Part shown: positions 1 to 64,000 of the stretch, piece by piece | How the letters are laid out: the number at the start of each line of letters is the position of its first letter | Position numbering within the stretch: position 1 is the stretch's first letter | Virus record (IMG/VR): IMGVR_UViG_3300028833_000080 | Strand: one strand, 5' to 3' | DNA: 64,000 bases | From: an uncultured virus (IMG/VR IMGVR_UViG_3300028833_000080) | Lineage: Duplodnaviria; Heunggongvirae; Uroviricota; Caudoviricetes | Program-made: the position numbers and the translations under genes | Notes under the pieces: model-generated | What the model saw: the letters and a program-made list of their open reading frames with translations, nothing else | Told to the model about the DNA's origin: nothing | Databases searched by the model: none

Positions 1-154
1 GAATTTACTTTCTTGTATTAAAGTTTTAATGGAAGGATTAGGGGCAGAAAAACTTACCCTTAAAACTGAAACAGAGTTGTCTTTCCACTATAATAATAAT
101 ACATATACCATTAAATTAACTAAACACAGACCACCTAAATAAGGCGGTTTTCGT

Positions 155-226
155 GGGCATGTCGCCTAAAGGTATGGCACCAAACTTTTAATTTGGTAAA
201 TGAGAGTTCGATTCTCTTCATGCCCA
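155..226 (+). tRNA. tRNA-Lys(TTT)
   Basis: Acceptor GGGCATG/CATGCCC, anticodon arm CCAAA-CTTTTAA-TTTGG, T-loop GTTCGATTC; CCA not encoded. Confidence 0.9.
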
Positions 227-241
227 TTAGAAAGGATTTTT

Positions 242-273
242 AAAGCATGGTTTCCGCCATGCTTTTCTTTTTT
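242..273 (+). terminator. Intrinsic terminator after tRNA-Lys
   Basis: AAAGCATGG/CCATGCTTT hairpin followed by a T-run. Confidence 0.75.
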
Positions 274-274
274 G

Positions 275-394
275 ACGTCGCGCTTACAACCCAAGCGCGA
301 CGTAATTTTTGTCAAGATGGCAAGTTGCACAATTTTTATTTCCAATTTTTGTGCATTTTCATCTCTTGTTTTTTCCTAAAAATTTTATTATAAT
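275..394. repeat. Intergenic repeat unit 1 (GC hairpin + TTTGTCAAG + TTTTGTGCA + promoter)
   Basis: ACGTCGCGCTT/AAGCGCGACGT hairpin followed by motifs shared with the units at ~971, 2049, 2970, 4343 and 5251. Confidence 0.75.
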
Positions 395-420
395 TATCTT
401 ATAGAAAGAGAGGTTGTATT

Positions 421-930
421 ATGTGCGAATTAAAAGGTATGACAGAATTAAATCTTGCGGTAACTAAAGTCCTTGCCCCTTTTGGTATCTCAAAGGCTTT
501 ATTAAGTGATACCTATGAATATCACTATGATGATGAGAGTGTGCTATTTAAATTAACTGAAGAAATTGAAGATAAATTCTTTAACGAATTTATTGCAGAA
601 CGTTTTAATTATAAATGTAAATATCCTTTTATTATTAGTCTTTTACATGAAGTAGGACATCATATAGCTAATGATGAAATTGAAGGTGCTATTTATGAAT
701 TTTGTATCAAAGAAAAAAATCGTATTAACAAGGAAATGGAAACCGCAGATGCAACAAGAGCAAAAGAATTAGAATGGCAATATTTCAATTTACCTGATGA
801 AATAATGGCTACTCAATGGGCGGTAAATTATGCAATCAAACATCCAAAGAAAATTGAAAAAATGTGGGAAAAAGCCCTAAATGCTTTAAAACAATTTTAT
901 ACCATTAATGAAATAGTTGATAAAGATTAA
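421..930 (+). CDS. Hypothetical protein with HExxH (zincin-like) motif
   Basis: LLHEVGHH motif and later PDE; RBS GAGAGG. Confidence 0.6.
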   Translation: MCELKGMTELNLAVTKVLAPFGISKALLSDTYEYHYDDESVLFKLTEEIEDKFFNEFIAERFNYKCKYPFIISLLHEVGHHIANDEIEGAIYEFCIKEKNRINKEMETADATRAKELEWQYFNLPDEIMATQWAVNYAIKHPKKIEKMWEKALNALKQFYTINEIVDKD

Positions 931-970
931 ATAACAGGTGGCGGGAAACCGCCACCTCTCTTATACTTTA

Positions 971-1110
971 TTAAATAACACTTGATATGTTTTGCGGGCG
1001 GCACACGTGCCAAACAGCCCGCATTTTTGCCAAGAGTAATAGTTACTAATTTTTCATCGACAATTTTGTGCAATTTGTATATTTACTTTTATCCTATAAT
1101 ATAGTATAAT
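971..1110. repeat. Intergenic repeat unit 2
   Basis: TTAAATAACACTTGATA, GCGGGC..GCCCGC hairpin, TTTTGCCAAG, AATTTTGTGCA, then TATAAT. Confidence 0.7.
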
Positions 1111-1339
1111 CAGTTTATCAATAAAAGAGAGGTAAATAAATATGATTATTAAAATTGAAAGAAAAAAAGTGGATTTAGCAATTAGAAATGGTATTTCTAT
1201 AAAACAATTAACTAAAAATATTTATATTGCAAGAAAGTATGGAAATAAAAAATTACATCCTATCGGATATTACATTCCAGTAATAATTATTGTGATAGAT
1301 TAAAAAAATTAATTTATTAACAAAAGAGAGATAATAAAA

Positions 1340-1516
1340 ATGACTAAAGGAAATATTCATAAAAAAGAAACTTTTGAAGATAAATTTGATAGAAAATTTG
1401 CTTGTTGGGTTAAAAATAATCGTAAAGCATGGCATTGGTGGAAACATAAAACTAGAAAAGATTTCCGCAGAAAACAGAAAAAAGAACTTGACAATCTAAC
1501 CAAAGATATGATATAA
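1340..1516 (+). CDS. Small basic Trp-rich protein (58 aa), paralog of 18560-18736
   Basis: Hand translation MTKGNIHKKETFEDKFDRKFACWVKNNRKAWHWWKHKTRKDFRRKQKKELDNLTKDMI; not in the ORF track. Confidence 0.75.
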   Translation: MTKGNIHKKETFEDKFDRKFACWVKNNRKAWHWWKHKTRKDFRRKQKKELDNLTKDMI

Positions 1517-1545
1517 TTAATATATCAAAAGAGAGAGGTAAATAA

Positions 1546-2007
1546 ATGAGTAAAACATTAGTATTTGATATGGATGGTACAATCGCAGACCTTTATGGCG
1601 TAAATGGCTGGCTCGAAGATTTAAGAGCCGAAAACCCTCGCCCCTATGAGATTGCTCGTCCGCTTTATGATATGGAAGTTTTAAATGCTATTCTTGACCT
1701 GCTTAAGGCACAGGGCTGGAAAATTGCGGTGACAACATGGCTTGCAAAAAATTCTTCCGCAACTTATGATGAAATGGTACGCAAGGCAAAAATTGATTGG
1801 TTAAAAAAATATAATTTTAACTATGACGAAATTCATCTTGTAAAGTATGGTAGAACAAAAGCAGATTGTACACGCAAGAATGGCGGTTTGCAGATACTCA
1901 TTGATGATAACGAAAAAATTCGCAAAGGTTGGCATTTAGGCGATACAATCAACGCCAACGAAAATATTATTAATGCTCTTATTAACTTATTAAAGGAGAC
2001 CAATTAA
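1546..2007 (+). CDS. HAD-superfamily hydrolase (5'(3')-nucleotidase-like)
   Basis: FDMDGTIAD motif I, VTT motif II, LIDD motif IV. Confidence 0.8.
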   Translation: MSKTLVFDMDGTIADLYGVNGWLEDLRAENPRPYEIARPLYDMEVLNAILDLLKAQGWKIAVTTWLAKNSSATYDEMVRKAKIDWLKKYNFNYDEIHLVKYGRTKADCTRKNGGLQILIDDNEKIRKGWHLGDTINANENIINALINLLKETN

Positions 2008-2083
2008 AGATAAACCTCTCTAGACCGCAGAAATGCGGTCTTTTTTAACGCGGCGGTTGCGCTCCAAACGCCGCGAATTTTTT

Positions 2084-2112
2084 ATTATATCATGCCTTGC
2101 AGGTTTTGCCAA
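2084..2112 (-). promoter_or_regulatory. Minus-strand sigma-A promoter in repeat unit 3
   Basis: Reverse complement reads TTGGCA-17 nt-TATAAT with extended -10 TG. Confidence 0.65.
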
Positions 2113-2232
2113 GCGGAAATCTGCTAGCAGATTAACCAAAAATATTCCTAAAATTTTGTACAACTTTACCCTTGTATTATTTTTTAAAAAGTTTTATAAT
2201 TAAATCATCAAGTGAAAGGAAGTAAATAAAAC

Positions 2233-2952
2233 ATGGCTAGAAAGAAAGAATATTTTTTGGTTTTAGATACAGAAACTTGCAACTCGATTGAGCAACCTTT
2301 ACCCTATGATATAGGCTATGCGGTTTGTGATAGATATGGTACTGTATATGAGACAAAATCCTTTATTATTGCAGAAATTTTTCTTGATATGAAAGATGTT
2401 ATGCAGTCGGCTTATTATGCGGAGAAAATTCCTAGATATTGGGAAGATATAAAGGCGGGTTCCCGCCTAATAAAACCTATGTGGAAAGTTCGCAAAGAAA
2501 TTATTACAGATATGAAAAAATATAATATTAAAAAAGTCGGTGCATATAATATTGGCTTTGATAAAAGAGCATTGAATAACCTTATGCGCTATGTGTCAAA
2601 GTCTTGGTGTCGTTGGTTTTTCCCTTTTGGTACTGAATTTTTCGATATTTGGAATTGTGCTTGCGAGTTACTTTTAGCAAGAAAAAGTTATATAGACTTT
2701 GCTTTAAAAAATGGTTTAGTATCTGAAAAAGATAATATATTAACTAGTGCGGAAAGCACCTATAAATATATTACAAAAAAACTTGACTTTAAAGAAAGTC
2801 ATACAGGCTTGGAAGATGTACTTATAGAGGTTAAGATTTTAGCCGAATGTTATAAGCAACATAAAAAAATGGATACGTCTATCAATTCTGCGTGCTGGCA
2901 GAAAGTACAACACAAACGAAAAGAATTAGACCTCAAGAAGGTGTTTAAATAA
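2233..2952 (+). CDS. DEDDh 3'-5' exonuclease
   Basis: VLDTET (Exo I), AYNIGFD (Exo II), HTGLED (Exo III). Confidence 0.85.
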   Translation: MARKKEYFLVLDTETCNSIEQPLPYDIGYAVCDRYGTVYETKSFIIAEIFLDMKDVMQSAYYAEKIPRYWEDIKAGSRLIKPMWKVRKEIITDMKKYNIKKVGAYNIGFDKRALNNLMRYVSKSWCRWFFPFGTEFFDIWNCACELLLARKSYIDFALKNGLVSEKDNILTSAESTYKYITKKLDFKESHTGLEDVLIEVKILAECYKQHKKMDTSINSACWQKVQHKRKELDLKKVFK

Positions 2953-3029
2953 CACCTTCTTTTTTTATTAATAAAATAACACCTGCTATCAACGGCGCGA
3001 GCACAGATCGTGCGAGCGCCGAATTTACC

Positions 3030-3058
3030 ATTATACCACCTCCCGCAGATTTTGTCAA
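3030..3058 (-). promoter_or_regulatory. Minus-strand sigma-A promoter in repeat unit 4
   Basis: Reverse complement reads TTGACA-17 nt-TATAAT with extended -10 TG. Confidence 0.75.
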
Positions 3059-3170
3059 GAGGAAAAATCTACCAAAAATTATATCTTCTTTTCCCTAAAT
3101 TTTATGCAGAATACCATATTGATTTTTAAAAAATTTTTTGTTATAATTTATACATAAAGAAAAGGAAATA

Positions 3171-3275
3171 AAAAATCTTAAATGGGCTTTGCGGTAGGTG
3201 TGGATATTTTCATGGAGAATAAAGGTTGCCACAAACCCCTTGAAGATACTATCGCAGAGTCGATTTAAGATTTTT
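3171..3275 (+). ncRNA. Candidate long-hairpin small RNA
   Basis: AAAAATCTTAAAT/ATTTAAGATTTTT plus GGCTTTGCGGTAG/CTATCGCAGAGTC pairing with G-U pairs; own promoter at 3119-3147; no ORF. Confidence 0.55.
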
Positions 3276-3324
3276 TAAAAAAATACTTGACTTTTAAAAA
3301 ATCTTATGATATAATCTTTATATA

Positions 3325-3431
3325 GTCAAGAGGACAAAAGGTCTGTTGCACAGATTAAATCTCCCATGCCGCATGGAGTACTTTTGAAAAGAGTAGAAAA
3401 AAGTCGCGAATTTTTTTAAAAACCTCTTGAC
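3325..3431 (+). ncRNA. Candidate multi-hairpin small RNA
   Basis: Closing stem GTCAAGAGG/CCTCTTGAC around 3-4 short hairpins; own promoter at ~3287-3315. Confidence 0.45.
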
Positions 3432-3513
3432 AATATAAAAAAGATATGATATAATAAATATATCAAATGAAACAAGTAAATAATTTTTTCAAAAGAAAGG
3501 TGGTATTTGTATT

Positions 3514-3852
3514 ATGACTAAGAAAGAAATGTTTGGCGCTATTCGTGAGGTTGTTGCTGATAATGCTGATATGGTTGCTTTTATTGACCATGAGATTGAA
3601 CTTCTGAATAAGAAGAACGGCTCTAAGAAGATGACCAAGACGCAGGAAGCCAACGTAGGCATTAAGGCGCAGATTGTTGAGGCACTTAAGGGCTTTGAGA
3701 ATGGTGCTACTGTTACAGAGATTCTCGGTGCTAGTGAAGATTTTGTTGGCATGAGCAATCAGAAAGTAACCGCACTTCTTCGTCAGTTAGTTGAGAGCGG
3801 TGAGGTCATTAAGACTGTTGACAAGAAAAAGGCTATCTTTAAGGTAGCCTAA
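3514..3852 (+). CDS. Small winged-helix DNA-binding-like protein
   Basis: C-terminal SNQKVTALLRQLVESGEVIK resembles a wHTH; similar to 14549-14962. Confidence 0.6.
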   Translation: MTKKEMFGAIREVVADNADMVAFIDHEIELLNKKNGSKKMTKTQEANVGIKAQIVEALKGFENGATVTEILGASEDFVGMSNQKVTALLRQLVESGEVIKTVDKKKAIFKVA

Positions 3853-3905
3853 TGGGATAGGGGGCTAGTCCCCCTCCCGCAATTCTTTTTTAGAGAGGTG
3901 ATGTA

Positions 3906-4316
3906 ATGCGATACACATATAAAAATAGAACTATTAGTATCCCTGATAAAGAAATAGATAATCTTGTGGATTCTCTTGAGATTTCTATTGATGAGGCAAT
4001 TCATTTATGGTTGTCAGACCATTCAATGGAAGAAAATGAGGAACAGCAAAACCTTGATAAAGAGGCAAAAAAAACCTATGTTTCTCGTGAACCTGCTCCA
4101 AGTAAGCCCCGAAAAGAGCGGAAACCAATGGAAAAAAAGGTTTCTGATGAAAAAAAGGAACTTTTTTCAAACATTTTATCATTTTTGACTGAAAATTATA
4201 ATGAAAATGTTACAATTCTCAATGAAAACAAGTTAATTTCTGTTAAAATTGGTGAAAAAGTCTTTAAAGTGGATATTGTTGAGCAAAGACCTCCTAAAAT
4301 CACAAAAAAAGCATAA
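3906..4316 (+). CDS. Hypothetical phage protein
   Basis: ORF with RBS GAGGTG; terminator follows. Confidence 0.65.
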   Translation: MRYTYKNRTISIPDKEIDNLVDSLEISIDEAIHLWLSDHSMEENEEQQNLDKEAKKTYVSREPAPSKPRKERKPMEKKVSDEKKELFSNILSFLTENYNENVTILNENKLISVKIGEKVFKVDIVEQRPPKITKKA

Positions 4317-4342
4317 CTTTGGTTATGCTTTTGTTTTAATTA

Positions 4343-4481
4343 ATTAAATAACAGGTGTTATGCGGCGGCCCGATCAGGCTACGCCTGGGCCGAATTTTTG
4401 TCAATGGACAAGATTAACAAATTTTCAATCTAAATTTTGTGCATTATTTCCGCTTGACTTTTTCCTAAAAAAGAGTATAAT
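4343..4481. repeat. Intergenic repeat unit 5
   Basis: TTAAATAACAGGTGTTA, CGGCCC..GGGCCG hairpin, TTTTTGTCAA, AAATTTTGTGCA, TTGACT-17-TATAAT. Confidence 0.75.
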
Positions 4482-4506
4482 TAGTTATAGAAAGAGAGGT
4501 AAAAAA

Positions 4507-4725
4507 ATGAAAACTTATACTATAACAGAATATGAAATGGAAGATTATGATAATTTTATAAATAGTTTAACTAAAGAAGAAATTATAAATAGATTAAATT
4601 ATATAGCAAGAGGTTGGCTACCTGATTATAATTTTTCAGGTACAGAAGATGATTTTGATTATTTTAAAAATCATGCCGTTATTAATAAAGCAATAGAATT
4701 ATTAAAAAGAGAGGTAAAAAAATGA
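4507..4725 (+). CDS. Hypothetical protein
   Basis: Start moved to the ATG at 4507 after RBS GAGAGG. Confidence 0.65.
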   Translation: MKTYTITEYEMEDYDNFINSLTKEEIINRLNYIARGWLPDYNFSGTEDDFDYFKNHAVINKAIELLKREVKK

Positions 4726-4958
4726 AATACATTACAAATAATGAAATTGTTGTTCGTTCTAGAGTAGATGTAGAAATTATAACAAATATTCTTTTAGAGA
4801 ATAATTATGTCGTAATGACTAGCCGCGAAGATGATTTATATATTATTAATTATATTTGGTCTGACCGCGGGGAAGCCAATCGCAATAGTGTAGTTTTTAT
4901 TACTCGTGAAGATATGGAAGAAATGTTATTTAATCCAACTGAAGATGATTTAAAATAA
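4722..4958 (+). CDS. Hypothetical protein
   Basis: Overlapping stop/start with RBS GAGG. Confidence 0.65.
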   Translation: MKYITNNEIVVRSRVDVEIITNILLENNYVVMTSREDDLYIINYIWSDRGEANRNSVVFITREDMEEMLFNPTEDDLK

Positions 4959-5031
4959 AGAACATTCTTCGGGGTATTTTTAAAAATGATGATTTTTATT
5001 TTTTAATTATAATAGAAAGTGAGATTAAAAA

Positions 5032-5211
5032 ATGTCAGAAAAAGATTTAGATTTACTAGAAAAATTATTTGAAAATTTTTGTGCAAAAAGTGAATATTGT
5101 AAGAATTGTCGATATAAAAGAGTTAGAGATGAAAATAGACATTATTGTTATTTTGGAATAATTTGTATTGCAAAACAATTAGGTCTTTCCCTTGATGGTT
5201 TTGATAAATAA
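5032..5211 (+). CDS. Small Cys-rich protein (59 aa)
   Basis: MSEKDLDLLEKLFENFCAKSEYCKNCRY...; RBS AAAGTGAG; terminator follows. Confidence 0.55.
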   Translation: MSEKDLDLLEKLFENFCAKSEYCKNCRYKRVRDENRHYCYFGIICIAKQLGLSLDGFDK

Positions 5212-5751
5212 ATAAATAAAAAACGCCTTTCGGGGCGTTTTTTCTAGCCTAATTAAATAACATCTGTTATTGAGCGGCGTGTCACCGATGGTGATTCGCC
5301 GTATCTACCCCAAAGATCTTCTATATGGGTTTTTTCGCTGAATGTTTGAATTATATGCAATTTTTCCGTGGATCCTGAAATTAAGCGGGTCCCGCGGTGT
5401 ATTCATACTTGACTTTTTTAAAAATTTATGTTATAATATAAAAAAACGACTTTTTTAAGTCCGCTCCTAAATTTTAAACGATTTGTCCCTCTCATGAAGT
5501 TCTTACCATTTAATTAAAAATCACTTTACTACAGCTCAATACAGTTTAACAAGAGAAGATGAAAATCGATGGTTGAGGCCCTCAAAAATATCCACTTGCT
5601 TTTTATTAAAAATTATGTTATAATTATAATGGGGGAATATATATATTTTTAAAACCGCTTGACAAAAATAAAAATTTATGATATAATATATATAATAAGA
5701 GAATAAAAAAATGTGCAAAGCACATTTTTTCAGAAAGAAGGTATAAAATAT

Positions 5752-6105
5752 ATGAATAAAGAAATGAATGAAGATATTTTTAGGCGGATGCTTGATGCGG
5801 GAAGAACCCCAGAAGAAATCTATGAGATTGCTAAGAAAAAGGCAGCAGAAATGAAAAAGGAACAAGAGGAAGCTAAAAAGCTGGCAGCAGAACAAAAGAA
5901 GAAAGAAAAGGCGGTTGCCGGTGCTAGAGCCAAGGTTGTTGAAGCTATGAAAGAATATTCTACATTGCTATATGGAGTTGAGCCTGATATCAAGCTTATG
6001 GACGCTTTTAATGCAGATTTAAAGCTAATTGAACAGAATGCTAAGGGCAGTTCAAGCAAAGAGTATGATATTTTTAATGAACTAATGAATTTGATCTGGA
6101 ACTAA
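5752..6105 (+). CDS. Hypothetical coiled-coil protein
   Basis: K/E/A-rich ORF downstream of a TTGACA promoter. Confidence 0.6.
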   Translation: MNKEMNEDIFRRMLDAGRTPEEIYEIAKKKAAEMKKEQEEAKKLAAEQKKKEKAVAGARAKVVEAMKEYSTLLYGVEPDIKLMDAFNADLKLIEQNAKGSSSKEYDIFNELMNLIWN

Positions 6106-6338
6106 TGTTCCAGATCTTTTTTCTATTACGAAGACGATAGCGGTAGATAAATGAAGAATAGGTCTAGAATCTGGGCACCCCTCACACACAGCACACACCC
6201 CACCATACCGTATCTACCCCCTATCACATACTATCTAGATCATTTTTATAATATCTAAATTATATTCATATATCCAACTCATTTCTCTTACTCTTTAATT
6301 ATTTTTAAAATATATCTCTCATCTCTAACTCATTTTTA

Positions 6339-6602
6339 CTACTCTTCCTCATTATAATATCCTAATACCTTTTTAAATCTTTCTCTTACTTGACATAACC
6401 ATCCACTATTTACCTTATATTCATTTTCCTTTGAATGTGCATAAAGAATATCTAACGACATTCTCTTTGGGAAAAATTCCTCTACAATTTTATAATCTCC
6501 ATCACATTCATCTAGCAAAGGTTCTGTCCCATGTTCTTCACTTCCAAAAAATATATCATCAAACATCATATCCAAATAATCACTGTCTATAATATACTTC
6601 AA
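6339..6602 (-). CDS. Hypothetical acidic protein
   Basis: ORF track; plausible composition; start uncertain. Confidence 0.5.
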   Translation of the reverse strand: MKYIIDSDYLDMMFDDIFFGSEEHGTEPLLDECDGDYKIVEEFFPKRMSLDILYAHSKENEYKVNSGWLCQVRERFKKVLGYYNEEE

Positions 6603-6734
6603 GGAGAATGTCTAACGACATTCTTCGACATCTCATAAGAAGAATCGCTAGACTCTTCTCAAATTAGGGGTCCCCTTAAAATCCATACCCCCAACAAACA
6701 TCACTTTACCCTACCCCCAATTCAATTCCGCTAA

Positions 6735-6767
6735 GGTATGAAATTCCCCGAAGGGGTATTTCATACC
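6735..6767. terminator. Strong hairpin beside the AT tract (terminator or origin element)
   Basis: GGTATGAAAT-TCCCC-GAA-GGGGT-ATTTCATACC. Confidence 0.5.
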
Positions 6768-6769
6768 GC

Positions 6770-7114
6770 TTATATTTATTATATATATATTTATATTATA
6801 TATTATATATATTTATGGAGGAAAATTTGTTTCAATATTGTAACCGCTGGTTACAGAAATCTTAATTTTCCGTAACTGCTGGTTACAGATTTTTGTAACA
6901 ATTTGTTTCAGAACTCAAAATATATTGGAACAGATTGTTCCATTTGTAACAAATCGTTACAGTTGTCCTTTTTTGTTTCATTCGTAACCGCTGGTTTCAA
7001 AACTGTAACTTTTTGTTTCATCTGTAACTTCTGGTTACAATCGTAACCATTTGTTTCATCCGTAACAATTTGTTCCAACTGGTCATTTTTGTTACAATTG
7101 GAACTTCCAGTTAC
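6770..7114. repeat. Putative replication origin: AT-only tract plus 13 palindromic iteron-like repeats
   Basis: GTAAC-N5-GTT(A/T/C)C units at 6840, 6872, 6895, 6927, 6946, 6965, 6984, 7005, 7024, 7043, 7062, 7081 and 7100 (mostly 19-bp period); A/T-only tract 6770-6816. Confidence 0.7.
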
Positions 7115-7468
7115 AATGCCCCCCTCATAGAAATCGTATACTGCGGGATACCTCTGAACCAAATAACCCTTTTCTACTAGCTGATCAATCCCGCTATTTA
7201 TCTGCTTTCGATACTTCGCACTCTTATTATCATTCTTAGTTCCGTCTTCTCTGTATATCGGATCATTTAACCAGTTAGCATAATTCGCAACTTTTAATTC
7301 AAATTCCATATTATTTGCATTAGAAACTAAATAAAGATAAAGATTCTTCCCGCCAACTGAATCAAGTATTCCCATGGCAGCCCCCAAATTATTAAAACCA
7401 ACTTGAGTAAATCTATCATATTTTTCTTCTTTATGTACTGTAATAAAGCGGGTTTCCTGTTTAGCCAT
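6908..7468 (-). CDS. Putative replication initiator (HTH-like N-terminus, iterons within the 3' half)
   Basis: NLYLYL...INSGIDQLVEKGYL resembles the wHTH of phage Rep/O-type proteins; internal DNA repeats. Confidence 0.55.
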   Translation of the reverse strand: MAKQETRFITVHKEEKYDRFTQVGFNNLGAAMGILDSVGGKNLYLYLVSNANNMEFELKVANYANWLNDPIYREDGTKNDNKSAKYRKQINSGIDQLVEKGYLVQRYPAVYDFYEGGIVTGSSNCNKNDQLEQIVTDETNGYDCNQKLQMKQKVTVLKPAVTNETKKDNCNDLLQMEQSVPIYFEF

Positions 7469-7470
7469 AC

Positions 7471-7650
7471 TTAACCCTCCCTCACAAGCTCATCAAAAGC
7501 CGCTAAAAAGGCGGGAGTTGCTTCATAAACCCAACATTTATATTGTTTCTTTTTAGGATTTTCTGTTTCCAATAGAGGAACAAATCCTTTTAATTCAAGT
7601 AAATTCTTTAACTTAAAAGAATATACTATTTTTATATCTGCTTTTGACAT
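7471..7650 (-). CDS. Small protein (59 aa), DUF5659-like
   Basis: MSKADIKIVYSFKLKNLLELKGFVPLLETENPKKKQYKCWVYEATPAFLAAFDELVREG; RBS GAGG; not in the ORF track. Confidence 0.6.
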   Translation of the reverse strand: MSKADIKIVYSFKLKNLLELKGFVPLLETENPKKKQYKCWVYEATPAFLAAFDELVREG

Positions 7651-7660
7651 AGTAAAACCT

Positions 7661-7813
7661 CTATTCCTCTGTATTTTCTACAGTTTGACATCCATCAATA
7701 TAATATTTAATAGCTTTTCTTACCACCCAAGATATATTTCTATCTTCTTCTGCGGCCTTCTTATCTAAAAATTCCTTATCTTCGTCTGGAATTCTTACCG
7801 TAATCTGTGCCAT
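7661..7813 (-). CDS. Ribbon-helix-helix (CopG/Arc-like) DNA-binding protein (50 aa)
   Basis: MAQITVRIPDEDKEFLDKKAAEEDRNISWVVRKAIKYYI fits the RHH pattern; RBS GAAAGGAG; not in the ORF track. Confidence 0.8.
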   Translation of the reverse strand: MAQITVRIPDEDKEFLDKKAAEEDRNISWVVRKAIKYYIDGCQTVENTEE

Positions 7814-7954
7814 GGCGTTAAACTCCTTTCATACCATTATACTGCATTATCTTGCAGAATTACTTCAAAAATAAACAATCCAAATTTCTTTGCATTGTCC
7901 AAAAATTTTAATCTATATGAAACGCAATCGCGTATTATTTTTTATCTTACTTAT

Positions 7955-7983
7955 ATTATAACAAAATTTTCTAAAAAAGTCAA
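7955..7983 (-). promoter_or_regulatory. Promoter of the minus-strand RHH-Rep operon
   Basis: Reverse complement TTGACT-17-TATAAT with TG extension. Confidence 0.7.
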
Positions 7984-8144
7984 CCCTCAATCCGCCTTAA
8001 AAATCATTTTTTATCGCACCTTCCATCATTATGCGGAAAGTGAGGTCTATGGCAGACATAAAGCAAGCCTTCCCGCATACTTAAGTTGACATTATTAAAA
8101 AATTATGATATAATATTTATATAATAAAGAAAGGAATAAATATT

Positions 8145-8441
8145 ATGATTGAATCAGCTCTTTATCTCTTGTTTATAATTGGAATTATATTTTGGATGTA
8201 CACTACTTATCATAAATATACATCTCCGATTCTTTTTTCAGGCACATGGAAATATAAAATTTTAAATTTCTTTTCTAATCCATACGTTTGGGCATTTTTT
8301 AATGCGGGATTAGCAATAATCTTACTTATCTTATTTGTTATAAATAGCTGTGCTCTTGTAAGAATTATTCTTTGGATAATAATTACAATAACTTGGCTTG
8401 GAATTGGAGAAATAGATAGATATCATTCAGAAAAAAAGTAG
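8145..8441 (+). CDS. Small membrane protein
   Basis: Three hydrophobic segments; promoter and RBS upstream. Confidence 0.6.
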   Translation: MIESALYLLFIIGIIFWMYTTYHKYTSPILFSGTWKYKILNFFSNPYVWAFFNAGLAIILLILFVINSCALVRIILWIIITITWLGIGEIDRYHSEKK

Positions 8442-8518
8442 GAGTAAATAACTCCTACTTTATTTTTTTAAAAATTTATGATATAATATATATATAAAAT
8501 AAAGAAAGGAAATAACTT

Positions 8519-9028
8519 ATGTCTTACAGTATTGAAAGAGTGGAAAAAGAATTTAAGGCGGTTTGTGAAAAAGCAGGCGTAAAAGTTAATGTACCAATAA
8601 TAGGCAATAAAAGACTAAATAAAACATTGGGCAGAGTTATTTCTATATCAAGAGATGGAGTAGTAAAAAATGATAGAGTAGAATTTTCTATGAAATTACT
8701 TTTTACATCAGCAGATGAAACAATAGCAGAAGTAATTAAACATGAGGCTGCCCATTACATTGTGAATGAAAGAACTAAAGAACGTCATGGACATGATGCA
8801 GTTTTTAAGGCGGTTTGCGCTGAAATTGGAACTCTCAATAATAAAGCAACTACTTATGTAAAAAGAACAGTTGATGATTCACAAATTTATAAATACCAAG
8901 TAAAATGTGAAAATTGCGATAAAATTATTGCTCATTATCACAAGAAATGTAAAACTCTTAAGAATCTTTCCTCTTGTTCATGTAGAGCATGCGGCGGGAA
9001 GTCATTAACACTTATTCAAAATTGGTAA
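8519..9028 (+). CDS. SprT-like zinc metalloprotease
   Basis: HEAAH, HGHD..FK and a C-terminal CxxC...CxxC zinc ribbon. Confidence 0.85.
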   Translation: MSYSIERVEKEFKAVCEKAGVKVNVPIIGNKRLNKTLGRVISISRDGVVKNDRVEFSMKLLFTSADETIAEVIKHEAAHYIVNERTKERHGHDAVFKAVCAEIGTLNNKATTYVKRTVDDSQIYKYQVKCENCDKIIAHYHKKCKTLKNLSSCSCRACGGKSLTLIQNW

Positions 9029-9043
9029 AGAAAGGAAAATAAA

Positions 9044-9277
9044 ATGAGATTAAATCAGATTATAAGATTATTTGATATGCTAACAAAAGTAAGAATATTT
9101 ACCTCAGACCAGGAAGAGGACGAGGGACCTATTTATGAAGGTTGTATGATGGATGTTCCTTGGTATCTAGTAGAAAAAGTAGTTGGTAGAAAAGATAAAA
9201 ACGCTGATGAACCCATTTATATTTACAATGATAAAGATAAAAATGATGCGGTAATGGTAATTAATTTACTGGATTAG
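9044..9277 (+). CDS. Hypothetical protein
   Basis: ORF with RBS AAGGA. Confidence 0.6.
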   Translation: MRLNQIIRLFDMLTKVRIFTSDQEEDEGPIYEGCMMDVPWYLVEKVVGRKDKNADEPIYIYNDKDKNDAVMVINLLD

Positions 9278-9397
9278 GGGGAAGGGGTACAAAATATTGT
9301 ATCTCTTCTTATTTTTTATCTACATTTAGTTTCCGCATTTGACATTTTTAAAAAAATATGATATAATATTTATATAAGAAATGAAGGAGAAAAACAA

Positions 9398-10090
9398 ATG
9401 ACATTTTATGAAGCAATTCTTGGAATTGAAATACCTAATGAATTTGGAATTTGGGAAGATGATGATAGTTTAACATCTTCTGCAGAATGTTATGTAGAAA
9501 AAGTTCTTGCTTTAGCTAAGAGTATGAATATTAAAATTTCATATTCATATGGAGTTAGTCAGATTTGCTTTATTTTAGAGAATCAACCTAAAGTTATTAA
9601 AATAGGGTTTGATGGTAGAATGTATTATAATGAATATTATGATGAAAAAACCGATAGCTATATAGATAGCGATCCTGAGTTTGAAGAATATTCTATTAAT
9701 TATACAGAAAAGGCTCAGAATATTTATAATTTGGCGGTATCAAAAGGTGTTGAGGAGTTTTTTGCTAAAACAGAACTTCTTGGAACAACTTTTTGTAATC
9801 AGCCTGTTTGGGCGCAAGAATTTGTTTATCCTTTTGATACTCAGCATACATCAACAACAAAGCCTTCTAAAAAATCATATGATTTAGCAAAAAAAAGTTA
9901 TCTACCATTTAGCATAGAGTGGGTTGCGGCTGCTATTGAAATATATGGAGAAGATAAAATAAAAGCATTATCTGATTTTATTGAAGATAATGATTTAAAT
10001 GATTTTCATTCTGGAAATTATGGCTGGGATTTAGCGGGAAATCCTAAAATTTTTGATTTTTCTGGTTTTAATCCAGACTCGGATTTTTAA
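9398..10090 (+). CDS. Protein-kinase-like fold protein
   Basis: GVSQ glycine-loop-like segment, VIKIG, DFHSGN catalytic loop, DFSG. Confidence 0.65.
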   Translation: MTFYEAILGIEIPNEFGIWEDDDSLTSSAECYVEKVLALAKSMNIKISYSYGVSQICFILENQPKVIKIGFDGRMYYNEYYDEKTDSYIDSDPEFEEYSINYTEKAQNIYNLAVSKGVEEFFAKTELLGTTFCNQPVWAQEFVYPFDTQHTSTTKPSKKSYDLAKKSYLPFSIEWVAAAIEIYGEDKIKALSDFIEDNDLNDFHSGNYGWDLAGNPKIFDFSGFNPDSDF

Positions 10091-10103
10091 AAAAGGAGTT
10101 TTT

Positions 10104-10703
10104 ATGAAAAATAATAAATGGTCAGTAGAATCTTTTAACTCAAAACCTATTCATGTCGTTTTATTTGTATCTAGAAATAAAGATAATAAAGATATAGAAG
10201 GATTTGCGGAACGTAGATTATCTTTTATTACTCATAAAACACCAGATGAATTATTAGCGGACTTTGAATATTTTGTAGAACAAGGAGTTACGGGAGAGCT
10301 TTCAAGAATGTATTATTCCGTAAATTCTCGTAATCCGCAAAAAATTTATCAGGAACTTTTGCACTTTTTAATAGATAATCCTGATTTTAATCTTTGTTCT
10401 ATTAATCCAAAATTAGCGGGAATAGCTGCTAAAAAAGAATGTGCTTTAGAAAAAAAGTGGATGTTTGATTTTGATTCTACAAATAAAGATTTACTATATG
10501 AATTTCTTTATGACTTTGTAAAAGTTACTAAAAATACTGATGTTAAATTAGACCCAGTAAGAGAAACTCCTCATGGTTATGCTATTGTATGTGACCATGG
10601 TTTTGATACAAGAGAATTAATGGAAAAATGGGGTAATATTGTAACTCTTAAGAGAGACGATTTACTCTGTTACACTTGGCAAAAGAAAGAATCAAAGGGA
10701 TAA
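10104..10703 (+). CDS. Conserved phage protein, possibly AEP/prim-pol-like
   Basis: FDFD and TPHGY motifs; SRNKDN N-terminal motif. Confidence 0.4.
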   Translation: MKNNKWSVESFNSKPIHVVLFVSRNKDNKDIEGFAERRLSFITHKTPDELLADFEYFVEQGVTGELSRMYYSVNSRNPQKIYQELLHFLIDNPDFNLCSINPKLAGIAAKKECALEKKWMFDFDSTNKDLLYEFLYDFVKVTKNTDVKLDPVRETPHGYAIVCDHGFDTRELMEKWGNIVTLKRDDLLCYTWQKKESKG

Positions 10704-10951
10704 AAAATCTACCCTTTGATTTTTTTAAAATTTTATGTTATAATATATATAGAAAATAAAGAAAGGAAGAACTTATATGTTTAAAGATACTTTTTATTAC
10801 ATCATTGAAGATAATGTAACAAAAGATAAGAAAATAGAAGTTTCTGACGCCTGGCTTGGTGATATAGGTTCTTCTATTATTTCAAATGGAAGTCCTGCAA
10901 AAATTGTTGATTATACTTGGGAATTTGAAAAAACGAAAGGGGATAACTAGT

Positions 10952-11845
10952 ATGGCGGAAATGATGGTTGCAAAGAAATATCAGAATTCTGAACGTATTG
11001 GTGAGCCCTTTGAAAAAAATGGTAGGCTTTATACTAAAATAAAAACAATATGTCCTAGATGCGGCGGACTTGGTATTATCGCAGCAAGAGTAGAAAATGA
11101 CCATATTGTACCTATTCCTGTAGCTAATGGAATTTGTTTCCAGTGTGAAGGAAATAAGTATATTTATGATGAAGTTAGACTTTATACCGAAAAAGAATAT
11201 AATATGATGGAAAAAGCTAAGGCGACAGCCGCAGAGAAGAGAGAGGCTGCCCGCATTCAAAAAATGAAAGAAGAATGGGAAGATAATAAGCGGGAATGGC
11301 TTAAAACAAATGGCTGGTCTGAAGAAGGTATTACTTATATAATAACAGGTGAGTCTTATTCTATTAAAGATGAACTTAAAGAAAATGGTTTTAAATATGA
11401 TACAGTTTTAGGTTGGCATAAATCATTTAAGGATAGTAGATATGAAGATCGTTTACTTGAAATTAACCTTGATGATGTAGTAGATATTTCCGCATGGGGA
11501 AAGGGTTCATATAAGATTGAAGCAAAAGATTTTATTAAAAATAAACTTGCGGAGACCCAGCCTAAATCCACTTCAGAGTGGATTGGAGAAGTAGGAGAGA
11601 AGATAAAAGATATTAAAGTACAGCTTGTAAAGAAATATTCTTTTGATACAAGATATGGTTTATCAACAGCTTTTACTTTTCAAACAGAAGAAGGAAATGT
11701 ATTAGTTTGGTTTACTTCTACTTTTCCCGCACATGAAGTTGGAGATTGGGTGATAATTGCTATTGCAACAATTAAAAAATTAGATGAATATAAAGAAACA
11801 AAGCAGACTATTATTACTCGCCCTCGTTTTAAAGAAGAAAATTGA
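10952..11845 (+). CDS. Zinc-finger protein with a C-terminal OB-fold-like region
   Basis: CPRCGG...CFQCEG; C-terminus resembles an OB fold. Confidence 0.55.
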   Translation: MAEMMVAKKYQNSERIGEPFEKNGRLYTKIKTICPRCGGLGIIAARVENDHIVPIPVANGICFQCEGNKYIYDEVRLYTEKEYNMMEKAKATAAEKREAARIQKMKEEWEDNKREWLKTNGWSEEGITYIITGESYSIKDELKENGFKYDTVLGWHKSFKDSRYEDRLLEINLDDVVDISAWGKGSYKIEAKDFIKNKLAETQPKSTSEWIGEVGEKIKDIKVQLVKKYSFDTRYGLSTAFTFQTEEGNVLVWFTSTFPAHEVGDWVIIAIATIKKLDEYKETKQTIITRPRFKEEN

Positions 11846-11866
11846 CTTTTAAAAAGAAAGAAAGAG

Positions 11867-12292
11867 GTGTTAATTATGGGATTAGATAATGGCTTAATAA
11901 TTAAAGGAAAAACTATTAAAGGTAAAGAATATTTAAAAAAGAATTTTTCTTATTTAAGAGATGATGATGATGCTACAAATGAATATGAATTAGGATATTG
12001 GAGGAAGTGTTGGAATATCCGTAATAGGGCTATTTCCGCCGAATTGGCAGAAGATGGTACATCTAAACATCTTACATTAGAAGATTTATATGATTTTGTT
12101 GAGAATGTTTTAAAATATTATCTTAATGAAGATAATTGGAATCGTGATAATAGTTCTTCAATTTGGAGTTGGGATGTTGGTCTTAAATCTATTGCAAATT
12201 GTATTTTTAATATAAGACGACTTCTTGAAGATTATGATTATGGAGATATAAGTAACGAAGATTTTGATATTTACTTTTACGATAGTTATTAA
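11867..12292 (+). CDS. Hypothetical phage protein
   Basis: MGLD...YWRK...FYDSY pattern common in phage hypotheticals. Confidence 0.6.
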   Translation: MLIMGLDNGLIIKGKTIKGKEYLKKNFSYLRDDDDATNEYELGYWRKCWNIRNRAISAELAEDGTSKHLTLEDLYDFVENVLKYYLNEDNWNRDNSSSIWSWDVGLKSIANCIFNIRRLLEDYDYGDISNEDFDIYFYDSY

Positions 12293-12379
12293 ACGCAAAA
12301 AGGTGGCTTAATAAAGCCACCTTGATTTTTTTAAAAAATTATGATATAATAAATATATAAAATAAAGGAGTTGATAATA

Positions 12380-12613
12380 ATGAAATTTGATATATCAGAT
12401 GGTTTAAATGGTTTTGAATTAACTGCGTTACAATCTTCAGAAAATGCAGATAAAGTAATTGCTGCATTTAAAAAAAGCTATGTAGGCGGAAATCCAAATC
12501 ATCTTTTACAGAGGATATGTGATAAATTTAATTTTGGCAAAGATAATATTTTACCTCAAGATATTAAACGAATAGAACGTGAAGTTGAAACTTATATAAG
12601 GAGAAATTTCTAA
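12380..12613 (+). CDS. Hypothetical protein
   Basis: Promoter and RBS; coupled to the next gene. Confidence 0.55.
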   Translation: MKFDISDGLNGFELTALQSSENADKVIAAFKKSYVGGNPNHLLQRICDKFNFGKDNILPQDIKRIEREVETYIRRNF

Positions 12614-14436
12614 TGGGAGCATATATTGATTTAATTGAAAAATTAACAGATGCAGATAAAGCGACTATTAATGCCTATGTAGAAGAAACCCAATGTTCAT
12701 TAGATAAATTTATAGGTATAGAACAATGGTTACAGAGCTGGTCTCATTCTAAACAAAAATTATATAAATTATTAGGCAATCAATTTATTAAAAAAATCCC
12801 TTATGTTTATGAAAAAGAAAGAGATATAATTAGGGTGGATTTTTTAAAATTATTAAGAGAAGATGCCTTTAAAGCTAATTATCATAATTTTTATAATAAT
12901 GTTGTAATTCTTCTTTATAATAAAGGAGTTTTTGATGTAGATCAAAAGCAATTTTTTAATCATCTTATGGATGCAGATAACTTTGTAAATGATAAAATTG
13001 CTTATTCTTTAAAATATAAGCCTGAAGGTGCTCAAAAAATGTTGCAGATTTCGGTTGGTACCAAACCTATTCGTGCAATTGGCAAGGTTATTGATTATTT
13101 TAAAGATGTATATGATTTTGATAAAGACGCTTTTGAAGAATTCAAAAAGAAACATTCCTTAGTTTTAAATGATAAAACTGTTTCAGGAATGGTAAATATT
13201 TCTATTCATCCTCTTGATTTTATGACTATGAGCGATAATCAGTCTAATTGGAGCTCTTGTATGAATTGGAAAGACCATGGATGTTATCATGTCGGTACAG
13301 TAGAGATGATGAATTCTAATAATGTTGTTTGTTGCTACTTAGACAATCCTAAAAATCCTTTTTATTTTAAAGAGGGACAAGAAGAAGCTCCCTATATTTG
13401 GAATAATAAAAAATGGCGACAGCTTTTCTATGTAACAAAAGACATTATTATGAGCGGAACTGCATATCCTTATGAGAATAAAGAAACTTCTTTGTTTATT
13501 CTTGATGAAATTAAAAAACTTGCAATTGAAAATCTTAATTGGAGTTATGATTTTGGTCCAGAATTATATCAGGATATGAAATATGTTTATAGCAATAGCA
13601 GAATGGAAAATCAGCGGAAATGGATGCGAGCACCATCCCGTACTAAAAATAATATCATATGGGATACAAAAGGTATGTATAATGATATGCTTAATAAGCC
13701 AAATGATCCATACTATTGTTATAGAAACAAAGTAAATAATACTAAAATTTATTCAGTAAGTGGAAAGGCTCCCTGTTTAGTTTGTGGAAAACAGGTGATT
13801 AAATTAAACAATGATGATAGATATGAGTATTATAATGATAGATATAGCTACACAGGACAGGTTATTTGTCATGATTGCATAAAAGAATATTCATGTGATT
13901 TTTGTAATAAAAATTTTATGACAAGTCCTGGGAAAAACAATATAATGACTTTTTATAATTTCCATGGTTATAGGGGGAATGGTACTCATAAACTTAGAAT
14001 TTGTCTAAATTGTATCAAACAAAGTTTAAGAATTTGCCCTTGTTGTGGAAAGAAAAATATATATACAAATGATTGGTCAACTGAATTACTTTATGCTCCA
14101 TTTTTATTTGAAAATAATAACAAAATATTAAATGACATTCAAAGTGGAAGAGAGACTATTGGTTATTTCCATCCTAGTTGGCTTACAAAAGAAGAATGTG
14201 ATAATAAATTAATAGATGCTATGAGAGGAGAGATAGTAAGTCTTTGTAACGAATGTCAAGCAAAAGTTAAAAATAATCCAGAAATGAGTATTAAAGTTAC
14301 AGTGGATAAATTTAATTGGTATTGTAATCCTAAAACATATTATATCATTACTCCGCAGTATCAAGAAAAATTTAGATTTTTTAATGCGGAGGTTCCAAAA
14401 AAGATTACTGAAGATATGGAAATTGAAGACGTTTAA
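12613..14436 (+). CDS. Large hypothetical protein with Cys-rich C-terminus
   Basis: SIHPLDFMTMS..WSSCM motif and multiple CxxC pairs. Confidence 0.6.
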   Translation: MGAYIDLIEKLTDADKATINAYVEETQCSLDKFIGIEQWLQSWSHSKQKLYKLLGNQFIKKIPYVYEKERDIIRVDFLKLLREDAFKANYHNFYNNVVILLYNKGVFDVDQKQFFNHLMDADNFVNDKIAYSLKYKPEGAQKMLQISVGTKPIRAIGKVIDYFKDVYDFDKDAFEEFKKKHSLVLNDKTVSGMVNISIHPLDFMTMSDNQSNWSSCMNWKDHGCYHVGTVEMMNSNNVVCCYLDNPKNPFYFKEGQEEAPYIWNNKKWRQLFYVTKDIIMSGTAYPYENKETSLFILDEIKKLAIENLNWSYDFGPELYQDMKYVYSNSRMENQRKWMRAPSRTKNNIIWDTKGMYNDMLNKPNDPYYCYRNKVNNTKIYSVSGKAPCLVCGKQVIKLNNDDRYEYYNDRYSYTGQVICHDCIKEYSCDFCNKNFMTSPGKNNIMTFYNFHGYRGNGTHKLRICLNCIKQSLRICPCCGKKNIYTNDWSTELLYAPFLFENNNKILNDIQSGRETIGYFHPSWLTKEECDNKLIDAMRGEIVSLCNECQAKVKNNPEMSIKVTVDKFNWYCNPKTYYIITPQYQEKFRFFNAEVPKKITEDMEIEDV

Positions 14437-14457
14437 TTCAGATATAGCACTCTAGCC

Positions 14458-14486
14458 TTGACATTTTTAAAAAATTTTGATATAAT
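14458..14486 (+). promoter_or_regulatory. Representative phage sigma-A promoter
   Basis: TTGACA-TTTTTAAAAAATTTTGA-TATAAT; near-identical copies at 16820, 18501, 18733, 20266, 31375, 48491, 52906 and others. Confidence 0.85.
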
Positions 14487-14548
14487 ATATATATAAGATA
14501 AAGGAAAACATTAACAATTAATTTTAAATTTAAAAGGAGAAAAATTAT

Positions 14549-14962
14549 ATGACAAACACAGTATCTAAAAAGACAGTTCTTCAGGCTCTTGCAACAATGG
14601 AGTTTTCAAATGTAACAGTTGGTGATGTAGAGGTTACCCCTGAAGATATTAAGAACTATATTGATGTAACTATTGCTCAGCTTGAATCTAAGGCTGCAAA
14701 GGCTAAGGAAAAGGCAAATGAGAAGAAGGCGGCTGGCGATGCTCTTCGTGGTCAGATTAAAGAGATTCTTGGTGAGGAGCCCAAGTCTATTGCTGAAATC
14801 GTAGCTGAACTTGATGACCCTGAGGTTACAAATGCCAAGGTTATTGCTAGACTTACTCAGCTTATCAAGAATGAGGAAGTGTTTAAGGGCGACCGCAAGG
14901 TTGATGGTAAGACAATGAAGGTTTATGCAACAGTTCCCATTGCTGAAGCAGATGCTGAGTAA
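14549..14962 (+). CDS. Winged-helix DNA-binding-like protein (paralog of 3514-3852)
   Basis: VTNAKVIARLTQLIKNEEVFK. Confidence 0.6.
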   Translation: MTNTVSKKTVLQALATMEFSNVTVGDVEVTPEDIKNYIDVTIAQLESKAAKAKEKANEKKAAGDALRGQIKEILGEEPKSIAEIVAELDDPEVTNAKVIARLTQLIKNEEVFKGDRKVDGKTMKVYATVPIAEADAE

Positions 14963-15081
14963 TATCAAAGTAGAATTATGACAAATAAAAGAGCGGACTT
15001 ATGTCTGCTCTTTTTTGACTTTTATAAAAATTTTTGTTATAATATAATAAAGGATAATAAAAAGTTATAGGAGTTGATAAT

Positions 15082-15957
15082 ATGCAATACGCAGTTACAT
15101 ATACCAAAGATTTTCGTCATTATGATGAAATTGATGAGGTTCTTTTAAATGAATATTCTGGATCTGATTACTTAATAGAATTTATAACATCTTTTGCGGA
15201 AGGTGGGAATTTAACTTTTATTATTGATTTAACAAAAGTAGAAGATATAGAAGAAGTTCTTCCTTATCTTAATAAATTAATTAAAGATGGATATTCAATT
15301 AAAGTTAAAATTGATATTGGACATACCGCTATTAAACAAATTATTGATGATTTAAAAGAGAATAATATTTCTTTTATGTTTAAGCAGTTTGCTACAACAA
15401 TAGAAGAAGTATATATTCAAGCGGGAATGGGAGCTAGTGATATATACATAGTTCAAGAATTAGGGTTTTATCTTAAAAGATTAAAACGAATAAAAGAAAA
15501 CTTTAATGTTAAGTTTAGAGTTTTTCCAAATATTACTCAAGTGGCGGCAGGTGGAAAAGACCTAATTCCCGCCATGAAAAGATTTTGGATTAGACCTGAA
15601 GATGTAGAATTATATGAAGATTATATAGATGTATTGGAAATATGGGGGACAAAAAGACTTTCAACTATTTATGAAATATATAAACAAGGTCAATGGTTAG
15701 GGAATCTTAATGATATTATTTTAGATTTTGATGAAACTATAATTCCAAATACTGGTTTAAATCCTCATTTTGCAGAAATGAGAATGGATTGTCATAAAAA
15801 GTGTTTATTTAATCAATGTAATCTTTGTTTACAAATGGCGGATTTAGCTACCAATTTTGATAAAGTAGGAATAGAGGTAATCAAGCCTCGTAAAAAACCT
15901 AAAGTTTTAAAAGAAAGAGAAGAGCAGATAAAAGAACAGTTAGGTATTAAAGAATGA
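15082..15957 (+). CDS. Peptidase U32-like protein
   Basis: FWIRPEDVELYEDYIDV and a C-terminal CxxxC..CxxC cluster. Confidence 0.45.
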   Translation: MQYAVTYTKDFRHYDEIDEVLLNEYSGSDYLIEFITSFAEGGNLTFIIDLTKVEDIEEVLPYLNKLIKDGYSIKVKIDIGHTAIKQIIDDLKENNISFMFKQFATTIEEVYIQAGMGASDIYIVQELGFYLKRLKRIKENFNVKFRVFPNITQVAAGGKDLIPAMKRFWIRPEDVELYEDYIDVLEIWGTKRLSTIYEIYKQGQWLGNLNDIILDFDETIIPNTGLNPHFAEMRMDCHKKCLFNQCNLCLQMADLATNFDKVGIEVIKPRKKPKVLKEREEQIKEQLGIKE

Positions 15958-16823
15958 ATTTAGATTTAATTAAAAGATTAACTATTTTAACTAAACCACA
16001 ATTATATAATATTCTTTTAAAGTTTTTACATCAAAAAGGATATAGTAAAATTTGGAATCATGACCAATATTTAATAGCAGAAGGAAATATCCCTATTTGT
16101 CTATTAGCTCATATGGATACAGTATTTGCTAATCCACCTGATATTGATGAATTTATCTATGATCCAGAAAAAACTATTCTATGGAATCCTAAGGGAAGCG
16201 GTTTTGATGATAGAGCGGGAATCTATGCTATTATAGAACTTATTCAAAGAGGATATTATCCGCATGTTATTTTTACAGATTTAGAAGAAAGTGGTGGAAT
16301 TGGCGCAAAAAAGTTAATTGAAGATATGCCAGACTGTCCATTTAAAAAATGTAAGGCTTTAATTCAGATTGATAGAGCTAACGAAAAAGATTGTGTTTTT
16401 TATACCTGTGATAATAAAAAATTCACTTCTTATATTGAAGAATATGGATTTGAATATAACTATGGCACTTTTACTGACATTAGTATAATTGCCCCTGCTT
16501 GGGGGATTGCAGCGGTAAATGTCTCTTGTGGTTATCTAGATGAACATACCTATACAGAAAGATTAATATGCAAGTGGTTAGATAATACAATAGATAGATT
16601 AGAAAAAATTTTAGCTAATAAAAAGATGCCCTATTTTAAATATAAAAGAGCAGAAAGATATCGTTTTAATAATACATATAATTTGTCTAAATGTATCTGT
16701 TGTGATAAGGATATTAATTCTTATAAAGAAGGTCATTTTATATCGGATGGAATGGGTGGATTTATGGCATTATGTCATGAGTGTTATAATCTTTTTCATG
16801 AAGGTGAAGGAAACCCCATTTGA
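15954..16823 (+). CDS. M20/M28-family zinc peptidase with a C-terminal Zn ribbon
   Basis: AHMDTV, GFDDRAG, EESGG, EHT metal ligands. Confidence 0.8.
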   Translation: MNLDLIKRLTILTKPQLYNILLKFLHQKGYSKIWNHDQYLIAEGNIPICLLAHMDTVFANPPDIDEFIYDPEKTILWNPKGSGFDDRAGIYAIIELIQRGYYPHVIFTDLEESGGIGAKKLIEDMPDCPFKKCKALIQIDRANEKDCVFYTCDNKKFTSYIEEYGFEYNYGTFTDISIIAPAWGIAAVNVSCGYLDEHTYTERLICKWLDNTIDRLEKILANKKMPYFKYKRAERYRFNNTYNLSKCICCDKDINSYKEGHFISDGMGGFMALCHECYNLFHEGEGNPI

Positions 16824-16880
16824 CATTTTTAAAAATTTATGATATAATATATGTATAAAGTAAAGGAAAGGAAAAAATAA

Positions 16881-17159
16881 ATGGCGAAAGGAACTCGGTC
16901 TAAAGAGCTTATAACTAAAGCAATCTTGCAAGTATTTCCAAATTCATTTATGGATACTGATGGAAAAACAATACGTATTCCTACCACTTGTGAGGGAGAA
17001 CCGATTGAAATAAAAATTGCCCTTACTGCGGCTAAAGATTTAATGGGCGGACAGACGAGCTTTGTAGCATCGTCAAGTCAAGCAATCCCGCAGAATACAG
17101 AGATGACTGATGAAGAAGTTGCGGAAGTACGTAGATTAATTGAGGAATTGCATTTATAA
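16881..17159 (+). CDS. Hypothetical protein
   Basis: Promoter and RBS. Confidence 0.6.
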   Translation: MAKGTRSKELITKAILQVFPNSFMDTDGKTIRIPTTCEGEPIEIKIALTAAKDLMGGQTSFVASSSQAIPQNTEMTDEEVAEVRRLIEELHL

Positions 17160-17168
17160 GGAGTAGAC

Positions 17169-17459
17169 ATGGCTAAAGTTTGGAAAGCTGAAGAATGGCA
17201 AGATGCAGCGGGATTCTGGCATTGTAATGATGTAAGTAACATTGGTGGCGGTTCCGCAGAATGGTATATTCCAGCTAGAATTTTAGGTATATCTCCCGCC
17301 GAATTTATTAAATTATTAGTAAATACTTATCATCCTGAAAAAATTTCATATGATAAGGACAAATGCTTTATATTTTATGCTTGGAAAAATCAAAATAATA
17401 TGAGAATTTTCAAAAATTTTATTAATGCCCAAGCAAGAAAAGTTAATTTTCAAATATAA
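17169..17459 (+). CDS. Hypothetical protein
   Basis: RBS AAGGAG. Confidence 0.6.
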   Translation: MAKVWKAEEWQDAAGFWHCNDVSNIGGGSAEWYIPARILGISPAEFIKLLVNTYHPEKISYDKDKCFIFYAWKNQNNMRIFKNFINAQARKVNFQI

Positions 17460-17611
17460 TAAAAACCCTTCCTTAAAATAGGTGTTAGGATAATGCGCTA
17501 ACTTAAATTGTCAACAACGAAAAGTAGAATACTGTGAATTCTCCATATCGTTCGACCAAGACAAGCCTTCTGTATACAGCTTGGCGGGAGGGTAATAATT
17601 CCCGCCTATCA

Positions 17612-17687
17612 TGGGGTGTAGCCCAGTTTGGTTTAAGGCGCTCGCTTTGGGAGCGAGAGATCCAGAGTTCAAATCTCTGCACCCCAA
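17612..17687 (+). tRNA. tRNA-Pro(TGG)
   Basis: TGGGGTG/CACCCCA, CTCGC-TTTGGGA-GCGAG, GTTCAAATC. Confidence 0.92.
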
Positions 17688-17968
17688 TTCAGTAGCAATA
17701 CTGATGCAAAATATTGCTCAAATATAAAATATATTTAATATTTTGTATTTTCACTAGAAAAATGGATGGGTCGATACCTACTTATGACCCAGACAAACCG
17801 TAGGGTGCGGCTTTACGAAGAGCCTAAGAAGCGAAACTAAAAGTTTGGTAAACCTTTTGGTCCAGACATTCGTATAAGAAGGAATAGTTTTTAACTATTC
17901 CTTTTTATTTTACTACTTTACTAACTTATCTCTTGTATAGACCATAAAACGTAGTAAGGAGAGATAAA

Positions 17969-18493
17969 GTGAAAAAATTATTTAAAATTATAAGCACTAC
18001 TATAATATGTGTTAGTGTATTAACCAATTCTATTGTTGCAACAGCAGCAGAAAACCAAATCGTTAAAGCCCCATCTAAAATATTTTTTAATTATTTAAAA
18101 GAAAATTTAATTCCTTATTCTGAGGAGGACTTAAAATATATGAGTAGTATTATATATTGTGAAGCGGGAAATCAATGCAAAGCAGGTCAACAAGCAGTTG
18201 GTATAGTAGTAATGAATAGAGTTGAAAATGAATCTTTTTCTAATTCAGTCAAAGAAGTTTTATATGAAGAAGGGCAATTTGGTCCAGTTATTACAGGTTG
18301 GATTGAAGATATTCTTGTAATGTATGAAAATAATGAATTACCACCTGAATGTATTTCAGCCGCAGCTTATGCTTTGAGAGGAGAAAAAACTGTTTGTTAT
18401 GAAGAAGAAGAGATTAATTTAGACTCTTGCTTATATTTTAATAGTGAATTATTAAATGCTAAAATAAGAATTCAAGATCATTCGTTTAAATAA
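17969..18493 (+). CDS. SleB/CwlJ-like cell wall hydrolase (Hydrolase_2) with signal peptide
   Basis: IYCEAGNQ..AVGIVVMNRV..GQF. Confidence 0.85.
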   Translation: MKKLFKIISTTIICVSVLTNSIVATAAENQIVKAPSKIFFNYLKENLIPYSEEDLKYMSSIIYCEAGNQCKAGQQAVGIVVMNRVENESFSNSVKEVLYEEGQFGPVITGWIEDILVMYENNELPPECISAAAYALRGEKTVCYEEEEINLDSCLYFNSELLNAKIRIQDHSFK

Positions 18494-18559
18494 TTTTCTA
18501 TTGACATTTTTAAAATTTTATGATATAATATTTATATAATAAAGAAAGAGGTATGTATT

Positions 18560-18736
18560 ATGTCTAAGGGGAATCCGCAGAAAAAAGAAGTTTTTCAAGA
18601 CAACTTTATTAAACATTGGTGTTGTTCTGCTGATAATCACCCAGAAGGCTGGGCTTGGTGGAAAAGAAAAGCTAGAAAAGATTTTCGTAGATTAGATAAA
18701 AAACATATAAAGTCTGAGTTAGATAATCTTACTTGA
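18560..18736 (+). CDS. Small basic Trp-rich protein (58 aa), paralog of 1340-1516
   Basis: MSKGNPQKKEVFQDNFIKHWCCSADNHPEGWAWWKRKARKDFRRLDKKHIKSELDNLT. Confidence 0.75.
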   Translation: MSKGNPQKKEVFQDNFIKHWCCSADNHPEGWAWWKRKARKDFRRLDKKHIKSELDNLT

Positions 18737-18863
18737 CATTTTTAAAAAATTTTGTTATAATATATATATAAGATGAAAGCAATAAAAAAACAAAAATAAA
18801 ACAGAGTAGATAAGCAATGATTGTTGAGCCTATTGAAACTACTCGGCTTAGAGTAATCTTATT

Positions 18864-18937
18864 GGAGGCTTAGCTCAGTTGGTGGTAGCGAGTGACTGTT
18901 AATCACTAGGTCCGGGGTTCAAGTCCCTGAGCCTCCG
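18864..18937 (+). tRNA. tRNA-Asn(GTT)
   Basis: GGAGGCT/AGCCTCC, AGTGA-CTGTTAA-TCACT, GTTCAAGTC. Confidence 0.92.
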
Positions 18938-18940
18938 TTG

Positions 18941-19181
18941 GCAAGTATAAAGCCAAAGCGCTTTCTAAAAGTGGAGTCTAAAGCGTAATAAAGTCTTTAC
19001 ATAAAGATATAGACATACCATAACTTTGAGGATAAAGTAGAAATCCTTGGCGTATGAGATTGTGGAACATTGCTACTCCTCACATGGCTGCCAAAAAGCT
19101 TAAAGATGTCGTAGAAATGGACGGAGATTACTCGCACACACGGGAGAACTTCGAGAAACAAAAGTAGGAAGTGTAGTTTGC
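18941..19181 (+). ncRNA. Candidate structured ncRNA (~240 nt)
   Basis: CGCTTTCTA(18959)/TAGGAAGTG(19165) closing stem, several internal hairpins, no ORF. Confidence 0.45.
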
Positions 19182-19221
19182 AAACGAGCGGGTTTGGTTG
19201 GCATCCGCAATAAAGTCAACA

Positions 19222-19312
19222 GGCTAGTAAATAGTGAAGATAAAGGTTCAAGTCCTTTACTGTCCTTCTGGGGCGGTCTGTGTGATGGGATTCACACGTC
19301 ACTGAGCTAGGC
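19222..19312 (+). ncRNA. Circularly permuted tRNA-like (YrlA/Y-RNA-like) domain
   Basis: Order is stem AGTGA, 4-nt variable region, T-arm AAAGG-TTCAAGT-CCTTT, 7-bp acceptor stem closed by a loop, D-arm GTGT..GG..ACAC, then TCACT; outer CTAGT/GCTAG stem. Confidence 0.7.
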
Positions 19313-19439
19313 GGAAGCGCGGCTAACGTAAAGGGATACGCGTCCCAAGGCGGTCTAGTGAGGAGCTAGGTTGAGACTCCGCTGAAAACTCCTCTTAATT
19401 AAATAAAACCGCAAGATGTGTAATGCGGAATAAAAGAAA

Positions 19440-19800
19440 TTAAACATCCTCTATAAGTAGGGAAGCATGAAAAGCGACTTCGGCTATATAGAGTGAATCC
19501 TAAAGCCCATGATACTAATGGACTATGCGTGAATGTATTAGTTGTTTTATGGGGAGAGTGGTAGAAATCCACAAAGAGATAGTAGAGGTAATAAATAGAT
19601 GCATATGTTTATTATTAATCGCTTCTCGGATCAGAGGAAAGCTAGCAAACGTTCCACTCCCGCCGTAAAACAACTAATGCTAAAAAGTATCTGAAACGCT
19701 AGGTAATTAAAAATGCGCGGGCTGGGGTAGAAGAAATTTTCGTCCTGAAGAAAGTAACTACGCTCATAGAGGTCCCACCACCCGAAGCCTGTTAAAATCA
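19440..19800 (+). ncRNA. Large pseudoknotted ncRNA, tentatively ROOL-like
   Basis: 18-bp stem 19535-52/19663-80; long-range GATACT/AGTATC, CTATG/CATAG, GCGT/ACGC and GCGGGCT/AGCCTGT pairings; lies between tRNAs. Confidence 0.55.
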
Positions 19801-19854
19801 AAAGTCGGGGAACTCTAGGAATAATTTCCTACGGCGAGGGTTAAGCCTCGCGAT

Positions 19855-19926
19855 AGACCTTTAGTATAATTGGCAGTACCTCGGTCTCCAAAACCGATGG
19901 TCTAGGTTCAAATCCTAGAGGGTCTG
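19855..19926 (+). tRNA. tRNA-Trp(CCA)
   Basis: AGACCTT/AGGGTCT, TCGGT-CTCCAAA-ACCGA, GTTCAAATC. Confidence 0.92.
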
Positions 19927-19971
19927 TTTTATATTAAAAAGTTAAGATAGTATTTTATAAAAGGAGAAAAT

Positions 19972-20250
19972 ATGAAGAGGAAATATACAGTTAAAGCATG
20001 GGATGGCTTGATGGAATGGAATTCAGATTATTATGAATTTGAAGCAGAGAGCGATGAAGAAGCCATTAAAATTGCAGACGATTGGTTTAATACAGAATAT
20101 CTTCCAGATGTATTAAATGATCCTCAAAGTTATGATGACTATCCCAATGAAGAAGATTATGATTCTGAGGATGAATATGAGTATGCAGTAGCAGAAGCGC
20201 AGGACACATTACGTGAAGAACTTATGTGGGAATTTGTTGTTGAGAACTAA
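19972..20250 (+). CDS. Very acidic small protein
   Basis: D/E/Y-rich ORF with RBS AAGGAG. Confidence 0.65.
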   Translation: MKRKYTVKAWDGLMEWNSDYYEFEAESDEEAIKIADDWFNTEYLPDVLNDPQSYDDYPNEEDYDSEDEYEYAVAEAQDTLREELMWEFVVEN

Positions 20251-20451
20251 TTAAATTATCTTAACTTGACATTTTTAAAAATTTATGATATAATATATAT
20301 GTAAGATAAAAAAAGAACTGTTTCAATTTTCTTACTTTTCCTTTCTCATAAAAGGAAGTAATTTTTGACCAACAGAGTAGAGTGCAACTGTTTGAAGTCG
20401 TTAAAAGCAAACGAAACCTCTCCCACCCGCGAGGTATAGCGGGCATATTTA

Positions 20452-20524
20452 CGCTTAGTCGTCTAGAGGCCCAGGACACTAGCTTCTCAGGCTAGTAACA
20501 TCAGTTCGAATCTGGTCTAAGTGA
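20452..20524 (+). tRNA. tRNA-Glu(CTC)
   Basis: CGCTTAG/CTAAGTG, CTAGC-TTCTCAG-GCTAG, GTTCGAATC. Confidence 0.85.
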
Positions 20525-20646
20525 TTTAATAAAGCGAATGGTAACACGTTTACGCTTTAGAGAAAATTGGATCTCGCTTGTTTTATTTACACAAGAGAAT
20601 GATAGGTACCATCTATCAAGCGCACGCATATTTGCTTTATTATTTT

Positions 20647-20719
20647 GGCTCGTTAGTCCAATGGCTAAGACGTGAGGTTTTCATCCTCAAGAAAGAGAGT
20701 TCAATTCTCCTACGAGTCA
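20647..20719 (+). tRNA. tRNA-Glu(TTC)
   Basis: GGCTCGT/ACGAGTC, TGAGG-TTTTCAT-CCTCA, GTTCAATTC. Confidence 0.85.
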
Positions 20720-20892
20720 TATTCCTAAGCTACATAGAGACGTCAAGGGTTAAGGTATGAAAAAACTTAATCCTAGTAGCGGGGCTGCGACCAGCTGGCA
20801 AAGAGGTATGCGTAGCGATAGACTACAAGAGACGCGCTGATTAAAGGTACCAAATACGTCTTTGATACGTAGTTCAGCATCTATCATATTAT

Positions 20893-20964
20893 CGCGGGGT
20901 AGAGGAGAGGCTCCTTGACGGGTTCATAACCCGTAGACCTGGGTTCGATTCCCAGCCACCGCAA
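20893..20964 (+). tRNA. tRNA-Met(CAT), initiator-like
   Basis: C1 mismatch; three G-C pairs in ACGGG-TTCATAA-CCCGT; GTTCGATTC. Confidence 0.85.
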
Positions 20965-20967
20965 TTA

Positions 20968-21080
20968 GTGATGCATACAGCAAACTCTATTTTCAAGAGG
21001 CATATAAATGGTATAATGCTTAATAAGGAAAAGGTTCTGGAGTCCCGCCAAAAATCCTATGAAGAGGCTCTTGCATCATG
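20968..21080 (+). ncRNA. Hairpin RNA motif copy 1 upstream of the DUF2828 gene
   Basis: GTGATGCA-TACAGCAA ... TGCATCAT-G. Confidence 0.6.
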
Positions 21081-21088
21081 TTTTAAAA

Positions 21089-21160
21089 GTGACGTTTACT
21101 GCAATTTTTTTAATTAATAACTGATAACGGATTAGCGCATAATATTATTATAACGTCATG
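21089..21160 (+). ncRNA. Hairpin RNA motif copy 2 upstream of the DUF2828 gene
   Basis: GTGACGTT-TACTGCAA ... AACGTCAT-G; compensatory changes relative to copy 1. Confidence 0.6.
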
Positions 21161-21201
21161 TTGTTAATATCTCTATTTAAACAAAAGGAGAAAAGTTTTA
21201 T

Positions 21202-22686
21202 ATGAATAAATTTGTAGAAGCTGCAAAGAAAGAAGAAAATATTACATATACAGAAAATGGAGCACAGGCTCTTAAATCAACAAATAATGCTTGCTTAGAT
21301 TTTTTTAGTGTTATTGGAGCTCTTAGACAGACTGGAAAAAATAATACTATTGATGAAATAAGAGCAACAAGACTTTTTGCAGAAGCATATAAAGAAAATC
21401 CCCTTTTAGCTATTAAAAGTCTTTTTTATGGTAGAGATATTAGAGAAGGACTTGGAGAAAGAGAACTTGTTAGAATTCTGATGAGATATATTGCGAATTA
21501 TCACCCTGAAGCTCTTATTAATAATCTTGATTTAATTGGCGTTTATGGTCGATATGATGATTTATATGCTTTAATTGGAACTCCTCTTGAAGGAGAAATG
21601 TGGGCTGCGATGTCTCGTCAATTTGAAGAAGATAAAATCAACTTGGCGGAAGGACGTGTAATTTCCTTACTTGCTAAATGGATTAAAACTCCAGATGCTT
21701 CTTCAAAAAATACTCGTAAGCTTGGTATTCTTACTGCACATAAGTTAGGATATTCTGTTTATGATTTTAAGCGCACCCTCCGCGCAATGAGAAAACATAT
21801 TGATATTGTTGAAAGACATATGTCTGCTGGGGAATGGGATAAAATTTCTTATTCTTCAGTTCCTAGCAGAGCTATGATGATATATCGTAATGCTTTTAGA
21901 AAGCATGATGCCACAAGATATGATGAATTTATTCATCTTGCTCTTGAAGGAAAAGAAAAGATTAATAGTTCTACTCTTTATCCTTATGATATAGTTGAAA
22001 AATATTTATATGAACATGAAGCAAGCGATACACTAGAAGCTCAGTGGAGACAGTTACCTAACTACATTGATTCTAATGATAACATTCTTGTAATGGCAGA
22101 TGTTTCTGGGTCTATGTATGGACGTCCTATGGCATCATCTATTGGATTAGCTATGTATTTTGCGGAAAGAAATAAAGGCGATTTTCATAATTTATTTATG
22201 ACTTTTTCTGGAAATCCTGAATTTGTTTCTATTAAAGGTGAAACTTTAGCACAGAAAATTGACTTTATTCATAAGGCAGAATGGGGTATGGATACTAATC
22301 TTGAGGCTGCTGTTATGTCAGTACTTGATTTAGGTATTAAAAATCATATTCCTCAAAAAGAAATGCCCAAAGCTATTGTTGTAGTTACAGATATGGAAAT
22401 TAATGCTTGCACTATGAGATATAATTATTCATGGACATTCTATGATGAAATGAAAGCTCGTTTTGAAGATGCTGGATATGCAATTCCTAATATTGTATTT
22501 TGGAATGTAGAAAGTCGTAATGATGTTTTTCATTCTGATGCAAAAAGAAAAGGTGTACAACTTGTATCAGGTCATGCTACATCAACATTTAAAACTTTAC
22601 TTAAGTGTTTAGATAAGACTCCAGAAGAAATGATGCTTGAAGTACTTAATTCAAAAAGATATGAACCAATAATAATAGGAGAATAA
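21202..22686 (+). CDS. DUF2828-family helical-repeat + vWA protein (TROVE/Ro60-like architecture)
   Basis: TENGA..ST..CLDFF, RDIREGLGER, LLAKW, vWA MIDAS DVSGSM, T..TDME, VFWNV. Confidence 0.85.
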   Translation: MNKFVEAAKKEENITYTENGAQALKSTNNACLDFFSVIGALRQTGKNNTIDEIRATRLFAEAYKENPLLAIKSLFYGRDIREGLGERELVRILMRYIANYHPEALINNLDLIGVYGRYDDLYALIGTPLEGEMWAAMSRQFEEDKINLAEGRVISLLAKWIKTPDASSKNTRKLGILTAHKLGYSVYDFKRTLRAMRKHIDIVERHMSAGEWDKISYSSVPSRAMMIYRNAFRKHDATRYDEFIHLALEGKEKINSSTLYPYDIVEKYLYEHEASDTLEAQWRQLPNYIDSNDNILVMADVSGSMYGRPMASSIGLAMYFAERNKGDFHNLFMTFSGNPEFVSIKGETLAQKIDFIHKAEWGMDTNLEAAVMSVLDLGIKNHIPQKEMPKAIVVVTDMEINACTMRYNYSWTFYDEMKARFEDAGYAIPNIVFWNVESRNDVFHSDAKRKGVQLVSGHATSTFKTLLKCLDKTPEEMMLEVLNSKRYEPIIIGE

Positions 22687-22700
22687 GGAGAACAAAAGAA

Positions 22701-22835
22701 ATGACAAAGGAACAGAAAATTGCACTTTTAAAGGACAGATATAACAGATTGAATGGTTCACCTAAGAATTTAAAGGCGGGCGGTGTTGTCAGAAAGTTAT
22801 GTAGACAGCTTAGAAACGCTGGTGCGCTTAACTAA
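22701..22835 (+). CDS. Small basic protein (44 aa)
   Basis: MTKEQKIALLKDRYNRLNGSPKNLKAGGVVRKLCRQLRNAGALN; RBS AAGGAG; terminator at ~22885-22918. Confidence 0.6.
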   Translation: MTKEQKIALLKDRYNRLNGSPKNLKAGGVVRKLCRQLRNAGALN

Positions 22836-23137
22836 TATATAAAATAGGTTATTGTCGATATCGTACCTATGTCTTTCTATATTAAGCAGGTAATGAGAAA
22901 TCATTACCTGCTTTTTTTGTTTATAAAGCTGTGCTTGGGGCGTTTAGGATGGGCAACACGGGAAACTAGATAGTTGTTTTAAATTTTTATGCGGCGGTTC
23001 AGCTTATAAAATCTCATCACCTGGATCCCGCATTAAGAAAAATAAGGACAAAATAAGTTTATATCCCATTCCCGCTTTTTAAATATTTATAGCAAATTAA
23101 CTATGACATTTTTTATTTCATATAAATAAACGGAGGT

Positions 23138-23332
23138 ATGATTATGGGTTTAACAATCATAAAAAATGGAGATAATACAGCAAGTTCTGTTGTTGAACTT
23201 TATGTAGATACTCTTACAGAAATTAATGCCCTTCCAACAGATGATACTTATGGTATTGGTAGTAATGCCCTTTGTTTAGAAGATTCTAGTGTTTGGATTT
23301 TGGGTACAGACAAAGTATGGCATGAAATTTAA
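23138..23332 (+). CDS. Small virion-associated-type protein
   Basis: First gene of a tail/accessory structural operon; RBS GGAGG. Confidence 0.55.
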   Translation: MIMGLTIIKNGDNTASSVVELYVDTLTEINALPTDDTYGIGSNALCLEDSSVWILGTDKVWHEI

Positions 23333-23345
23333 GGAGGTGACCTAA

Positions 23346-24368
23346 TTGGATATCATAGCATATGCTTTATCAAAAAAATATACCGAAGAAACAGCGGATG
23401 CACTTGGAGCTGTTAAGGGAGCCTCTTGTAGGATTGATGATATCACTAAAGAAGATAAGAAAAATATCGTAAGATTTAAATGGATTGGAGATAGTGGCGC
23501 AGTTAAATATAGCACTATGGAAGTAATGGATGGTGCGGAAGGTATATCTATCGAATCTGTAGATATAAATAATAATAATGAACTTATTATCACATATTCT
23601 AATGGAACTATAGTAAATTGTGGTAAGATAGAAAGTAAGGCAGAATTACAGGAGCCTTTAACTGCAACAGTAGAGATAGGTACCGTAACGAGCGGTAAAA
23701 CTTATGCAAAAGGAACATCCATTGAACAAATCATAAGAGATATGCTTATTAAATATCTTCCACCCACAATTTCATTATCTACTACTCCATCAACCAAATT
23801 ATATGATATTGTTACCGATAGTGTAGCAACTATCTTACTTAAGGCGGCAGTTACGAAGAAAACAAATCCAGTAACAAAATTAGCTTTCTATGATGGAGAT
23901 ACTTTAATTAATGAAATAAGTGCGGGCGTGGCTTCGGGCGGAAATTTCCAGTATCAGTATACCCCGGCTGCCGCAATTACAACAGATACTACTTTTAAGG
24001 CAACAGCGACAGATGGAAAACAAACTTCAACATCAACATTTGCTATTAAATTCGTAGCTAAGTCTTATTATGGTATTTGTGGTGCTGATGTATCAGATCC
24101 AGATGAAACTACTATTAAAAGTGGTACGAGTATCCTTAAAGATACAAGGAATCTTACTTATTCTGGTATTACCACAGATTGGGGTAAAGTATTTTATGCT
24201 TATCCCAAATCTTTTGGAGTTTTAACATATATTAAAGATGAAGTTAATAATATAAACTATTTTGACTCATTCCAAAGAAGCGAAAAAACTGTGGATGGTA
24301 TTGCTTATTACTGTTATACTTTAATAGATCCAACCGCCGCAGAAAATAATCAGATAGTATTTAAATAA
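23346..24368 (+). CDS. Putative virion structural (tail/fibre-associated) protein
   Basis: T/S-rich beta protein; C-terminal domain similar to that of the next gene. Confidence 0.55.
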   Translation: MDIIAYALSKKYTEETADALGAVKGASCRIDDITKEDKKNIVRFKWIGDSGAVKYSTMEVMDGAEGISIESVDINNNNELIITYSNGTIVNCGKIESKAELQEPLTATVEIGTVTSGKTYAKGTSIEQIIRDMLIKYLPPTISLSTTPSTKLYDIVTDSVATILLKAAVTKKTNPVTKLAFYDGDTLINEISAGVASGGNFQYQYTPAAAITTDTTFKATATDGKQTSTSTFAIKFVAKSYYGICGADVSDPDETTIKSGTSILKDTRNLTYSGITTDWGKVFYAYPKSFGVLTYIKDEVNNINYFDSFQRSEKTVDGIAYYCYTLIDPTAAENNQIVFK

Positions 24369-24387
24369 TTGAAGGGAGACAAATAAA

Positions 24388-25956
24388 ATGGCTGTAAGTA
24401 TGCTTGACAATTTCAACATTAGAAAATCATCACCTAATGTTGAAAGAGATATGTTTCAAACAATAGCCGATATGAAAGATTATAATGAAAATTATCTCCC
24501 GCAAGTATTTATTGCAACTTGTGTTGAAGATGGTTGTATTTATATCTTTAATAAAGGTAATTTAGTTGACGATACCACAGGTAAGTGGAGAAAATTTGAA
24601 GGCGGAAGTGCTGATTTACTTAATTATTACAATAAGACTGAAGTAAATGCACTTCTTGAAGATAAGGTAAATAAAGAAACTGGTAAAGGTTTATCTACCA
24701 ATGATTATAATGATACTGAAAAAGGACAAGTTCAACAGAATAAAGAAGATATTGCAACACTGAATGGCGGTGTGGCAGTTGAAGGTTCTGTTAATTATAA
24801 AGTTGCAGCTGGGGTAAATGAAGCAAAGACCTATACGGATGAACAGATTGCACTTTTAAATGTAGACGAAGCTATTAAATGTGATGCTCAACCAACATAT
24901 GATAGCACTACTGATAAAATTACTTATGTAAAGGATGGTACATCTCATACAATAGATGCAGATGCTATATGGTTTTATTATGAAAATAATGATAAACTTA
25001 TGCAGTCTATTTTATTAGATGGTGCTTGGACTACAATCGTTTCTGCGGGAGGCGTGAATTTCAGTGACTACGTTTCCAAGACTACTGATGTAGTTAGCGA
25101 TTATACAGGTGAGGAAACTGTCACTAATAAAATTCCAGACCTTGCTGCAATGAAAGATTTACAAACAATAGTAGAAACAGAGCTTACCGCAAAACTTGAT
25201 ATAGCTCAAGGTGCTACCAATGCAGATAAGGCTGTTATTACTGATGAAGATGGTAATATTACTTTAACTCCATTATCTACTCTTGGCGGGGATGCAGAAA
25301 ATGTTAGTTATACTAATACAGATTTCCCTACTTATACAGATGTAGATAAAGCACTTGATGCTATATTTGCAAAACTTTATTATGTAGATCCTGCTATTGT
25401 TAGTTTTACCTCAACACCTTCTACATTACAATATGAAAATGGTCAGGTTATTGAGGGTGGAGTTGTATTTAATTGGAGTTATAATAAGGAAATTACAACA
25501 CAATCTCTTACCGATTGTACTCTTGCTGATGAGACTGTAAGAACTGCTACTTATGCAAATGATATTTCTGCTAATAAGACATTTACACTTAGTTGCGGTG
25601 ATGGGGAGAAAACTGCTAGTAAGTCTATTTCATTCCAGTTTATGAACAAGATTTATTGGGGTGTTGCTGCAGACCAAGATAGTTACGATGATGCATTTAT
25701 CCTTGGCTTAAGCGGTAAGAAGTTAGCTACAAATGCAAAAGGTAGTTATAATTTTACTGCGGGAACCGGACAATATTGTTACTTCGCTTTACCTACTGGT
25801 TGGAGTATTTCAGTTAAGGTTAATGGTTTTGATACAGACCTTGATACTGTTGTTGCTAGTAGGTCATTTACAAATGCAAGTGGTTATACAACAACTTATA
25901 AGATAGTTAGATTACATCAGGCAAGTCTTGGTACTTTGACTGCTGTGGTAAGTTAA
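24388..25956 (+). CDS. Putative tail-fibre/structural protein
   Basis: KVNKETGKGLSTNDY repeat typical of Firmicute phage fibre proteins. Confidence 0.65.
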   Translation: MAVSMLDNFNIRKSSPNVERDMFQTIADMKDYNENYLPQVFIATCVEDGCIYIFNKGNLVDDTTGKWRKFEGGSADLLNYYNKTEVNALLEDKVNKETGKGLSTNDYNDTEKGQVQQNKEDIATLNGGVAVEGSVNYKVAAGVNEAKTYTDEQIALLNVDEAIKCDAQPTYDSTTDKITYVKDGTSHTIDADAIWFYYENNDKLMQSILLDGAWTTIVSAGGVNFSDYVSKTTDVVSDYTGEETVTNKIPDLAAMKDLQTIVETELTAKLDIAQGATNADKAVITDEDGNITLTPLSTLGGDAENVSYTNTDFPTYTDVDKALDAIFAKLYYVDPAIVSFTSTPSTLQYENGQVIEGGVVFNWSYNKEITTQSLTDCTLADETVRTATYANDISANKTFTLSCGDGEKTASKSISFQFMNKIYWGVAADQDSYDDAFILGLSGKKLATNAKGSYNFTAGTGQYCYFALPTGWSISVKVNGFDTDLDTVVASRSFTNASGYTTTYKIVRLHQASLGTLTAVVS

Positions 25957-25969
25957 GGGAGGTAATAAA

Positions 25970-26764
25970 ATGGCGATAAAATTAGCGGATACCGCCAGAC
26001 CAAATAACTATGTCGATGCTGAGCATCTGGGGACATTTCCGGTTGCTTATGCAGACGATATTTGGTTTGAAGATGGTACTAGATTAAGTGAAAAAACTTT
26101 CGATAATGGAAATATTCAAAAAGAAGAGCTCCCGCCCGCAAGTGTTGACGAATTAGGAAAAATCTACCAGTATGTAGGTGAAACTGGTACATATACTAAA
26201 GGTTATTTTTACGAGTGTGTAAGTGATGGTGCTACTATTCCAACATATTATTGGAAAGAAGCGGTTGGAGGTAGTGGTTATCAGTTTAGTGAAGATTTTG
26301 TTAATGAAGATAACAATGTATCTCTTGCACCAACACAGAGGATATTCATGGGTACACAAGCAGAGTGGGATGCATTAACAACTGATGAAAAACTTACTTA
26401 TGGACAGGTAAATATTATTGATGATGAGAGTGGCACACCCGAGTATTATAGCACTACCGAAACCAAGACCAACAAGGTATGGATTAATGGTAAACCGATT
26501 TATAGGAAAGTGGTTCCGTTTACAGCTACAGTTACATCATCATGGGTTACTGTTGATAGCGGTTCATGGATTGGTGATATTGATATACTTGTGTATTCAC
26601 TTCTCTGTGGTTATGACTATAATTCACCCAGCGATAATACTGGTAGAACTCTGAATAACGCTAACTTTAGAGCTTATGGTAATGACTTACAATGTTCTAC
26701 AAATACTGGTGCTCTTTCTGGCTCTAAATATGCCATTCTCGAATACACCAAAACCACGGATTAA
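25970..26764 (+). CDS. Putative tail-fibre-associated protein
   Basis: GTQAEWDAL and YSTTE..WINGKPIYRK..LEYTKTTD fibre-type motifs. Confidence 0.6.
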   Translation: MAIKLADTARPNNYVDAEHLGTFPVAYADDIWFEDGTRLSEKTFDNGNIQKEELPPASVDELGKIYQYVGETGTYTKGYFYECVSDGATIPTYYWKEAVGGSGYQFSEDFVNEDNNVSLAPTQRIFMGTQAEWDALTTDEKLTYGQVNIIDDESGTPEYYSTTETKTNKVWINGKPIYRKVVPFTATVTSSWVTVDSGSWIGDIDILVYSLLCGYDYNSPSDNTGRTLNNANFRAYGNDLQCSTNTGALSGSKYAILEYTKTTD

Positions 26765-26778
26765 GGAGGGCTAAGAAG

Positions 26779-28137
26779 ATGAGTGTAAATAAAGTTAATT
26801 CAGATGGCTCTCTTTCAAGAGTCGCAGGTGGAACATTGTATGCGGATTTGGCGGTGGGTTCTATTGTGCCATTTGGTGGCTCAACTGCACCGTCGGGTTG
26901 GCTTTTATGTCAAGGACAAGCAATAAGTAGAACAGAATATTCAGAGTTGTTTGCAGTAATCGGAACAGCTTATGGTACAGGTGATGGAAGCACTACTTTC
27001 AATTTACCAGATTTAAGAGATAGATTTGTAGAAGGTGCAAGTGATACAAACGCAGCAGGTACAAGTATTGCGGCGGGATTGCCTAATATTACGGGCGCAT
27101 CTATGCCCGGACGAGTTACATCCGGTAATAATGCACCTGCGACAGGTGCAATTCGTCAAAATTTAGACGGAGCAAAAGGATTGTTTTCAACTGATGATAG
27201 TTCGTCATATGTTGTAGGTGGTCAAATTATATTTAACGCTTCTCTTTCTAACTCAATTTACGGCAAGTCAACAACAGTACAACCACCAGCATTATGTTTA
27301 AATTATATAATTAAAGCCAAGATGACAGCTATTCCTGCTGATTTCCTTGCTAAGGTAGATGAAGCTGTGGAAGATGTGTACGGCGATATCATTCCTAGTG
27401 ATGCGAGTGTTAGTAATAAGTTAGTGGCACATCAAACTCCCTATGAATCCTTTACACTTAATAATAATAGTGGTTCACAAAAGTGGTATAAATTAGGCAC
27501 TTATATAAGTGGCAATAATACTGCTAGACTTGACTTTGTGTCTGCAAGAGTTGATGGGCAGATGTTTGAGTCAAGTGTTCGTATAAGTGGCCTTGGAGCA
27601 GATGCAAATTATATATCATGGATAGGAGAAAACGGCAGTGAAGCAAGTATCTTTGCGATAAAAGTAGATACTAACAGGAATCTTTATGTACAAATGAATT
27701 CTTATAGTGCAATAGAAATAAGAGTTTATGGTGCATTTACACTTAATATTACAGAGCAATCATCCGCACCTAGCGGTGCAGGCATTCCGTTGCAGAAACT
27801 TGTTACAGGGAGTGATATATCATATCTCTCAAGCGATAAATTAATGTATCATCAAGAAACAGGTGCAGCTGTTTTGTATTTGGCAGCATATCATTGGCAA
27901 CTACCTGTCAACACAACATATCTCGTACATATAACCGCAAGTGACAAAAATAGTCCTGGGGATAACTATGACGGTATTGTTAAGTTCACTTATGGTGGCA
28001 CTTCCTCGACAATAACAAACATCTCCTATTATAAGTTAAGCGGAACGGGAACTATTGACGCTGTAAATAATTCGGGAACAATTCAATTTAGCTTTTCAAA
28101 TGGATTACCCGAAATTTGTGTAGCATTTATGGGGTAA
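26779..28137 (+). CDS. Tail fibre protein with phage tail collar domain
   Basis: VGSIVPFGGSTAPSGWLLCQGQAISRTEYSELFAVIGTAYGTGDGSTTFNLPDLR. Confidence 0.9.
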   Translation: MSVNKVNSDGSLSRVAGGTLYADLAVGSIVPFGGSTAPSGWLLCQGQAISRTEYSELFAVIGTAYGTGDGSTTFNLPDLRDRFVEGASDTNAAGTSIAAGLPNITGASMPGRVTSGNNAPATGAIRQNLDGAKGLFSTDDSSSYVVGGQIIFNASLSNSIYGKSTTVQPPALCLNYIIKAKMTAIPADFLAKVDEAVEDVYGDIIPSDASVSNKLVAHQTPYESFTLNNNSGSQKWYKLGTYISGNNTARLDFVSARVDGQMFESSVRISGLGADANYISWIGENGSEASIFAIKVDTNRNLYVQMNSYSAIEIRVYGAFTLNITEQSSAPSGAGIPLQKLVTGSDISYLSSDKLMYHQETGAAVLYLAAYHWQLPVNTTYLVHITASDKNSPGDNYDGIVKFTYGGTSSTITNISYYKLSGTGTIDAVNNSGTIQFSFSNGLPEICVAFMG

Positions 28138-28270
28138 TTTACCCACTCAATACCAAATTTAAAAGGTCATCAGAAATGGTCTCCTATGTAATTACACAGG
28201 AAGATAAAATAGCGGGAACCAGGTCATGAGATCTCATGATCTGGGTCGCCGCAGTTAAAAGGTAAAAAAT

Positions 28271-28660
28271 ATGAATAATATAAGACAAATAACAAACTTT
28301 GATATCCCACCTTCCGCCCCAACAATAGATAAAGAAATAACAATAGGTGGAGATAAGGGACAAACAATTACATATCCATATAAAGAAATATCTACCGCAC
28401 TTTTAGGAAGCGGGGCCGTGTTCAAATTTGGATATTGTGCAAATAATAATCAAGGAATGGCATATCCAATTTTTTTAACTCTTAATAACGAAGAAAAAGA
28501 GTTTCAATTAGGAAAAACTGGTATGTTTGAATTCCAGCCAGAGGAATGGCAAGATGTAAATGACGAAGAACCAGTTACACAAACCACAGAAGTATATCTT
28601 AGTGCAGTTCTAGTTCCTTCAGACATTCCTTTTGTTATAGATTATTGTTATGCTATTTAA
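28271..28660 (+). CDS. Hypothetical protein
   Basis: ORF track. Confidence 0.55.
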   Translation: MNNIRQITNFDIPPSAPTIDKEITIGGDKGQTITYPYKEISTALLGSGAVFKFGYCANNNQGMAYPIFLTLNNEEKEFQLGKTGMFEFQPEEWQDVNDEEPVTQTTEVYLSAVLVPSDIPFVIDYCYAI

Positions 28661-28781
28661 CGGGAAATAATATTTATATTATTTCCCGTATTTTTATTGG
28701 ACAAAATACATTTATTATTATCTCTTACTTTTATAATATAATATGTAAAGACAAATTTTATTCCGTAAGGAGGTTTTTATT

Positions 28782-29006
28782 ATGGATGATATTAATATTA
28801 CACTCGAAGGCTTGCTTTCTGTTGTGAAAAGTGCAAAGCCTATTACGGTCAATCTTTTTAATGAAGAAAGTCTTTTATTAATTACTTTCAATTTGGAAGG
28901 TTATCAGGCATTAGATGATTTCTTATGTGATGATGAAGTTCTTGAAATTGAGATCAAATCACCTTCCGCTTTAAACATTAAGATTGATACTTCTAAGAAT
29001 AGTTAA
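28782..29006 (+). CDS. Hypothetical protein
   Basis: RBS AGGAGG. Confidence 0.6.
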   Translation: MDDINITLEGLLSVVKSAKPITVNLFNEESLLLITFNLEGYQALDDFLCDDEVLEIEIKSPSALNIKIDTSKNS

Positions 29007-29023
29007 AAAGGAGCTTGAGAACA

Positions 29024-29524
29024 ATGCCAGAATGGATTACTGCTTTAATCACTTTTTTGGGAGTGTTTATAGGTTCGGGATTAATCCAATTCTTTGTTAC
29101 TCGAAAAGATAATAAAAATGACAAGCTAGCCGCCATAGAGAAAGACTTAAAAAATGGGCTTAATAATGAAGAAGAACGCGGTAAAGCTAGGTATGCAGAA
29201 CATCAAGAAGCAATCAATAAATTAAATGATGTAATTTTAAAATTAACAGAAAATGATACAAAGCAAACACAATATATAAAATATGTAGGGGATGAATTGA
29301 TGGGCCTAGCTCATGATAGATTAGTTGATTTAACTGATAAATATCAACAAAGAGGCGCAATTACTTTAAAAGAAATAGCCACTTTAGAAGCTATTTATAA
29401 ACCTTATTCAGAGGGTTTGGGCGGAAATGGCGATGGAAAAGCTGGGTATGAATATGCCATGAAATTGCCTGTTGTCACAGATGCAGTAGCAAAAGAAATG
29501 GACTTAAAAAATAAAATTAGATAA
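29024..29524 (+). CDS. Membrane-anchored holin-associated-type protein
   Basis: N-terminal TM segment, coiled coil, Y..LGGNG motif. Confidence 0.55.
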   Translation: MPEWITALITFLGVFIGSGLIQFFVTRKDNKNDKLAAIEKDLKNGLNNEEERGKARYAEHQEAINKLNDVILKLTENDTKQTQYIKYVGDELMGLAHDRLVDLTDKYQQRGAITLKEIATLEAIYKPYSEGLGGNGDGKAGYEYAMKLPVVTDAVAKEMDLKNKIR

Positions 29525-29665
29525 AAATAAGGCGGGAGCCGGTTAATTCTTTTCACAACTGGATCTTAGGGGGAATTATAACTAGCGCTTCCCGCCTTTT
29601 AAATTTGAAAATTAATCAAGTTTTTTGATATAATATAAATATTTTGAGAGAAAGGAGTTTAAATT

Positions 29666-30835
29666 ATGAGCAGATATGCTTATGATAAAGATACAAAACA
29701 ATCAAGGTTGATTGCTGGCGTTGGAACTGGTCAGGGCGGTATTTTACCTCATTTGATTATCATTTCAGAAGCTGGCTCAGATGTAACTGTAACTAAAGAT
29801 TCTATTACTATTGTTGCACTTGAAACATCTACTGGTCATTTTGAATGTGATGTTCCTGAATATGGTACTTATCAAATAGATGCTGTCTTAGGCGGTGAAG
29901 ATGCTAGAGTTAGTTTAGTCGTAGATGATGTTAAAGTATATACCATTGATGATTCTCATTTTCATGCAGATATTACAGTTACTTATCCTACAGGAGCACA
30001 GGTAAGTTGTTCTAAGAGTGGTGAGACTACATTATATGCTACAGGTAGTCCTTATACGTTTACTGTACATAGTGCAGGCACATGGACTATTACAGGTATA
30101 AAGGATGGAGTAACAGTTACTAAGAATGTAACAATAAGCACAAGCGGGCAGACAGAAAATATATCATTTATTCACACTGTTACTGTTGATTTATATTCAG
30201 CCACTTCTGATACAGTTTCCTTTACGGATGCAACAGGGAATAAAATCGCAACAACAGATGTAACAGGAAAAGCAGAAAATGTAAACATTATGTTTACTGA
30301 TTTTGCACCGAGCATCACATTTACTTCATCTGTTGCAAAAGACCCTGATAATCTTTCTAATGATTATTCAAAAACAATTACAGTGACAGATGCCACAACA
30401 GATGTTTATGTTATGCCTGACAATGTGATTTATTGGTACGGATACGAAGAAAAAACATTAGTTGCTGAATCGGGATTATCTATAACAAGGAATACTAATT
30501 CAATAACAACATCAGTATCAGCACCTCCTTCGGGAGTAAATGCACTAAAGTTGAAAACATCCGAAACTATTGATATTACTAATCTTGAATATTACAACAT
30601 AATTGTAAATAGTGCATCAATTTCAAATTATTCGGCATATTCAAGAATATCTCAATATATTGGAGTAAATGGGCATAATATAGTTGAAGCTACACCTATT
30701 ACATCTCCAACATTGAAACATATTATAATGACAGATTTATCTGTTACGGGTAATCAAGAAATTGGTGTTTATTATCAAGTTTATGCAAATGGTGGTGTGG
30801 TGCAACTAACATTTAATGCTTTATGGCTTGAATAG
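29666..30835 (+). CDS. Tail fibre/receptor-binding-like protein
   Basis: Repeated Thr-rich beta-sandwich modules; followed by chaperone-like small genes. Confidence 0.6.
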   Translation: MSRYAYDKDTKQSRLIAGVGTGQGGILPHLIIISEAGSDVTVTKDSITIVALETSTGHFECDVPEYGTYQIDAVLGGEDARVSLVVDDVKVYTIDDSHFHADITVTYPTGAQVSCSKSGETTLYATGSPYTFTVHSAGTWTITGIKDGVTVTKNVTISTSGQTENISFIHTVTVDLYSATSDTVSFTDATGNKIATTDVTGKAENVNIMFTDFAPSITFTSSVAKDPDNLSNDYSKTITVTDATTDVYVMPDNVIYWYGYEEKTLVAESGLSITRNTNSITTSVSAPPSGVNALKLKTSETIDITNLEYYNIIVNSASISNYSAYSRISQYIGVNGHNIVEATPITSPTLKHIIMTDLSVTGNQEIGVYYQVYANGGVVQLTFNALWLE

Positions 30836-30849
30836 GAGGTAAATATAAC

Positions 30850-31131
30850 ATGTTATTAGAAGAAAGAATAAAAGCATTAGAAGAAAGAGTTGATGCTTTG
30901 GTAAAATCCATTGCACAATTACAAAAAAATGAAGCACCTGTTACTGCAAAGGCCGAAGAAGCAAATAGTAAAATCCCACAGATAAATGAGAACACACAAG
31001 GCGTTACAGAGAATGACTCTGCTATCTGTGATGTGGCTGAACTTGAGGATATAAATTCATCTGCTATTGATGATTTAGCAGAAATGATCGATAACTTAGA
31101 AAACAGAGTTGCAAAGCTGGAGGAACAATAA
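30850..31131 (+). CDS. Coiled-coil tail-associated protein
   Basis: ENDSAICDVAEL-type motif, located after the fibre gene. Confidence 0.5.
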   Translation: MLLEERIKALEERVDALVKSIAQLQKNEAPVTAKAEEANSKIPQINENTQGVTENDSAICDVAELEDINSSAIDDLAEMIDNLENRVAKLEEQ

Positions 31132-31326
31132 ATGGTAAATAAATATACAAGACACTTAGAGGAAAGGGATATCAATGTAAAAACCGACAAAGTATGGTCA
31201 ATCAATGATGTGCCCAATACCTGGAAAAATAAAACTGAGAAAAAGGTTCTCACTGACGGATACTATTTTCTTGAAGATGGCACCGTAGTGCCAAATGAAA
31301 AAGAATCAGAAGAAAATAATGATTAA
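31132..31326 (+). CDS. CD1375/XkdX-like small protein
   Basis: WSINDVPNTWKNK motif. Confidence 0.5.
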   Translation: MVNKYTRHLEERDINVKTDKVWSINDVPNTWKNKTEKKVLTDGYYFLEDGTVVPNEKESEENND

Positions 31327-31435
31327 ATATATCAAGGCAATTATAATCTTTATAATTGCCTTTTTCTTTGTATATTGACATTTTTAAAATTTTATGATAT
31401 AATATATATATGAAATAAAGAAGTAATAAATAAAT

Positions 31436-31539
31436 ATCTCGGTGGCGGAATAGGTAGACGCTAGTTTGAGGTTAGGTAGCAAGGGCACAAAGACTTAACT
31501 TTTGTAACCCATGTGAAGTGCAAATCTTCACCCGAGATA
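31436..31539 (+). ncRNA. tRNA-like RNA (Leu-type D-arm, aberrant core, GTGCAAAT T-loop)
   Basis: ATCTCGG/CCGAGAT acceptor, TGGCGGAATAGGTAGACGC, GTGAAG-TGCAAAT-CTTCAC. Confidence 0.7.
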
Positions 31540-31541
31540 AT

Positions 31542-31612
31542 GGTGATATAGCCAAGTGGTAAGGCGCTGGTCTGCAAAATCAGTATCATAAGTTCGAATC
31601 TTATTATCACCT
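31542..31612 (+). tRNA. tRNA-Cys(GCA)
   Basis: GGTGATA/TATCACC, CTGGT-CTGCAAA-ATCAG, GTTCGAATC. Confidence 0.9.
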
Positions 31613-31743
31613 TTTTATATTTTTTAGATAAATTAAATGTCAAAGAAATATTGAAAAATTTAAGAAAAAATGAAAAATAACCAATATTATGTATGGTTTC
31701 ATGACCATTTAGCATACAAGGCAAAAAGTAAAGGTGAGAAAGT

Positions 31744-32307
31744 ATGACAAAAGAAGAAGCAATAGAATTTGGCAAGATGTGGTTAGACGTTAACGAAGAC
31801 AGTAAACATTCCAGAACTTACGAATTCTTTGAGTTAGCAATTCAAGCCTTAGAGCAAGATTCAAATATAGGAAAAGTCATTAGTATGCGTGATGCTACAC
31901 CAGAAGAACAGAAGTCAGTAGAGAATTATATTAAGAGTATAAGTAAACCAACAGGAGTTGATTTTGAGACGTTAGAGCAAGAGTCTTGTAAGGACGCTGT
32001 AAGCAGACAAGCGGTAATAGATTCAATTAAAAATTATTTTCACGATGAATATTATCAAAGAACATCTATTCAAGATTGTAGAGATTGTCTTATCGAAGAT
32101 GTTATTAAGGCTTTGCCGCCCGTTACACCACAACCAAAGATGGGGCGATGTAAGGATTGCAAGTGGTGGAAAGATAGCGATGGAGCATATCGGAGAGGTG
32201 TTGGAGCTGAAAGCCGATGCCCTATAAATCATGAAGAAGTATATATGGGGAATGGATATTGTTATATGTTTGAGCCATTGGCAGAAAGTAAGGATAAAGA
32301 GAAATGA
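31744..32307 (+). CDS. Mosaic hypothetical phage protein
   Basis: AIQALEQ, DAVSRQAVID, LPPVTPQPK and CKDCKWW modules. Confidence 0.6.
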   Translation: MTKEEAIEFGKMWLDVNEDSKHSRTYEFFELAIQALEQDSNIGKVISMRDATPEEQKSVENYIKSISKPTGVDFETLEQESCKDAVSRQAVIDSIKNYFHDEYYQRTSIQDCRDCLIEDVIKALPPVTPQPKMGRCKDCKWWKDSDGAYRRGVGAESRCPINHEEVYMGNGYCYMFEPLAESKDKEK

Positions 32308-32960
32308 CAAAAGAAGATATAAAAACCATAATTGACATAGTACACAAGACCATATACGGATTCTTTGATGTCTGTGGTGATGATGAAGAAACACCTATGA
32401 CCGACAAGGATAAGATGTTGTTAAAGGTCAATAAGGCATTATGTAATAACATCAAAGCCTTAGAGCAACAACCTTGCGAGGATAAAGGCGAAGTGTCAGA
32501 TGGTTATCATACATTTAATCAACTCTATCATCAACGAGCCATGTTATTTGCAACTCTTGTCAATGAGCACCCCGATATATCATGGAAATCCTTTAAGCAT
32601 TCTGACGGGCACTATTGCTTTGACGAAGATGGAGAAATGTTCATTGTTGGAATTGATACTCCCGAAGGTTCATATACATATCATTACCACAAGAAATATT
32701 GGGATTTGTTTAAGTGTAAAGAACTTGAATGTGGCAAAGAGTGGGATGGACATACAGAGAAGGATGTAACAAGGTTATTATCATTACCTCTTGTTCCTCC
32801 TACGAGACATGTAGGAAGGTGGTTACACAAAAACGGATATTATGAATGCTCTCGTTGTGCTTGTTTAGCCCCAAGCGTTGAGTTTGCAGATGGTATTCAT
32901 TGGAAATTAAGCCATTTCTGTCCTGATTGTGGAGCAGATATGAGAGGTGAAAAGGAATGA
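32304..32960 (+). CDS. WDGH-motif protein with a C-terminal zinc ribbon
   Basis: SDGYHTFNQLYHQR...YTYHY...WDGHT; CSRC..CPDCGADM. Confidence 0.6.
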   Translation: MTKEDIKTIIDIVHKTIYGFFDVCGDDEETPMTDKDKMLLKVNKALCNNIKALEQQPCEDKGEVSDGYHTFNQLYHQRAMLFATLVNEHPDISWKSFKHSDGHYCFDEDGEMFIVGIDTPEGSYTYHYHKKYWDLFKCKELECGKEWDGHTEKDVTRLLSLPLVPPTRHVGRWLHKNGYYECSRCACLAPSVEFADGIHWKLSHFCPDCGADMRGEKE

Positions 32961-33244
32961 AATACATAATCGAGTTAGATGAAGAAGTATTTGACGAGAT
33001 AGTGTCAGCAGATGATGACTCCCATCTTAGTAGAGCGTTTTTGAATGGAAGTTATCTGTACTTTAAAGAGGCTTTACAAAGTGCTACTCCCAATCCTAAA
33101 GAAAATGTATTAGATAAGATAAGGAAAGAAGTAACAGAACTCGTTAAAACATATCCATTTGTTAATCACTTCGATACTTATGTCAAGGAAGATGAAGTAT
33201 TGGCGATTATCGACAAGTACAAGGATAAGGGGATTGAAGAATGA
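32957..33244 (+). CDS. Hypothetical protein
   Basis: VLDKIR..VLAIIDKYK module. Confidence 0.55.
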   Translation: MKYIIELDEEVFDEIVSADDDSHLSRAFLNGSYLYFKEALQSATPNPKENVLDKIRKEVTELVKTYPFVNHFDTYVKEDEVLAIIDKYKDKGIEE

Positions 33245-33372
33245 AGTATGACGAAGAAGGGTTATTGAAAGAACCTTGCTTATCTTGTGACAAAAGTTAT
33301 GTTGATAATCTTTTCTTTGAATGGTATTGCGATGAAAAAGAATGTCCGTATAAGGCAGAAAGTGAGGAATAA

Positions 33373-33555
33373 ATGACAGTAGGAGAGCTTATTACAGAAT
33401 TAAATAAATATGACAAGAATCAGCGAGTACTGTTGTATGCACATGGAAGCTGTGATACATCTGAACAAAATGAAATATTAGGCTGTTACGAAGAAGAAAT
33501 TTATGATGAAAACGACAATGTGATAGAAGAAGTAATCTCATTGTATGAATATTGA
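33373..33555 (+). CDS. Hypothetical protein
   Basis: MTVGELI..L..YD pattern. Confidence 0.55.
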   Translation: MTVGELITELNKYDKNQRVLLYAHGSCDTSEQNEILGCYEEEIYDENDNVIEEVISLYEY

Positions 33556-33737
33556 GTCACAGAAAAGAGAAAAATAATATGGGTCATAAATATGCAATTT
33601 TAGCAAAAAACTACAAAGATAAAATATGGGGAATTACTTTTTATACAAATAGTAAATTTTTAATGATAAAAACATTAATAAAAGCATTGTTTAGATATGA
33701 ATTAATTGATTTTTGTGTCAGAAAGTGAGAAAATAAC

Positions 33738-34019
33738 ATGCAGATAGTAATTGATGTTCCAGAAAAATTAGTATGCGAGGGTTTTGAGAGACCTTTTACA
33801 GAAGAGGAAAAGAATATACTTATCAAAGCCATTGGAAATGGTACACCACTTCCTAGAAATCATGGAAGATTGATTGATGCGGATTGGGTACTAAATAAAA
33901 TGACTAATGCTGATGCTGATACGCTACCAAGAACCCAATATGAATATTATGCTTGGAATTTTGCTCAATCTTTGCTTATACAGGCACCTATAGTCATAGA
34001 AGCGGAAGGCGGTGATTAA
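33738..34019 (+). CDS. Hypothetical protein
   Basis: NGTPLP..HGRLIDAD module. Confidence 0.55.
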   Translation: MQIVIDVPEKLVCEGFERPFTEEEKNILIKAIGNGTPLPRNHGRLIDADWVLNKMTNADADTLPRTQYEYYAWNFAQSLLIQAPIVIEAEGGD

Positions 34020-34021
34020 AA

Positions 34022-34219
34022 ATGCAATATTTATGGATATGGATGCTATCGTTTGCATATAGTGTATGGACTGTATCAGCAATTAAAGATATAATTCAAA
34101 CTTGTCGGAAAAAGTCGTCTTATAATTTTAAAACTTCTACTGGTGGTTGGATAATTGTAACAATTACAATTTTATTTATTTGGAGTTTTATTAGTTATAT
34201 TGCACAACATTTACAATAA
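34022..34219 (+). CDS. Small membrane protein
   Basis: Two hydrophobic segments. Confidence 0.45.
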   Translation: MQYLWIWMLSFAYSVWTVSAIKDIIQTCRKKSSYNFKTSTGGWIIVTITILFIWSFISYIAQHLQ

Positions 34220-34238
34220 TATAGAAAGTGAGAAAATA

Positions 34239-34727
34239 ATGAAACGTTCAGAGTACGAAGCAAAAATGAAAGCGCTTCAAGATGAGATTGAAGTCCTTAA
34301 AAAGGTTGAAATTGAAGAAGATTCAGGAAGATGGAAGCCCGAAATTGACGACCATTATTACAATATGAGGAGTGATGGTCTGCTAGCAATAGTACCGCAT
34401 AGATGGAATGACTCGAATTATGACTATGATTGTTATGCCATTGGTAACTGTTTTAAGACTTGGGAAGAAGGAAGGTTTGCACGAGAAAAACTTAAAGTCT
34501 TGGCAGAACTTAAAGAGTTTGCAGAACCTAGTGATGCTAAATGGGACGGAACTGTACCTCACTACAGTATTGTGTATGATTTTCACAATCGAGAAATTCT
34601 TATAGACTATAATCTTAGAAGTAAATTCACATCTATATACTTTGCAAGTGAGAAAGATGCGAAAACCGCAGTTGATAGAGTTGGTGAAGAACGTATAAAG
34701 AAGTATTATCTAGGAGTAGTAGAATGA
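34239..34727 (+). CDS. Hypothetical phage protein
   Basis: RWKP..GNCFKT..IYFASE..VGEERIKKY pattern. Confidence 0.6.
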   Translation: MKRSEYEAKMKALQDEIEVLKKVEIEEDSGRWKPEIDDHYYNMRSDGLLAIVPHRWNDSNYDYDCYAIGNCFKTWEEGRFAREKLKVLAELKEFAEPSDAKWDGTVPHYSIVYDFHNREILIDYNLRSKFTSIYFASEKDAKTAVDRVGEERIKKYYLGVVE

Positions 34728-35444
34728 ATAAATCAGTAGTAGAATATGCCGTATACGATTATTTATGTGATATGACTGAGGATTTAAATATATCATTTCC
34801 AGAGCTTATAGCAGATATTTTAAAAATATATGCGCGTAAAGAACGATTAGCAGAGGACGATATAAAATGACACATGAACAATGGATAAGAATTCTTGAGG
34901 ATATATTTAGCTTTGAACGTGACCCAGGATTAGGTAGAATACTTTTTATATTACTGTTTGCAATAATTACAATAATAGTTGCTATATATCTTAAAATACA
35001 GGACAAAAAAAATGAAGAAGAAAAAAACAATACGAATAATAGCTAGTACATTGATTTGGACTATATATATTATTTGGTCAATTTTAATGATTTATTATAT
35101 TCCACTTGGATAGAGAGAAAAAATGAAATTTAGCGAATTTACATTTCTAACGGCATGGGATTGGGTATTCATACTGCCAACTATTGCAATACAAATAAAT
35201 CAACCATATTATTGTAAGAAAAATTTACATATTTCTATTCATTTTTTAGGGTGGCATCTTAGATGGCGATGGCTCGAAGAGTAGTAAAAAGTAAAGATTT
35301 TATTGCGGTTATTAAAAAATATTATCTATTATACATAAAACATATAAAAAAGAAGATGAATAAATTAATTTCAAGTTTAATAATTATATTTTTTATAATG
35401 ATGTGTGGAATTGGTTGTTATAGCCTTAAAAAAGGAGAAGCAGA

Positions 35445-35708
35445 ATGAAGATTGAAGAATTAAATAGCATTAAAGTAGGCGACCATTTTTATACAGAATT
35501 AACAGATTCTAGATATCCTGAAACTGTAATCAAAGTTTATACCAATCATGGTCAAATTTATGGTGTGCAATTTGAGCACACTTGGAAAAATGAATATGGT
35601 TTATTTCGTAAAAAAGAATATATATCTCAAGTAGACCTCTTAGAAGATGATACTTATCTTGTTAAAGGGGACTATTTTTGGGGAGATAGATATCGTCATA
35701 ATTTTTAA
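35445..35708 (+). CDS. Hypothetical protein
   Basis: RBS AAGGAG. Confidence 0.55.
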   Translation: MKIEELNSIKVGDHFYTELTDSRYPETVIKVYTNHGQIYGVQFEHTWKNEYGLFRKKEYISQVDLLEDDTYLVKGDYFWGDRYRHNF

Positions 35709-35718
35709 AATTAATTTT

Positions 35719-35789
35719 AGCGGTTTAGCACATCGGCAGTGCAGCTGGCTTTGACCCAGATTAGAGTGGTCCGACTCCACTAACCGCTG
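35719..35789 (+). tRNA. tRNA-Gln(TTG)
   Basis: AGCGGTT/AACCGCT, CTGG-CTTTGAC-CCAG, variant T-loop TCCGACT. Confidence 0.8.
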
Positions 35790-35990
35790 TTATGCCCGCT
35801 CAAAGTGCATAGAGAGTCGGAAGACTTAAAGTGCGTGGAGAGAATGAAACCTTGGCAACCTGGCAGTCAAGTCAGTCGGTGGAATAGCGGAAGAGCAGGG
35901 TTCGAGTCCCTGCCTGAGATAGCAGTCGAGTGTCCATCTCATTCGATTGTACAGATTAGTTGACATCCTGTCGGATGTATGTCGATGTAT

Positions 35991-36123
35991 GCAACAGTGG
36001 CGAAATAGGTAGACGTAGATAAGAACTTGGTATATTAGGGCAAATCATCTTAGAGGGGCTTTAAGAAGCTACACGGATGCTGACCAAGGAGCCCATGTAA
36101 GGTGCAAATCCTTACCTGTTGTA
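35991..36123 (+). ncRNA. Second tRNA-like RNA with expanded core and GTGCAAAT T-loop
   Basis: GCAACAG/CTGTTGT acceptor, TGGCGAAATAGGTAGACG, CCCAT-GTAAGG-TGCAAAT-CCTTAC. Confidence 0.7.
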
Positions 36124-36177
36124 TTTAAAAATATCAGAATAGTTCTGATATTTTTTTATATATAAAAGGAGGAGAAC

Positions 36178-39100
36178 ATGAAAAAAACTTTAATTAACAA
36201 AAAAATCATTAAAGCTTTAACTATTGGTCTTTCTCTTGCTTTATCCACAGAATCTATGACAGTTATGGCTGCAGAAGATACTACTCCTATCACTAATAAT
36301 GATAATGAAGAAGCTGTTAATAGTAAAATGGAAGAAAAAACAGACGAAGCATATATCAATATTAAAAAAGGAGAAGGAGAAGCATTAGAAGCTATTGACC
36401 AGGCACAAACAGTCCCTTCTGAATCTGTTCAAGAAACAAAAGAAGAACTTGAAGCAGAAATGGATTATAATATTGAAAGAAAAATAGATGCCCCTGAGGT
36501 AGATGTTCGTAAAGCATATGGAGTTAGTAAAAATGCTGAAGGATTTGCTATAATTGCTGAAAATAAAGCGGAAAGTGCTGAATTGCAGGCAGATATAACA
36601 AAAGAAAAAGTAGAGGATGCTACCGATTTAGTTAATCAAGCAAAAGATTTAACTGATAAAGCTAATAAAAAAGTGGAAGACACTGAAAAAATTCTCGATG
36701 CTAGTTCAAGTGTTTTAGAAAAAATTTCTAATGAAGTAGAATTAAATCAAATTTATTCTGATGCTAGTGCTGCTGTTTCCAATATGAATAAAACAGTAGA
36801 AGAAACAGAAAAAGAATTAAATAATATCAAAGAAAAATTTGATAAAGATAAGGCTGCTTATAATGAGGCGGTAAGTGCATATACTTCTTTAAAATCTCAA
36901 TTTGAAAATGCTCAAGATAATTTTGAATTAAACAAAGATGTTGCGGGAATCCAGGCTAATGAAGCGGAAGATAGATTAGAAGATCTTATATCTAAGACTG
37001 CCGATCTCGAGACCGCCGCCCGCAAAGCTAAAGAAGATTATCTTGCTTCTGGGATGGGTTATGTTCAGGCATTAGAGAATTCAATTGCCACTAAATTAAA
37101 TAATAATCAATCAGTTAATTTTACAGGCAAAGGCTCTTATGCAGAGCTCTTTGATTCTATTGTTGAATTTTACTATGTCCCTCAAATGCTTGAAGGAGAA
37201 TTCGTAAATATTGAATGGCATAGATATTCAGGTAATTATACCTATGCAGATGGTACAAAGAGTACTCAAGGTGATGTATTAAATTATTGTACTGTAACAT
37301 ATCTTGATAAAGAAGGAAATACAGTTCAAAAGAATTTAAACTATAAAATTGCTAATGGAAATCGCACTAATGATGCTAAATGGCCTGGCATTGTTATCTT
37401 TGAAAAAACTGAGCATAATGCTTTAGATAATGTTGAACTTACTACAGAAGAACTTAATACTCTTAATTCAACTAATTCTTTAGAAAAGAATGGAATTAAA
37501 TATATTAAGGAAAATAATGAATATTTTAAAGTTGCGGAAAGCGGTCAGGAAAAAGTATATTTTACTGAAGAAACTACAACTACAACTCAAAAGAACTTTA
37601 TTGGAGAAGAAAAAATTAGTTATGCCTTTGAAAATGGTAAATTAATTAAAACTGTTCAAAGAGATGTTTCAACAACTACTTATACTGGAGCTTCTCTTTC
37701 TGCAACGAGTTCTTATGATGATGAAGAGCAAGCGCAAACCGCTTATAAACAGGAACTTCAGAAAAAGATCGATGCTTTAGGAGATAATGATTTTATTATT
37801 ATCAATAATAAAGAATTTAAGAAAGGTGATATCGCAGATTTAACTGGATATGAATCTACTTCTAAAACAACTTATTCAATATCTGGAACATTTTCTGAAA
37901 AATATACAGATACAATGAATAGATATAGTGATAAATATGTATTCTCAAATGGAACATATTTATTAGGTATTGGCGAACAGCATGACTATGATGAAATTGC
38001 TCATTATGCTGAAAATAATAAAGTAATTGTAGAATATGCTAAAGTAACAAAAACAAATTCTGCAAGTTACTCATGGTTACATGATGCTATTATCGGTTGT
38101 GGTGATGACAAAGAGAAGCTTGAGAAATCTCTTACAGAAAAATTTGCTAAAGAAGGTAAAATTTATGTAGGTATTGATCCAACTGATTGGAATATTGGTT
38201 CTGCAAGTGTGTATATAATTGATGCCAAATCTCTTTCTATTGATGTTATTGCAGATGATGAGGAGACTGCAAAAAATGAATTTTCTATCAAAGCTACTGA
38301 AAAAATTAATCCTAATGCGAAATTATATAATGTTAAAACATCAGTTAATGCTACAACAGCCTATAGTTTTAAAACTTTAAATTATTTAGTTAAGAATGTA
38401 TTAATTGAAAAAGATAAAATAGTAGCACAGACTATCTATAATACTGATAAAGTAAATCTTGTAAAAGAGTATAGAAATGATAATTGGTATACTGGTAATA
38501 TTATTCTTTTAACTCAAGATAAAGCGGAAGGTATGGATTATAAGACTGATGGAAAACAGCCTTATAATAAAGATAGTATGATTTCTGATAATGCGGAAAC
38601 CCAGGCTACTCGTAACTTTAGGGACGCAGTAGAATTCGCTTCAGATCTCGCTCAAAAGTATCAAGATATCGCAGATAAAGCAAAAGCAGCTAACGAAGAT
38701 TTTATTAAAGCAAAACAGAATGTAAAAGATTTACAGATTGCTATTAGTAAGATGAAAGCAAATTCATCTATTGATAAAGATATTACTGATTTTGGTGATT
38801 TAGAAAATCAATTAAAACAAGCATTAAAAGATTTTGAAATTACTAAAAATAAAAAAGATGAATTAAATAAGAAATTAGCTGATATTAAGAAAACTCTTGA
38901 TGAAAAAATTAAAGAAATTAATACAGTAGAAATTGAAACATCTGGAGATGATATTCCTGCTACAATTCTTCCTTTAGCCGATGCTCCTCTTACAATAACA
39001 GGTAATAATAATCCTACTGTGCAAGAAAATAATGGAGCAGAACGAGATAACTTAAATACAAATGTTGATGATAATGAAATTGATAATAACAATCAGCAGT

Positions 39101-39294
39101 CTGAAGAAAATCCAGATGATAAAAGACCTAGTCTTACAGATATTGCACAGCAAACAATTGCTTTATCAGATGGAATTAAAGAAAATAATGAAACTCTTTC
39201 ATTGTGGTGGATATTATTAATTATCATTTTAATCCTTGCTGGAGGGTATGGTATTCATCATTATATAAAAAAAGAAGAAAAAGATAAAAAGTAG
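36178..39294 (+). CDS. Large secreted, membrane-anchored coiled-coil surface protein
   Basis: Signal peptide (..VMAAE), long coiled coils, acidic linker, C-terminal TM WWILLIIILILAGGYG plus basic tail. Confidence 0.75.
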   Translation: MKKTLINKKIIKALTIGLSLALSTESMTVMAAEDTTPITNNDNEEAVNSKMEEKTDEAYINIKKGEGEALEAIDQAQTVPSESVQETKEELEAEMDYNIERKIDAPEVDVRKAYGVSKNAEGFAIIAENKAESAELQADITKEKVEDATDLVNQAKDLTDKANKKVEDTEKILDASSSVLEKISNEVELNQIYSDASAAVSNMNKTVEETEKELNNIKEKFDKDKAAYNEAVSAYTSLKSQFENAQDNFELNKDVAGIQANEAEDRLEDLISKTADLETAARKAKEDYLASGMGYVQALENSIATKLNNNQSVNFTGKGSYAELFDSIVEFYYVPQMLEGEFVNIEWHRYSGNYTYADGTKSTQGDVLNYCTVTYLDKEGNTVQKNLNYKIANGNRTNDAKWPGIVIFEKTEHNALDNVELTTEELNTLNSTNSLEKNGIKYIKENNEYFKVAESGQEKVYFTEETTTTTQKNFIGEEKISYAFENGKLIKTVQRDVSTTTYTGASLSATSSYDDEEQAQTAYKQELQKKIDALGDNDFIIINNKEFKKGDIADLTGYESTSKTTYSISGTFSEKYTDTMNRYSDKYVFSNGTYLLGIGEQHDYDEIAHYAENNKVIVEYAKVTKTNSASYSWLHDAIIGCGDDKEKLEKSLTEKFAKEGKIYVGIDPTDWNIGSASVYIIDAKSLSIDVIADDEETAKNEFSIKATEKINPNAKLYNVKTSVNATTAYSFKTLNYLVKNVLIEKDKIVAQTIYNTDKVNLVKEYRNDNWYTGNIILLTQDKAEGMDYKTDGKQPYNKDSMISDNAETQATRNFRDAVEFASDLAQKYQDIADKAKAANEDFIKAKQNVKDLQIAISKMKANSSIDKDITDFGDLENQLKQALKDFEITKNKKDELNKKLADIKKTLDEKIKEINTVEIETSGDDIPATILPLADAPLTITGNNNPTVQENNGAERDNLNTNVDDNEIDNNNQQSEENPDDKRPSLTDIAQQTIALSDGIKENNETLSLWWILLIIILILAGGYGIHHYIKKEEKDKK

Positions 39295-39396
39295 AACTAG
39301 AATTTTGGGAGGCTTTTATTAAGCCTCCCATTTTTTTATTTGCATTTTTTAAAAATTTATGTTATAATATTATTATAAAAGTAAAGGAGTTATATC

Positions 39397-39663
39397 ATGT
39401 TTATTATTTTTCAGCCCAACTTAAATAAATATTTTACTACAAAAGAAGGAACAGTAATAGTTTTCAATAGTGATGCGAAAGCTTGTAATTTCGCCAACGC
39501 TTTTTATAATAATTTTGCTCTTCCTCACGCAATGGAACTAGCTTTTACAGACCCAAGTATTGTGGGAATGGTTATAAATTCTGCACAAAATTGGGAAATT
39601 GAATCTTTACCTGAAAAATATGAATATGAGATAATTAATTTTGAAGAATTAAAAAGAAGGTGA
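39397..39663 (+). CDS. Hypothetical protein
   Basis: Promoter and RBS. Confidence 0.6.
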   Translation: MFIIFQPNLNKYFTTKEGTVIVFNSDAKACNFANAFYNNFALPHAMELAFTDPSIVGMVINSAQNWEIESLPEKYEYEIINFEELKRR

Positions 39664-39669
39664 TATACT

Positions 39670-40479
39670 ATGAAAAAAACATATGCCTGTGCTGATTTTC
39701 ATGGAAATTGGACATTGGCTGAAAAAGTATTAAATTTCATAGAACCAGATGATACTCTTTATTTTCTTGGTGATGCTATAGATAGAGGTCCAGATGGAAT
39801 TAAAATATTCCAGACTCTTATTAATGACCATAGAGTAAAATTCATTAAAGGTAATCATGAAGAAATGATGGCTGATGCTATTCCTTATGTAGCAAGAGAG
39901 ATTGAAGATATTAGCTATTATGGCGGAAATGGGTATAATTTATGGTACGGTAATGGTGGAGAGGTAACTGCAAAGACACTTCAGGATATGAATGTGCAAG
40001 ATATTTATGCCATTAGAGAAGCTATTCTTAAAATGCCTACTGAATTAATTTATGAATCTCCTCTAGGACATAAAGTAATTCTTGAGCATGCTGGATATAG
40101 CCCTTTTATCACTCCTCATAGACAACATAACCCAGTTTGGGATAGAGATCACTTCTATGATGATTGGAATGATGGGTATGAAAAAGAAGACTTTAATCCA
40201 GATAATACCTATCTTATTCATGGACATACTCCTGTTCAATATCTTAAGTATTTGTATGGATATAAAAATCAGCTCACCTTCACAGAAGAGGAAATTATAC
40301 AAAAAAGAAAATGGCTTACTGAAGCAAAAGAAGATAAAAAGCCAGAAATAATAAAATATTGTGATGGTCATAAATTTGACATAGACCTCTGCACTATTAT
40401 AAGTAATAGAATAGCACTTATTGATTTAGATACTTTTAAAATTATTTATTTTGATGAAGATAAAGGAGATAATAACTAA
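39670..40479 (+). CDS. Metallophosphoesterase (Ser/Thr protein phosphatase-like)
   Basis: DFHG, GDAIDRG, GNHE, HAG, HGHTP. Confidence 0.88.
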   Translation: MKKTYACADFHGNWTLAEKVLNFIEPDDTLYFLGDAIDRGPDGIKIFQTLINDHRVKFIKGNHEEMMADAIPYVAREIEDISYYGGNGYNLWYGNGGEVTAKTLQDMNVQDIYAIREAILKMPTELIYESPLGHKVILEHAGYSPFITPHRQHNPVWDRDHFYDDWNDGYEKEDFNPDNTYLIHGHTPVQYLKYLYGYKNQLTFTEEEIIQKRKWLTEAKEDKKPEIIKYCDGHKFDIDLCTIISNRIALIDLDTFKIIYFDEDKGDNN

Positions 40480-40754
40480 TGAAAAGATTTTATGCTATTG
40501 AGTGGTATCCAACAAAAGAAAAGAAATATGGCGGGACCCCGATTATGAGAACTACAGTTCTAACTTTAACGAATCCTACTGGCAGAGTTGAGTTTGATGC
40601 TAAAAATGCTCTAAACTTATTTACAAAGAGCTGCGGAAATCTTAAGAAGAATACTGTAATTAAGATTAAAGAACTTGATGAAAATGGCGTTCAGATTGGT
40701 GAAGATATTGTACCTACATCTGATGAAAATTCAATTATTCCTGTTGCAAAATAA
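40479..40754 (+). CDS. Hypothetical protein
   Basis: Coupled to the upstream gene; terminator hairpin follows. Confidence 0.6.
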   Translation: MKRFYAIEWYPTKEKKYGGTPIMRTTVLTLTNPTGRVEFDAKNALNLFTKSCGNLKKNTVIKIKELDENGVQIGEDIVPTSDENSIIPVAK

Positions 40755-40859
40755 AATTGCGGGAGCTGGGTTAAAGTGGAATTAACCTGGTTCCCGCCTT
40801 TCTTATTGACATTATTAAAAAAATATGATATAATATTATTATAAAGAAAGGAAAAAATA

Positions 40860-41057
40860 ATGCCAAAAAGAATTGACTATTATGACCAAGTTGATAAAGC
40901 ATTAAAATCTTATGAAGAATATAAACCCTGGCATGATAAAAGTATAGAATGGATTTGTAATAGGATTGATTGGTGTTGGAAATGGAAAAAAATAACGGAA
41001 GAAGAAAAGGATGAATTAGTTGATAGAGTTTGTGAGGTAATGAATTATGTGGTTTGA
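40860..41057 (+). CDS. Hypothetical protein
   Basis: Promoter and RBS. Confidence 0.55.
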   Translation: MPKRIDYYDQVDKALKSYEEYKPWHDKSIEWICNRIDWCWKWKKITEEEKDELVDRVCEVMNYVV

Positions 41058-41210
41058 TGATGATTATTGTTTCTGTGGAAATCCAGATAATTGTCCTAAG
41101 AAAGAGGAATGTAAAAGAGCTATAAAGAAACAGGGCATTCATACGTATACTTTGTTTTATAAAGAAAATGAAGATTGCGAATATTTTATGAAGAAAGAAG
41201 GTAGATAATT

Positions 41211-42482
41211 ATGCTCAACAAAGAAAATCAGAGAGAGCTCGCTTATGTAACTCGCATTGATGCTATTGAACCTATTGTTGGTTCTGATAATTGCGAAGCT
41301 GCAGTTGTAGGGGGATGGAAAATCATGGTTCGTAAAGGTACTTTCCAGCCTGGAAATCTTGCAATTTACTTTGAGATCGACTCTCATGTAGATATAAACA
41401 AGCCTGAGTTTGCATTTCTTATCAAAAAGCGCGGAAATGTGAAGACTCAGAAGTACACCTTCGGTGGAAAGAACCCAGGCTTTTATTCTCAGGGTCTGCT
41501 TATGAGTGCTGAGGACTTCGGTGGATTTGAGTATCAGGATGGAGATGGTCAGTTTTATCTTCATTTTGGAAAAGATTCTTTCTTTAAAGAGAATGTAGAT
41601 TATAAAAATGGCGATTTTCTTACTGAAAAACTTGGTGTAACTTATGCCGTAGCCGAAGATAACAAGAGAAAAGCTAAATCTAATCCCGATGCTAAAATTA
41701 ATGCGGTTTTAGCTAGACATCCTTATTTTGCTAAAAAATATGGTAGAGTTATAAAGAAAAATAAATTCCTTCGTCAGTTTTTTATCTTCCTTTGGGGTAA
41801 GAAAAAAGATTCTCGTAGCTGGATTGAAGGAGTTCCGAAGACAGATGAAGAGAGAATCGAGAATAGAACCTGGACACTTGAAGATGGCTCAAAAATCTGG
41901 ATAGCTACAGAAAAAATTGATGGAACTAGTACTACTTTCTATATGTCCAGATCTAGAGGGCTTAAAAAGGGAGAATATCTTGTATGTAGCAGAAATGTAA
42001 TTTTTGATACCCCTGCAAGAGCAGAAAGGAATTATTATTCTGATACAATTGGTTCAAATGTATATATTAAAATGAGCGAAAAGTATAATGTTAAAGAAGC
42101 TCTTCAGAAACTTCTTGAAAATAGACCTTCCGCTGAATGGGTCGCAGTTCAGGCAGAAACTTTTGGGCAAAACGTCCAAAAACGAGACTATGGAATGAAA
42201 GATCAGGAAATAAGGGCGTTTAATTTACTTTATTCCGATTGCGGTAGGGTTGGAACTCTTGAAATGAGAGATGCTCTTGAACCTTTAGGTATCCCTGTTG
42301 TACCTATTATATCAGAAGGTATGACACTTCCTTCTACTGTAGATGAACTTCGTGAGTTTGTTCATAGTGCGGGTTCTGCTATTGACGGCGAAATGAAAGA
42401 AGGTATTGTATTTAGAACTGTGGATGGTAAGGATAGCTTTAAATGCGTTGATCCTGCCTTCCTTGTAAAATATCATCAGTAA
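41211..42482 (+). CDS. RNA ligase, Rnl2/DRB0094 family
   Basis: N-terminal IEPI.GSD..E..V.GW...YFEIDS domain; motif I TEKIDGT; AET, EGIV, FKCV. Confidence 0.85.
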   Translation: MLNKENQRELAYVTRIDAIEPIVGSDNCEAAVVGGWKIMVRKGTFQPGNLAIYFEIDSHVDINKPEFAFLIKKRGNVKTQKYTFGGKNPGFYSQGLLMSAEDFGGFEYQDGDGQFYLHFGKDSFFKENVDYKNGDFLTEKLGVTYAVAEDNKRKAKSNPDAKINAVLARHPYFAKKYGRVIKKNKFLRQFFIFLWGKKKDSRSWIEGVPKTDEERIENRTWTLEDGSKIWIATEKIDGTSTTFYMSRSRGLKKGEYLVCSRNVIFDTPARAERNYYSDTIGSNVYIKMSEKYNVKEALQKLLENRPSAEWVAVQAETFGQNVQKRDYGMKDQEIRAFNLLYSDCGRVGTLEMRDALEPLGIPVVPIISEGMTLPSTVDELREFVHSAGSAIDGEMKEGIVFRTVDGKDSFKCVDPAFLVKYHQ

Positions 42483-42730
42483 TCTAATTAGGCGGGAATC
42501 GGTCTAGAGCCAACTCCCGCCTTGACATTTATAAAAATTTATGTTATAATATATAATAAAAGGAAAAATATTTATGTTTATTCTTGCTTATATATTTTGT
42601 TATTTAACAAACACATTGGCAACAAAAGAAAGAACAATTTTATATTTTTGTGTCTATGCTTATTTTGATATAGTTATTAATTTTATGAATTTTTTAGTTT
42701 ATAAAATCTGTATTAAATTGGAGAAAAAAG

Positions 42731-42982
42731 ATGGTGAACAAAATTAACAATATAAATACAATGTTTCAATTAATTAATTCAAATAATTCTTACACCTCTC
42801 CTAAAAAGAAAAATATAATTACTCTTACTATTGATATAGATTTAGATTATGCTAGAAAAGTATTGTCAGAAAGAACCAATAGTAAAGAAGAATTTCAATT
42901 ATATAATTATTTATATTCAGATGAAAAAATAAAAGACGAAGTTCTTGACCGAATTAAATATTTGGGAATAAAGGAGAAATAA
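42731..42982 (+). CDS. Hypothetical protein
   Basis: RBS GGAG. Confidence 0.5.
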   Translation: MVNKINNINTMFQLINSNNSYTSPKKKNIITLTIDIDLDYARKVLSERTNSKEEFQLYNYLYSDEKIKDEVLDRIKYLGIKEK

Positions 42983-42983
42983 T

Positions 42984-43217
42984 ATGACTAAATTTACAGA
43001 AATTAAAATTGAAAATATATCAGATCTCTATCTTTTTGTAGATAAAGCTAGCCAGATTGATGGAGATATTATCGTAAAGAGAGGAAAATTTGCAGTGGAT
43101 GGTAAATCTTTACTTGGAGTTCTTTCTCTTGATATGAGTCAGGGCGCCGTAGTAATTTATCCAGAATCCGCACTTGAGTTTGATTCATTTTGTCAATATT
43201 TTAAAACAAATAATTAA
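42984..43217 (+). CDS. HPr-like phosphocarrier protein (no His15 motif)
   Basis: VDGKSLLGVLSL matches the HPr Ser46 region; no GLHAR. Confidence 0.75.
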   Translation: MTKFTEIKIENISDLYLFVDKASQIDGDIIVKRGKFAVDGKSLLGVLSLDMSQGAVVIYPESALEFDSFCQYFKTNN

Positions 43218-43291
43218 CTCTTTATTTTTTATAAAAAATATGTTATAATATTATTATAAGAAAAAATAAAAAGGAGATGATTTTTTAATGT

Positions 43292-43585
43292 ATGGGAAGT
43301 AAATTAATTGTAGATAATGAATTTTATTGTGTTAAGTGTAGCAGGAGGGGCATTCCTATAGCTAGGAAAAAAGGTGCAGAACGAGAAGCAGGACATTTAA
43401 AAAAATTATATTGTTTAAATTGTAAAATGGAGACAAATCATGCTGAATGCCGCCCATGGTCTGGATATACTTATGAAGATTTTCTTTTAGAATTTAATAA
43501 TCATAATTTTGATGAAGATGGAAATAGGATTTTAACATTAAGTGAGTTTAGGAGTAAAATAAACAATGAAAGAAATAAAGCATAA
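43292..43585 (+). CDS. Zinc-ribbon protein, ribosomal bL33-like N-terminus
   Basis: FYCVKC...HLKKLYCLNCKMETNHAE. Confidence 0.5.
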   Translation: MGSKLIVDNEFYCVKCSRRGIPIARKKGAEREAGHLKKLYCLNCKMETNHAECRPWSGYTYEDFLLEFNNHNFDEDGNRILTLSEFRSKINNERNKA

Positions 43586-44126
43586 ATTAATTATTCTTTG
43601 TGGAATCCCGGCTTGTGGAAAGAGCACATGGGTAAAAACTCATAAAGATTCAATATCTAAAACTACAAAAGTTGTATCTAGAGATAAAATTCGTTTTTCT
43701 CTTTTGAAAGAAGGAGAGGGATACTTTTCTAAAGAAAAACAGGTGTTTAATATTTTTATTGAAGAAATTAAAAAAGGTTTGATTGAAAATGAAGTAACTA
43801 TTGCTGATGCTACTCATTTAAATGAAAATTCAAGAAGAAAACTTTTAAATGCACTTGGTACTTCATTAAAAGATATTGAAATAGATGCTTTATTTATAAA
43901 AGTAAATCTTGAAACCGCTCTTGAAAGAAATTCTCATAGAGCGGGAAGAGCATTAGTGCCTGAAGATTCTATTAAAAATATGTATCTTACTTTAACGCCT
44001 CCCACTTTAGAGGAAGGTTTTAATAAAGTTTATATTTATGAAAATGGAAAATATATAGTAAAAGAAAAAGGAAGTGATAATAATGAGAAGGATTTTTCTA
44101 ACCTCAGATCTCCATTTCGGGCATAA
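43566..44126 (+). CDS. P-loop polynucleotide kinase-like (AAA_33)
   Basis: GIPACGKST, SRDKIR, DATHL, ERNSHR. Confidence 0.85.
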   Translation: MKEIKHKLIILCGIPACGKSTWVKTHKDSISKTTKVVSRDKIRFSLLKEGEGYFSKEKQVFNIFIEEIKKGLIENEVTIADATHLNENSRRKLLNALGTSLKDIEIDALFIKVNLETALERNSHRAGRALVPEDSIKNMYLTLTPPTLEEGFNKVYIYENGKYIVKEKGSDNNEKDFSNLRSPFRA

Positions 44127-44643
44127 TAAAGAATTTCTCTGGGGTCCTCGTGGCTTTAATTCAATCGAAGAGCATGATAAAGCAATAATTGAAAATTGGA
44201 ATTCTGTTGTAAATTGGGATGATGAAGTTTGGCTTCTTGGTGATTTAATGCTTAATGATAATGTACATGGAATTCATTGTATGAATCAATTAGCTGGAAA
44301 AATAAATATTATACGTGGAAATCATGATACGGATAATCGAATCCAAGAATACGTTAATATTAGACCCAATATTCTTTTTTATGGATTAGCTCAAATTTTA
44401 AAATATGGAGGATATACATTTTATCTCTCACATTATCCAACTCTTTGCTCTAACTTCGATGACGATAAACCGCTCCGTAGAAAGGTGATTAATATCTGTG
44501 GTCATTGTCATACTCAAGACAGGTTTAAAGATATGGACAAAGGAGTTATTTATCACGTTGAACTAGATGCACATAATAATACTCCAATTCTTTTGGATGA
44601 TATTATTAAAGATATAGAAAAATATGAGGAGAAGAAAAAGTGA
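44083..44643 (+). CDS. Calcineurin-like phosphoesterase
   Basis: SDLHFGH, LGD, GNHD, SHYP, GHCH. Confidence 0.88.
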   Translation: MRRIFLTSDLHFGHNKEFLWGPRGFNSIEEHDKAIIENWNSVVNWDDEVWLLGDLMLNDNVHGIHCMNQLAGKINIIRGNHDTDNRIQEYVNIRPNILFYGLAQILKYGGYTFYLSHYPTLCSNFDDDKPLRRKVINICGHCHTQDRFKDMDKGVIYHVELDAHNNTPILLDDIIKDIEKYEEKKK

Positions 44644-45077
44644 ACTTTATAGGTTATAAATACAATAAAGAAACAGGCAAATCTTTAGTATATATGGAGC
44701 ATTTAGGAAAAACTTTTATTGGTTGTGCGCGTTTACATCCAGATGATTTAGATAAAGAATCTGAACTTACTGGATGCACCTTGGCTGAACTCCGCGCAAC
44801 TATAAATGCTCTTAAATATGAAAGAAAGCTTGCTAAACAGAAATCAGATGAAGCAATTGATTTTGTTAAAGCTTGTGGAGGATATAAAAATTTTGACAAA
44901 GATTCACCCACCGCTAAAGCAATATATCGACAATTAAATCGAAGAATTAAAAAAGTAAATGATTTAACTGACGAAATCAATGCATTATTACAAGAATCTG
45001 ACAATTTTATTGGAAGACGAGAGTTTTTACTTAATTCAATCCGCAATAAAAAAAATATGTCAAAAGAGGATAAGTAA
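44640..45077 (+). CDS. Hypothetical protein
   Basis: G.ARLHPDD..SE..G..LAE.RA pattern. Confidence 0.6.
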   Translation: MNFIGYKYNKETGKSLVYMEHLGKTFIGCARLHPDDLDKESELTGCTLAELRATINALKYERKLAKQKSDEAIDFVKACGGYKNFDKDSPTAKAIYRQLNRRIKKVNDLTDEINALLQESDNFIGRREFLLNSIRNKKNMSKEDK

Positions 45078-45139
45078 TATTATCCTTTTTTCATATATAA
45101 ATAGAAACATATTCTAAGAAAGGTGGATTGATTATTCAC

Positions 45140-46381
45140 ATGAAGTTTTATGATACAAATAGTCTACTTATTCTTCAAAATGAAATTTTAAAAGAGCCCT
45201 TTATAATTTCAAGTATCTCATTAAATGAATTAGAATCAATAAAAACATCTAGAACAAAAGATGAAGAAACTAAGTGGGCAGCAAGACAAGTTTTAAATCT
45301 TCTTGCAGATAACGAAGATAAATATGAAATTGAAATATATAAAACATATTTAGATGATGAATTAAAAGTATTAAATCTTCCATTATCTGATGATAGCAAA
45401 ATTATTTTGTGCGCTAGAGAAGCTTTTATCAAAAGAAACTGTGAACATACAGGAATTTTCGTTACTGAAGATTTAGCTTGTAAAAAAATAGCTGAATGTG
45501 TTGGATTAAAAACTGAATATGTTAGACAAGAAAATGATAAATATACTGGTTATAAAACAATTTCTATGTCCGAGAGAGAATTGGCTAATTTTTACGAGCA
45601 TGTAATGCCTGAAAATGAAAATAAATATAATCTTTTAACAAATCAATATTTGTTAATTGAATTCAATAATGAAATTACTGACAAATATAAATGGGTAGAA
45701 GATCATTATCAAAAAGTAGGATATCATAATATAGAAAGTATGATGTTTGGTAAGTTAAAACCTTACAATAATGATATATATCAAACTATTGCTATTGATT
45801 CATTAGTTTCAAATCAAATAATTGTACTTCGGGGTCCAGCGGGAAGTGGAAAATCGTATCTAGCTATGAGCTATTTAATGAGTTTATTGGATAAAGGAAA
45901 AATTGATAGAATTGTCATTTTAGCAAATACAGTTGCAGTGCGCGGTGCTGCTAAATTAGGATATTATCCGGGCTCTAGATTAGAGAAACTTTTAGATAGT
46001 CAAATTGGTAATTTTTTAATTACAAAATTTGGTAGTATCACCGAAGTAGAAAAAATGACAGATGAAGGTACTTTAATGATTTTACCTTGTTCAGATATCC
46101 GAGGATTAGATTTAAACGGTATGAGAGCTGGAGTATACGTAACTGAAAGTCAAAATACCACTATTGATATGATGAAACTTATGCTTCAAAGAACTGGAGA
46201 AGATAGTGTTGTAATTCTTGATGGAGATACTGAAAGTCAAGTAGATATGTCAGAATATAATGGATCTAATAATGGCTTGCGTAGAGTATCTCAAGTATTT
46301 CGTGGTCAAGATTTTTATGGAGAAACAACCCTAGTTAATATATATAGAAGTCAAATTGCTAGAATAGCAGAGCAAATGTAG
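45140..46381 (+). CDS. phoH: PhoH-family ATPase with N-terminal PIN domain
   Basis: YDTN..ELE (PIN); GPAGSGKS, LGYYPG, IRG, ESQN, GD..QVD. Confidence 0.9.
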   Translation: MKFYDTNSLLILQNEILKEPFIISSISLNELESIKTSRTKDEETKWAARQVLNLLADNEDKYEIEIYKTYLDDELKVLNLPLSDDSKIILCAREAFIKRNCEHTGIFVTEDLACKKIAECVGLKTEYVRQENDKYTGYKTISMSERELANFYEHVMPENENKYNLLTNQYLLIEFNNEITDKYKWVEDHYQKVGYHNIESMMFGKLKPYNNDIYQTIAIDSLVSNQIIVLRGPAGSGKSYLAMSYLMSLLDKGKIDRIVILANTVAVRGAAKLGYYPGSRLEKLLDSQIGNFLITKFGSITEVEKMTDEGTLMILPCSDIRGLDLNGMRAGVYVTESQNTTIDMMKLMLQRTGEDSVVILDGDTESQVDMSEYNGSNNGLRRVSQVFRGQDFYGETTLVNIYRSQIARIAEQM

Positions 46382-46443
46382 AAATTAAGACTCAAGGTTC
46401 TAACCTTGAGTCTTTTTTTATTGGAAGGAGATGAGAAATAAAT

Positions 46444-46899
46444 ATGACTTTTAAAATATTGAAACTCCTTTTTGGACAAAAAAGTTTAGCTCAAAAAAAT
46501 CAAATTTCTAAAGTAAAACTAAAACAATGGGAAGCAGAAAAAGTTATTTTAGAAAGAGAAGCTAAAATAGAAAAAGAGCGAACTGAAATAAGAAATAAAA
46601 GGAAAGAAAATAAATTACCATCAGCAAAAAAGTTCTTAATATTTTTATTTATTAATTCAGTCATTTTAGAACTTGGAGTCGGCTGGGTAACATATAGTTC
46701 TTTTAAATTAGCTTTTTCATTAGGTGTACCTCCTGATTTATCTCCTTTAGTTGCTTTAATTGGAATTATTATAGGTCAAACTATCAGCTATGGTGTGTAT
46801 TCTAATAAATCTAAAGCTGAAAATACTGAAGGTGGCATTATCTATGATTTAGCTATGACTGGAATCCAAAATAAATCTAATGATAATGGAGTTGGATAA
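46444..46899 (+). CDS. Holin-like membrane protein
   Basis: Two TM segments, KSKAENTEGGI motif, immediately upstream of the endolysin. Confidence 0.6.
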   Translation: MTFKILKLLFGQKSLAQKNQISKVKLKQWEAEKVILEREAKIEKERTEIRNKRKENKLPSAKKFLIFLFINSVILELGVGWVTYSSFKLAFSLGVPPDLSPLVALIGIIIGQTISYGVYSNKSKAENTEGGIIYDLAMTGIQNKSNDNGVG

Positions 46900-46914
46900 A
46901 AAGGAGGAATATAA

Positions 46915-48369
46915 TTGACTAATCAAGAGTTTATAGATAAAATAGCTCCTTTGCATATTAAATATGCAAAAAAATATGGATATAACATAGTTTCTGCGGC
47001 AATCGGTCAAGCTTGCTTAGAATCTGCCTATGGAACATCTGATAAAGCACAACATAATAACTATTATGGTCTTAAATATAGACCAAATAGAGTTACTACT
47101 AGTAATGGAACTTTTGAAAGTAAAAGCAAGGAACAACTTCCAGATGGTTCTTATATAGAAAAAACTTTTATTTGGTATAGTTTTCCTAATATGGACGCTG
47201 GAGTCGAAGGCTATTATCAATTTATTAATATTTCTAGGTATACCACTGCAAAAACAGCAACTAATCCTAGAGATTATCTACAAGCTTTAAAAAATGCTGG
47301 ATATGCTAGTTCAATTAATTATGTTGATAATATAATGGCAGTGGTAGATAAATGGAATTTAACTAAATATGATGCAATGTTAAATCCAGAACCAGTTCAA
47401 CCAACTGGTTTTACAAATAGTTCTTTAATTTGCTATACAAATTTAAGTCCTAATTATAATCCTCGTTCTAATAGAGGAACAAAAATCCTTAAAATAACAC
47501 CACATCATATGGCAGGGAATATTACAATAGAAAGATGTGGAGAAATTTTTGCTAATCCTAATAGAAAAGGATCTAGTAATTATGGGATAGGAACCGATGG
47601 ACGAATTGGATTATATGTGGAAGAAAAAAATAGAGCATGGACTTCTGGAAATGCTGATAATGACTACGTTGCAGTAACAATAGAAGTCGCTAATGATGGC
47701 GGAGCTCCTGACTGGCATGTTTCAGACAAAGCTTTAGAATCATTAATCAATCTTTGCGTAGATATATGTAAAAGAAATGGAATTAAACAACTTAATTATA
47801 CAGGAGATAAAACAGGCAATTTGACTATGCATTGCATGTTTCAAGCTACAGCATGTCCAGGACCATATTTAAAAAGCAAATTTAAATATATTGAAAATGA
47901 AGTTAATAAGCGGCTAGGGGGATCTCCGAATCCTGTCATTCCTACTCCGACACCAGCACCCGCCGCTTCATATCCAAATCCGCCTTTCTTAGTAGATGTA
48001 TTAATAGATAATTTAAATATTAGAACCTCTCCTAATGGAGCTGTAACAGGTAAATACACAGGTAAAGGTATCTTTACTATTGTTGAGGTTTCTGGAGATT
48101 GGGGAAGGCTAAAATCTGGAGCGGGCTGGATTTATTTGGCTGATCCAAGTTATGTAAGAATTGAGTCAAATTCAAATATATTTACTCCATATTTGGTAAG
48201 AATTAATACAGAAACATTAAATGTAAGAAAGGGACCTGGAACTAATTATCCTGTAGTAACAACTGTGCATAAACCATCTGTTTATACTATTGTTGGAGAG
48301 GAAAATGGATGGGGAAAGCTTAAATCTGGTGTAGGATATATTTGCTTAGAATATACTATAAAAATTTAG
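46915..48369 (+). CDS. Endolysin: GH73 glucosaminidase + Amidase_2 + two SH3b domains
   Basis: QACLESAYG..NNYYGLK..GYAS; ITPHHMAG..SSNYGIG..AWTS..TACPG; LNVRKGPGT..WGKLKSG. Confidence 0.92.
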   Translation: MTNQEFIDKIAPLHIKYAKKYGYNIVSAAIGQACLESAYGTSDKAQHNNYYGLKYRPNRVTTSNGTFESKSKEQLPDGSYIEKTFIWYSFPNMDAGVEGYYQFINISRYTTAKTATNPRDYLQALKNAGYASSINYVDNIMAVVDKWNLTKYDAMLNPEPVQPTGFTNSSLICYTNLSPNYNPRSNRGTKILKITPHHMAGNITIERCGEIFANPNRKGSSNYGIGTDGRIGLYVEEKNRAWTSGNADNDYVAVTIEVANDGGAPDWHVSDKALESLINLCVDICKRNGIKQLNYTGDKTGNLTMHCMFQATACPGPYLKSKFKYIENEVNKRLGGSPNPVIPTPTPAPAASYPNPPFLVDVLIDNLNIRTSPNGAVTGKYTGKGIFTIVEVSGDWGRLKSGAGWIYLADPSYVRIESNSNIFTPYLVRINTETLNVRKGPGTNYPVVTTVHKPSVYTIVGEENGWGKLKSGVGYICLEYTIKI

Positions 48370-48550
48370 AGTGGATTTTTATCCACTCTTTTTTTTATGC
48401 CCATTTTTATTAATTATATGTAAAAAATACTATGTAATTTAAAATAATGGCAATAGAATTCAAAAGAGCTTAGTTACAGAAGGATAAATGTTGACTTTTT
48501 AAAAATTTTATGTTATAATATATATAAGAATGAAAAGAAAGGAAAAAAAT

Positions 48551-50461
48551 ATGGGAAAATTATATAATGAAGATTCCATACAGTCACTCTCACCTCGTGA
48601 CTTTACTAGACTTAGGCCTGGAGTCTACGCGGGTAGCACTGAGTATAGTACTCAATTATTGATAGAAATTGTATCTAATGCAATAGATGAGTGGAGTGTA
48701 GGACATGGAAATATAATTAACGTAGATTATCAAGATGATGGTTCATGCAGAGTAGAAGATTTTGCACAGGGATTTCCTGTTAATGTTATACGTGAAGATG
48801 GAGAAACTGTTCTTCAAGCTTCTTTTGATGTATTAAATACTTCAGGTAAATTTACAGATGATGGAGTTTATGAAGGAACTGCATTAGGTCTTAATGGTAT
48901 TGGTTCTAAGTTAACAAATTTCTTATCTAAAAGACTTGTAGTAAATACTTATAGAGATGGACAGATAGAACGTGTTCTTTTTATTGATGGTATTTTCAAT
49001 AGAAGAGATGTAGGAAAACAGGGAGAGGCTCATACTGGCACTATTGTAGATTGGACTCCAGATCCGCAGTTTTTTAATCATCCACAGATTGATGTAGATA
49101 GAATTAAGAAATTATTTCATGTATTAACTTGTCTTTGTAAAGGATTAACAATTAATTTAACCCATAATGAAAAAGATAAAATTACTTATTATTCAGAGAA
49201 TGGATTGAACGATCTTGTTAATGATATTGCAAAAGATAATGAAATAATTAATAATAGATTAAATATTAACTTTGCGGAAGGTAAAAATAAACTTGACTTT
49301 GTATTGACATATACAACTAACTATTCACTTAATATGATTAGTTATGTTAACACAGGTGAAACAGATAGTGGACCTCATATAACTCAGATTAAATCTCTTA
49401 TAACTAGAGAATTTAATAAATTTTTTAAAGAAAAAGGCTGGCTTAAAGACAAAGATAGTAATCTCGAGGGATCGGATATACAGGAGGGAATGCTAGTTGC
49501 ATTTAATATTACAGCTCCTGGTATATCATACGATGCCCAGACAAAAAGTCGTATAGTCAAACTTGATATGACACCATTCACTGGAGTATTAGCTGAAAAT
49601 ATCCAGACTTGGTTGAGTTATAATGAGAAAGATATTAAGATAATCTTTGATAAGGCGATTTCCGCTCGTAAAGCTAGAGAAGCAGCTAAGAAAGCTAGAG
49701 ATGCAGCTCGTGAAGTTAAACCAAAAGATAAAAAGAAACAGCTTCTTAATATGCCTACAAAACTTGTTGATTGTTGGGGCAAAGATAGAGCTAAATGTGA
49801 GCTTTTAATCGCGGAAGGTGATTCAGCGGCTTCTGGACTTGTAGAAGCAAGAGATTCAGAAATTCATGCAGTATTTCCAATCCGAGGAAAAATTATTGCT
49901 GCATATAAAAATTCAAGTGAAAAAATCTTTGCTAATCAAGAAGTTGTAAATCTTATTAAAGCAATTGGACTAGAATTAAATCCAGTAACAAAAAAACTTA
50001 TTTATGATACAAAAAAACTTAGGTATGGAAAAATTCTTCTTTGCGCAGATGCTGACCCCGATGGAGCCAGTATTAGAAACCTTTTAATTGAAATGTTTTG
50101 GTGGTTGTGTCCAGAGTTAATTCTCAATGGACATATATATACAACTATGCCACCTTTGTTTAGAATTACAACAAAGAAAAATGAATATATTTATTTAAAA
50201 GATGCAACTGCACTCGATGAATATAAAACACAGCATCAAGGAGAAAAATTCCAGGTTAATAGAAATAAGGGTCTTGGTGAACAGGATTCAGACGAGCTTA
50301 ATGAAGCATTGCTCGATCCCGCCACAAGAAACATTGCTCAGTTAACAGTAGAAGATGAAAAGCAAGCTGCTGTATTAATTGAAACTTTGCTTGGACCTAG
50401 TGTACCGCCTAGACGAGCTTACTTATTACAACATGCAGAGGAGGCAAATGATTGTGACTAA
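48551..50461 (+). CDS. gyrB: DNA gyrase/topoisomerase II subunit B
   Basis: EIVSNAIDE, GLNGIG, EGDSA, PIRGK, DADPDG, KGLGE. Confidence 0.92.
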   Translation: MGKLYNEDSIQSLSPRDFTRLRPGVYAGSTEYSTQLLIEIVSNAIDEWSVGHGNIINVDYQDDGSCRVEDFAQGFPVNVIREDGETVLQASFDVLNTSGKFTDDGVYEGTALGLNGIGSKLTNFLSKRLVVNTYRDGQIERVLFIDGIFNRRDVGKQGEAHTGTIVDWTPDPQFFNHPQIDVDRIKKLFHVLTCLCKGLTINLTHNEKDKITYYSENGLNDLVNDIAKDNEIINNRLNINFAEGKNKLDFVLTYTTNYSLNMISYVNTGETDSGPHITQIKSLITREFNKFFKEKGWLKDKDSNLEGSDIQEGMLVAFNITAPGISYDAQTKSRIVKLDMTPFTGVLAENIQTWLSYNEKDIKIIFDKAISARKAREAAKKARDAAREVKPKDKKKQLLNMPTKLVDCWGKDRAKCELLIAEGDSAASGLVEARDSEIHAVFPIRGKIIAAYKNSSEKIFANQEVVNLIKAIGLELNPVTKKLIYDTKKLRYGKILLCADADPDGASIRNLLIEMFWWLCPELILNGHIYTTMPPLFRITTKKNEYIYLKDATALDEYKTQHQGEKFQVNRNKGLGEQDSDELNEALLDPATRNIAQLTVEDEKQAAVLIETLLGPSVPPRRAYLLQHAEEANDCD

Positions 50462-52802
50462 TATGGATATAACAAAAGAATTAGGTCAAAACTTTCTTGA
50501 TTTTAGTTTTGAAGCCAACTGTCAGCGAGCATTTGCGGATGCACGAGATGGTTTAAAACCAGGTCAAAGAGCCTGTCTTTGGGAAATGTTTACAAAAGGT
50601 TATTTAAGTAATAAACCCCATGTAAAATCTGCAAAAATCTCTGGTGGAGTTATAGCAAGTTGGTGGCCGCATGGTGATACTGCCATTTATGAAACATTTG
50701 CTAGAATGTCTCAGCCTTGGATTAATAATATTCCTGAAGTAGATTGGCATGGTGCCAATGGTTCTATTCAAATTAGCGGGGAGCCTGCAGCAAGTAGATA
50801 TACCGAAGCCCGCCTTGCTAAAGTTACTGAAGAAGGGATGTTAGAAGGAATTAAAAAACATAATGTTCCTATGATTAAAAACTTTAGTGAAGATGATGAA
50901 TGGCCCCAGGTATTTCCTGCATTACTTCCTAGACTTATGGTAAATGGTTGTCAAGGTATTGGCTCAACTATTGCAAATGTTTGGTTAACCCATAGTCTTT
51001 CTGATGTAGCTAGAATTATTAATAATTATCTTACTACTGGAGAGATTGACTATTCAGATATCGCCCCTAGTTTTCCTTCTGGCGGAATTATTATTAATAA
51101 AAATGACCTTCCCGCAATCTATAAAACAGGTAAGGGAAAAGTTATTTTAAGAGGCAGAGCTGAAATAAAAGGAAAAAATATTCTGATAACAGAAATTCCT
51201 TATCAGGTTTATGTTGAACCTTTTATTGCTCAAATAAAAGAATTGATTGAAAAAGATGAATTAAATGGCATCTCAAATATTTTAAATAAAAGTGATAAGA
51301 AAAAACTTTTAATTGAAATTGAATGTGATGAAAGTCCAGCATCAGTTCTTACTCAGTTATACAGAAAAACAAGTTTTCAAAAATCATATTCTGCTAATCA
51401 GTATGCTCTTGTAGGTAAAACACCTGAGTTATTAAATCTTAAACAATATCTCGATATTTACCTTCAGCATAATTATGATTGCATTAAAAGAGAACATGAA
51501 TTTGATTTAGCAAAAGCAAAAGATAGACTTGAAATTGTAGAAGGTCTTATAAAAGCATTAGAGAATATTGATAATATTATTGCTTTAATTAAGGCTAGTG
51601 AAAGTGCCGCTACCGCTTGCCAAAATCTTATTAAAAAATATAATTTTACAGAACGACAAGCTAAAGCTATCGTAGATATGAAATTAGGTCGATTAGCTCA
51701 TTTGGAGAAGATTGAACTTAATGAAGAAAAAACAGAACTAACTTCAACAATAGCAAAATGTGAAGAAATAATTAAAAATATTGATAAACAAAAAGAAATT
51801 TATCTTAATAGATTTAATTCTTTTGTAAAAAAATATGGTAAAGAAGGAAGAAAAACTGAATTAACTCAAATTGATATTAAACCAGAGGAAAAAGAAATTG
51901 CTGAAGTTGTTCCTATTGATGTAGTAGTAGTTACAACAGAATCTGGATTAATTAAAAAAGTCCCTGTATCTAATTTTAAAGTGCAGAAACGTGGCGGAAT
52001 TGGTGTTAAATCAACTGATGATGCAATTATGTCAGCTATTAAGACAAATACAGTTGATTATATGATGTTCTTTACTCAAACGGGGAAGATGTATCGAACT
52101 ATTGTCGATAATATTCCTGATGGAACTAATACAACAAAAGGAGTACCAATCAATAGTTTAGTAAAACTTGAGTCTAATGAAAAAGTAATTGCCGTTACTT
52201 CACTTCATAGACAAAAGCTTCCTCAATTTGCAATTTTTATAACTAAACAAGGTATTATTAAAAAGAGTTTCTTAAGTGAATATCTTGGTGCAAAGAAAAA
52301 TGCAGGAATTGCTGCTCTAAAGCTTAAAGATGGGGATTCAGTAGCTAAGGTGTCATTTCAAGATGATGAAGATATAATTATCATTACTAAAAATGGTATG
52401 AGTATTAAATTTGGAACAAAAGAAATTGGAGCCATTGGTAGAACTGCGACAGGTGTAGTTGGAATTAAACTTAATGATAATGATGAAGTAGTAACTGCGC
52501 TTCCAGTACATAAAGATACTGATACAGTAGGGTTATTCACTTCTGGGGGAATGGGTAAAAAACTTAATTTAGCAGACTTCCCGCTTCAGGGAAGAGGCGG
52601 CAAAGGTACTACTTGTTATAAACTTGATCCTGGAGTAAGGATTGTTGGTGCTGCAATGTTATCTGATGAAGATAATATTCTTGTAAGTGGAACTAAATCA
52701 TCTATATGCATTTCCGCAAAAGATGTTCCACTTCAAACAAAACCTTCACAAGGAAGTATTATTGTTAAAAATAATTTAGTTAATTCAATAACTAAACTTT
52801 AA
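50448..52802 (+). CDS. gyrA: DNA gyrase subunit A
   Basis: DGLKPGQR, PHGD, AASRYTE catalytic Tyr, GyrA-box-like QKRGGIG, C-terminal pinwheel repeats. Confidence 0.92.
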   Translation: MIVTNMDITKELGQNFLDFSFEANCQRAFADARDGLKPGQRACLWEMFTKGYLSNKPHVKSAKISGGVIASWWPHGDTAIYETFARMSQPWINNIPEVDWHGANGSIQISGEPAASRYTEARLAKVTEEGMLEGIKKHNVPMIKNFSEDDEWPQVFPALLPRLMVNGCQGIGSTIANVWLTHSLSDVARIINNYLTTGEIDYSDIAPSFPSGGIIINKNDLPAIYKTGKGKVILRGRAEIKGKNILITEIPYQVYVEPFIAQIKELIEKDELNGISNILNKSDKKKLLIEIECDESPASVLTQLYRKTSFQKSYSANQYALVGKTPELLNLKQYLDIYLQHNYDCIKREHEFDLAKAKDRLEIVEGLIKALENIDNIIALIKASESAATACQNLIKKYNFTERQAKAIVDMKLGRLAHLEKIELNEEKTELTSTIAKCEEIIKNIDKQKEIYLNRFNSFVKKYGKEGRKTELTQIDIKPEEKEIAEVVPIDVVVVTTESGLIKKVPVSNFKVQKRGGIGVKSTDDAIMSAIKTNTVDYMMFFTQTGKMYRTIVDNIPDGTNTTKGVPINSLVKLESNEKVIAVTSLHRQKLPQFAIFITKQGIIKKSFLSEYLGAKKNAGIAALKLKDGDSVAKVSFQDDEDIIIITKNGMSIKFGTKEIGAIGRTATGVVGIKLNDNDEVVTALPVHKDTDTVGLFTSGGMGKKLNLADFPLQGRGGKGTTCYKLDPGVRIVGAAMLSDEDNILVSGTKSSICISAKDVPLQTKPSQGSIIVKNNLVNSITKL

Positions 52803-52962
52803 AAGGAATACCCTTGACAAACTCAAAAATTTTTAATATAATTTTTAAAGAGAGTTAAAAATTAAAAGGTTAGATAAAATAAATCTAGCCTTTTAATTTT
52901 ATCTATTGACATTTTAAAAAAATTATGATATAATTATTATATAATAAAAGAGGAAATGTTAA

Positions 52963-54924
52963 ATGGACCAAACAACAAAAGATATAAGAGGATTGATAGA
53001 TAAATTAAATTACTTTACTAAATTATATGATAAAGGAACCCCGCAGATTTCTGATAAAGAATGGGATAATCTTTATTTTCAGTTAATTAATCTTGAGCAG
53101 CAAACTGGAATTATTTATCCAGATTCGCCAACTCAGTCTATTAGTTATACAGTTAAATCAAAATTAGATAAAGTAATCCATGACCAACCGCCTATGCTAA
53201 GCCTTGATAAAACAAAAGATATTGATATTGTTTCTTCTTTTGTTAAAGAACATGATTGGTTTGGTATGTTTAAACTTGACGGATTATCAGCTCGTTTAAT
53301 TTATTCTAATGGTAATTTAATTCAGGCATCAACAAGAGGTAATGGTGTTGAGGGAGAGGATGTAACTCATAATGCAATGGTAATATCAAATATTCCTAAA
53401 TCTATTCCTAATCTAGAACTCACTATTGTTGATGGTGAAATTATTTGTGATTTAGATACTTTTAATACAGAATTTAAAAATATCTTTGCAAATCCTAGAA
53501 ATATGGCGGCAGGCTCTATTAGACAACTGTCTAGCAAAGAGTGCGCAGCTCGTAAATTATCATTTATTGCATGGGATTTAATTAAAGGTTGTAATGATAT
53601 AGATTTTAATTTTCGTAGGTTGGAGCAACTCGATGATTGGGGTTTTGATACAGTTCCTAGAGTTGGAGATGCGGAAACAATAGAAGATGCAATAAAAATA
53701 TTGGATGAAATGAGAAATGAATATCCTTATAGTGTTTGTCCTATTGATGGCTATGTATTTAAGTTTGAAAGTAAAAAATATTGTGAATCATGTGGAAGAA
53801 CTGAGCATCACTTTAATTCAGCACTAGCTTACAAATTTTATGATGAGGATTATGAAACAGAACTTCTTGATATAGAATGGTCTATGGGTAGAACAGGAGT
53901 TCTTACTCCAGTTGCTATATTTAAACCTATTGATATAGATGGTACTATCATAGAGCGTGCATCTTTGCATAATTTGTCTGTATTAAGAGATACATTAGGT
54001 AGATATCCAGAACAAAATCAAAAAATCTGGGTGGCAAAGATGAATATGATTATTCCGCAAATAACAAGAGCAAATAAGAATGATATTTTCCATGACCATA
54101 TTTTAGATAATGGAATTTGTACTACTTGTCCTATATGTGGCGAACCTACAAAAATAGTTCAAAGTGATAGTGGAGTTTATAATGTAATATGCGGGAATCT
54201 GTCTTGCGAGGGAAAACTCCTGAATCGTGTAGATCATTTTCTAGGTATTAAAGGTTTAAATGTAAAAGGAATATCTAAAGCTACTATTAGTAAACTTATA
54301 GATTGGGGATGGATTAATGAACTTAATGACATTTATAATCTCGAACAATATAGAACTGAGTGGGAATCTAAATCAGGATTTGGAAAAGCTTCAGTTAATA
54401 AAATATTGGATGCCATTAATGCGGAGGGGCGACACCCAAAGCTTGAATCATTTATATCGGCTATTGGGATTCCTCTCGTCGGAAAAGCGGTCGCCAAAGA
54501 AATCGTTAAATACTATCCCACTTGGGAAGAATTTAAAGCGGCTATTGGCGGAAATTGGACTGAATTTGAAGGATTTGGTCCAGAAATAAGTAAAGCAATT
54601 AACAATTTTAATTATACTGAGGCGGATGAATGTGCGGGAATATTAGACTTCATACAGCCAGAGATTCAGTCTGAAGTTGCCCTAACCGCTGCAATTAAAG
54701 ATAAAACTTTTGTTATTACTGGCAAAGTAATAAATTATAAAAACCGAGATGAATTGAAAGCAGAAATTGAGTCTCTCGGCGGGAAAGTAGCTAGTTCAAT
54801 ATCATCAAAAACTGATTATTTAATTAATAACGATATTAATTCTACTTCAAGCAAGAATAAAAAAGCTAAAGAACTAGGTATTCCAATTATTAGCGAAGAA
54901 CAGTATCTTTTAATGAGAGATTAA
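52963..54924 (+). CDS. ligA: NAD-dependent DNA ligase
   Basis: MLSLDK, KLDG, TRGNG, NPRN, GRTG, Zn finger, C-terminal BRCT. Confidence 0.95.
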   Translation: MDQTTKDIRGLIDKLNYFTKLYDKGTPQISDKEWDNLYFQLINLEQQTGIIYPDSPTQSISYTVKSKLDKVIHDQPPMLSLDKTKDIDIVSSFVKEHDWFGMFKLDGLSARLIYSNGNLIQASTRGNGVEGEDVTHNAMVISNIPKSIPNLELTIVDGEIICDLDTFNTEFKNIFANPRNMAAGSIRQLSSKECAARKLSFIAWDLIKGCNDIDFNFRRLEQLDDWGFDTVPRVGDAETIEDAIKILDEMRNEYPYSVCPIDGYVFKFESKKYCESCGRTEHHFNSALAYKFYDEDYETELLDIEWSMGRTGVLTPVAIFKPIDIDGTIIERASLHNLSVLRDTLGRYPEQNQKIWVAKMNMIIPQITRANKNDIFHDHILDNGICTTCPICGEPTKIVQSDSGVYNVICGNLSCEGKLLNRVDHFLGIKGLNVKGISKATISKLIDWGWINELNDIYNLEQYRTEWESKSGFGKASVNKILDAINAEGRHPKLESFISAIGIPLVGKAVAKEIVKYYPTWEEFKAAIGGNWTEFEGFGPEISKAINNFNYTEADECAGILDFIQPEIQSEVALTAAIKDKTFVITGKVINYKNRDELKAEIESLGGKVASSISSKTDYLINNDINSTSSKNKKAKELGIPIISEEQYLLMRD

Positions 54925-55152
54925 TCATCCACTACTTGCAAAAAAGTAAAATTTTTAGTATAATATATATATAAGTTAAAGGAAATAAAAATTTTTATAT
55001 TTTAGACTGAATCGGACATTAACTTGCAAAATATAAAAATTTTTGTTATAATATATGTATAAAAGGTAGATATATTTTATATACTTACTTTTATATAATA
55101 GTAGTTTAAAAATAATAAAAAAATTGTATGAAACAAAGGAGAACAAAAAATT

Positions 55153-55461
55153 ATGAAACCTGTATCTGAGAAATCATTAACAGTACTTGATTATCTTAAG
55201 GCTAATGAGGATGCAAATCTTACCGCAGCTGATATTGCTGAAGCACTTGGTATGGAGAAGAAAACAGTTGATGGCGTTGTAACCGCTGGTCTTATTAGAA
55301 ATAAGAACCTTGTAGAGAGAGTTCCCGCTGAGATCGAGATGGAAGATGGAACCACAAAGCCCATCAAGCTTATTAAGTTGACTGAGGCTGGTAAGGCTTA
55401 TGACCATGACGCAGTTGTTGCAGCTTATGAGGCTGAGCAGGCTGCAGCTAAGGCTGAGTAA
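55153..55461 (+). CDS. Winged-helix DNA-binding protein
   Basis: LTAADIAEALGMEKKTV...IKLTEAG. Confidence 0.7.
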   Translation: MKPVSEKSLTVLDYLKANEDANLTAADIAEALGMEKKTVDGVVTAGLIRNKNLVERVPAEIEMEDGTTKPIKLIKLTEAGKAYDHDAVVAAYEAEQAAAKAE

Positions 55462-55551
55462 TAAATTTTTATTTTGACAATTAAATATTGGTGTAAGGAG
55501 AGGAAATACCTCTCCTTATTTTTTAACTGGATATAAAAGGAGTTGTATAAT

Positions 55552-56526
55552 ATGCTAATATTAAATATTATACTATTAATCATTGGTATATTATTATTTA
55601 TTTATTCTCTTTATTCTTTAAAACATACAAAACAAATTAATAATAGTATTATTAAGCAAAATGAAGAAATAGAAAATAAAAATAAAGAATTAAGAGAAGA
55701 AACAATAGCTTTAAAAAATAATTATGATAGTTTATCGATGACTAAAGTTATTTTAAATAATGCTATTGAAAAAGATAAAGAAAGATTGAAAGAAATTCAA
55801 TCTACAATTAATTCTTCTACAAAAGCAAAAGAGGAATTATCTAAAAAAGCTTTTGAAAATTATTGTGAAGTCCTTGATAAGCAATATAATGAATGTGAAG
55901 AAGAATATAACCAATATAAAGATGCATTAGAAACTGCATATGCTAATAGACAGTTAGAATTATTGCAAGAATTAGATAGAGTTCAAAAAGATCTTACCCA
56001 GATAAAAGCTACACGAACTGCCGCCATACAAGCTCAAACAAGAGAAAAAGAAATAGAAGAAAAGCTTTCTTTCTATTGTTTAACTATTCCAGAATCAGAT
56101 ATTAAAGATATTGGTGTATTAGAGGCGGTTGCTCCAAAGCTTTCTAAACCTAGAATTTTATGGATGTTGATTTGGCAAACGTTTTTTAGAACTCCTATGA
56201 CAACTCTTTGCAATCAAGTTATAGGCACTACTGTTAAAAGTGGAATTTATAAAATAACTAATATTAAAACAAAAGAGTGTTATATTGGGCAAGCCATAGA
56301 TCTGGCTTCCCGCTGGAAAGATCACGCTAAATGCGGTTTACATATAGATACTCCTGCAGGAAATAAGCTATACCAAGCAATGCAAGAATATGGAATATGG
56401 AATTTTTCATGGGAGATTTTAGAAGAAGTGCCTCCCGCCCTATTAGATGAAAAAGAAAAATATTATATAGATTTATATGATGCAAAAAATTTTGGTTATA
56501 ATAAAACTCAAGGAAATTCAAGATAA
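55552..56526 (+). CDS. Membrane-anchored coiled-coil protein with a C-terminal GIY-YIG domain
   Basis: N-terminal TM segment; SGIYKITN..CYIGQA..RW..H; EKYYI..GYN. Confidence 0.8.
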   Translation: MLILNIILLIIGILLFIYSLYSLKHTKQINNSIIKQNEEIENKNKELREETIALKNNYDSLSMTKVILNNAIEKDKERLKEIQSTINSSTKAKEELSKKAFENYCEVLDKQYNECEEEYNQYKDALETAYANRQLELLQELDRVQKDLTQIKATRTAAIQAQTREKEIEEKLSFYCLTIPESDIKDIGVLEAVAPKLSKPRILWMLIWQTFFRTPMTTLCNQVIGTTVKSGIYKITNIKTKECYIGQAIDLASRWKDHAKCGLHIDTPAGNKLYQAMQEYGIWNFSWEILEEVPPALLDEKEKYYIDLYDAKNFGYNKTQGNSR

Positions 56527-56540
56527 AAGGAGAAAATATA

Positions 56541-57185
56541 ATGGTTGATTATGATACACAAAAATTTGAAATCCCTTTGGATGATTTATTAGACATACTT
56601 TCAGAAAATTTAAAAGAAGATACAAAAACATTTGAAGATGTTCTTAATTTAGATGGTGCGCTTCATAGAGAAGTATATCTTTATGATATTAAATCTGGGA
56701 CAGGTTCTTCTATTGATGGATATATTAGATTTTGGAATCAATATGATGATGATCACAATATACCTGTAAATGAAAGAAAACCAATTAAAATTTATATTGA
56801 TTCTTGCGGCGGTTCTTTAACAGATACTTTTACCATTATTGATGCCATTAAAATGAGTAAAACACCAGTTTGGACTATTGCTGTTGGATGCGCATACTCA
56901 GGTGGATTTTTTACTTTCATTTCTGGGCATAAGCGATTTGCGTATCCTCATGCTTCATTCTTATTCCATGAAGGTTCAACACAAAATGGTGGAACAAGTG
57001 GGCAATTTGAAAACTATACCGCTTTTTATAAAAGAATGCTTAATCATCTTAAGGAAATAACTTTGGCAAATACAAATATTACAGAAGCACAATATCAGGA
57101 TATTCGCAAAGACGATATTTGGTATACTGCTGAAGATGGTATTACAGAAGGCTTTGTAGATGAAATTTTAAAGGAGCTTGTATAA
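56541..57185 (+). CDS. ClpP-like protease
   Basis: IKIYIDSCGGS, CAYSGG (Ser), FLFHE (His), DIWYTAED. Confidence 0.85.
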   Translation: MVDYDTQKFEIPLDDLLDILSENLKEDTKTFEDVLNLDGALHREVYLYDIKSGTGSSIDGYIRFWNQYDDDHNIPVNERKPIKIYIDSCGGSLTDTFTIIDAIKMSKTPVWTIAVGCAYSGGFFTFISGHKRFAYPHASFLFHEGSTQNGGTSGQFENYTAFYKRMLNHLKEITLANTNITEAQYQDIRKDDIWYTAEDGITEGFVDEILKELV

Positions 57186-57186
57186 A

Positions 57187-57906
57187 ATGAAATTTGAACG
57201 AACAGCAACATATAACTGGGAGAATGCATTTCACGGACTCCGCCATCCATTTGAGAGCTATGCTAAAGGAGATACTTTATGGTATGATGATACGCCTACA
57301 AATGAAGCTCTTTGCGGGAATCAGGCTATAGAAATAGATAGCCAGAATGCAAAATTTCTTGGTATAGGTCCTAATGATATGGATTTGGCTCAAAGAATGA
57401 TTAAGGCGGGAAGTCCTAATGATAAATTTCTTCGTCAAATTTTTGTGTCTGTTGATATTACAGCTCCGCTCTATCTTTGGAAAGAGCTAGATACTTATAA
57501 GATTGGGACTACAGCCAATTCTACTTCAACTATGCATAAGTTAGCATCTACACCAATAACAAAAGAGTGTTTTGAAATGGATGATTATAATGGTAATCTT
57601 AAATTATATGATAGAGAACCTTATAATATTGATGATTATGTAGATGATATGTGGGACAACATTATCTGCTATTGTGAGACACTCCGTCAAAGATATCTTG
57701 AAACTAAAGATATGAAATATTGGAAAGAGCTTATTCGTATACTTCCAGAGTCTTGGCTTCAGACTAGAACGTGGACAGCTAATTATGCAGTCCTTCGTAA
57801 TATTATACATTGGCGAAAGGGACATAAATTATCTGAGTGGAAACAGTTTATAGACTGGGCCTCCGCACTTCCCTATGCCAATGAGCTTCTACTATTTGAC
57901 AATTAA
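57187..57906 (+). CDS. Divergent ThyX-like (flavin-dependent thymidylate synthase fold) protein
   Basis: KFLRQI..DITAPLY.WKELDTYK..NSTSTMH, LPESW..NY pattern; canonical RHR motif absent. Confidence 0.5.
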   Translation: MKFERTATYNWENAFHGLRHPFESYAKGDTLWYDDTPTNEALCGNQAIEIDSQNAKFLGIGPNDMDLAQRMIKAGSPNDKFLRQIFVSVDITAPLYLWKELDTYKIGTTANSTSTMHKLASTPITKECFEMDDYNGNLKLYDREPYNIDDYVDDMWDNIICYCETLRQRYLETKDMKYWKELIRILPESWLQTRTWTANYAVLRNIIHWRKGHKLSEWKQFIDWASALPYANELLLFDN

Positions 57907-57978
57907 TAAAAATTATGATATAATAAAAATATAAGATGAAAAGTAAAAATGTTTTAATATTTTAGTAGGAGAAAAATA

Positions 57979-58341
57979 ATGAGTAAAAAAGAAATTTTTA
58001 TTAATGAAGTATTAGCTTTAACTGGAGATGCACCTGAAAAAGTTTTCTCTCAGGATGCTCTTGATTATTGGAATGGATTAAATGCAACAGGAGATAAAGA
58101 AAAGCCTGCATTTACTAATAATGGTAAAATAGTTTTAAAATATATTCAGAGCAATAAAGATTTATATAATAATCTTTTTAAAGCAAAAAATATTGGAGAA
58201 GGTCTTGGTATTTCTTCAAGAACTGTGTCTGGTGCATTAAGAAAATTGGTTACAGATGGTTATGTAGAAAAAATAGGTGAAAATCCTGTTATTTATAGCT
58301 TAACTCAAAAGGGCGCAGAGACTAGTCTTGAAGAAGTATAA
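57979..58341 (+). CDS. Winged-helix DNA-binding protein
   Basis: IGEGLGISSRTVSGALRKLVTDGYVEK..YSLT. Confidence 0.75.
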   Translation: MSKKEIFINEVLALTGDAPEKVFSQDALDYWNGLNATGDKEKPAFTNNGKIVLKYIQSNKDLYNNLFKAKNIGEGLGISSRTVSGALRKLVTDGYVEKIGENPVIYSLTQKGAETSLEEV

Positions 58342-58425
58342 TATCTTGACTTTTTTCAAAATTTTTGATATAATATTATTATAGTTTAAAAATAAAAATT
58401 ACAAAAGAAAGAATGAGGACAAAAA

Positions 58426-59376
58426 ATGAGAAAAGCATTAAACAGAATTAAAGTTTGTGGAAGAGTTTATGATCATTCACTTGCAGTAAAAACAGTACAG
58501 AACTCCGCCTCTGATAATTTTGGTAAAGAGTATATTGGTGGAACTCTTGATGTAGCAACTGATGATGATTGCCTTAATATTATTACAGTTAATTTTACAT
58601 TTGTACAGCCTACAACTAAGACTGGTAAGGTAAATTCTACTTATTCTGCTTTAAAGAATATTATTGATAATGGTAAGACTATTCTTGCTGATGGTAAGGA
58701 TTCTGCTATGATGGTAAAGGTTGATACCGCGCTTGCTCTTAATGATTTCTATACAAATAGGAATGGTGAAGAAACTCTTGTTTCAGCAAAGAGATGCAAT
58801 GGTGGGTTTGTAACTATTGTTTCTTCTCTTGATGATGAGCGTAATAAATTTGAAATGGATATGCTTATTAATGGAGTAAAACACGTTGAAGCAGATGAAG
58901 AAAGACATATTGAAAAAGATTATGTAGTTCTTAAGGGCGCTGTATTTGCATTTAATAATGCAATTCTTCCTGTTGAATTTATTGTTAAATCTGAAGGTGG
59001 TATGAAATATTTTGAATCTCTTGATGTATCTCCTCAGAATCTTGTATTTACAAAGGTTTGGGGTAATATCAATAGCCAGACAATCGTAACTCGTACAGAA
59101 GAAGAGTCCGCTTTTGGTGAGCCTGCAGTAAAAGAGTATACAAGAACTATTCGTGAATGGGTCATTACTGGAACATCAAAGCCCGATGCTGTTTATGAAA
59201 TTGGCGATAGTGAAAATGGTATTACTCTCGATGAAGTAAAGAAGGCTATGGCTGATAGAGAAGTTTATCTTGCTGATGTAAAGAAGAGACAGGATGAATA
59301 TCAGGCAAGTAAGAATGCGGGAAGTGCTTCTAGTGTAGCTTCTGCACCCGCTGCAGCTGGTGGATTTAATTTCTAA
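58426..59376 (+). CDS. Putative single-stranded DNA-binding protein
   Basis: Position before the ATPase/helicase/primase genes; beta-rich; flexible tail ending in F. Confidence 0.5.
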   Translation: MRKALNRIKVCGRVYDHSLAVKTVQNSASDNFGKEYIGGTLDVATDDDCLNIITVNFTFVQPTTKTGKVNSTYSALKNIIDNGKTILADGKDSAMMVKVDTALALNDFYTNRNGEETLVSAKRCNGGFVTIVSSLDDERNKFEMDMLINGVKHVEADEERHIEKDYVVLKGAVFAFNNAILPVEFIVKSEGGMKYFESLDVSPQNLVFTKVWGNINSQTIVTRTEEESAFGEPAVKEYTRTIREWVITGTSKPDAVYEIGDSENGITLDEVKKAMADREVYLADVKKRQDEYQASKNAGSASSVASAPAAAGGFNF

Positions 59377-59513
59377 TTAATTTAAATAAATAGCATAGAG
59401 GGGTTTTCTCCTCTATGTTTTAAATTAATAAAGAATTAGTTTAGTGGGGCGATTTTGATCGCAATCAAGATTTTAAAATTAGTTTAGAATTTTTTAAAAG
59501 GAGATTTAGTATA

Positions 59514-60545
59514 ATGGGTTCAATAGATATTTTTAGTGTAGCTCCTCACCAGGTTAGCCGAGATATGAGAGGATATTCAGTATTCCTTTATGGAGGATGG
59601 AAAACTGGTAAAACTACCACTGCAGTTAAGTTCCCTAAGCATTTTCTTTTAGCTTTTGAAAAGGGTTATTCTGCTATTCCTGGAGCAATGGCTCAGCCTA
59701 TTAATAGCTGGTCTGAATTTAAACAGGTTCTTCGTCAGTTAAAAGAAGAAAAAGCTAAACAGATGTTTGAAACAATTATTATAGATACCGCAGACATTGC
59801 TTATGATTATTGTAGTAAGTATATCTGTGCAAATAATAATGCTGATACTATTTCTGATATTGGATATGGTAAAGGCTATGGGCTTGTAGAGAAAGAATTT
59901 GATGAAAGTCTTCGTCAGATTGTCCAGATGGGATATGGTCTTGTAGTTATTTCTCATGAAACAGATAAAACTTTTACAGATGAAAGTGGAAAACAGTATA
60001 ATAAAATTGTTCCTACACTTGACAAAAGAGCAAATAATGTTTTAGCTAGAATGTGTGATATTATTGGGTATACTCGTTCAGTAACAGATGAATCTGGTAA
60101 TGAAAAAGTAGTTATGTTTATGCGAGGGACTTCCCGCTATGAAGCTGGCTCCCGCTTTAAGTATACTCCTGATTATATCGACTTAAGTTATGATAATCTT
60201 GTAAAAGCTATTGGGGATGCTCTTGATAAACAAATGGCAGAAGATGGGGCAGAGCTTTTTACAGATAAAAGAGAAAATGTACATCTTGATACAACTTCTA
60301 GTCTTGATTTTGATACTTTAATGCAGGAATTTAATGATATTGTAGCAAATATTCCTGGATCTAGCGATATGACCGCAGAAACAGAAGATGGTCAGAAATT
60401 TAAAGAATATTGGCAGCCTAGAATTTCTCAAATTATTGAAAGTTATTTAGGCAAAGGGCACCGCATGAAAGATGCTACAAGAGACCAAGTAGAAGCTGTA
60501 AGTTTAGTAGTTACTGATTTACAGGATTTAATTAAAAATAAGTAA
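59514..60545 (+). CDS. AAA_24/Sak4-like P-loop ATPase
   Basis: YGGWKTGKTT, IIIDT, YGKGY, VISH. Confidence 0.8.
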   Translation: MGSIDIFSVAPHQVSRDMRGYSVFLYGGWKTGKTTTAVKFPKHFLLAFEKGYSAIPGAMAQPINSWSEFKQVLRQLKEEKAKQMFETIIIDTADIAYDYCSKYICANNNADTISDIGYGKGYGLVEKEFDESLRQIVQMGYGLVVISHETDKTFTDESGKQYNKIVPTLDKRANNVLARMCDIIGYTRSVTDESGNEKVVMFMRGTSRYEAGSRFKYTPDYIDLSYDNLVKAIGDALDKQMAEDGAELFTDKRENVHLDTTSSLDFDTLMQEFNDIVANIPGSSDMTAETEDGQKFKEYWQPRISQIIESYLGKGHRMKDATRDQVEAVSLVVTDLQDLIKNK

Positions 60546-60647
60546 ATAAAATTTTCATAGAGCGGAAGGTGCTATACATCTTCCGCTTGACTTTTATTAA
60601 AAAATATGTTATAATTATTATATATGAAAAGAAAGGATTGATAAGAA

Positions 60648-61172
60648 ATGGCTCATCTAGTCATATGTACAAAATGCGGGAAACAATTTAATCGAGACAA
60701 GATTCAAGCAGTAAGAACCGGCGCCCGCAGATATGCACATGCTATATGCGATCCAAACAATACTGATTTTGTTCCATTAGTAGATGAAAAACAGGAAGAT
60801 AAAGATTTAATTAAACTAAATGATTATATTAATAAATTATTTGGCAAATCTGCTAATTGGGCACAAATAAAACGTCAACTTAAAATATATACAACTGAAA
60901 ATCATTATTCTTACTCTGGAATAATGAAAAGTTTAATTTACTTTTTTGAAGTAAAAGGTAATTCCATAGATAAAGCAAATGGAGCTTTAGGTATTGTTCC
61001 TTTTGTTTATCAAGATGCTTTTAATTATTATTATAGTTTATTTATAGCTCAATCACAGAATGAAAATAAAGATATTCAAAATTTTGTAACAAAGGTAAAA
61101 GAGGTTGTTATTCCGCCTCCAGAAATTAAAATACCTAAAAGATTATTTAATTTAGATGATGAGGTAGAGTAA
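60648..61172 (+). CDS. Conserved replication-module protein with an N-terminal Zn finger
   Basis: CTKC..H..C; LGIVPFVY; precedes the helicase. Confidence 0.55.
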   Translation: MAHLVICTKCGKQFNRDKIQAVRTGARRYAHAICDPNNTDFVPLVDEKQEDKDLIKLNDYINKLFGKSANWAQIKRQLKIYTTENHYSYSGIMKSLIYFFEVKGNSIDKANGALGIVPFVYQDAFNYYYSLFIAQSQNENKDIQNFVTKVKEVVIPPPEIKIPKRLFNLDDEVE

Positions 61173-62707
61173 TGACAAGTAAGTATGTAGATATTGCATC
61201 TTTAACAAATACAATAGGAAATGTATATAATAATCCTAATTTATTAGATGCAACTGATAAATATTTTTTTAATGAAAATGATTTTGTAGATGATTTTCAT
61301 AAAACTGTTTTTGGTGCAATTTTTAATTTACATCAATTAGGTGCATCAGAAATTAATTTAAATGCAATAGAGGACTATCTCGCTTCCCGCCCAAAGAAAA
61401 AGGCACTATATGATAGTAATAAAGGTGGAGAATATATTTTAAAATGCGCGGAAACCGCATCATTATCTACTTTTGAATATTATTATAATAGAATGAAAAA
61501 AATGTCTTTGCTTAGAGCATATCAAGAAACGGCGGGAATGGATTTATCATGGATTTATGACCCAGATAATATTTTTGATAGTAAGAAAAAACAAGAACAA
61601 GAGGAATGGTTAGACAATTCTTCTCTTGTAGAAATTGCAAATTTAATTGATGATAAAATCATTGAAATTAAAGCTCAATGTATAGATAATAGTTTAATTT
61701 GTGGAACTCAGGCTGGAGAGGGAGTTGAAGAGCTCCTAGAATCATTAAAAGAAACTCCAGAAATTGGGTACCCTCTTTTTGGAAAATATATGAATACAGT
61801 TACTCGCGGAGCTAGACTTAAGAAATTTTATATTCGTTCTGCAGCTACTGGTGTTGGTAAATCTCGTGCAATTGCAGCAGATGTATGTTATATAGGCTGT
61901 TTTCAAATGTATGATTTAGAAACTAATAAATGGATTAGTATTGGTAAATCAGAACCTGTTATGTATATTGCTACAGAGCAAGATTTAAGTGAAGTTCAAA
62001 CTATGATGATTGCATTTATTTCTGGAGTAGATGAGCAACATATTCTTGATGGAGAATATTTTTCGGGGGAATGGGAGAGAGTTCAAAAAGCAGCTCAAAT
62101 TTTAAAACAAAGTCCAATTTATTTTGAATCATTACCTGATTTTTCTTTAAAGGATATTGAGAATACAATTATTAGAGGAATTCGTGAACATGGATTAAAA
62201 TACATTTTTCTTGATTATATTCATACATCAATGAAAATTCTTGAAGAAATAACGAAAAGGAGCGGCGGAGTTAGGCTTAGAGAAGATAATATTCTTTTTA
62301 TGATGTCTATTAGACTTAAAGATTTATGTAATCAATATGGAATTTTTATTATGTCTGCAACACAATTAAATGCTGATTATACAGAATCAGAAACTCCAGA
62401 TCAAAATCTTTTAAGAGGAGCAAAAAGTATTGCTGATAAAATAGATTTAGGTATGATTATGCTAGAAACAACCAATAAAGACAAAGAGGCCCTTGCTCCA
62501 ATGGTAAAAAAACTTGGAATAGAAATGCCTGATATAAAAATTTCTGTTTATAAAAATAGGCGAGGTAGATGGAAAAATATTTATCTTTGGGCTAAAGCAA
62601 ACAGAGGAATTTGTAGAATAGAGCCTCAATTTGTAACAAAATGGAATTATGAACTTATAGACATGGAAGATTTAAAAATACGAATTCAAGATGCTTCAGC
62701 ATTTTAA
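61172..62707 (+). CDS. DnaB-like replicative helicase
   Basis: SAATGVGKS, IATE, FLDYI, SATQLN, YKNRRG. Confidence 0.88.
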   Translation: MTSKYVDIASLTNTIGNVYNNPNLLDATDKYFFNENDFVDDFHKTVFGAIFNLHQLGASEINLNAIEDYLASRPKKKALYDSNKGGEYILKCAETASLSTFEYYYNRMKKMSLLRAYQETAGMDLSWIYDPDNIFDSKKKQEQEEWLDNSSLVEIANLIDDKIIEIKAQCIDNSLICGTQAGEGVEELLESLKETPEIGYPLFGKYMNTVTRGARLKKFYIRSAATGVGKSRAIAADVCYIGCFQMYDLETNKWISIGKSEPVMYIATEQDLSEVQTMMIAFISGVDEQHILDGEYFSGEWERVQKAAQILKQSPIYFESLPDFSLKDIENTIIRGIREHGLKYIFLDYIHTSMKILEEITKRSGGVRLREDNILFMMSIRLKDLCNQYGIFIMSATQLNADYTESETPDQNLLRGAKSIADKIDLGMIMLETTNKDKEALAPMVKKLGIEMPDIKISVYKNRRGRWKNIYLWAKANRGICRIEPQFVTKWNYELIDMEDLKIRIQDASAF

Positions 62708-62728
62708 TAACAAGGAGTTTTATTATAA

Positions 62729-63853
62729 ATGGAATATTCTTATAACAAAGATGAAATTAAAGAAAATTTATCTTTGGATGATATAGAATTAATTTTAACT
62801 GAATTTAATGCAGAACCCATTCGTAAAAATGGGATTATTGTAGCTCAAACAATATGCCATAATCATGCAGGAGAGGGCTCACATAAGTTATATTATTATC
62901 AAAATACTGGATTATTCCATTGCTATACTGGATGTGCAGAGCCTACATTTGATATTTTTGAACTTACTCGCAAGGTAATGAGTAGAGAACATCCTAAACC
63001 CCGCGAAGATAGTGAATGGAATCTTCCAGAAGCAATAGATTACATAGCTAGAAAATTTGGTTATTCACCAAATGCTATTGTTGAAGAAAATGAGCTATCT
63101 ATTAAAGAGGACTTGACTTTATTTAAAAATTATGATAGAATAAAAAATATAGATATAGAAACACAAAAAATTGAATTAAAAGAATATGAAGGATATTTTT
63201 TAAAAAATCTTCCTCATCCTAGATTAATAGGGTGGGAACAAGAAGGAATTAAAAAAGAAATAATGGATTCTCATAATATTTGTTATAATCCTAAAAGTCA
63301 AGGAATAGTTATTCCACATTATGATATTAATGGTCGATTAATAGGAATTAGAGAAAGAACCTTAATACAAGAGCAGGCTGAAAATTATGGTAAATATATG
63401 CCAGCTAGAATAAGCGGGAAGATGTATAATCATCCTTTGGGATTTAATCTTTATAATTTAAATTGGAGTAAAGATAATATTTCTCGTATGAAAAAAGCTT
63501 TCGTATTTGAATCTGAAAAAAGTTGTCTTAAGTACGCTTCATATTTTGGACAAAATAATGACCTTTCAGTAGCTATTTGCGGAAGTTCATTTATAAATTA
63601 TCAAGCTTGGCTTTTAATTCAATTAGGAGTAGAAGAAATTGTTATTGCTCTTGATAAACAATTTCAACAACCTGGAGATGATGAATTTAATAAATTAATT
63701 AAAAATTTAAAAGGAATACATAAAAGATTTAGTAAGTATACTAAAATAAGTTTTATGTTTGATAAAAGTAATCTTTTAGGTTATAAAGATGCTCCCATAG
63801 ATAGAACCCCAGAGATATTTTTACAATTATTTAAAGAAAGGATATTTTTATAA
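62729..63853 (+). CDS. DNA primase (DnaG-like, phage type)
   Basis: CHN..FHCYTGC Zn finger; VFESEKS, ALDK, KDAPID TOPRIM. Confidence 0.88.
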   Translation: MEYSYNKDEIKENLSLDDIELILTEFNAEPIRKNGIIVAQTICHNHAGEGSHKLYYYQNTGLFHCYTGCAEPTFDIFELTRKVMSREHPKPREDSEWNLPEAIDYIARKFGYSPNAIVEENELSIKEDLTLFKNYDRIKNIDIETQKIELKEYEGYFLKNLPHPRLIGWEQEGIKKEIMDSHNICYNPKSQGIVIPHYDINGRLIGIRERTLIQEQAENYGKYMPARISGKMYNHPLGFNLYNLNWSKDNISRMKKAFVFESEKSCLKYASYFGQNNDLSVAICGSSFINYQAWLLIQLGVEEIVIALDKQFQQPGDDEFNKLIKNLKGIHKRFSKYTKISFMFDKSNLLGYKDAPIDRTPEIFLQLFKERIFL

Positions 63854-64000
63854 TGCTTATTAATATTAATAAAAAACTAGATATTAATGCTCTTAAAGAT
63901 ATTTTAAATAAATCTGATTTAGACAATATACAATATATAGTTATGAATGAACATACTTTACATACCTTAGAAGCAGAGATAGAAATATCTTATGCCCACA

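Follow-up and report, generated by a model that had tools for sequence, protein, structure and literature searches.

Locus and geometry of the element

The window, that is, the whole stretch of 64,000 nucleotides that was analysed, carries nine tRNAs according to ARAGORN, and a permuted tRNA-like element lies downstream of a tRNA-Asn within positions 19187-19383. Upstream of both, a putative sigma-70-type promoter was recognised by its match to the consensus at all 12 positions (12/12); the Bacteroidetes-type promoter box TAnnTTTG is not enriched, with 88 found and 98.6 expected. Downstream, a gene for a protein with a DUF2828 domain starts 1819 nt from the element on the same strand, and the interval is occupied by tRNA-Trp, two tRNA-Glu, tRNA-Met, one ORF and two further candidate RNA elements, E1 and E2. 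The features are as follows.

18733..18761, + strand: predicted sigma-70-type promoter, TTGACA-17-TATAAT plus TG, 5' of tRNA-Asn and of the element
18952..19535, no strand assigned: stretch of high depth in RNA contigs, the transcript context of the element
19174..19186, + strand: 5' block, UAGUUUGCAAACG, including the 10-nt palindrome GUUUGCAAAC at 19176-85
19187..19223, + strand: 5' strand of the enclosing stems in the MFE fold, with AGCGG, GGUUUGGUUGGC, UCCGC (19204-08) and the 15-nt bulge AAUAAAGUCAACAGG
19224..19241, + strand: continuing stem, closing stem and variable region, with CUAGU, the internal loop AAAU, AGUGA and AGAU
19242..19258, + strand: T arm of 5 bp, AAAGG / UUCAAGU / CCUUU, where the Rfam tRNA model aligns
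19259..19277, + strand: closed acceptor-like hairpin, ACUGUCC (19259-65) / GGGCGGU (19271-77), loop UUCUG
19278..19298, + strand: linker CU (19278-79), D arm GUGU-GAUGGGAUUC-ACAC (19280-97) and G 19298
19299..19383, + strand: 3' strand in the MFE fold, with UCACU, GA, GCUAG, GCGGA, hairpins at 19333-46 and 19354-70 and the outer CCGCU
20968..21080, + strand: E1, GUGAUGCA-U-ACAGCAA ... UGCAUCAU-G, an open-type DUF2828-linked element directly 3' of tRNA-Met
21089..21160, + strand: E2, GUGACGUU-U-ACUGCAA ... AACGUCAU-G, open-type, with its end 41 nt upstream of the start codon of the DUF2828 gene
21202..22686, + strand: protein of 494 aa with DUF2828 and DUF7788/vWA (Pfam; phrog_850 'RNA-binding protein'), Ro60-like by predicted fold

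Checking of the sequence and the list of pairs showed that all coordinates and pairings of the original prediction are correct, and the parts of a tRNA follow one another there in permuted order. The outermost stem is formed by AGCGG (19187-91) and CCGCU (19379-83). Within it, UCCGC (19204-08) is paired with GCGGA (19311-15); this helix is nested, and the pseudoknot that had been assigned to the RNA is unnecessary. CUAGU (19224-28) pairs with GCUAG (19306-10) and continues the stem at the place where a tRNA has its anticodon loop, while AGUGA (19233-37), the counterpart of the 3' half of the anticodon stem, is paired over its full length (5/5) with UCACU (19299-303) in the closing stem. After a variable region of 4 nt (AGAU, 19238-41) and the T arm comes the acceptor-like hairpin, in which 7/7 positions are paired, including two G.U pairs, one of which (G19273 x U19263) is a wobble of the G3:U70 type. 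The D stem has 4 bp, can extend to 6 and carries a loop with GGG, and the G directly after the D arm (19298) is the equivalent of position 26.

The nucleotides of tRNA tertiary structure are also present, namely, G53-C61, U54, U55, C56, A58 and the GG of the D loop; the partners of the Levitt-type A15/U48 pair and of G26/A44 fit, position 14 is G, and the linker from the acceptor to the D arm is CU. The element would be expected to adopt an L shape. It has neither an anticodon loop nor a free CCA end, and decoding is therefore impossible. Inspection of the surrounding sequence showed that an upstream TCACT, a downstream T arm and a matching acceptor strand are absent.

As had been anticipated, tRNA finders pass over such an arrangement: ARAGORN reported no tRNA at the element, with or without introns, and the Rfam tRNA model (RF00005) aligned to the T arm and 3' strand at only 18.8 bits, where the gathering score is 29. 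For 18952-19535, a group I intron or a ribozyme found no support in Rfam.

Folding, rarity and relatives

The MFE fold of 19187-19383 recovers every listed helix (z -2.02, with 7 of 200 shuffles equal or better). In the 87-nt core (19224-19310), the permuted cloverleaf is both the MFE and the centroid structure at -29.5 kcal/mol, with a z of -2.96 and 2 of 200 shuffles as good, whereas the global MFE of 18945-19540 lacks the complete cloverleaf. A strict geometric descriptor, which demands a T stem paired 5/5 with UUYRA in its loop, acceptor closure at 7/7 positions, a linker of 2 nt, a D stem paired 4/4 with GG in its loop, and outer closure at 5/5 positions, gave a single match, the element itself, in 803,310 bases scanned on both strands (the window and 99 loci, this 803 kb being related tRNA-array DNA). 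Similarly, among 137 distinct candidates for a junction from a T arm to a D arm, the element alone pairs 7+5, the runners-up being six candidates at 5+5. Therefore, the single match and the sole 7+5 junction indicate that the element is more than a product of chance.

Searches for relatives returned little. A model of the element (R1) was run on 19 viral loci, where the best matches other than the element itself were junctions of adjacent tRNA-like units of ~120 nt (E 0.023 to 8), and on 80 metagenome loci, where nothing was convincing (best E 0.23, then 1.5). A pattern scan of viral contigs from T loop to D loop found the phage's own contig only, blastn against GenBank phages gave no match, and neither 18940-19190 nor 19187-19383 matched anything in the related loci by local blastn or nhmmer; in these searches, no homologue was found outside the phage lineage. 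The 18-mer of the D arm occurs 14 times in genome contigs, but these matches come from unrelated taxa and agree in the 18-mer only, and they were rejected. The 5' block (19174-19186) is a possible left edge of the element. A 30-nt block there is shared with the related locus L017 (1470-1499, 86.7% identity), and the 25-mer pattern of the block occurs in two viral contigs only, that of the phage itself and L017. The L017 region was rejected as a homologue, as it folds no better than shuffles (z 0.21).

The junctions of tandem units raise the question of whether the element is only a decaying junction, in which the 3' half of a tRNA or tRNA-like gene and the 5' half of its neighbour are transcribed along with the tRNA array and have no function of their own. 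Relatives do carry head-to-tail units of ~120 nt, whose junctions give weak matches to R1 and to the YrlA model, and the available text of Chen et al. (PMC4201824) warns that dimeric tRNAs mimic YrlA in searches. In addition, R2, a model of insert-bearing tRNA-like units defined in this analysis, aligns weakly to 19170-19267 as one tRNA-like unit whose D arm has decayed (19.4 bits, E 0.02), and GUGUAGU (19171-77) can pair with ACUGUCC at 6/7 positions. However, the outer halves of the two genes are absent, and both inter-unit helices are perfect, unlike those of the 136 other candidates. Among 246 distinct tRNAs, none emerged as a shared parent of both 33-nt halves (best local scores 12 and 18), RNA depth at the element is at least 10-fold above its flanks, and a 5-nt insertion in a natural variant (described below) builds a longer, GNRA-capped hairpin where the spacer between tRNAs would sit. 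A decaying junction is thus an improbable account of the element.

The transcript and its natural variant

The element is expressed, as the original prediction required: metatranscriptome contigs from two runs of one sample in one study match it exactly at depth 104-306. The exact RNA contigs cover 18952-19065 (depth 261), 19020-19264 (depth 306), 19036-19509 (depth 133, a single contig across the element) and 19235-19407 (depth 104), and the depth of flanking phage DNA is 3-5 at 18557-18866 and 4-21 at 19927-21300. Adapter letters adjoin 18952 and 19020. These contigs are without strand information, and the ends and the single-molecule continuity of the RNA are read from contigs only; depth gaps were not taken as absence. 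We infer both the strand of the element and the processing of its RNA. The runs bear the habitat label sheep gut; the stretch is also present in small proportion in runs X5-X8, which were left out of the habitat assignment. An RNA of ~200 nt had been expected; its helices within 19187-19383 were all found, but the transcript evidence spans about 18952-19535 and is longer.

A longer transcript suggests another explanation, namely, that the element is one domain of a large ornate phage RNA of the GOLLD/ROOL kind, about 0.45-0.6 kb in size, whose function is unrelated to a Ro60-like protein. GOLLD can carry tRNAs in a linker, and both GOLLD and ROOL occur in phage tRNA islands. The likeness lies in an abundant noncoding RNA, its position in a phage tRNA island and a habitat of the rumen type: depth is high from 18952 to about 19535, one contig runs through 19036-19509, the habitat label is sheep gut, and 19409-19535 is a structured module, while ROOL averages 581 nt and has been found in rumen data near tRNAs, according to the available part of PMC5737381. 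On the other hand, Rfam gave no match to ROOL, GOLLD or another large RNA, either at the gathering score in the window or at E <= 10 in 18940-19853, and no multistem ornate fold has been demonstrated. The stretch also appears modular. A variant in a DNA run links 19046 to 19174 and so lacks 19047-19173, and the 3' module (19409-19535) is conserved separately, standing alone in the related loci L011 and L012. The fold of the whole region 18945-19540 has a z of only -1.94, and nothing matches 18940-19190 elsewhere in the related loci. We therefore regard a large RNA of this kind as unlikely.

Another finding concerns a natural variant of the element, assembled as a contig of depth 62, in which the helices of the core are preserved. 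No substitution falls in the T arm or the D stem, and the closing stem of 5 bp and the lower 6 acceptor pairs are likewise unchanged. The acceptor loop is longer by 5 nt, with the result that the top pair and the loop are altered and the hairpin now has 6 bp, then a G.G mismatch and 3 further bp under a GAAA loop, with a local energy of -11.6 kcal/mol as against -9.2 kcal/mol. Among the substitutions, T19292C falls in the D-loop portion, C19346T retains a G.U pair and T19359C gives a better pair; C19366A disrupts one predicted pair outside the core. The structural conservation of the element rests on this one variant.

The variant bears on whether the hairpin is opened. In permuted two-piece tmRNA and in the permuted tRNA genes of Cyanidioschyzon merolae, the 3' half precedes the 5' half. 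The element shares this order and has a G3:U70-type pair as in tmRNA, and it might be the precursor of a two-piece, alanine-accepting tRNA-like RNA, cut by RNase P at its 7-bp acceptor, with its loop then trimmed back and CCA attached; G19273 x U19263 at 3:70 would permit charging. An acceptor of 7 bp is also found in the closed YrlA of M. smegmatis, which is cut by RNase P there and receives CCA, as stated in the available text of PMC4201824 (Chen et al.), where the seven pairs are linked to this cleavage. In contrast to that RNA, the variant of the element lengthens and caps the hairpin, and the G.G mismatch at 1:72 together with the stable GAAA-capped extension favours the closed form; the RNA contigs continue through the loop as well. 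No tmRNA was reported by ARAGORN or by Rfam (the window at the gathering score; 18940-19853 at E <= 10), and inspection of the element by eye revealed no plausible frame for a tag. Its D loop is not of the SmpB type, and its G.U at 3:70 is accompanied by a D stem of 4-6 bp, at variance with tmRNA. Unlike the permuted genes of C. merolae, the element has no anticodon loop that circularisation could rebuild. Such a two-piece RNA is highly improbable here.

YrlA, the DUF2828 protein and the proposed role

We find that the element is best read as an expressed, YrlA-type mimic of tRNA that forms part of a longer noncoding RNA. YrlA is bound by Ro60, and tRNA enzymes introduce pseudouridine and dihydrouridine into it. 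According to the available text of PMC4201824 and bioRxiv 10.1101/312249, YrlA RNAs mimic a permuted tRNA with a closed acceptor, and their genes lie near that of Ro60, in phages too. As in these RNAs, the order of parts in the element is 5' stem strand, variable region, T, closed acceptor, D and 3' stem strand. The anticodon loop and the free CCA are missing from both; the element has A15/U48 and the elbow nucleotides of the T and D loops, it carries an internal loop below its 5-bp 'anticodon' stem where YrlA has a kink, and it lies near a Ro60-like gene. The YrlA-like topology is hence upheld in the order of its parts. The Rfam models for YrlA and Y_RNA, which had been suggested as a check, gave no match at E <= 10 in a 914-nt search (18940-19853) or a 236-nt search (19165-19400), where the gathering score of YrlA (RF02553) is 69 bits; the model does work, reaching 26.4 bits at a tandem junction in the related locus L018. 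The motif GNCGAAN0-1G near the 5' end of YrlA is the presumed Ro60 contact in the available part of PMC4201824, and neither this motif nor even CGAA occurs in 18940-19540. Conserved features of YrlA named in the available part of bioRxiv 10.1101/312249 are the T and D loops, the pyrimidine that ends the variable loop and forms the Levitt pair, and UA between the acceptor and D stem-loops, whereas the linker of the element is CU. Further differences are its unusual D arm (GUGU/ACAC), its place in a longer abundant transcript, the four tRNA genes and the ORF that separate it from the protein gene, and the protein itself, a DUF2828-type relative of Ro60. The element is not a member of the Rfam YrlA family.

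The protein encoded at 21202-22686 is, by its predicted structure, Ro60-like. Its AF2 model has a pLDDT of 76.3 and a pTM of 0.73, and in a Foldseek search of the PDB, all 13 matches at E <= 0.001, as listed or counted, are Ro60/TROVE, the best being the phage phiLo Ro60 (E 5.5e-8). Against phage, bacterial, frog and human Ro60, the model aligns over about 526 columns with E values of 5.5e-8 to 8.8e-5 and TM scores of about 0.4-0.53. The protein follows the Ro60/TROVE plus vWA layout, in which a ring of helical repeats precedes a vWA domain with a MIDAS motif; Pfam recognises VWA_2/DUF7788, and D300, S302 and S304 are invariant among 18 relatives. At the level of sequence, there was no match in the PDB and no Pfam TROVE match.

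This makes the protein a plausible partner of the element, as had been proposed for the gene ~2 kb downstream; the Ro60-like fold agrees with the proposal, but the linked RNA signature lies in E1 and E2 and not in the element. The signature that tracks DUF2828 genes is GUGAC..ACAGCAA..GUCAUG. R3, the model of open-type DUF2828-linked elements defined in this analysis, calls for a 7-bp terminal helix starting with G.U and then an (A/G)CNGC(A/G)A box on the 5' strand. It matches E2 (21089-21160) at 37.0 bits (E 2.4e-7) and E1 at 24.8 bits (E 4.4e-4) with a closer closure at 21018 (20968-21018), and it has no match in 19187-19383 at E <= 10. Relatives show a layout like that of E2 before the DUF2828 gene. 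For the ACAGCAA box with a downstream partner, the count of 87 of 99 loci is an upper bound, because the naive test for such partners has a high background (132/288 versus 77/288 in the reversed control). Neither the insert-bearing tRNA-like units nor the GUGAC..ACAGCAA..GUCAUG family was found in Rfam or in the literature search. The element shares with these units the phage group, the tRNA-array setting and tRNA-derived bodies, and its positions 19204-19223 (UCCGCAAUAAAGUCAACAGG) weakly resemble the 3' half of the insert; UCCGCAA (19204-10) is weakly like the ACAGCAA box (the R2 alignment given above; nhmmer E 0.16). Unlike them, it has neither the G.U-ended GUGAC/GUCAUG helix nor an ACAGCAA box, and the members of that family are not permuted at the acceptor.

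A client other than Ro60 is also conceivable, in which case the element would be a sponge or decoy for a host factor that recognises the tRNA elbow or the acceptor-T minihelix, such as RNase P, a nuclease of a defence system, or an enzyme that modifies tRNA or adds CCA. The elbow nucleotides are intact, the RNA depth is high, and the tRNAs and RNA repair genes of the phage suit a conflict over tRNA; nevertheless, an anticodon loop and a free 3' end are both missing from the element. Among defence nucleases directed at tRNA, those best known cleave in the anticodon loop and therefore have no target here, so the decoy against host anticodon nucleases that was originally suggested is unlikely, and to a sponge of any of these kinds, we give a poor chance.

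We return to the tRNA mimic of the YrlA type, which, transcribed and presenting a tRNA-like surface, we hold to be somewhat short of an even chance. The transcript probably begins at the consensus promoter (18733-61) and would be released downstream of tRNA-Asn by tRNA processing. Like the effector domain of YrlA, the element would then likely offer a surface of tRNA shape to proteins that recognise tRNA. The phage neighbourhood contains genes for an RNA ligase, an AAA_33 kinase and a phosphoesterase, and the most plausible clients would belong to the phage's own set for quality control and repair of RNA, namely, the Ro60-like DUF2828 protein 1.8 kb downstream and the products of the RNA ligase and kinase/phosphatase genes. 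The element may descend from two tRNA-like genes in tandem, with the 3' half taken from the first and the 5' half from the second; we infer both this origin and the protein partner. A bolder proposal, which we consider doubtful as a whole, is that a permuted mimic is emerging from tandem tRNA-like genes beside a divergent branch of Ro60 (DUF2828) with an RNA module of its own. The module would be the G.U-ended GUGAC/GUCAUG helix with the ACAGCAA box, standing alone before the gene and also inserted into anticodon loops of tRNA bodies. The mimic would be the YrlA-like partner in a single phage ribonucleoprotein and the module RNAs its YrlB-like partners, and this particle would act on damaged tRNA together with the phage RNA ligase and kinase.

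To our knowledge, closed-acceptor tRNA mimics have so far been known as the YrlA RNAs of canonical Ro60. Here, an expressed closed-acceptor element has the shape of YrlA but matches neither its covariance model nor its 5' motif nor its UA linker, which implies that the tRNA-shaped effector domain may be invented repeatedly or may diverge beyond the reach of covariance models, and phage tRNA islands may hide further mimics of this sort. This phage, from a rumen-type habitat, would be an example of how viruses reuse the shape of tRNA for tasks other than decoding. DUF2828, a domain of unknown function, appears by predicted fold to be a relative of Ro60 and is accompanied, across about 100 loci, by a conserved RNA signature that had not been filed before. 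As a single phage combines the protein with three candidate RNAs, the locus would provide a testable system for the role of Ro60-type rings in infection.

Fold, rarity and relatives of the permuted tRNA-like element

All helices of the original prediction were recovered from the sequence and the pair list at their coordinates, and the predicted fold of the 197-nt stretch 19187-19383 (+ strand) is exactly the arrangement described then, with a z score of -2.02. In the 87-nt core, 19224-19310, the permuted cloverleaf is both the MFE and the centroid structure (z -2.96; 2 of 200 shuffles were as good), and the positions of the tRNA L-shape are mostly kept (G53-C61; U54, U55, C56 and A58; the D-loop GG; A15/U48; G26/A44), with C8 and G14 off. 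The UCCGC/GCGGA helix is nested, and therefore the proposed pseudoknot is not called for.

The fair null for this geometry is the junction of two neighbouring tRNA genes, abundant in these phages, and not random sequence. A decaying junction of two tRNA genes is one of the rival readings. When the permuted geometry was searched for with a strict descriptor, 803,310 bases (both strands; the window and 99 related loci) gave the element and nothing else; a relaxed descriptor gave six further matches, all imperfect. The element is the only one of 137 distinct T-arm-to-D-arm junction candidates to combine 7/7 acceptor closure with a 5/5 closing stem, the next best being six at 5+5. No parent tRNA was found; descent from a tandem tRNA-like pair is suggested by the tandem units of relatives and a weak unit-like alignment of 19170-19267.

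The proposed search with YrlA and Y RNA models gave no Rfam match at E <= 10 in either the 914-nt or the 236-nt search, with the YrlA model in the library. Judged by the defining features given in PMC4201824 and bioRxiv 10.1101/312249, the element has its arms in the same order as YrlA and shares its closed acceptor and a Levitt-type pair, but its acceptor-to-D linker is CU rather than UA and the GNCGAAN0-1G box is absent; CGAA has zero occurrences in 18940-19540. No homolog was found outside the phage lineage among GenBank phages, viral and metagenome loci, and viral and genome contigs. As families, tmRNA, tRNA, ROOL and GOLLD were excluded by ARAGORN and Rfam.

Genomic setting, expression and a natural variant

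The window comes from a large phage genome, and the same DNA is present as one IMG/VR contig (L001/G001); the sequencing runs containing this DNA are labelled sheep gut metagenome. ARAGORN and Rfam identify the same nine tRNA genes in the window, and the genes near the element are all on the + strand.

Features of the window
18501-18529; 18733-18761; about 20262-20314: repeated sigma-70 consensus promoters, extended -10, 12/12 match
18863-18938: tRNA-Asn
19187-19383, +: the element
19854-19927: tRNA-Trp
20968-21080 (E1) and 21089-21160 (E2): open-type RNA elements
21202-22686: ORF, Pfam DUF2828, DUF7788 and weakly VWA_2; phrog_850 'RNA-binding protein'
39670-40479, 41211-42482 (RNA ligase), 43566-44126 (AAA_33 kinase), 44074-44643, 45128-46381: RNA repair-type gene set

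A Gram-positive host is suggested by the perfect sigma-70 promoters and by an endolysin with glucosaminidase, amidase_2 and SH3 domains. The stretches ~18733-18780 and 20262-20314 recur at high depth in contigs from many other organisms, as a widespread promoter or repeat would. The initiator-like tRNA-Met 20894-20963 (CGCGGGG...CCACCGCA) has an acceptor-stem mismatch, and E1 begins 4 nt after it. In related loci, ARAGORN reports tRNAs with four-base (gaaa) and two-base (ag) anticodons, possibly odd-loop tRNAs (L017:1622-1695; L004:3095-3170).

The RNA evidence consists only of contigs, from two metatranscriptome runs (X3, X4) of one sample in one study.

Exact RNA contigs
18952-19065: depth 261
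19020-19264: depth 306
19036-19509: depth 133
19235-19407: depth 104

Flanking phage DNA has depths of 3-5 (18557-18866) and 4-21 (19927-21300) in the RNA runs, which controls internally for carried-over DNA. Adapter letters adjoin 18952 and 19020, a hint that fragments often end at these points. A second RNA contig over 19235-19407, at depth 62, is a variant with 8 letter differences and 4 indel sites (7 gap letters), whose changes inside the 71-nt tRNA-like core affect only the acceptor top pair and loop, and the D loop. When these differences were applied to the window sequence by script and refolded, the core fold was kept, structure conservation being judged from this single variant. The acceptor hairpin now has 6 bp followed by a G.G mismatch and 3 further bp under a GAAA loop (-9.2 to -11.6 kcal/mol); such a longer capped hairpin is not the expected evolution of a spacer between two separate tRNAs. 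Outside the core, C19346T keeps a pair, T19359C improves one and C19366A breaks one.

The best explanation of the element is a genuine tRNA mimic that is expressed, has a closed acceptor, cannot decode and lies within a longer noncoding transcript. Besides the decaying junction, the rival readings see in it one domain of a large RNA like GOLLD or ROOL, a sponge that takes up a host factor binding tRNA, or a two-piece RNA that accepts alanine.

Several neighbouring blocks were also observed. A 30-nt block with the palindrome GUUUGCAAAC (window 19174-19202; L017:1470-1499) is common to intergenic regions of two phages that are not alike in other respects, and the L017 sequence after it is neither tRNA-like nor significantly structured. 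A separate conserved RNA module, 19409-19535, shares 78% identity over 112 nt with L011/L012:7974-8084, has no Rfam match, and contains a CCGCA/UGCGG hairpin together with three pairs that change in a compensatory way (CUCUAUA/UAUAGAG versus CUGUGUG/CACACAG); its part 19499-19535 also occurs in further RNA contigs of very high abundance (summed depth 622-760). Indel polymorphism is seen in RNA contigs with 21 nt in place of 19537-19679, which overlaps the small ORF 19525-19668 and is 73% identical to L018:5063-5190, and in a DNA-run contig that skips 19047-19173, the small ORF 19054-19167.

RNAs accompanying the Ro60-like gene

The DUF2828 protein has no sequence match in the PDB. An AF2 model built with 18 relatives as input (pLDDT 76.3, pTM 0.73) matches Ro60 structures over the full length, best Thermus phage phiLo Ro60 (E 5.5e-8), followed by Deinococcus Rsr, Xenopus Ro60 and human Ro60. 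A DxSxS-type motif (D300, S302, S304), the kind named MIDAS, is invariant in the 18 relatives. The original premise of a Y-RNA partner is reasonable, since the predicted fold matches Ro60; pairing with the element itself is plausible and unproven. Phage Ro60 with Y-like RNAs is described in PMC12135203 and PMC7824862.

In 20 viral and 80 metagenome DUF2828 loci, the gene lies within tRNA arrays in 19 of the 20 viral ones, and in most loci it adjoins one to three tRNA-like units of ~120 nt with a ~45-nt anticodon-loop insert, which Rfam calls tRNA (39-52 bits). In 28 aligned units (alignment A3), a covarying insert hairpin and an invariant U.G closing pair precede ACAGCAA. R2, the model of these units, gave 143 matches of at least 73 bits in 99 loci; a unit lies within 700 nt of the gene in 65 of the 75 loci having at least 700 nt on both flanks, many near-identical and not de-duplicated. 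The units may not decode, because many anticodon loops, read by eye, are non-canonical.

The box is found in an open form as well, G(U/G)GAY..-ACAGCAA-...-..RUC(A/C)UG, whose 3' end usually lies just before the ribosome-binding site of the DUF2828 gene. This signature occurs at 161 distinct sites along the gene strand and at 8 along the opposite strand; for 56 of the 161 an 8/8 partner lies downstream with a G after it (wrong-side control, 7). In rows preselected for pairing, a 7-bp helix is paired in 25/25 aligned examples, four pairs covary, and 41 double-change cells compare with 14.3 in shuffles (0/500). The signature was found neither in the literature searched nor in Rfam, and these elements may form a Y-RNA-like or leader family. 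Inside many of them lies a hairpin resembling an anticodon arm, whose loop reads CU-NNN-AA and often CUUUUAA, as in tRNA-Lys UUU; some also enclose a T arm. They resemble pared-down tRNAs without a D arm.

DUF2828-linked RNAs
Insert-bearing units: L009:7471-7592, 7595-7724; L018:5595-5712, 5715-5834; L020:871-993, 997-1122
Open-type elements directly upstream of DUF2828 genes, with G.U-ended GUGAC/GUCAUG helix and ACAGCAA box: 20968-21080, 21089-21160; L002:4465-4517; L009:5901-5977; L013:5896-5976
Hairpin-enclosing open-type elements: L009:5758-5820; L011:5807-5869; L013:9052-9118; L006:5883-5964; L038:560-643, 958-1041

Besides the AAA_33 kinase and the RNA ligase, which carries a PHA02142 OB fold, the repair-type set includes two metallophosphoesterases and a PIN-PhoH protein; precedent makes a link of the element to these and the Ro60-like gene plausible, though it is unproven. 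R2 scores the element at 19.4 bits (E 0.02), the T arm contributing most. R3, the open-type model, matches E2 directly upstream of the DUF2828 gene (37.0 bits, E 2.4e-7) and E1 from 20968 (24.8 bits, E 4.4e-4), and does not match 19187-19383. Because the signature that tracks DUF2828 is in E1 and E2 and R3 leaves the element unmatched, these two RNAs are the best placed partners of the Ro60-like protein, and the element would be at most an additional, YrlA-like one.

Follow-up and report, generated by a model that had tools for sequence, protein, structure and literature searches.

A pseudoknotted phage RNA family, often encoded beside tRNAs and close to a predicted Ro60-like protein

Large or densely conserved structured RNAs of unknown function are rare, and past ones led to new biochemistry. 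The species 1 and 2 RNAs of phage T4 (rnaC/rnaD) are stable non-tRNA RNAs that lie within the phage tRNA cluster, are co-transcribed with it and have no known function, and GOLLD has a size of ~800 nt. ROOL (RF03087), first seen in rumen data and placed in a phage setting, often near tRNAs, was described as having an average length of 581 nt, six multistem junctions, three pseudoknots and ~10 highly conserved nucleotides (PMC5737381). Both GOLLD and ROOL were reported to assemble into multimeric complexes (bioRxiv 10.1101/2024.12.08.627333). Another relevant group are the Y RNAs of 80–130 nt, in which the two ends of the molecule are described as pairing into a long stem and the internal loop as large (PMC4201824, PMC12135203). 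They are bound by Ro60 proteins and encoded within ~4 kb on the same strand, and Chen et al. 2014 used such same-strand proximity to a Ro60 ortholog as a Y-RNA criterion (PMC4201824). The Ro60 protein of phage phiLo was reported to bind two Y-like RNAs (Yrl1/Yrl2) encoded upstream of its gene (PMC12135203).

The locus and its relatives

The window (the whole 64,000-nt stretch of DNA of an uncultured virus that was analyzed) has a G+C content of ~30–33%. Segment 19440–19800, for which a large, ornate, pseudoknotted and tentatively ROOL-like RNA had been proposed, lies in a 915-nt gap between two tRNA genes (18939–19853). The gap was correctly described as ORF-free, the longest ATG-ORF in it having 47 aa, and its G+C is 0.43 vs 0.33 in the surrounding 20 kb. 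The locus is composed of the following elements:

18733–18761, + strand: promoter-like site of the sigma-70 type (TTGACA, 17 nt, TATAAT, with TG ahead of the -10; 12/12 consensus match)
18863–18938, + strand: tRNA-Asn (GTT), the 5' boundary of the gap (ARAGORN; Rfam tRNA, 62.6 bits)
18939–19221, + strand: part A, GC-rich and ORF-free
19222–19266, + strand: tRNA-like minihelix, GC-rich and ORF-free
19267–19408, + strand: part B, GC-rich and ORF-free
19409–19706, + strand: family RNA unit, core plus inserted hairpin (covariance model R1)
19707–19853, + strand: 3' tail before tRNA-Trp, without homolog; fold z −0.67 (50/200 shuffles equally good)
19854–19927, + strand: tRNA-Trp (CCA), the 3' boundary of the gap (ARAGORN, Rfam)
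21202–22686, + strand: gene of a 494-aa protein with a predicted Ro60-like fold (DUF2828 + DUF7788/vWA; Pfam, PHROG and fold match), a candidate partner

The promoter-like site, ~100 nt upstream of tRNA-Asn, is likely the start of the transcription unit, to judge by its match to the consensus. Searching the whole window with Rfam 15 at the gathering score gave nine tRNAs and nothing else, and no tmRNA was detected by ARAGORN. With the threshold relaxed to E ≤ 10, six matches were obtained in 18700–20000: two tRNAs, a mascRNA overlapping one of them, preQ1-II (E 4.2), mir-932 on the − strand, and a partial tRNA. The last is the minihelix, which resembles an acceptor plus T arm and scores 18.8 bits, under the gathering score. 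ROOL and GOLLD matched neither the 64-kb window at the gathering score, nor 18700–20000 at E ≤ 10, nor 11 related loci at E ≤ 1, so the ROOL label had to be abandoned. The 11 loci include ~430- and ~730-nt forms, and no Rfam family matched the knotted RNA in any of them at E ≤ 1.

A blastn search of 50,697 phage records with the sequence of the 915-nt gap gave no match. Using the neighbouring 494-aa protein as bait, we collected 19 related viral loci in addition to the window's own record, and nhmmer revealed two separate partial homologies, one of 19397–19535 with L011/L012 and the other of 19527–19817 with L018. Motifs common to the window and its homologs were converted into sequence patterns for contig scans. 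Scans of viral contigs yielded first 7 loci, all of them real, and then 24 loci, 18 of which were real and six were chance matches in coding-looking sequence. The scan of metagenome contigs gave 28 loci; covariance model R1 confirmed 25 and left L066, L074 and L077 unconfirmed. The same type of scan across 185,579 prokaryote species, one genome each, returned 0 loci. After deduplication the family comprised 34 unique sequences plus L070, cut by a contig end, that is 35 distinct sequences.

All family copies were found on viral or metagenome contigs, and a same-strand tRNA was present in the fetched flank of 21 of 34 members, its orientation always matching that of the RNA; the family shares this location with ROOL and GOLLD. 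Like ROOL, it is a phage-associated, pseudoknotted, ornate non-coding RNA, often encoded beside tRNAs, and the function is known for neither. Covariance model R1 had a sole match in the window, extending over the full model length (146.6 bits, E 1.6e-30). The stretch 19409–19706 (+ strand) is a copy of a structured RNA family missing from Rfam 15, the RNA catalogue used for comparison. Titles and abstract openings in the literature contained no earlier description of such a phage RNA motif. The RNA was single-copy in all five whole records. G028 gave a second R1 match, but this one is terminal in a record that carries direct terminal repeats.

Fold of the core and the variable arm

Segment 19440–19800 folded with a minimum free energy (MFE) of −93.5 kcal/mol on the + strand (z −2.83; 1/100 shuffles as good), vs z −0.90 on the − strand (21/100 shuffles as good). 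The family unit is built of P0, an A-rich linker, P2 around a small hairpin, P3 with the loop engaged in PK-B, the invariant P4, and the variable arm P5:

19409–19428, + strand: P0, 5' hairpin (CCGCA/TGCGG); 98.5% of cells paired, 3/5 pairs covary
19449–19455/19487–19493, + strand: helix P2, enclosing the small hairpin P2a (19462–19465/19478–19481); 7/7 pairs with double-sided changes
19507–19521, + strand: hairpin P3, whose loop (19511–19516) is the 5' strand of PK-B
19523–19530, + strand: P4 closing helix, 5' strand CTA.GCGT, invariant
19537–19679, + strand: long hairpin of 143 nt in the variable arm P5, a separable module
19686–19691, + strand: 3' strand of PK-B, AGTATC; 6/6 pairs with double-sided changes
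19696–19702, + strand: P4 closing helix, 3' strand ACGC TAG, invariant

PK-B is a 6-bp pseudoknot in which the P3 loop pairs with the segment just ahead of the 3' end. Two alignments were used to evaluate the structure. In the MAFFT alignment A1 of 30 full-length members (four 5'-truncated copies were left out), the proposed structure kept 84.5% of cells paired vs 32–42% when the 3' partners were slid by 1–3 columns. Double-sided changes occurred in 21 of 38 pairs, and 0/500 shuffles reached the observed covariation score. RNAalifold alone recovered P2 and P4 (GCGT/ACGC + CTA/TAG). Model R1, built without pseudoknots, was used to realign all 35 sequences into alignment A2, in which 89.8% of cells were paired vs 29–43% for slid partners.

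Covariation among homologs, whose absence would by the original prediction have removed the structure claim, is present for two of the pairings that it had proposed. CTCTATA/TATAGAG proved to be P2: 7/7 pairs changed on both sides among the 30 homologs, 96–97.5% of cells were paired, and RNAalifold found the helix unaided. The pseudoknot between GATACT (19511–19516) and AGTATC (19686–19691), i.e., PK-B, was confirmed on both the MAFFT and the R1-guided alignments by double-sided changes in 6/6 pairs, with 81–87% of cells paired. The GCGT/ACGC pairing within P4 (19527–19530/19696–19699) was present and invariant in 30/30 and 34/34 sequences; being invariant, it receives from covariation neither support nor contradiction. 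The proposed CTATG/CATAG (19765) and GCGGGCT/AGCCTGT pairings in 19707–19800 are unsupported, because the tail matches no other member's tail and folds like its shuffles. The likeness of this tail, noticed by eye, to the end of the "middle domain" of the long forms L046/L075/L082 was also rejected, as local alignment against 11 tails gave z −1.2 to 1.6, no better than shuffles.

A candidate second pseudoknot, PK-A, would join the P0 loop GATGT (19415–19419) with ACATC (19444–19448). It was paired in 53% of cells in A1, where the hairpin loops are out of register, and in 85.4% in A5, for which 26 distinct sequences of this short segment were aligned by MAFFT with the loops in register. A per-sequence test gave a modest excess, 4.75 bp vs 3.82 bp for shuffled loops. 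In A5, one of the pairs reads G-C in 17 sequences and U-A in the other 9 and is broken in 0. We regard PK-A as plausible, its covariation being that of this single pair. Altogether, the family RNA is strand-specific, single-copy and supported by covariation, with one well-supported and one tentative pseudoknot. The 49 invariant columns of A1 (n = 30) are concentrated in the junctions, in contrast to the freely covarying helices.

Arm P5 is occupied in the window by the 143-nt hairpin and in other members by unrelated inserts of ~12–60 nt. The predicted 18-bp stem with its GAGTGG/CCACTC extension turned out to be the outer stem of this hairpin (19536–19556/19657–19679). The sole homolog, at 5056–5206 of L018, is 82% identical, and all 39 consensus pairs are kept: eight changed on both sides, five on one side, and 0 broken. 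The inner bulged helix is identical in the two copies. In L018, the hairpin lies by itself, flanked by tRNA-Thr and tRNA-Tyr, and the Ro60-like gene of this phage follows 0.8 kb downstream. A scan with the hairpin motif GGGGAGAGTGGTAGAA gave seven loci, of which two were real (the window's own record and that of L018) and five were chance matches in coding-looking sequence; a scan with the 3' motif of the hairpin returned L018's record only.

The Ro60-like neighbour and the proposed role

The gene located 1.5 kb downstream of the RNA in the window was assigned to PHROG 850 ("RNA-binding protein"), and its product matched Pfam DUF2828, DUF7788 and VWA_2. Comparison of the protein sequence with PDB chains revealed no Ro60 at E ≤ 1, and nothing relevant was found in the literature on DUF2828. 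An AlphaFold2 model based on a 17-sequence alignment (pLDDT 74.2, pTM 0.68) was compared with the PDB using Foldseek. The top 11 matches were all Ro60/TROVE proteins aligned over the full length (E 1.3e-7 to 6.7e-5, TM 0.37–0.54, 515–568 columns), among them Thermus phage phiLo Ro60, D. radiodurans Rsr, and Xenopus and human Ro60; isolated vWA domains only came next. The protein, as modeled, has a Ro60-like fold, the kinship being shown by fold comparison only.

A DUF2828 protein was encoded in 10 of the 13 RNA-bearing records searched. Twelve records, the window and L011/L012 included, contain both the RNA and the protein gene. The distance between the two is 0.4–3.3 kb, with a shared strand, in 10 of them, and 16 and 77 kb in the remainder. 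In the reverse direction, of 19 records encoding close relatives of the protein, 2 contained the RNA (1/7 among records at least 90% complete), and the complete 107-kb genome G022 carries the RNA and no DUF2828 match. The baseline of 0/5 unrelated viral records encoding the protein is a weak control, all five being small fragments. The Ro60-like gene is situated between tRNAs in nearly all loci; since both genes sit in tRNA islands, the linkage is confounded and may be a by-product.

Like the Y RNAs and YrlA (RF02553), the family RNA is encoded on the same strand as the gene for a Ro60-like ring protein, usually within 4 kb. It also resembles the Y RNAs in its modular, stable structure and its link to tRNA-like elements in a tRNA-processing setting. 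Unlike them, the family unit has no terminal stem of 5' and 3' ends, its first element being a local hairpin and its last an internal helix, contains no tRNA-like D/T domain, and exceeds 80–130 nt; the candidate partner is a DUF2828-type protein with a Ro60-like fold and not a Pfam TROVE match. The 143-nt hairpin taken alone, which has a long terminal stem with an invariant bulged part and internal loops, is an ambiguous case for this feature. The Y-RNA motif GNCGAAN0-1G was found in 0/34 members (~3 expected in shuffles) and in neither 18939–19853 nor 19928–21201, and the YrlA model had no match on 18700–20000 at E ≤ 10. Assignment of the family to the Y RNAs was rejected because this motif is absent; the occurrence of CGAA in the P5 arm of 12/34 members vs 7.4 expected was unconvincing. 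Sub-threshold YrlA matches in L018 and L021 span two adjacent tRNA-model matches, a type of false positive described by Chen et al. (PMC4201824).

The best explanation as a whole, towards which we lean by a little, is that of a gene of a new structured RNA family, transcribed together with tRNAs and having a Ro60-like partner. As to function, we favor, tentatively, that the RNA serves the Ro60-like ring protein, whose gene lies 1.5 kb downstream, as a stable partner or adaptor; it would be analogous to the Y RNAs without being a Y RNA by the defining features. The main rival, which we find doubtful, is that the RNA acts autonomously, as a ribozyme or an aptamer-like sensor: catalysis or ligand binding would take place in an active site or pocket made of the invariant junctions and the pseudoknots, and no dedicated protein would be needed. 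The clustering of the invariant columns in junctions among freely covarying helices fits this idea, as does the compact fold with its one well-supported and one tentative pseudoknot, and the G022 genome, with the RNA and no Ro60-like gene, points the same way. In L024, an island of this type, a match close to the threshold of the twister ribozyme was obtained (63.4 vs 67.2 bits). However, no Rfam ribozyme or riboswitch matched the RNA in the search of 18700–20000 at E ≤ 10 or in the 11 related loci at E ≤ 1. Moreover, no expression platform was recognized: tRNA-less members have a terminator at their end, and a promoter-like site of its own precedes the next gene. The RNA contigs, in which a cleavage site would not be visible, gave no sign of one.

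For the RNA as a partner of the Ro60-like protein, a more specific version can be put forward, which we consider unlikely as it stands. It would be a new class of Ro60-associated phage RNA with a conserved pseudoknotted body and a swappable arm, in which the Y-RNA-like hairpin would dock on the ring protein and the RNA would act as an adaptor redirecting the Ro60/exonuclease machine in infection. The bulged helix is invariant between the two hairpin copies while the outer stem covaries, and the hairpin lies 0.8–1.5 kb from the same-strand Ro60-like gene in both phages. The family offers a testable hypothesis on what phage Ro60 homologs bind, and a compact RNA fit for structure determination. 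It is suited to experiment by strong covariation, unusually many invariant junction nucleotides for its size, and deep RNA contigs from the ruminant gut. The build is modular, with short forms of ~215 nt and long forms up to ~730 nt, and recurs beside the gene of a Ro60-like ring protein.

tRNA context, RNA contigs and extent of the unit

P0 directly follows the 3' end of a tRNA in L038, L042 and L075; the first two of these loci have a further tRNA that begins 7–8 nt past the aligned 3' end. Because tRNAs bound it directly in these two loci, the unit of ~215 nt is complete in itself. The sequence 3' of the core differs between members: it may be lacking, consist of a conserved ~200-nt terminal module that ends in a terminator, or include a domain of ~300 nt ahead of that module. 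The longest forms reach ~730 nt in all and are exemplified by L046, L075 and L082 with the extra ~300-nt domain; other types exist too. No tRNA was found within 700–1200 nt of 13 of the 34 members, several of which end in their own terminator, an observation against tRNA-dependent release. Like T4 rnaC/rnaD as generally described, the RNA is a non-tRNA RNA encoded in a phage tRNA cluster, whereas the family also occurs away from tRNAs, in these 13 members, and has a pseudoknotted core. Phage tRNA islands may thus be pictured as arrays of exchangeable structured RNA modules extending beyond tRNA genes.

In the window, the layout is promoter, tRNA, gap, tRNA, with tRNAs abutting the unit in other phages. 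One transcript started at the 18733 promoter would carry tRNA-Asn, the knotted RNA and tRNA-Trp; the host tRNA-processing enzymes RNase P and RNase Z would free the knotted RNA, which would then accumulate as a stable RNA. This course of events, which the layout fits, is, in our view, probable; RNA contigs cannot show RNA ends.

Parts of the stretch were represented in three metatranscriptome runs. X1 and X2 derive from a single sheep-gut sample and the third from bovine gut in another study, so that the data come essentially from one sample and a diverged match from a second study. Zero-mismatch contigs of X1/X2 had depths of 104–306 over 18952–19509 vs 3–18 on the flanking ORFs, depth being one figure per contig, without ends or strand. 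The summed contig depth at the invariant position 19519 amounted to 928–990 (X1/X2), and therefore many family members pile up there. Cover over 19758–19888 was almost nil, which is not evidence of absence. The bovine-gut contigs were 90–95% alike on 19123–19224 and 19409–19533, the latter beginning exactly at P0. Together with covariation, the RNA contigs uphold the original prediction of a large, ornate, pseudoknotted non-coding RNA in the tRNA island. In X1 and X2, one RNA contig each (depths 71 and 62; shorter side of the joint 24 nt) joined 19536 to 19680 via 21 other letters, from which it follows that relatives at least 90% alike carry a short P5 arm. The long hairpin in the form identical to the window was not seen among the RNA contig pieces listed, which does not imply its absence.

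The segment 19440–19800 had also been suggested to be the 3' domain of one ~900-nt RNA, and the whole 915-nt gap (18939–19853) might be a single giant RNA. This seems improbable. It is true that a single consensus promoter lies upstream, that no terminator-like site was found inside the gap, and that one zero-mismatch RNA contig spans 19036–19509, crossing from part B into the core. Folding of 18939–19408 (MFE −133.8 kcal/mol, z −2.46) included long-range pairing as well. A contig over two genes does not equal a single mature transcript, however, and tRNAs directly bound the family unit in other phages (L038/L042). Parts A and B and the tail are absent from the other 34 members; nhmmer searches of all loci and two exact-motif scans of IMG/VR for parts A and B returned the window's own record only. 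By these comparisons, 18939–19408 is outside the conserved family unit. A variant X2 contig over part B provided no structure test, as its substitutions, inspected by hand, affect loops of the hand-drawn hairpins or the pairs that close these loops.

Even less probable is that the family, without being a member of either class, works like ROOL and GOLLD as a large phage RNA forming RNA-only multimers. The common setting in phage DNA, often beside tRNAs (PMC5737381), and the multimeric complexes reported for both RNAs (bioRxiv 10.1101/2024.12.08.627333) would favor it. Like GOLLD (RF01998), the family is a large phage/prophage RNA that is often tRNA-adjacent, and the 3' extensions bring some members to ~430–730 nt, the longest being near GOLLD size. 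It differs from GOLLD in that the conserved part is the 5' core, the 3' extensions being optional and swappable. That the tRNA-bounded short forms are complete units speaks against the multimer reading. Against ROOL, the core of 163–230 nt (298 nt in the window with the insert) is threefold smaller, and sequence conservation is far higher, with 49 invariant columns in 30 sequences vs ~10 highly conserved nucleotides. The helices of the family are P0, P2/P2a, P3, P4 and P5; of the two pseudoknots, one is well supported and the other tentative. Neither Rfam model matched the window or the 11 loci.

That the element acts as DNA (a cruciform, a replication or packaging signal, or a MITE-like insertion) and not as a functional RNA is scarcely credible: relatives do differ by insertion or deletion of the long hairpin, which could also form a DNA cruciform, but the fold is strand-asymmetric (z −2.83 on + vs −0.90 on −), the covariation tolerates G·U, RNA contigs of high depth cover the region, the hairpin is single-copy per genome, and the orientation is always that of the neighbouring tRNAs. 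Model R2, built from the two hairpin copies, detected no third copy in 47 sources. It found one hairpin copy per genome in both records, and the reading as a multi-copy MITE-like element was ruled out because of this single-copy state in both genomes.

Promoter-like sites and RNA segments around the structured RNA

Three perfect matches to the σ70 promoter consensus, all on the plus strand, were found in the window around the structured pseudoknotted RNA (the family RNA, 19409-19706).
18501-18529 (+), consensus match 12/12 with the extended -10 TG
18733-18761 (+), consensus match 12/12 with the extended -10 TG
20266-20294 (+), consensus match 12/12 with the extended -10 TG

The region surrounding the third site (20151-20412) was covered by RNA contigs reaching a depth of 168-491 in X2, a sheep-gut metatranscriptome run. 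A single contig of the same run fused position 18777 with position 20276, and this joint may represent an assembly jump or recombination between the repeated promoter regions.

The gap between the tRNA-Asn and tRNA-Trp genes contains two GC-rich ORF-free stretches, segments A and B, separated by a short tRNA-like element.
18939-19221, segment A
19222-19266, tRNA-like minihelix composed of the acceptor stem and T arm only, loop GGTTCAAGTCC
19267-19408, segment B

The whole 18939-19408 stretch folded better than its shuffled versions (z -2.46) and was covered by high-depth RNA contigs. Two motif scans of IMG/VR revealed no relatives of either segment, and the 19123-19224 part resembled one bovine-gut RNA contig at the level of 90-95% identity. 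The minihelix scored 18.8 bits with the Rfam tRNA model, below the gathering score of 29, and could act as a processing signal. A comparable T-arm/acceptor element was also noticed in the related locus L022, immediately 5' of its family RNA copy.

3' modules of the family RNA

A conserved 3' terminal module of approximately 200 nt, ending with a terminator, was found in the tails of the family RNAs from L047, L053, L057, L061, L068, L069, L076, and L078 as well as L046, L075, and L082. The last three members possess an extra middle domain of approximately 300 nt, located 5' of the terminal module. The family RNAs equipped with 3' modules reach a total length of about 430-730 nt, and neither module matched any Rfam family.

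tRNA islands of the related loci

In nearly all related phages (L002-L020), tRNA genes are present on both sides of the Ro60-like gene. These islands include several further ORF-poor gaps of 270-630 nt, bordered by tRNAs, in which additional RNA modules may reside. The islands of related contigs also gave unusual matches.
L018 5595-5711, tRNA-model match, 117 nt, 47 bits, no ARAGORN call
L018 5715-5834, tRNA-model match, 120 nt, 45 bits, no ARAGORN call
L024 1359-1488, tRNA-model match, 130 nt, 55.7 bits, insertion of ~57 nt in the anticodon region
L017 1622-1695, tRNA with an irregular anticodon loop, four-base anticodon 'gaaa' (ARAGORN)
L004 3095-3170, tRNA with an irregular anticodon loop, two-base anticodon 'ag' (ARAGORN)
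L024 1795-1861, near-threshold type-P1 twister ribozyme, 63.4 vs 67.2 bits
L021 2135-2299, sub-threshold HEARO, 51.7 vs 83 bits

The L018 pair, situated immediately 5' of the Ro60-like gene (at 6001) and with its junction crossed by a sub-threshold YrlA match (26.4 bits), may correspond to tRNAs with insertions or to tRNA-like RNAs. The L024 insert looks intron-like and falls below the size of a group I intron. The tRNAs of L017 and L004 could be frameshift-suppressor-like or miscalled. Both the twister and HEARO matches lie in the same type of tRNA island.
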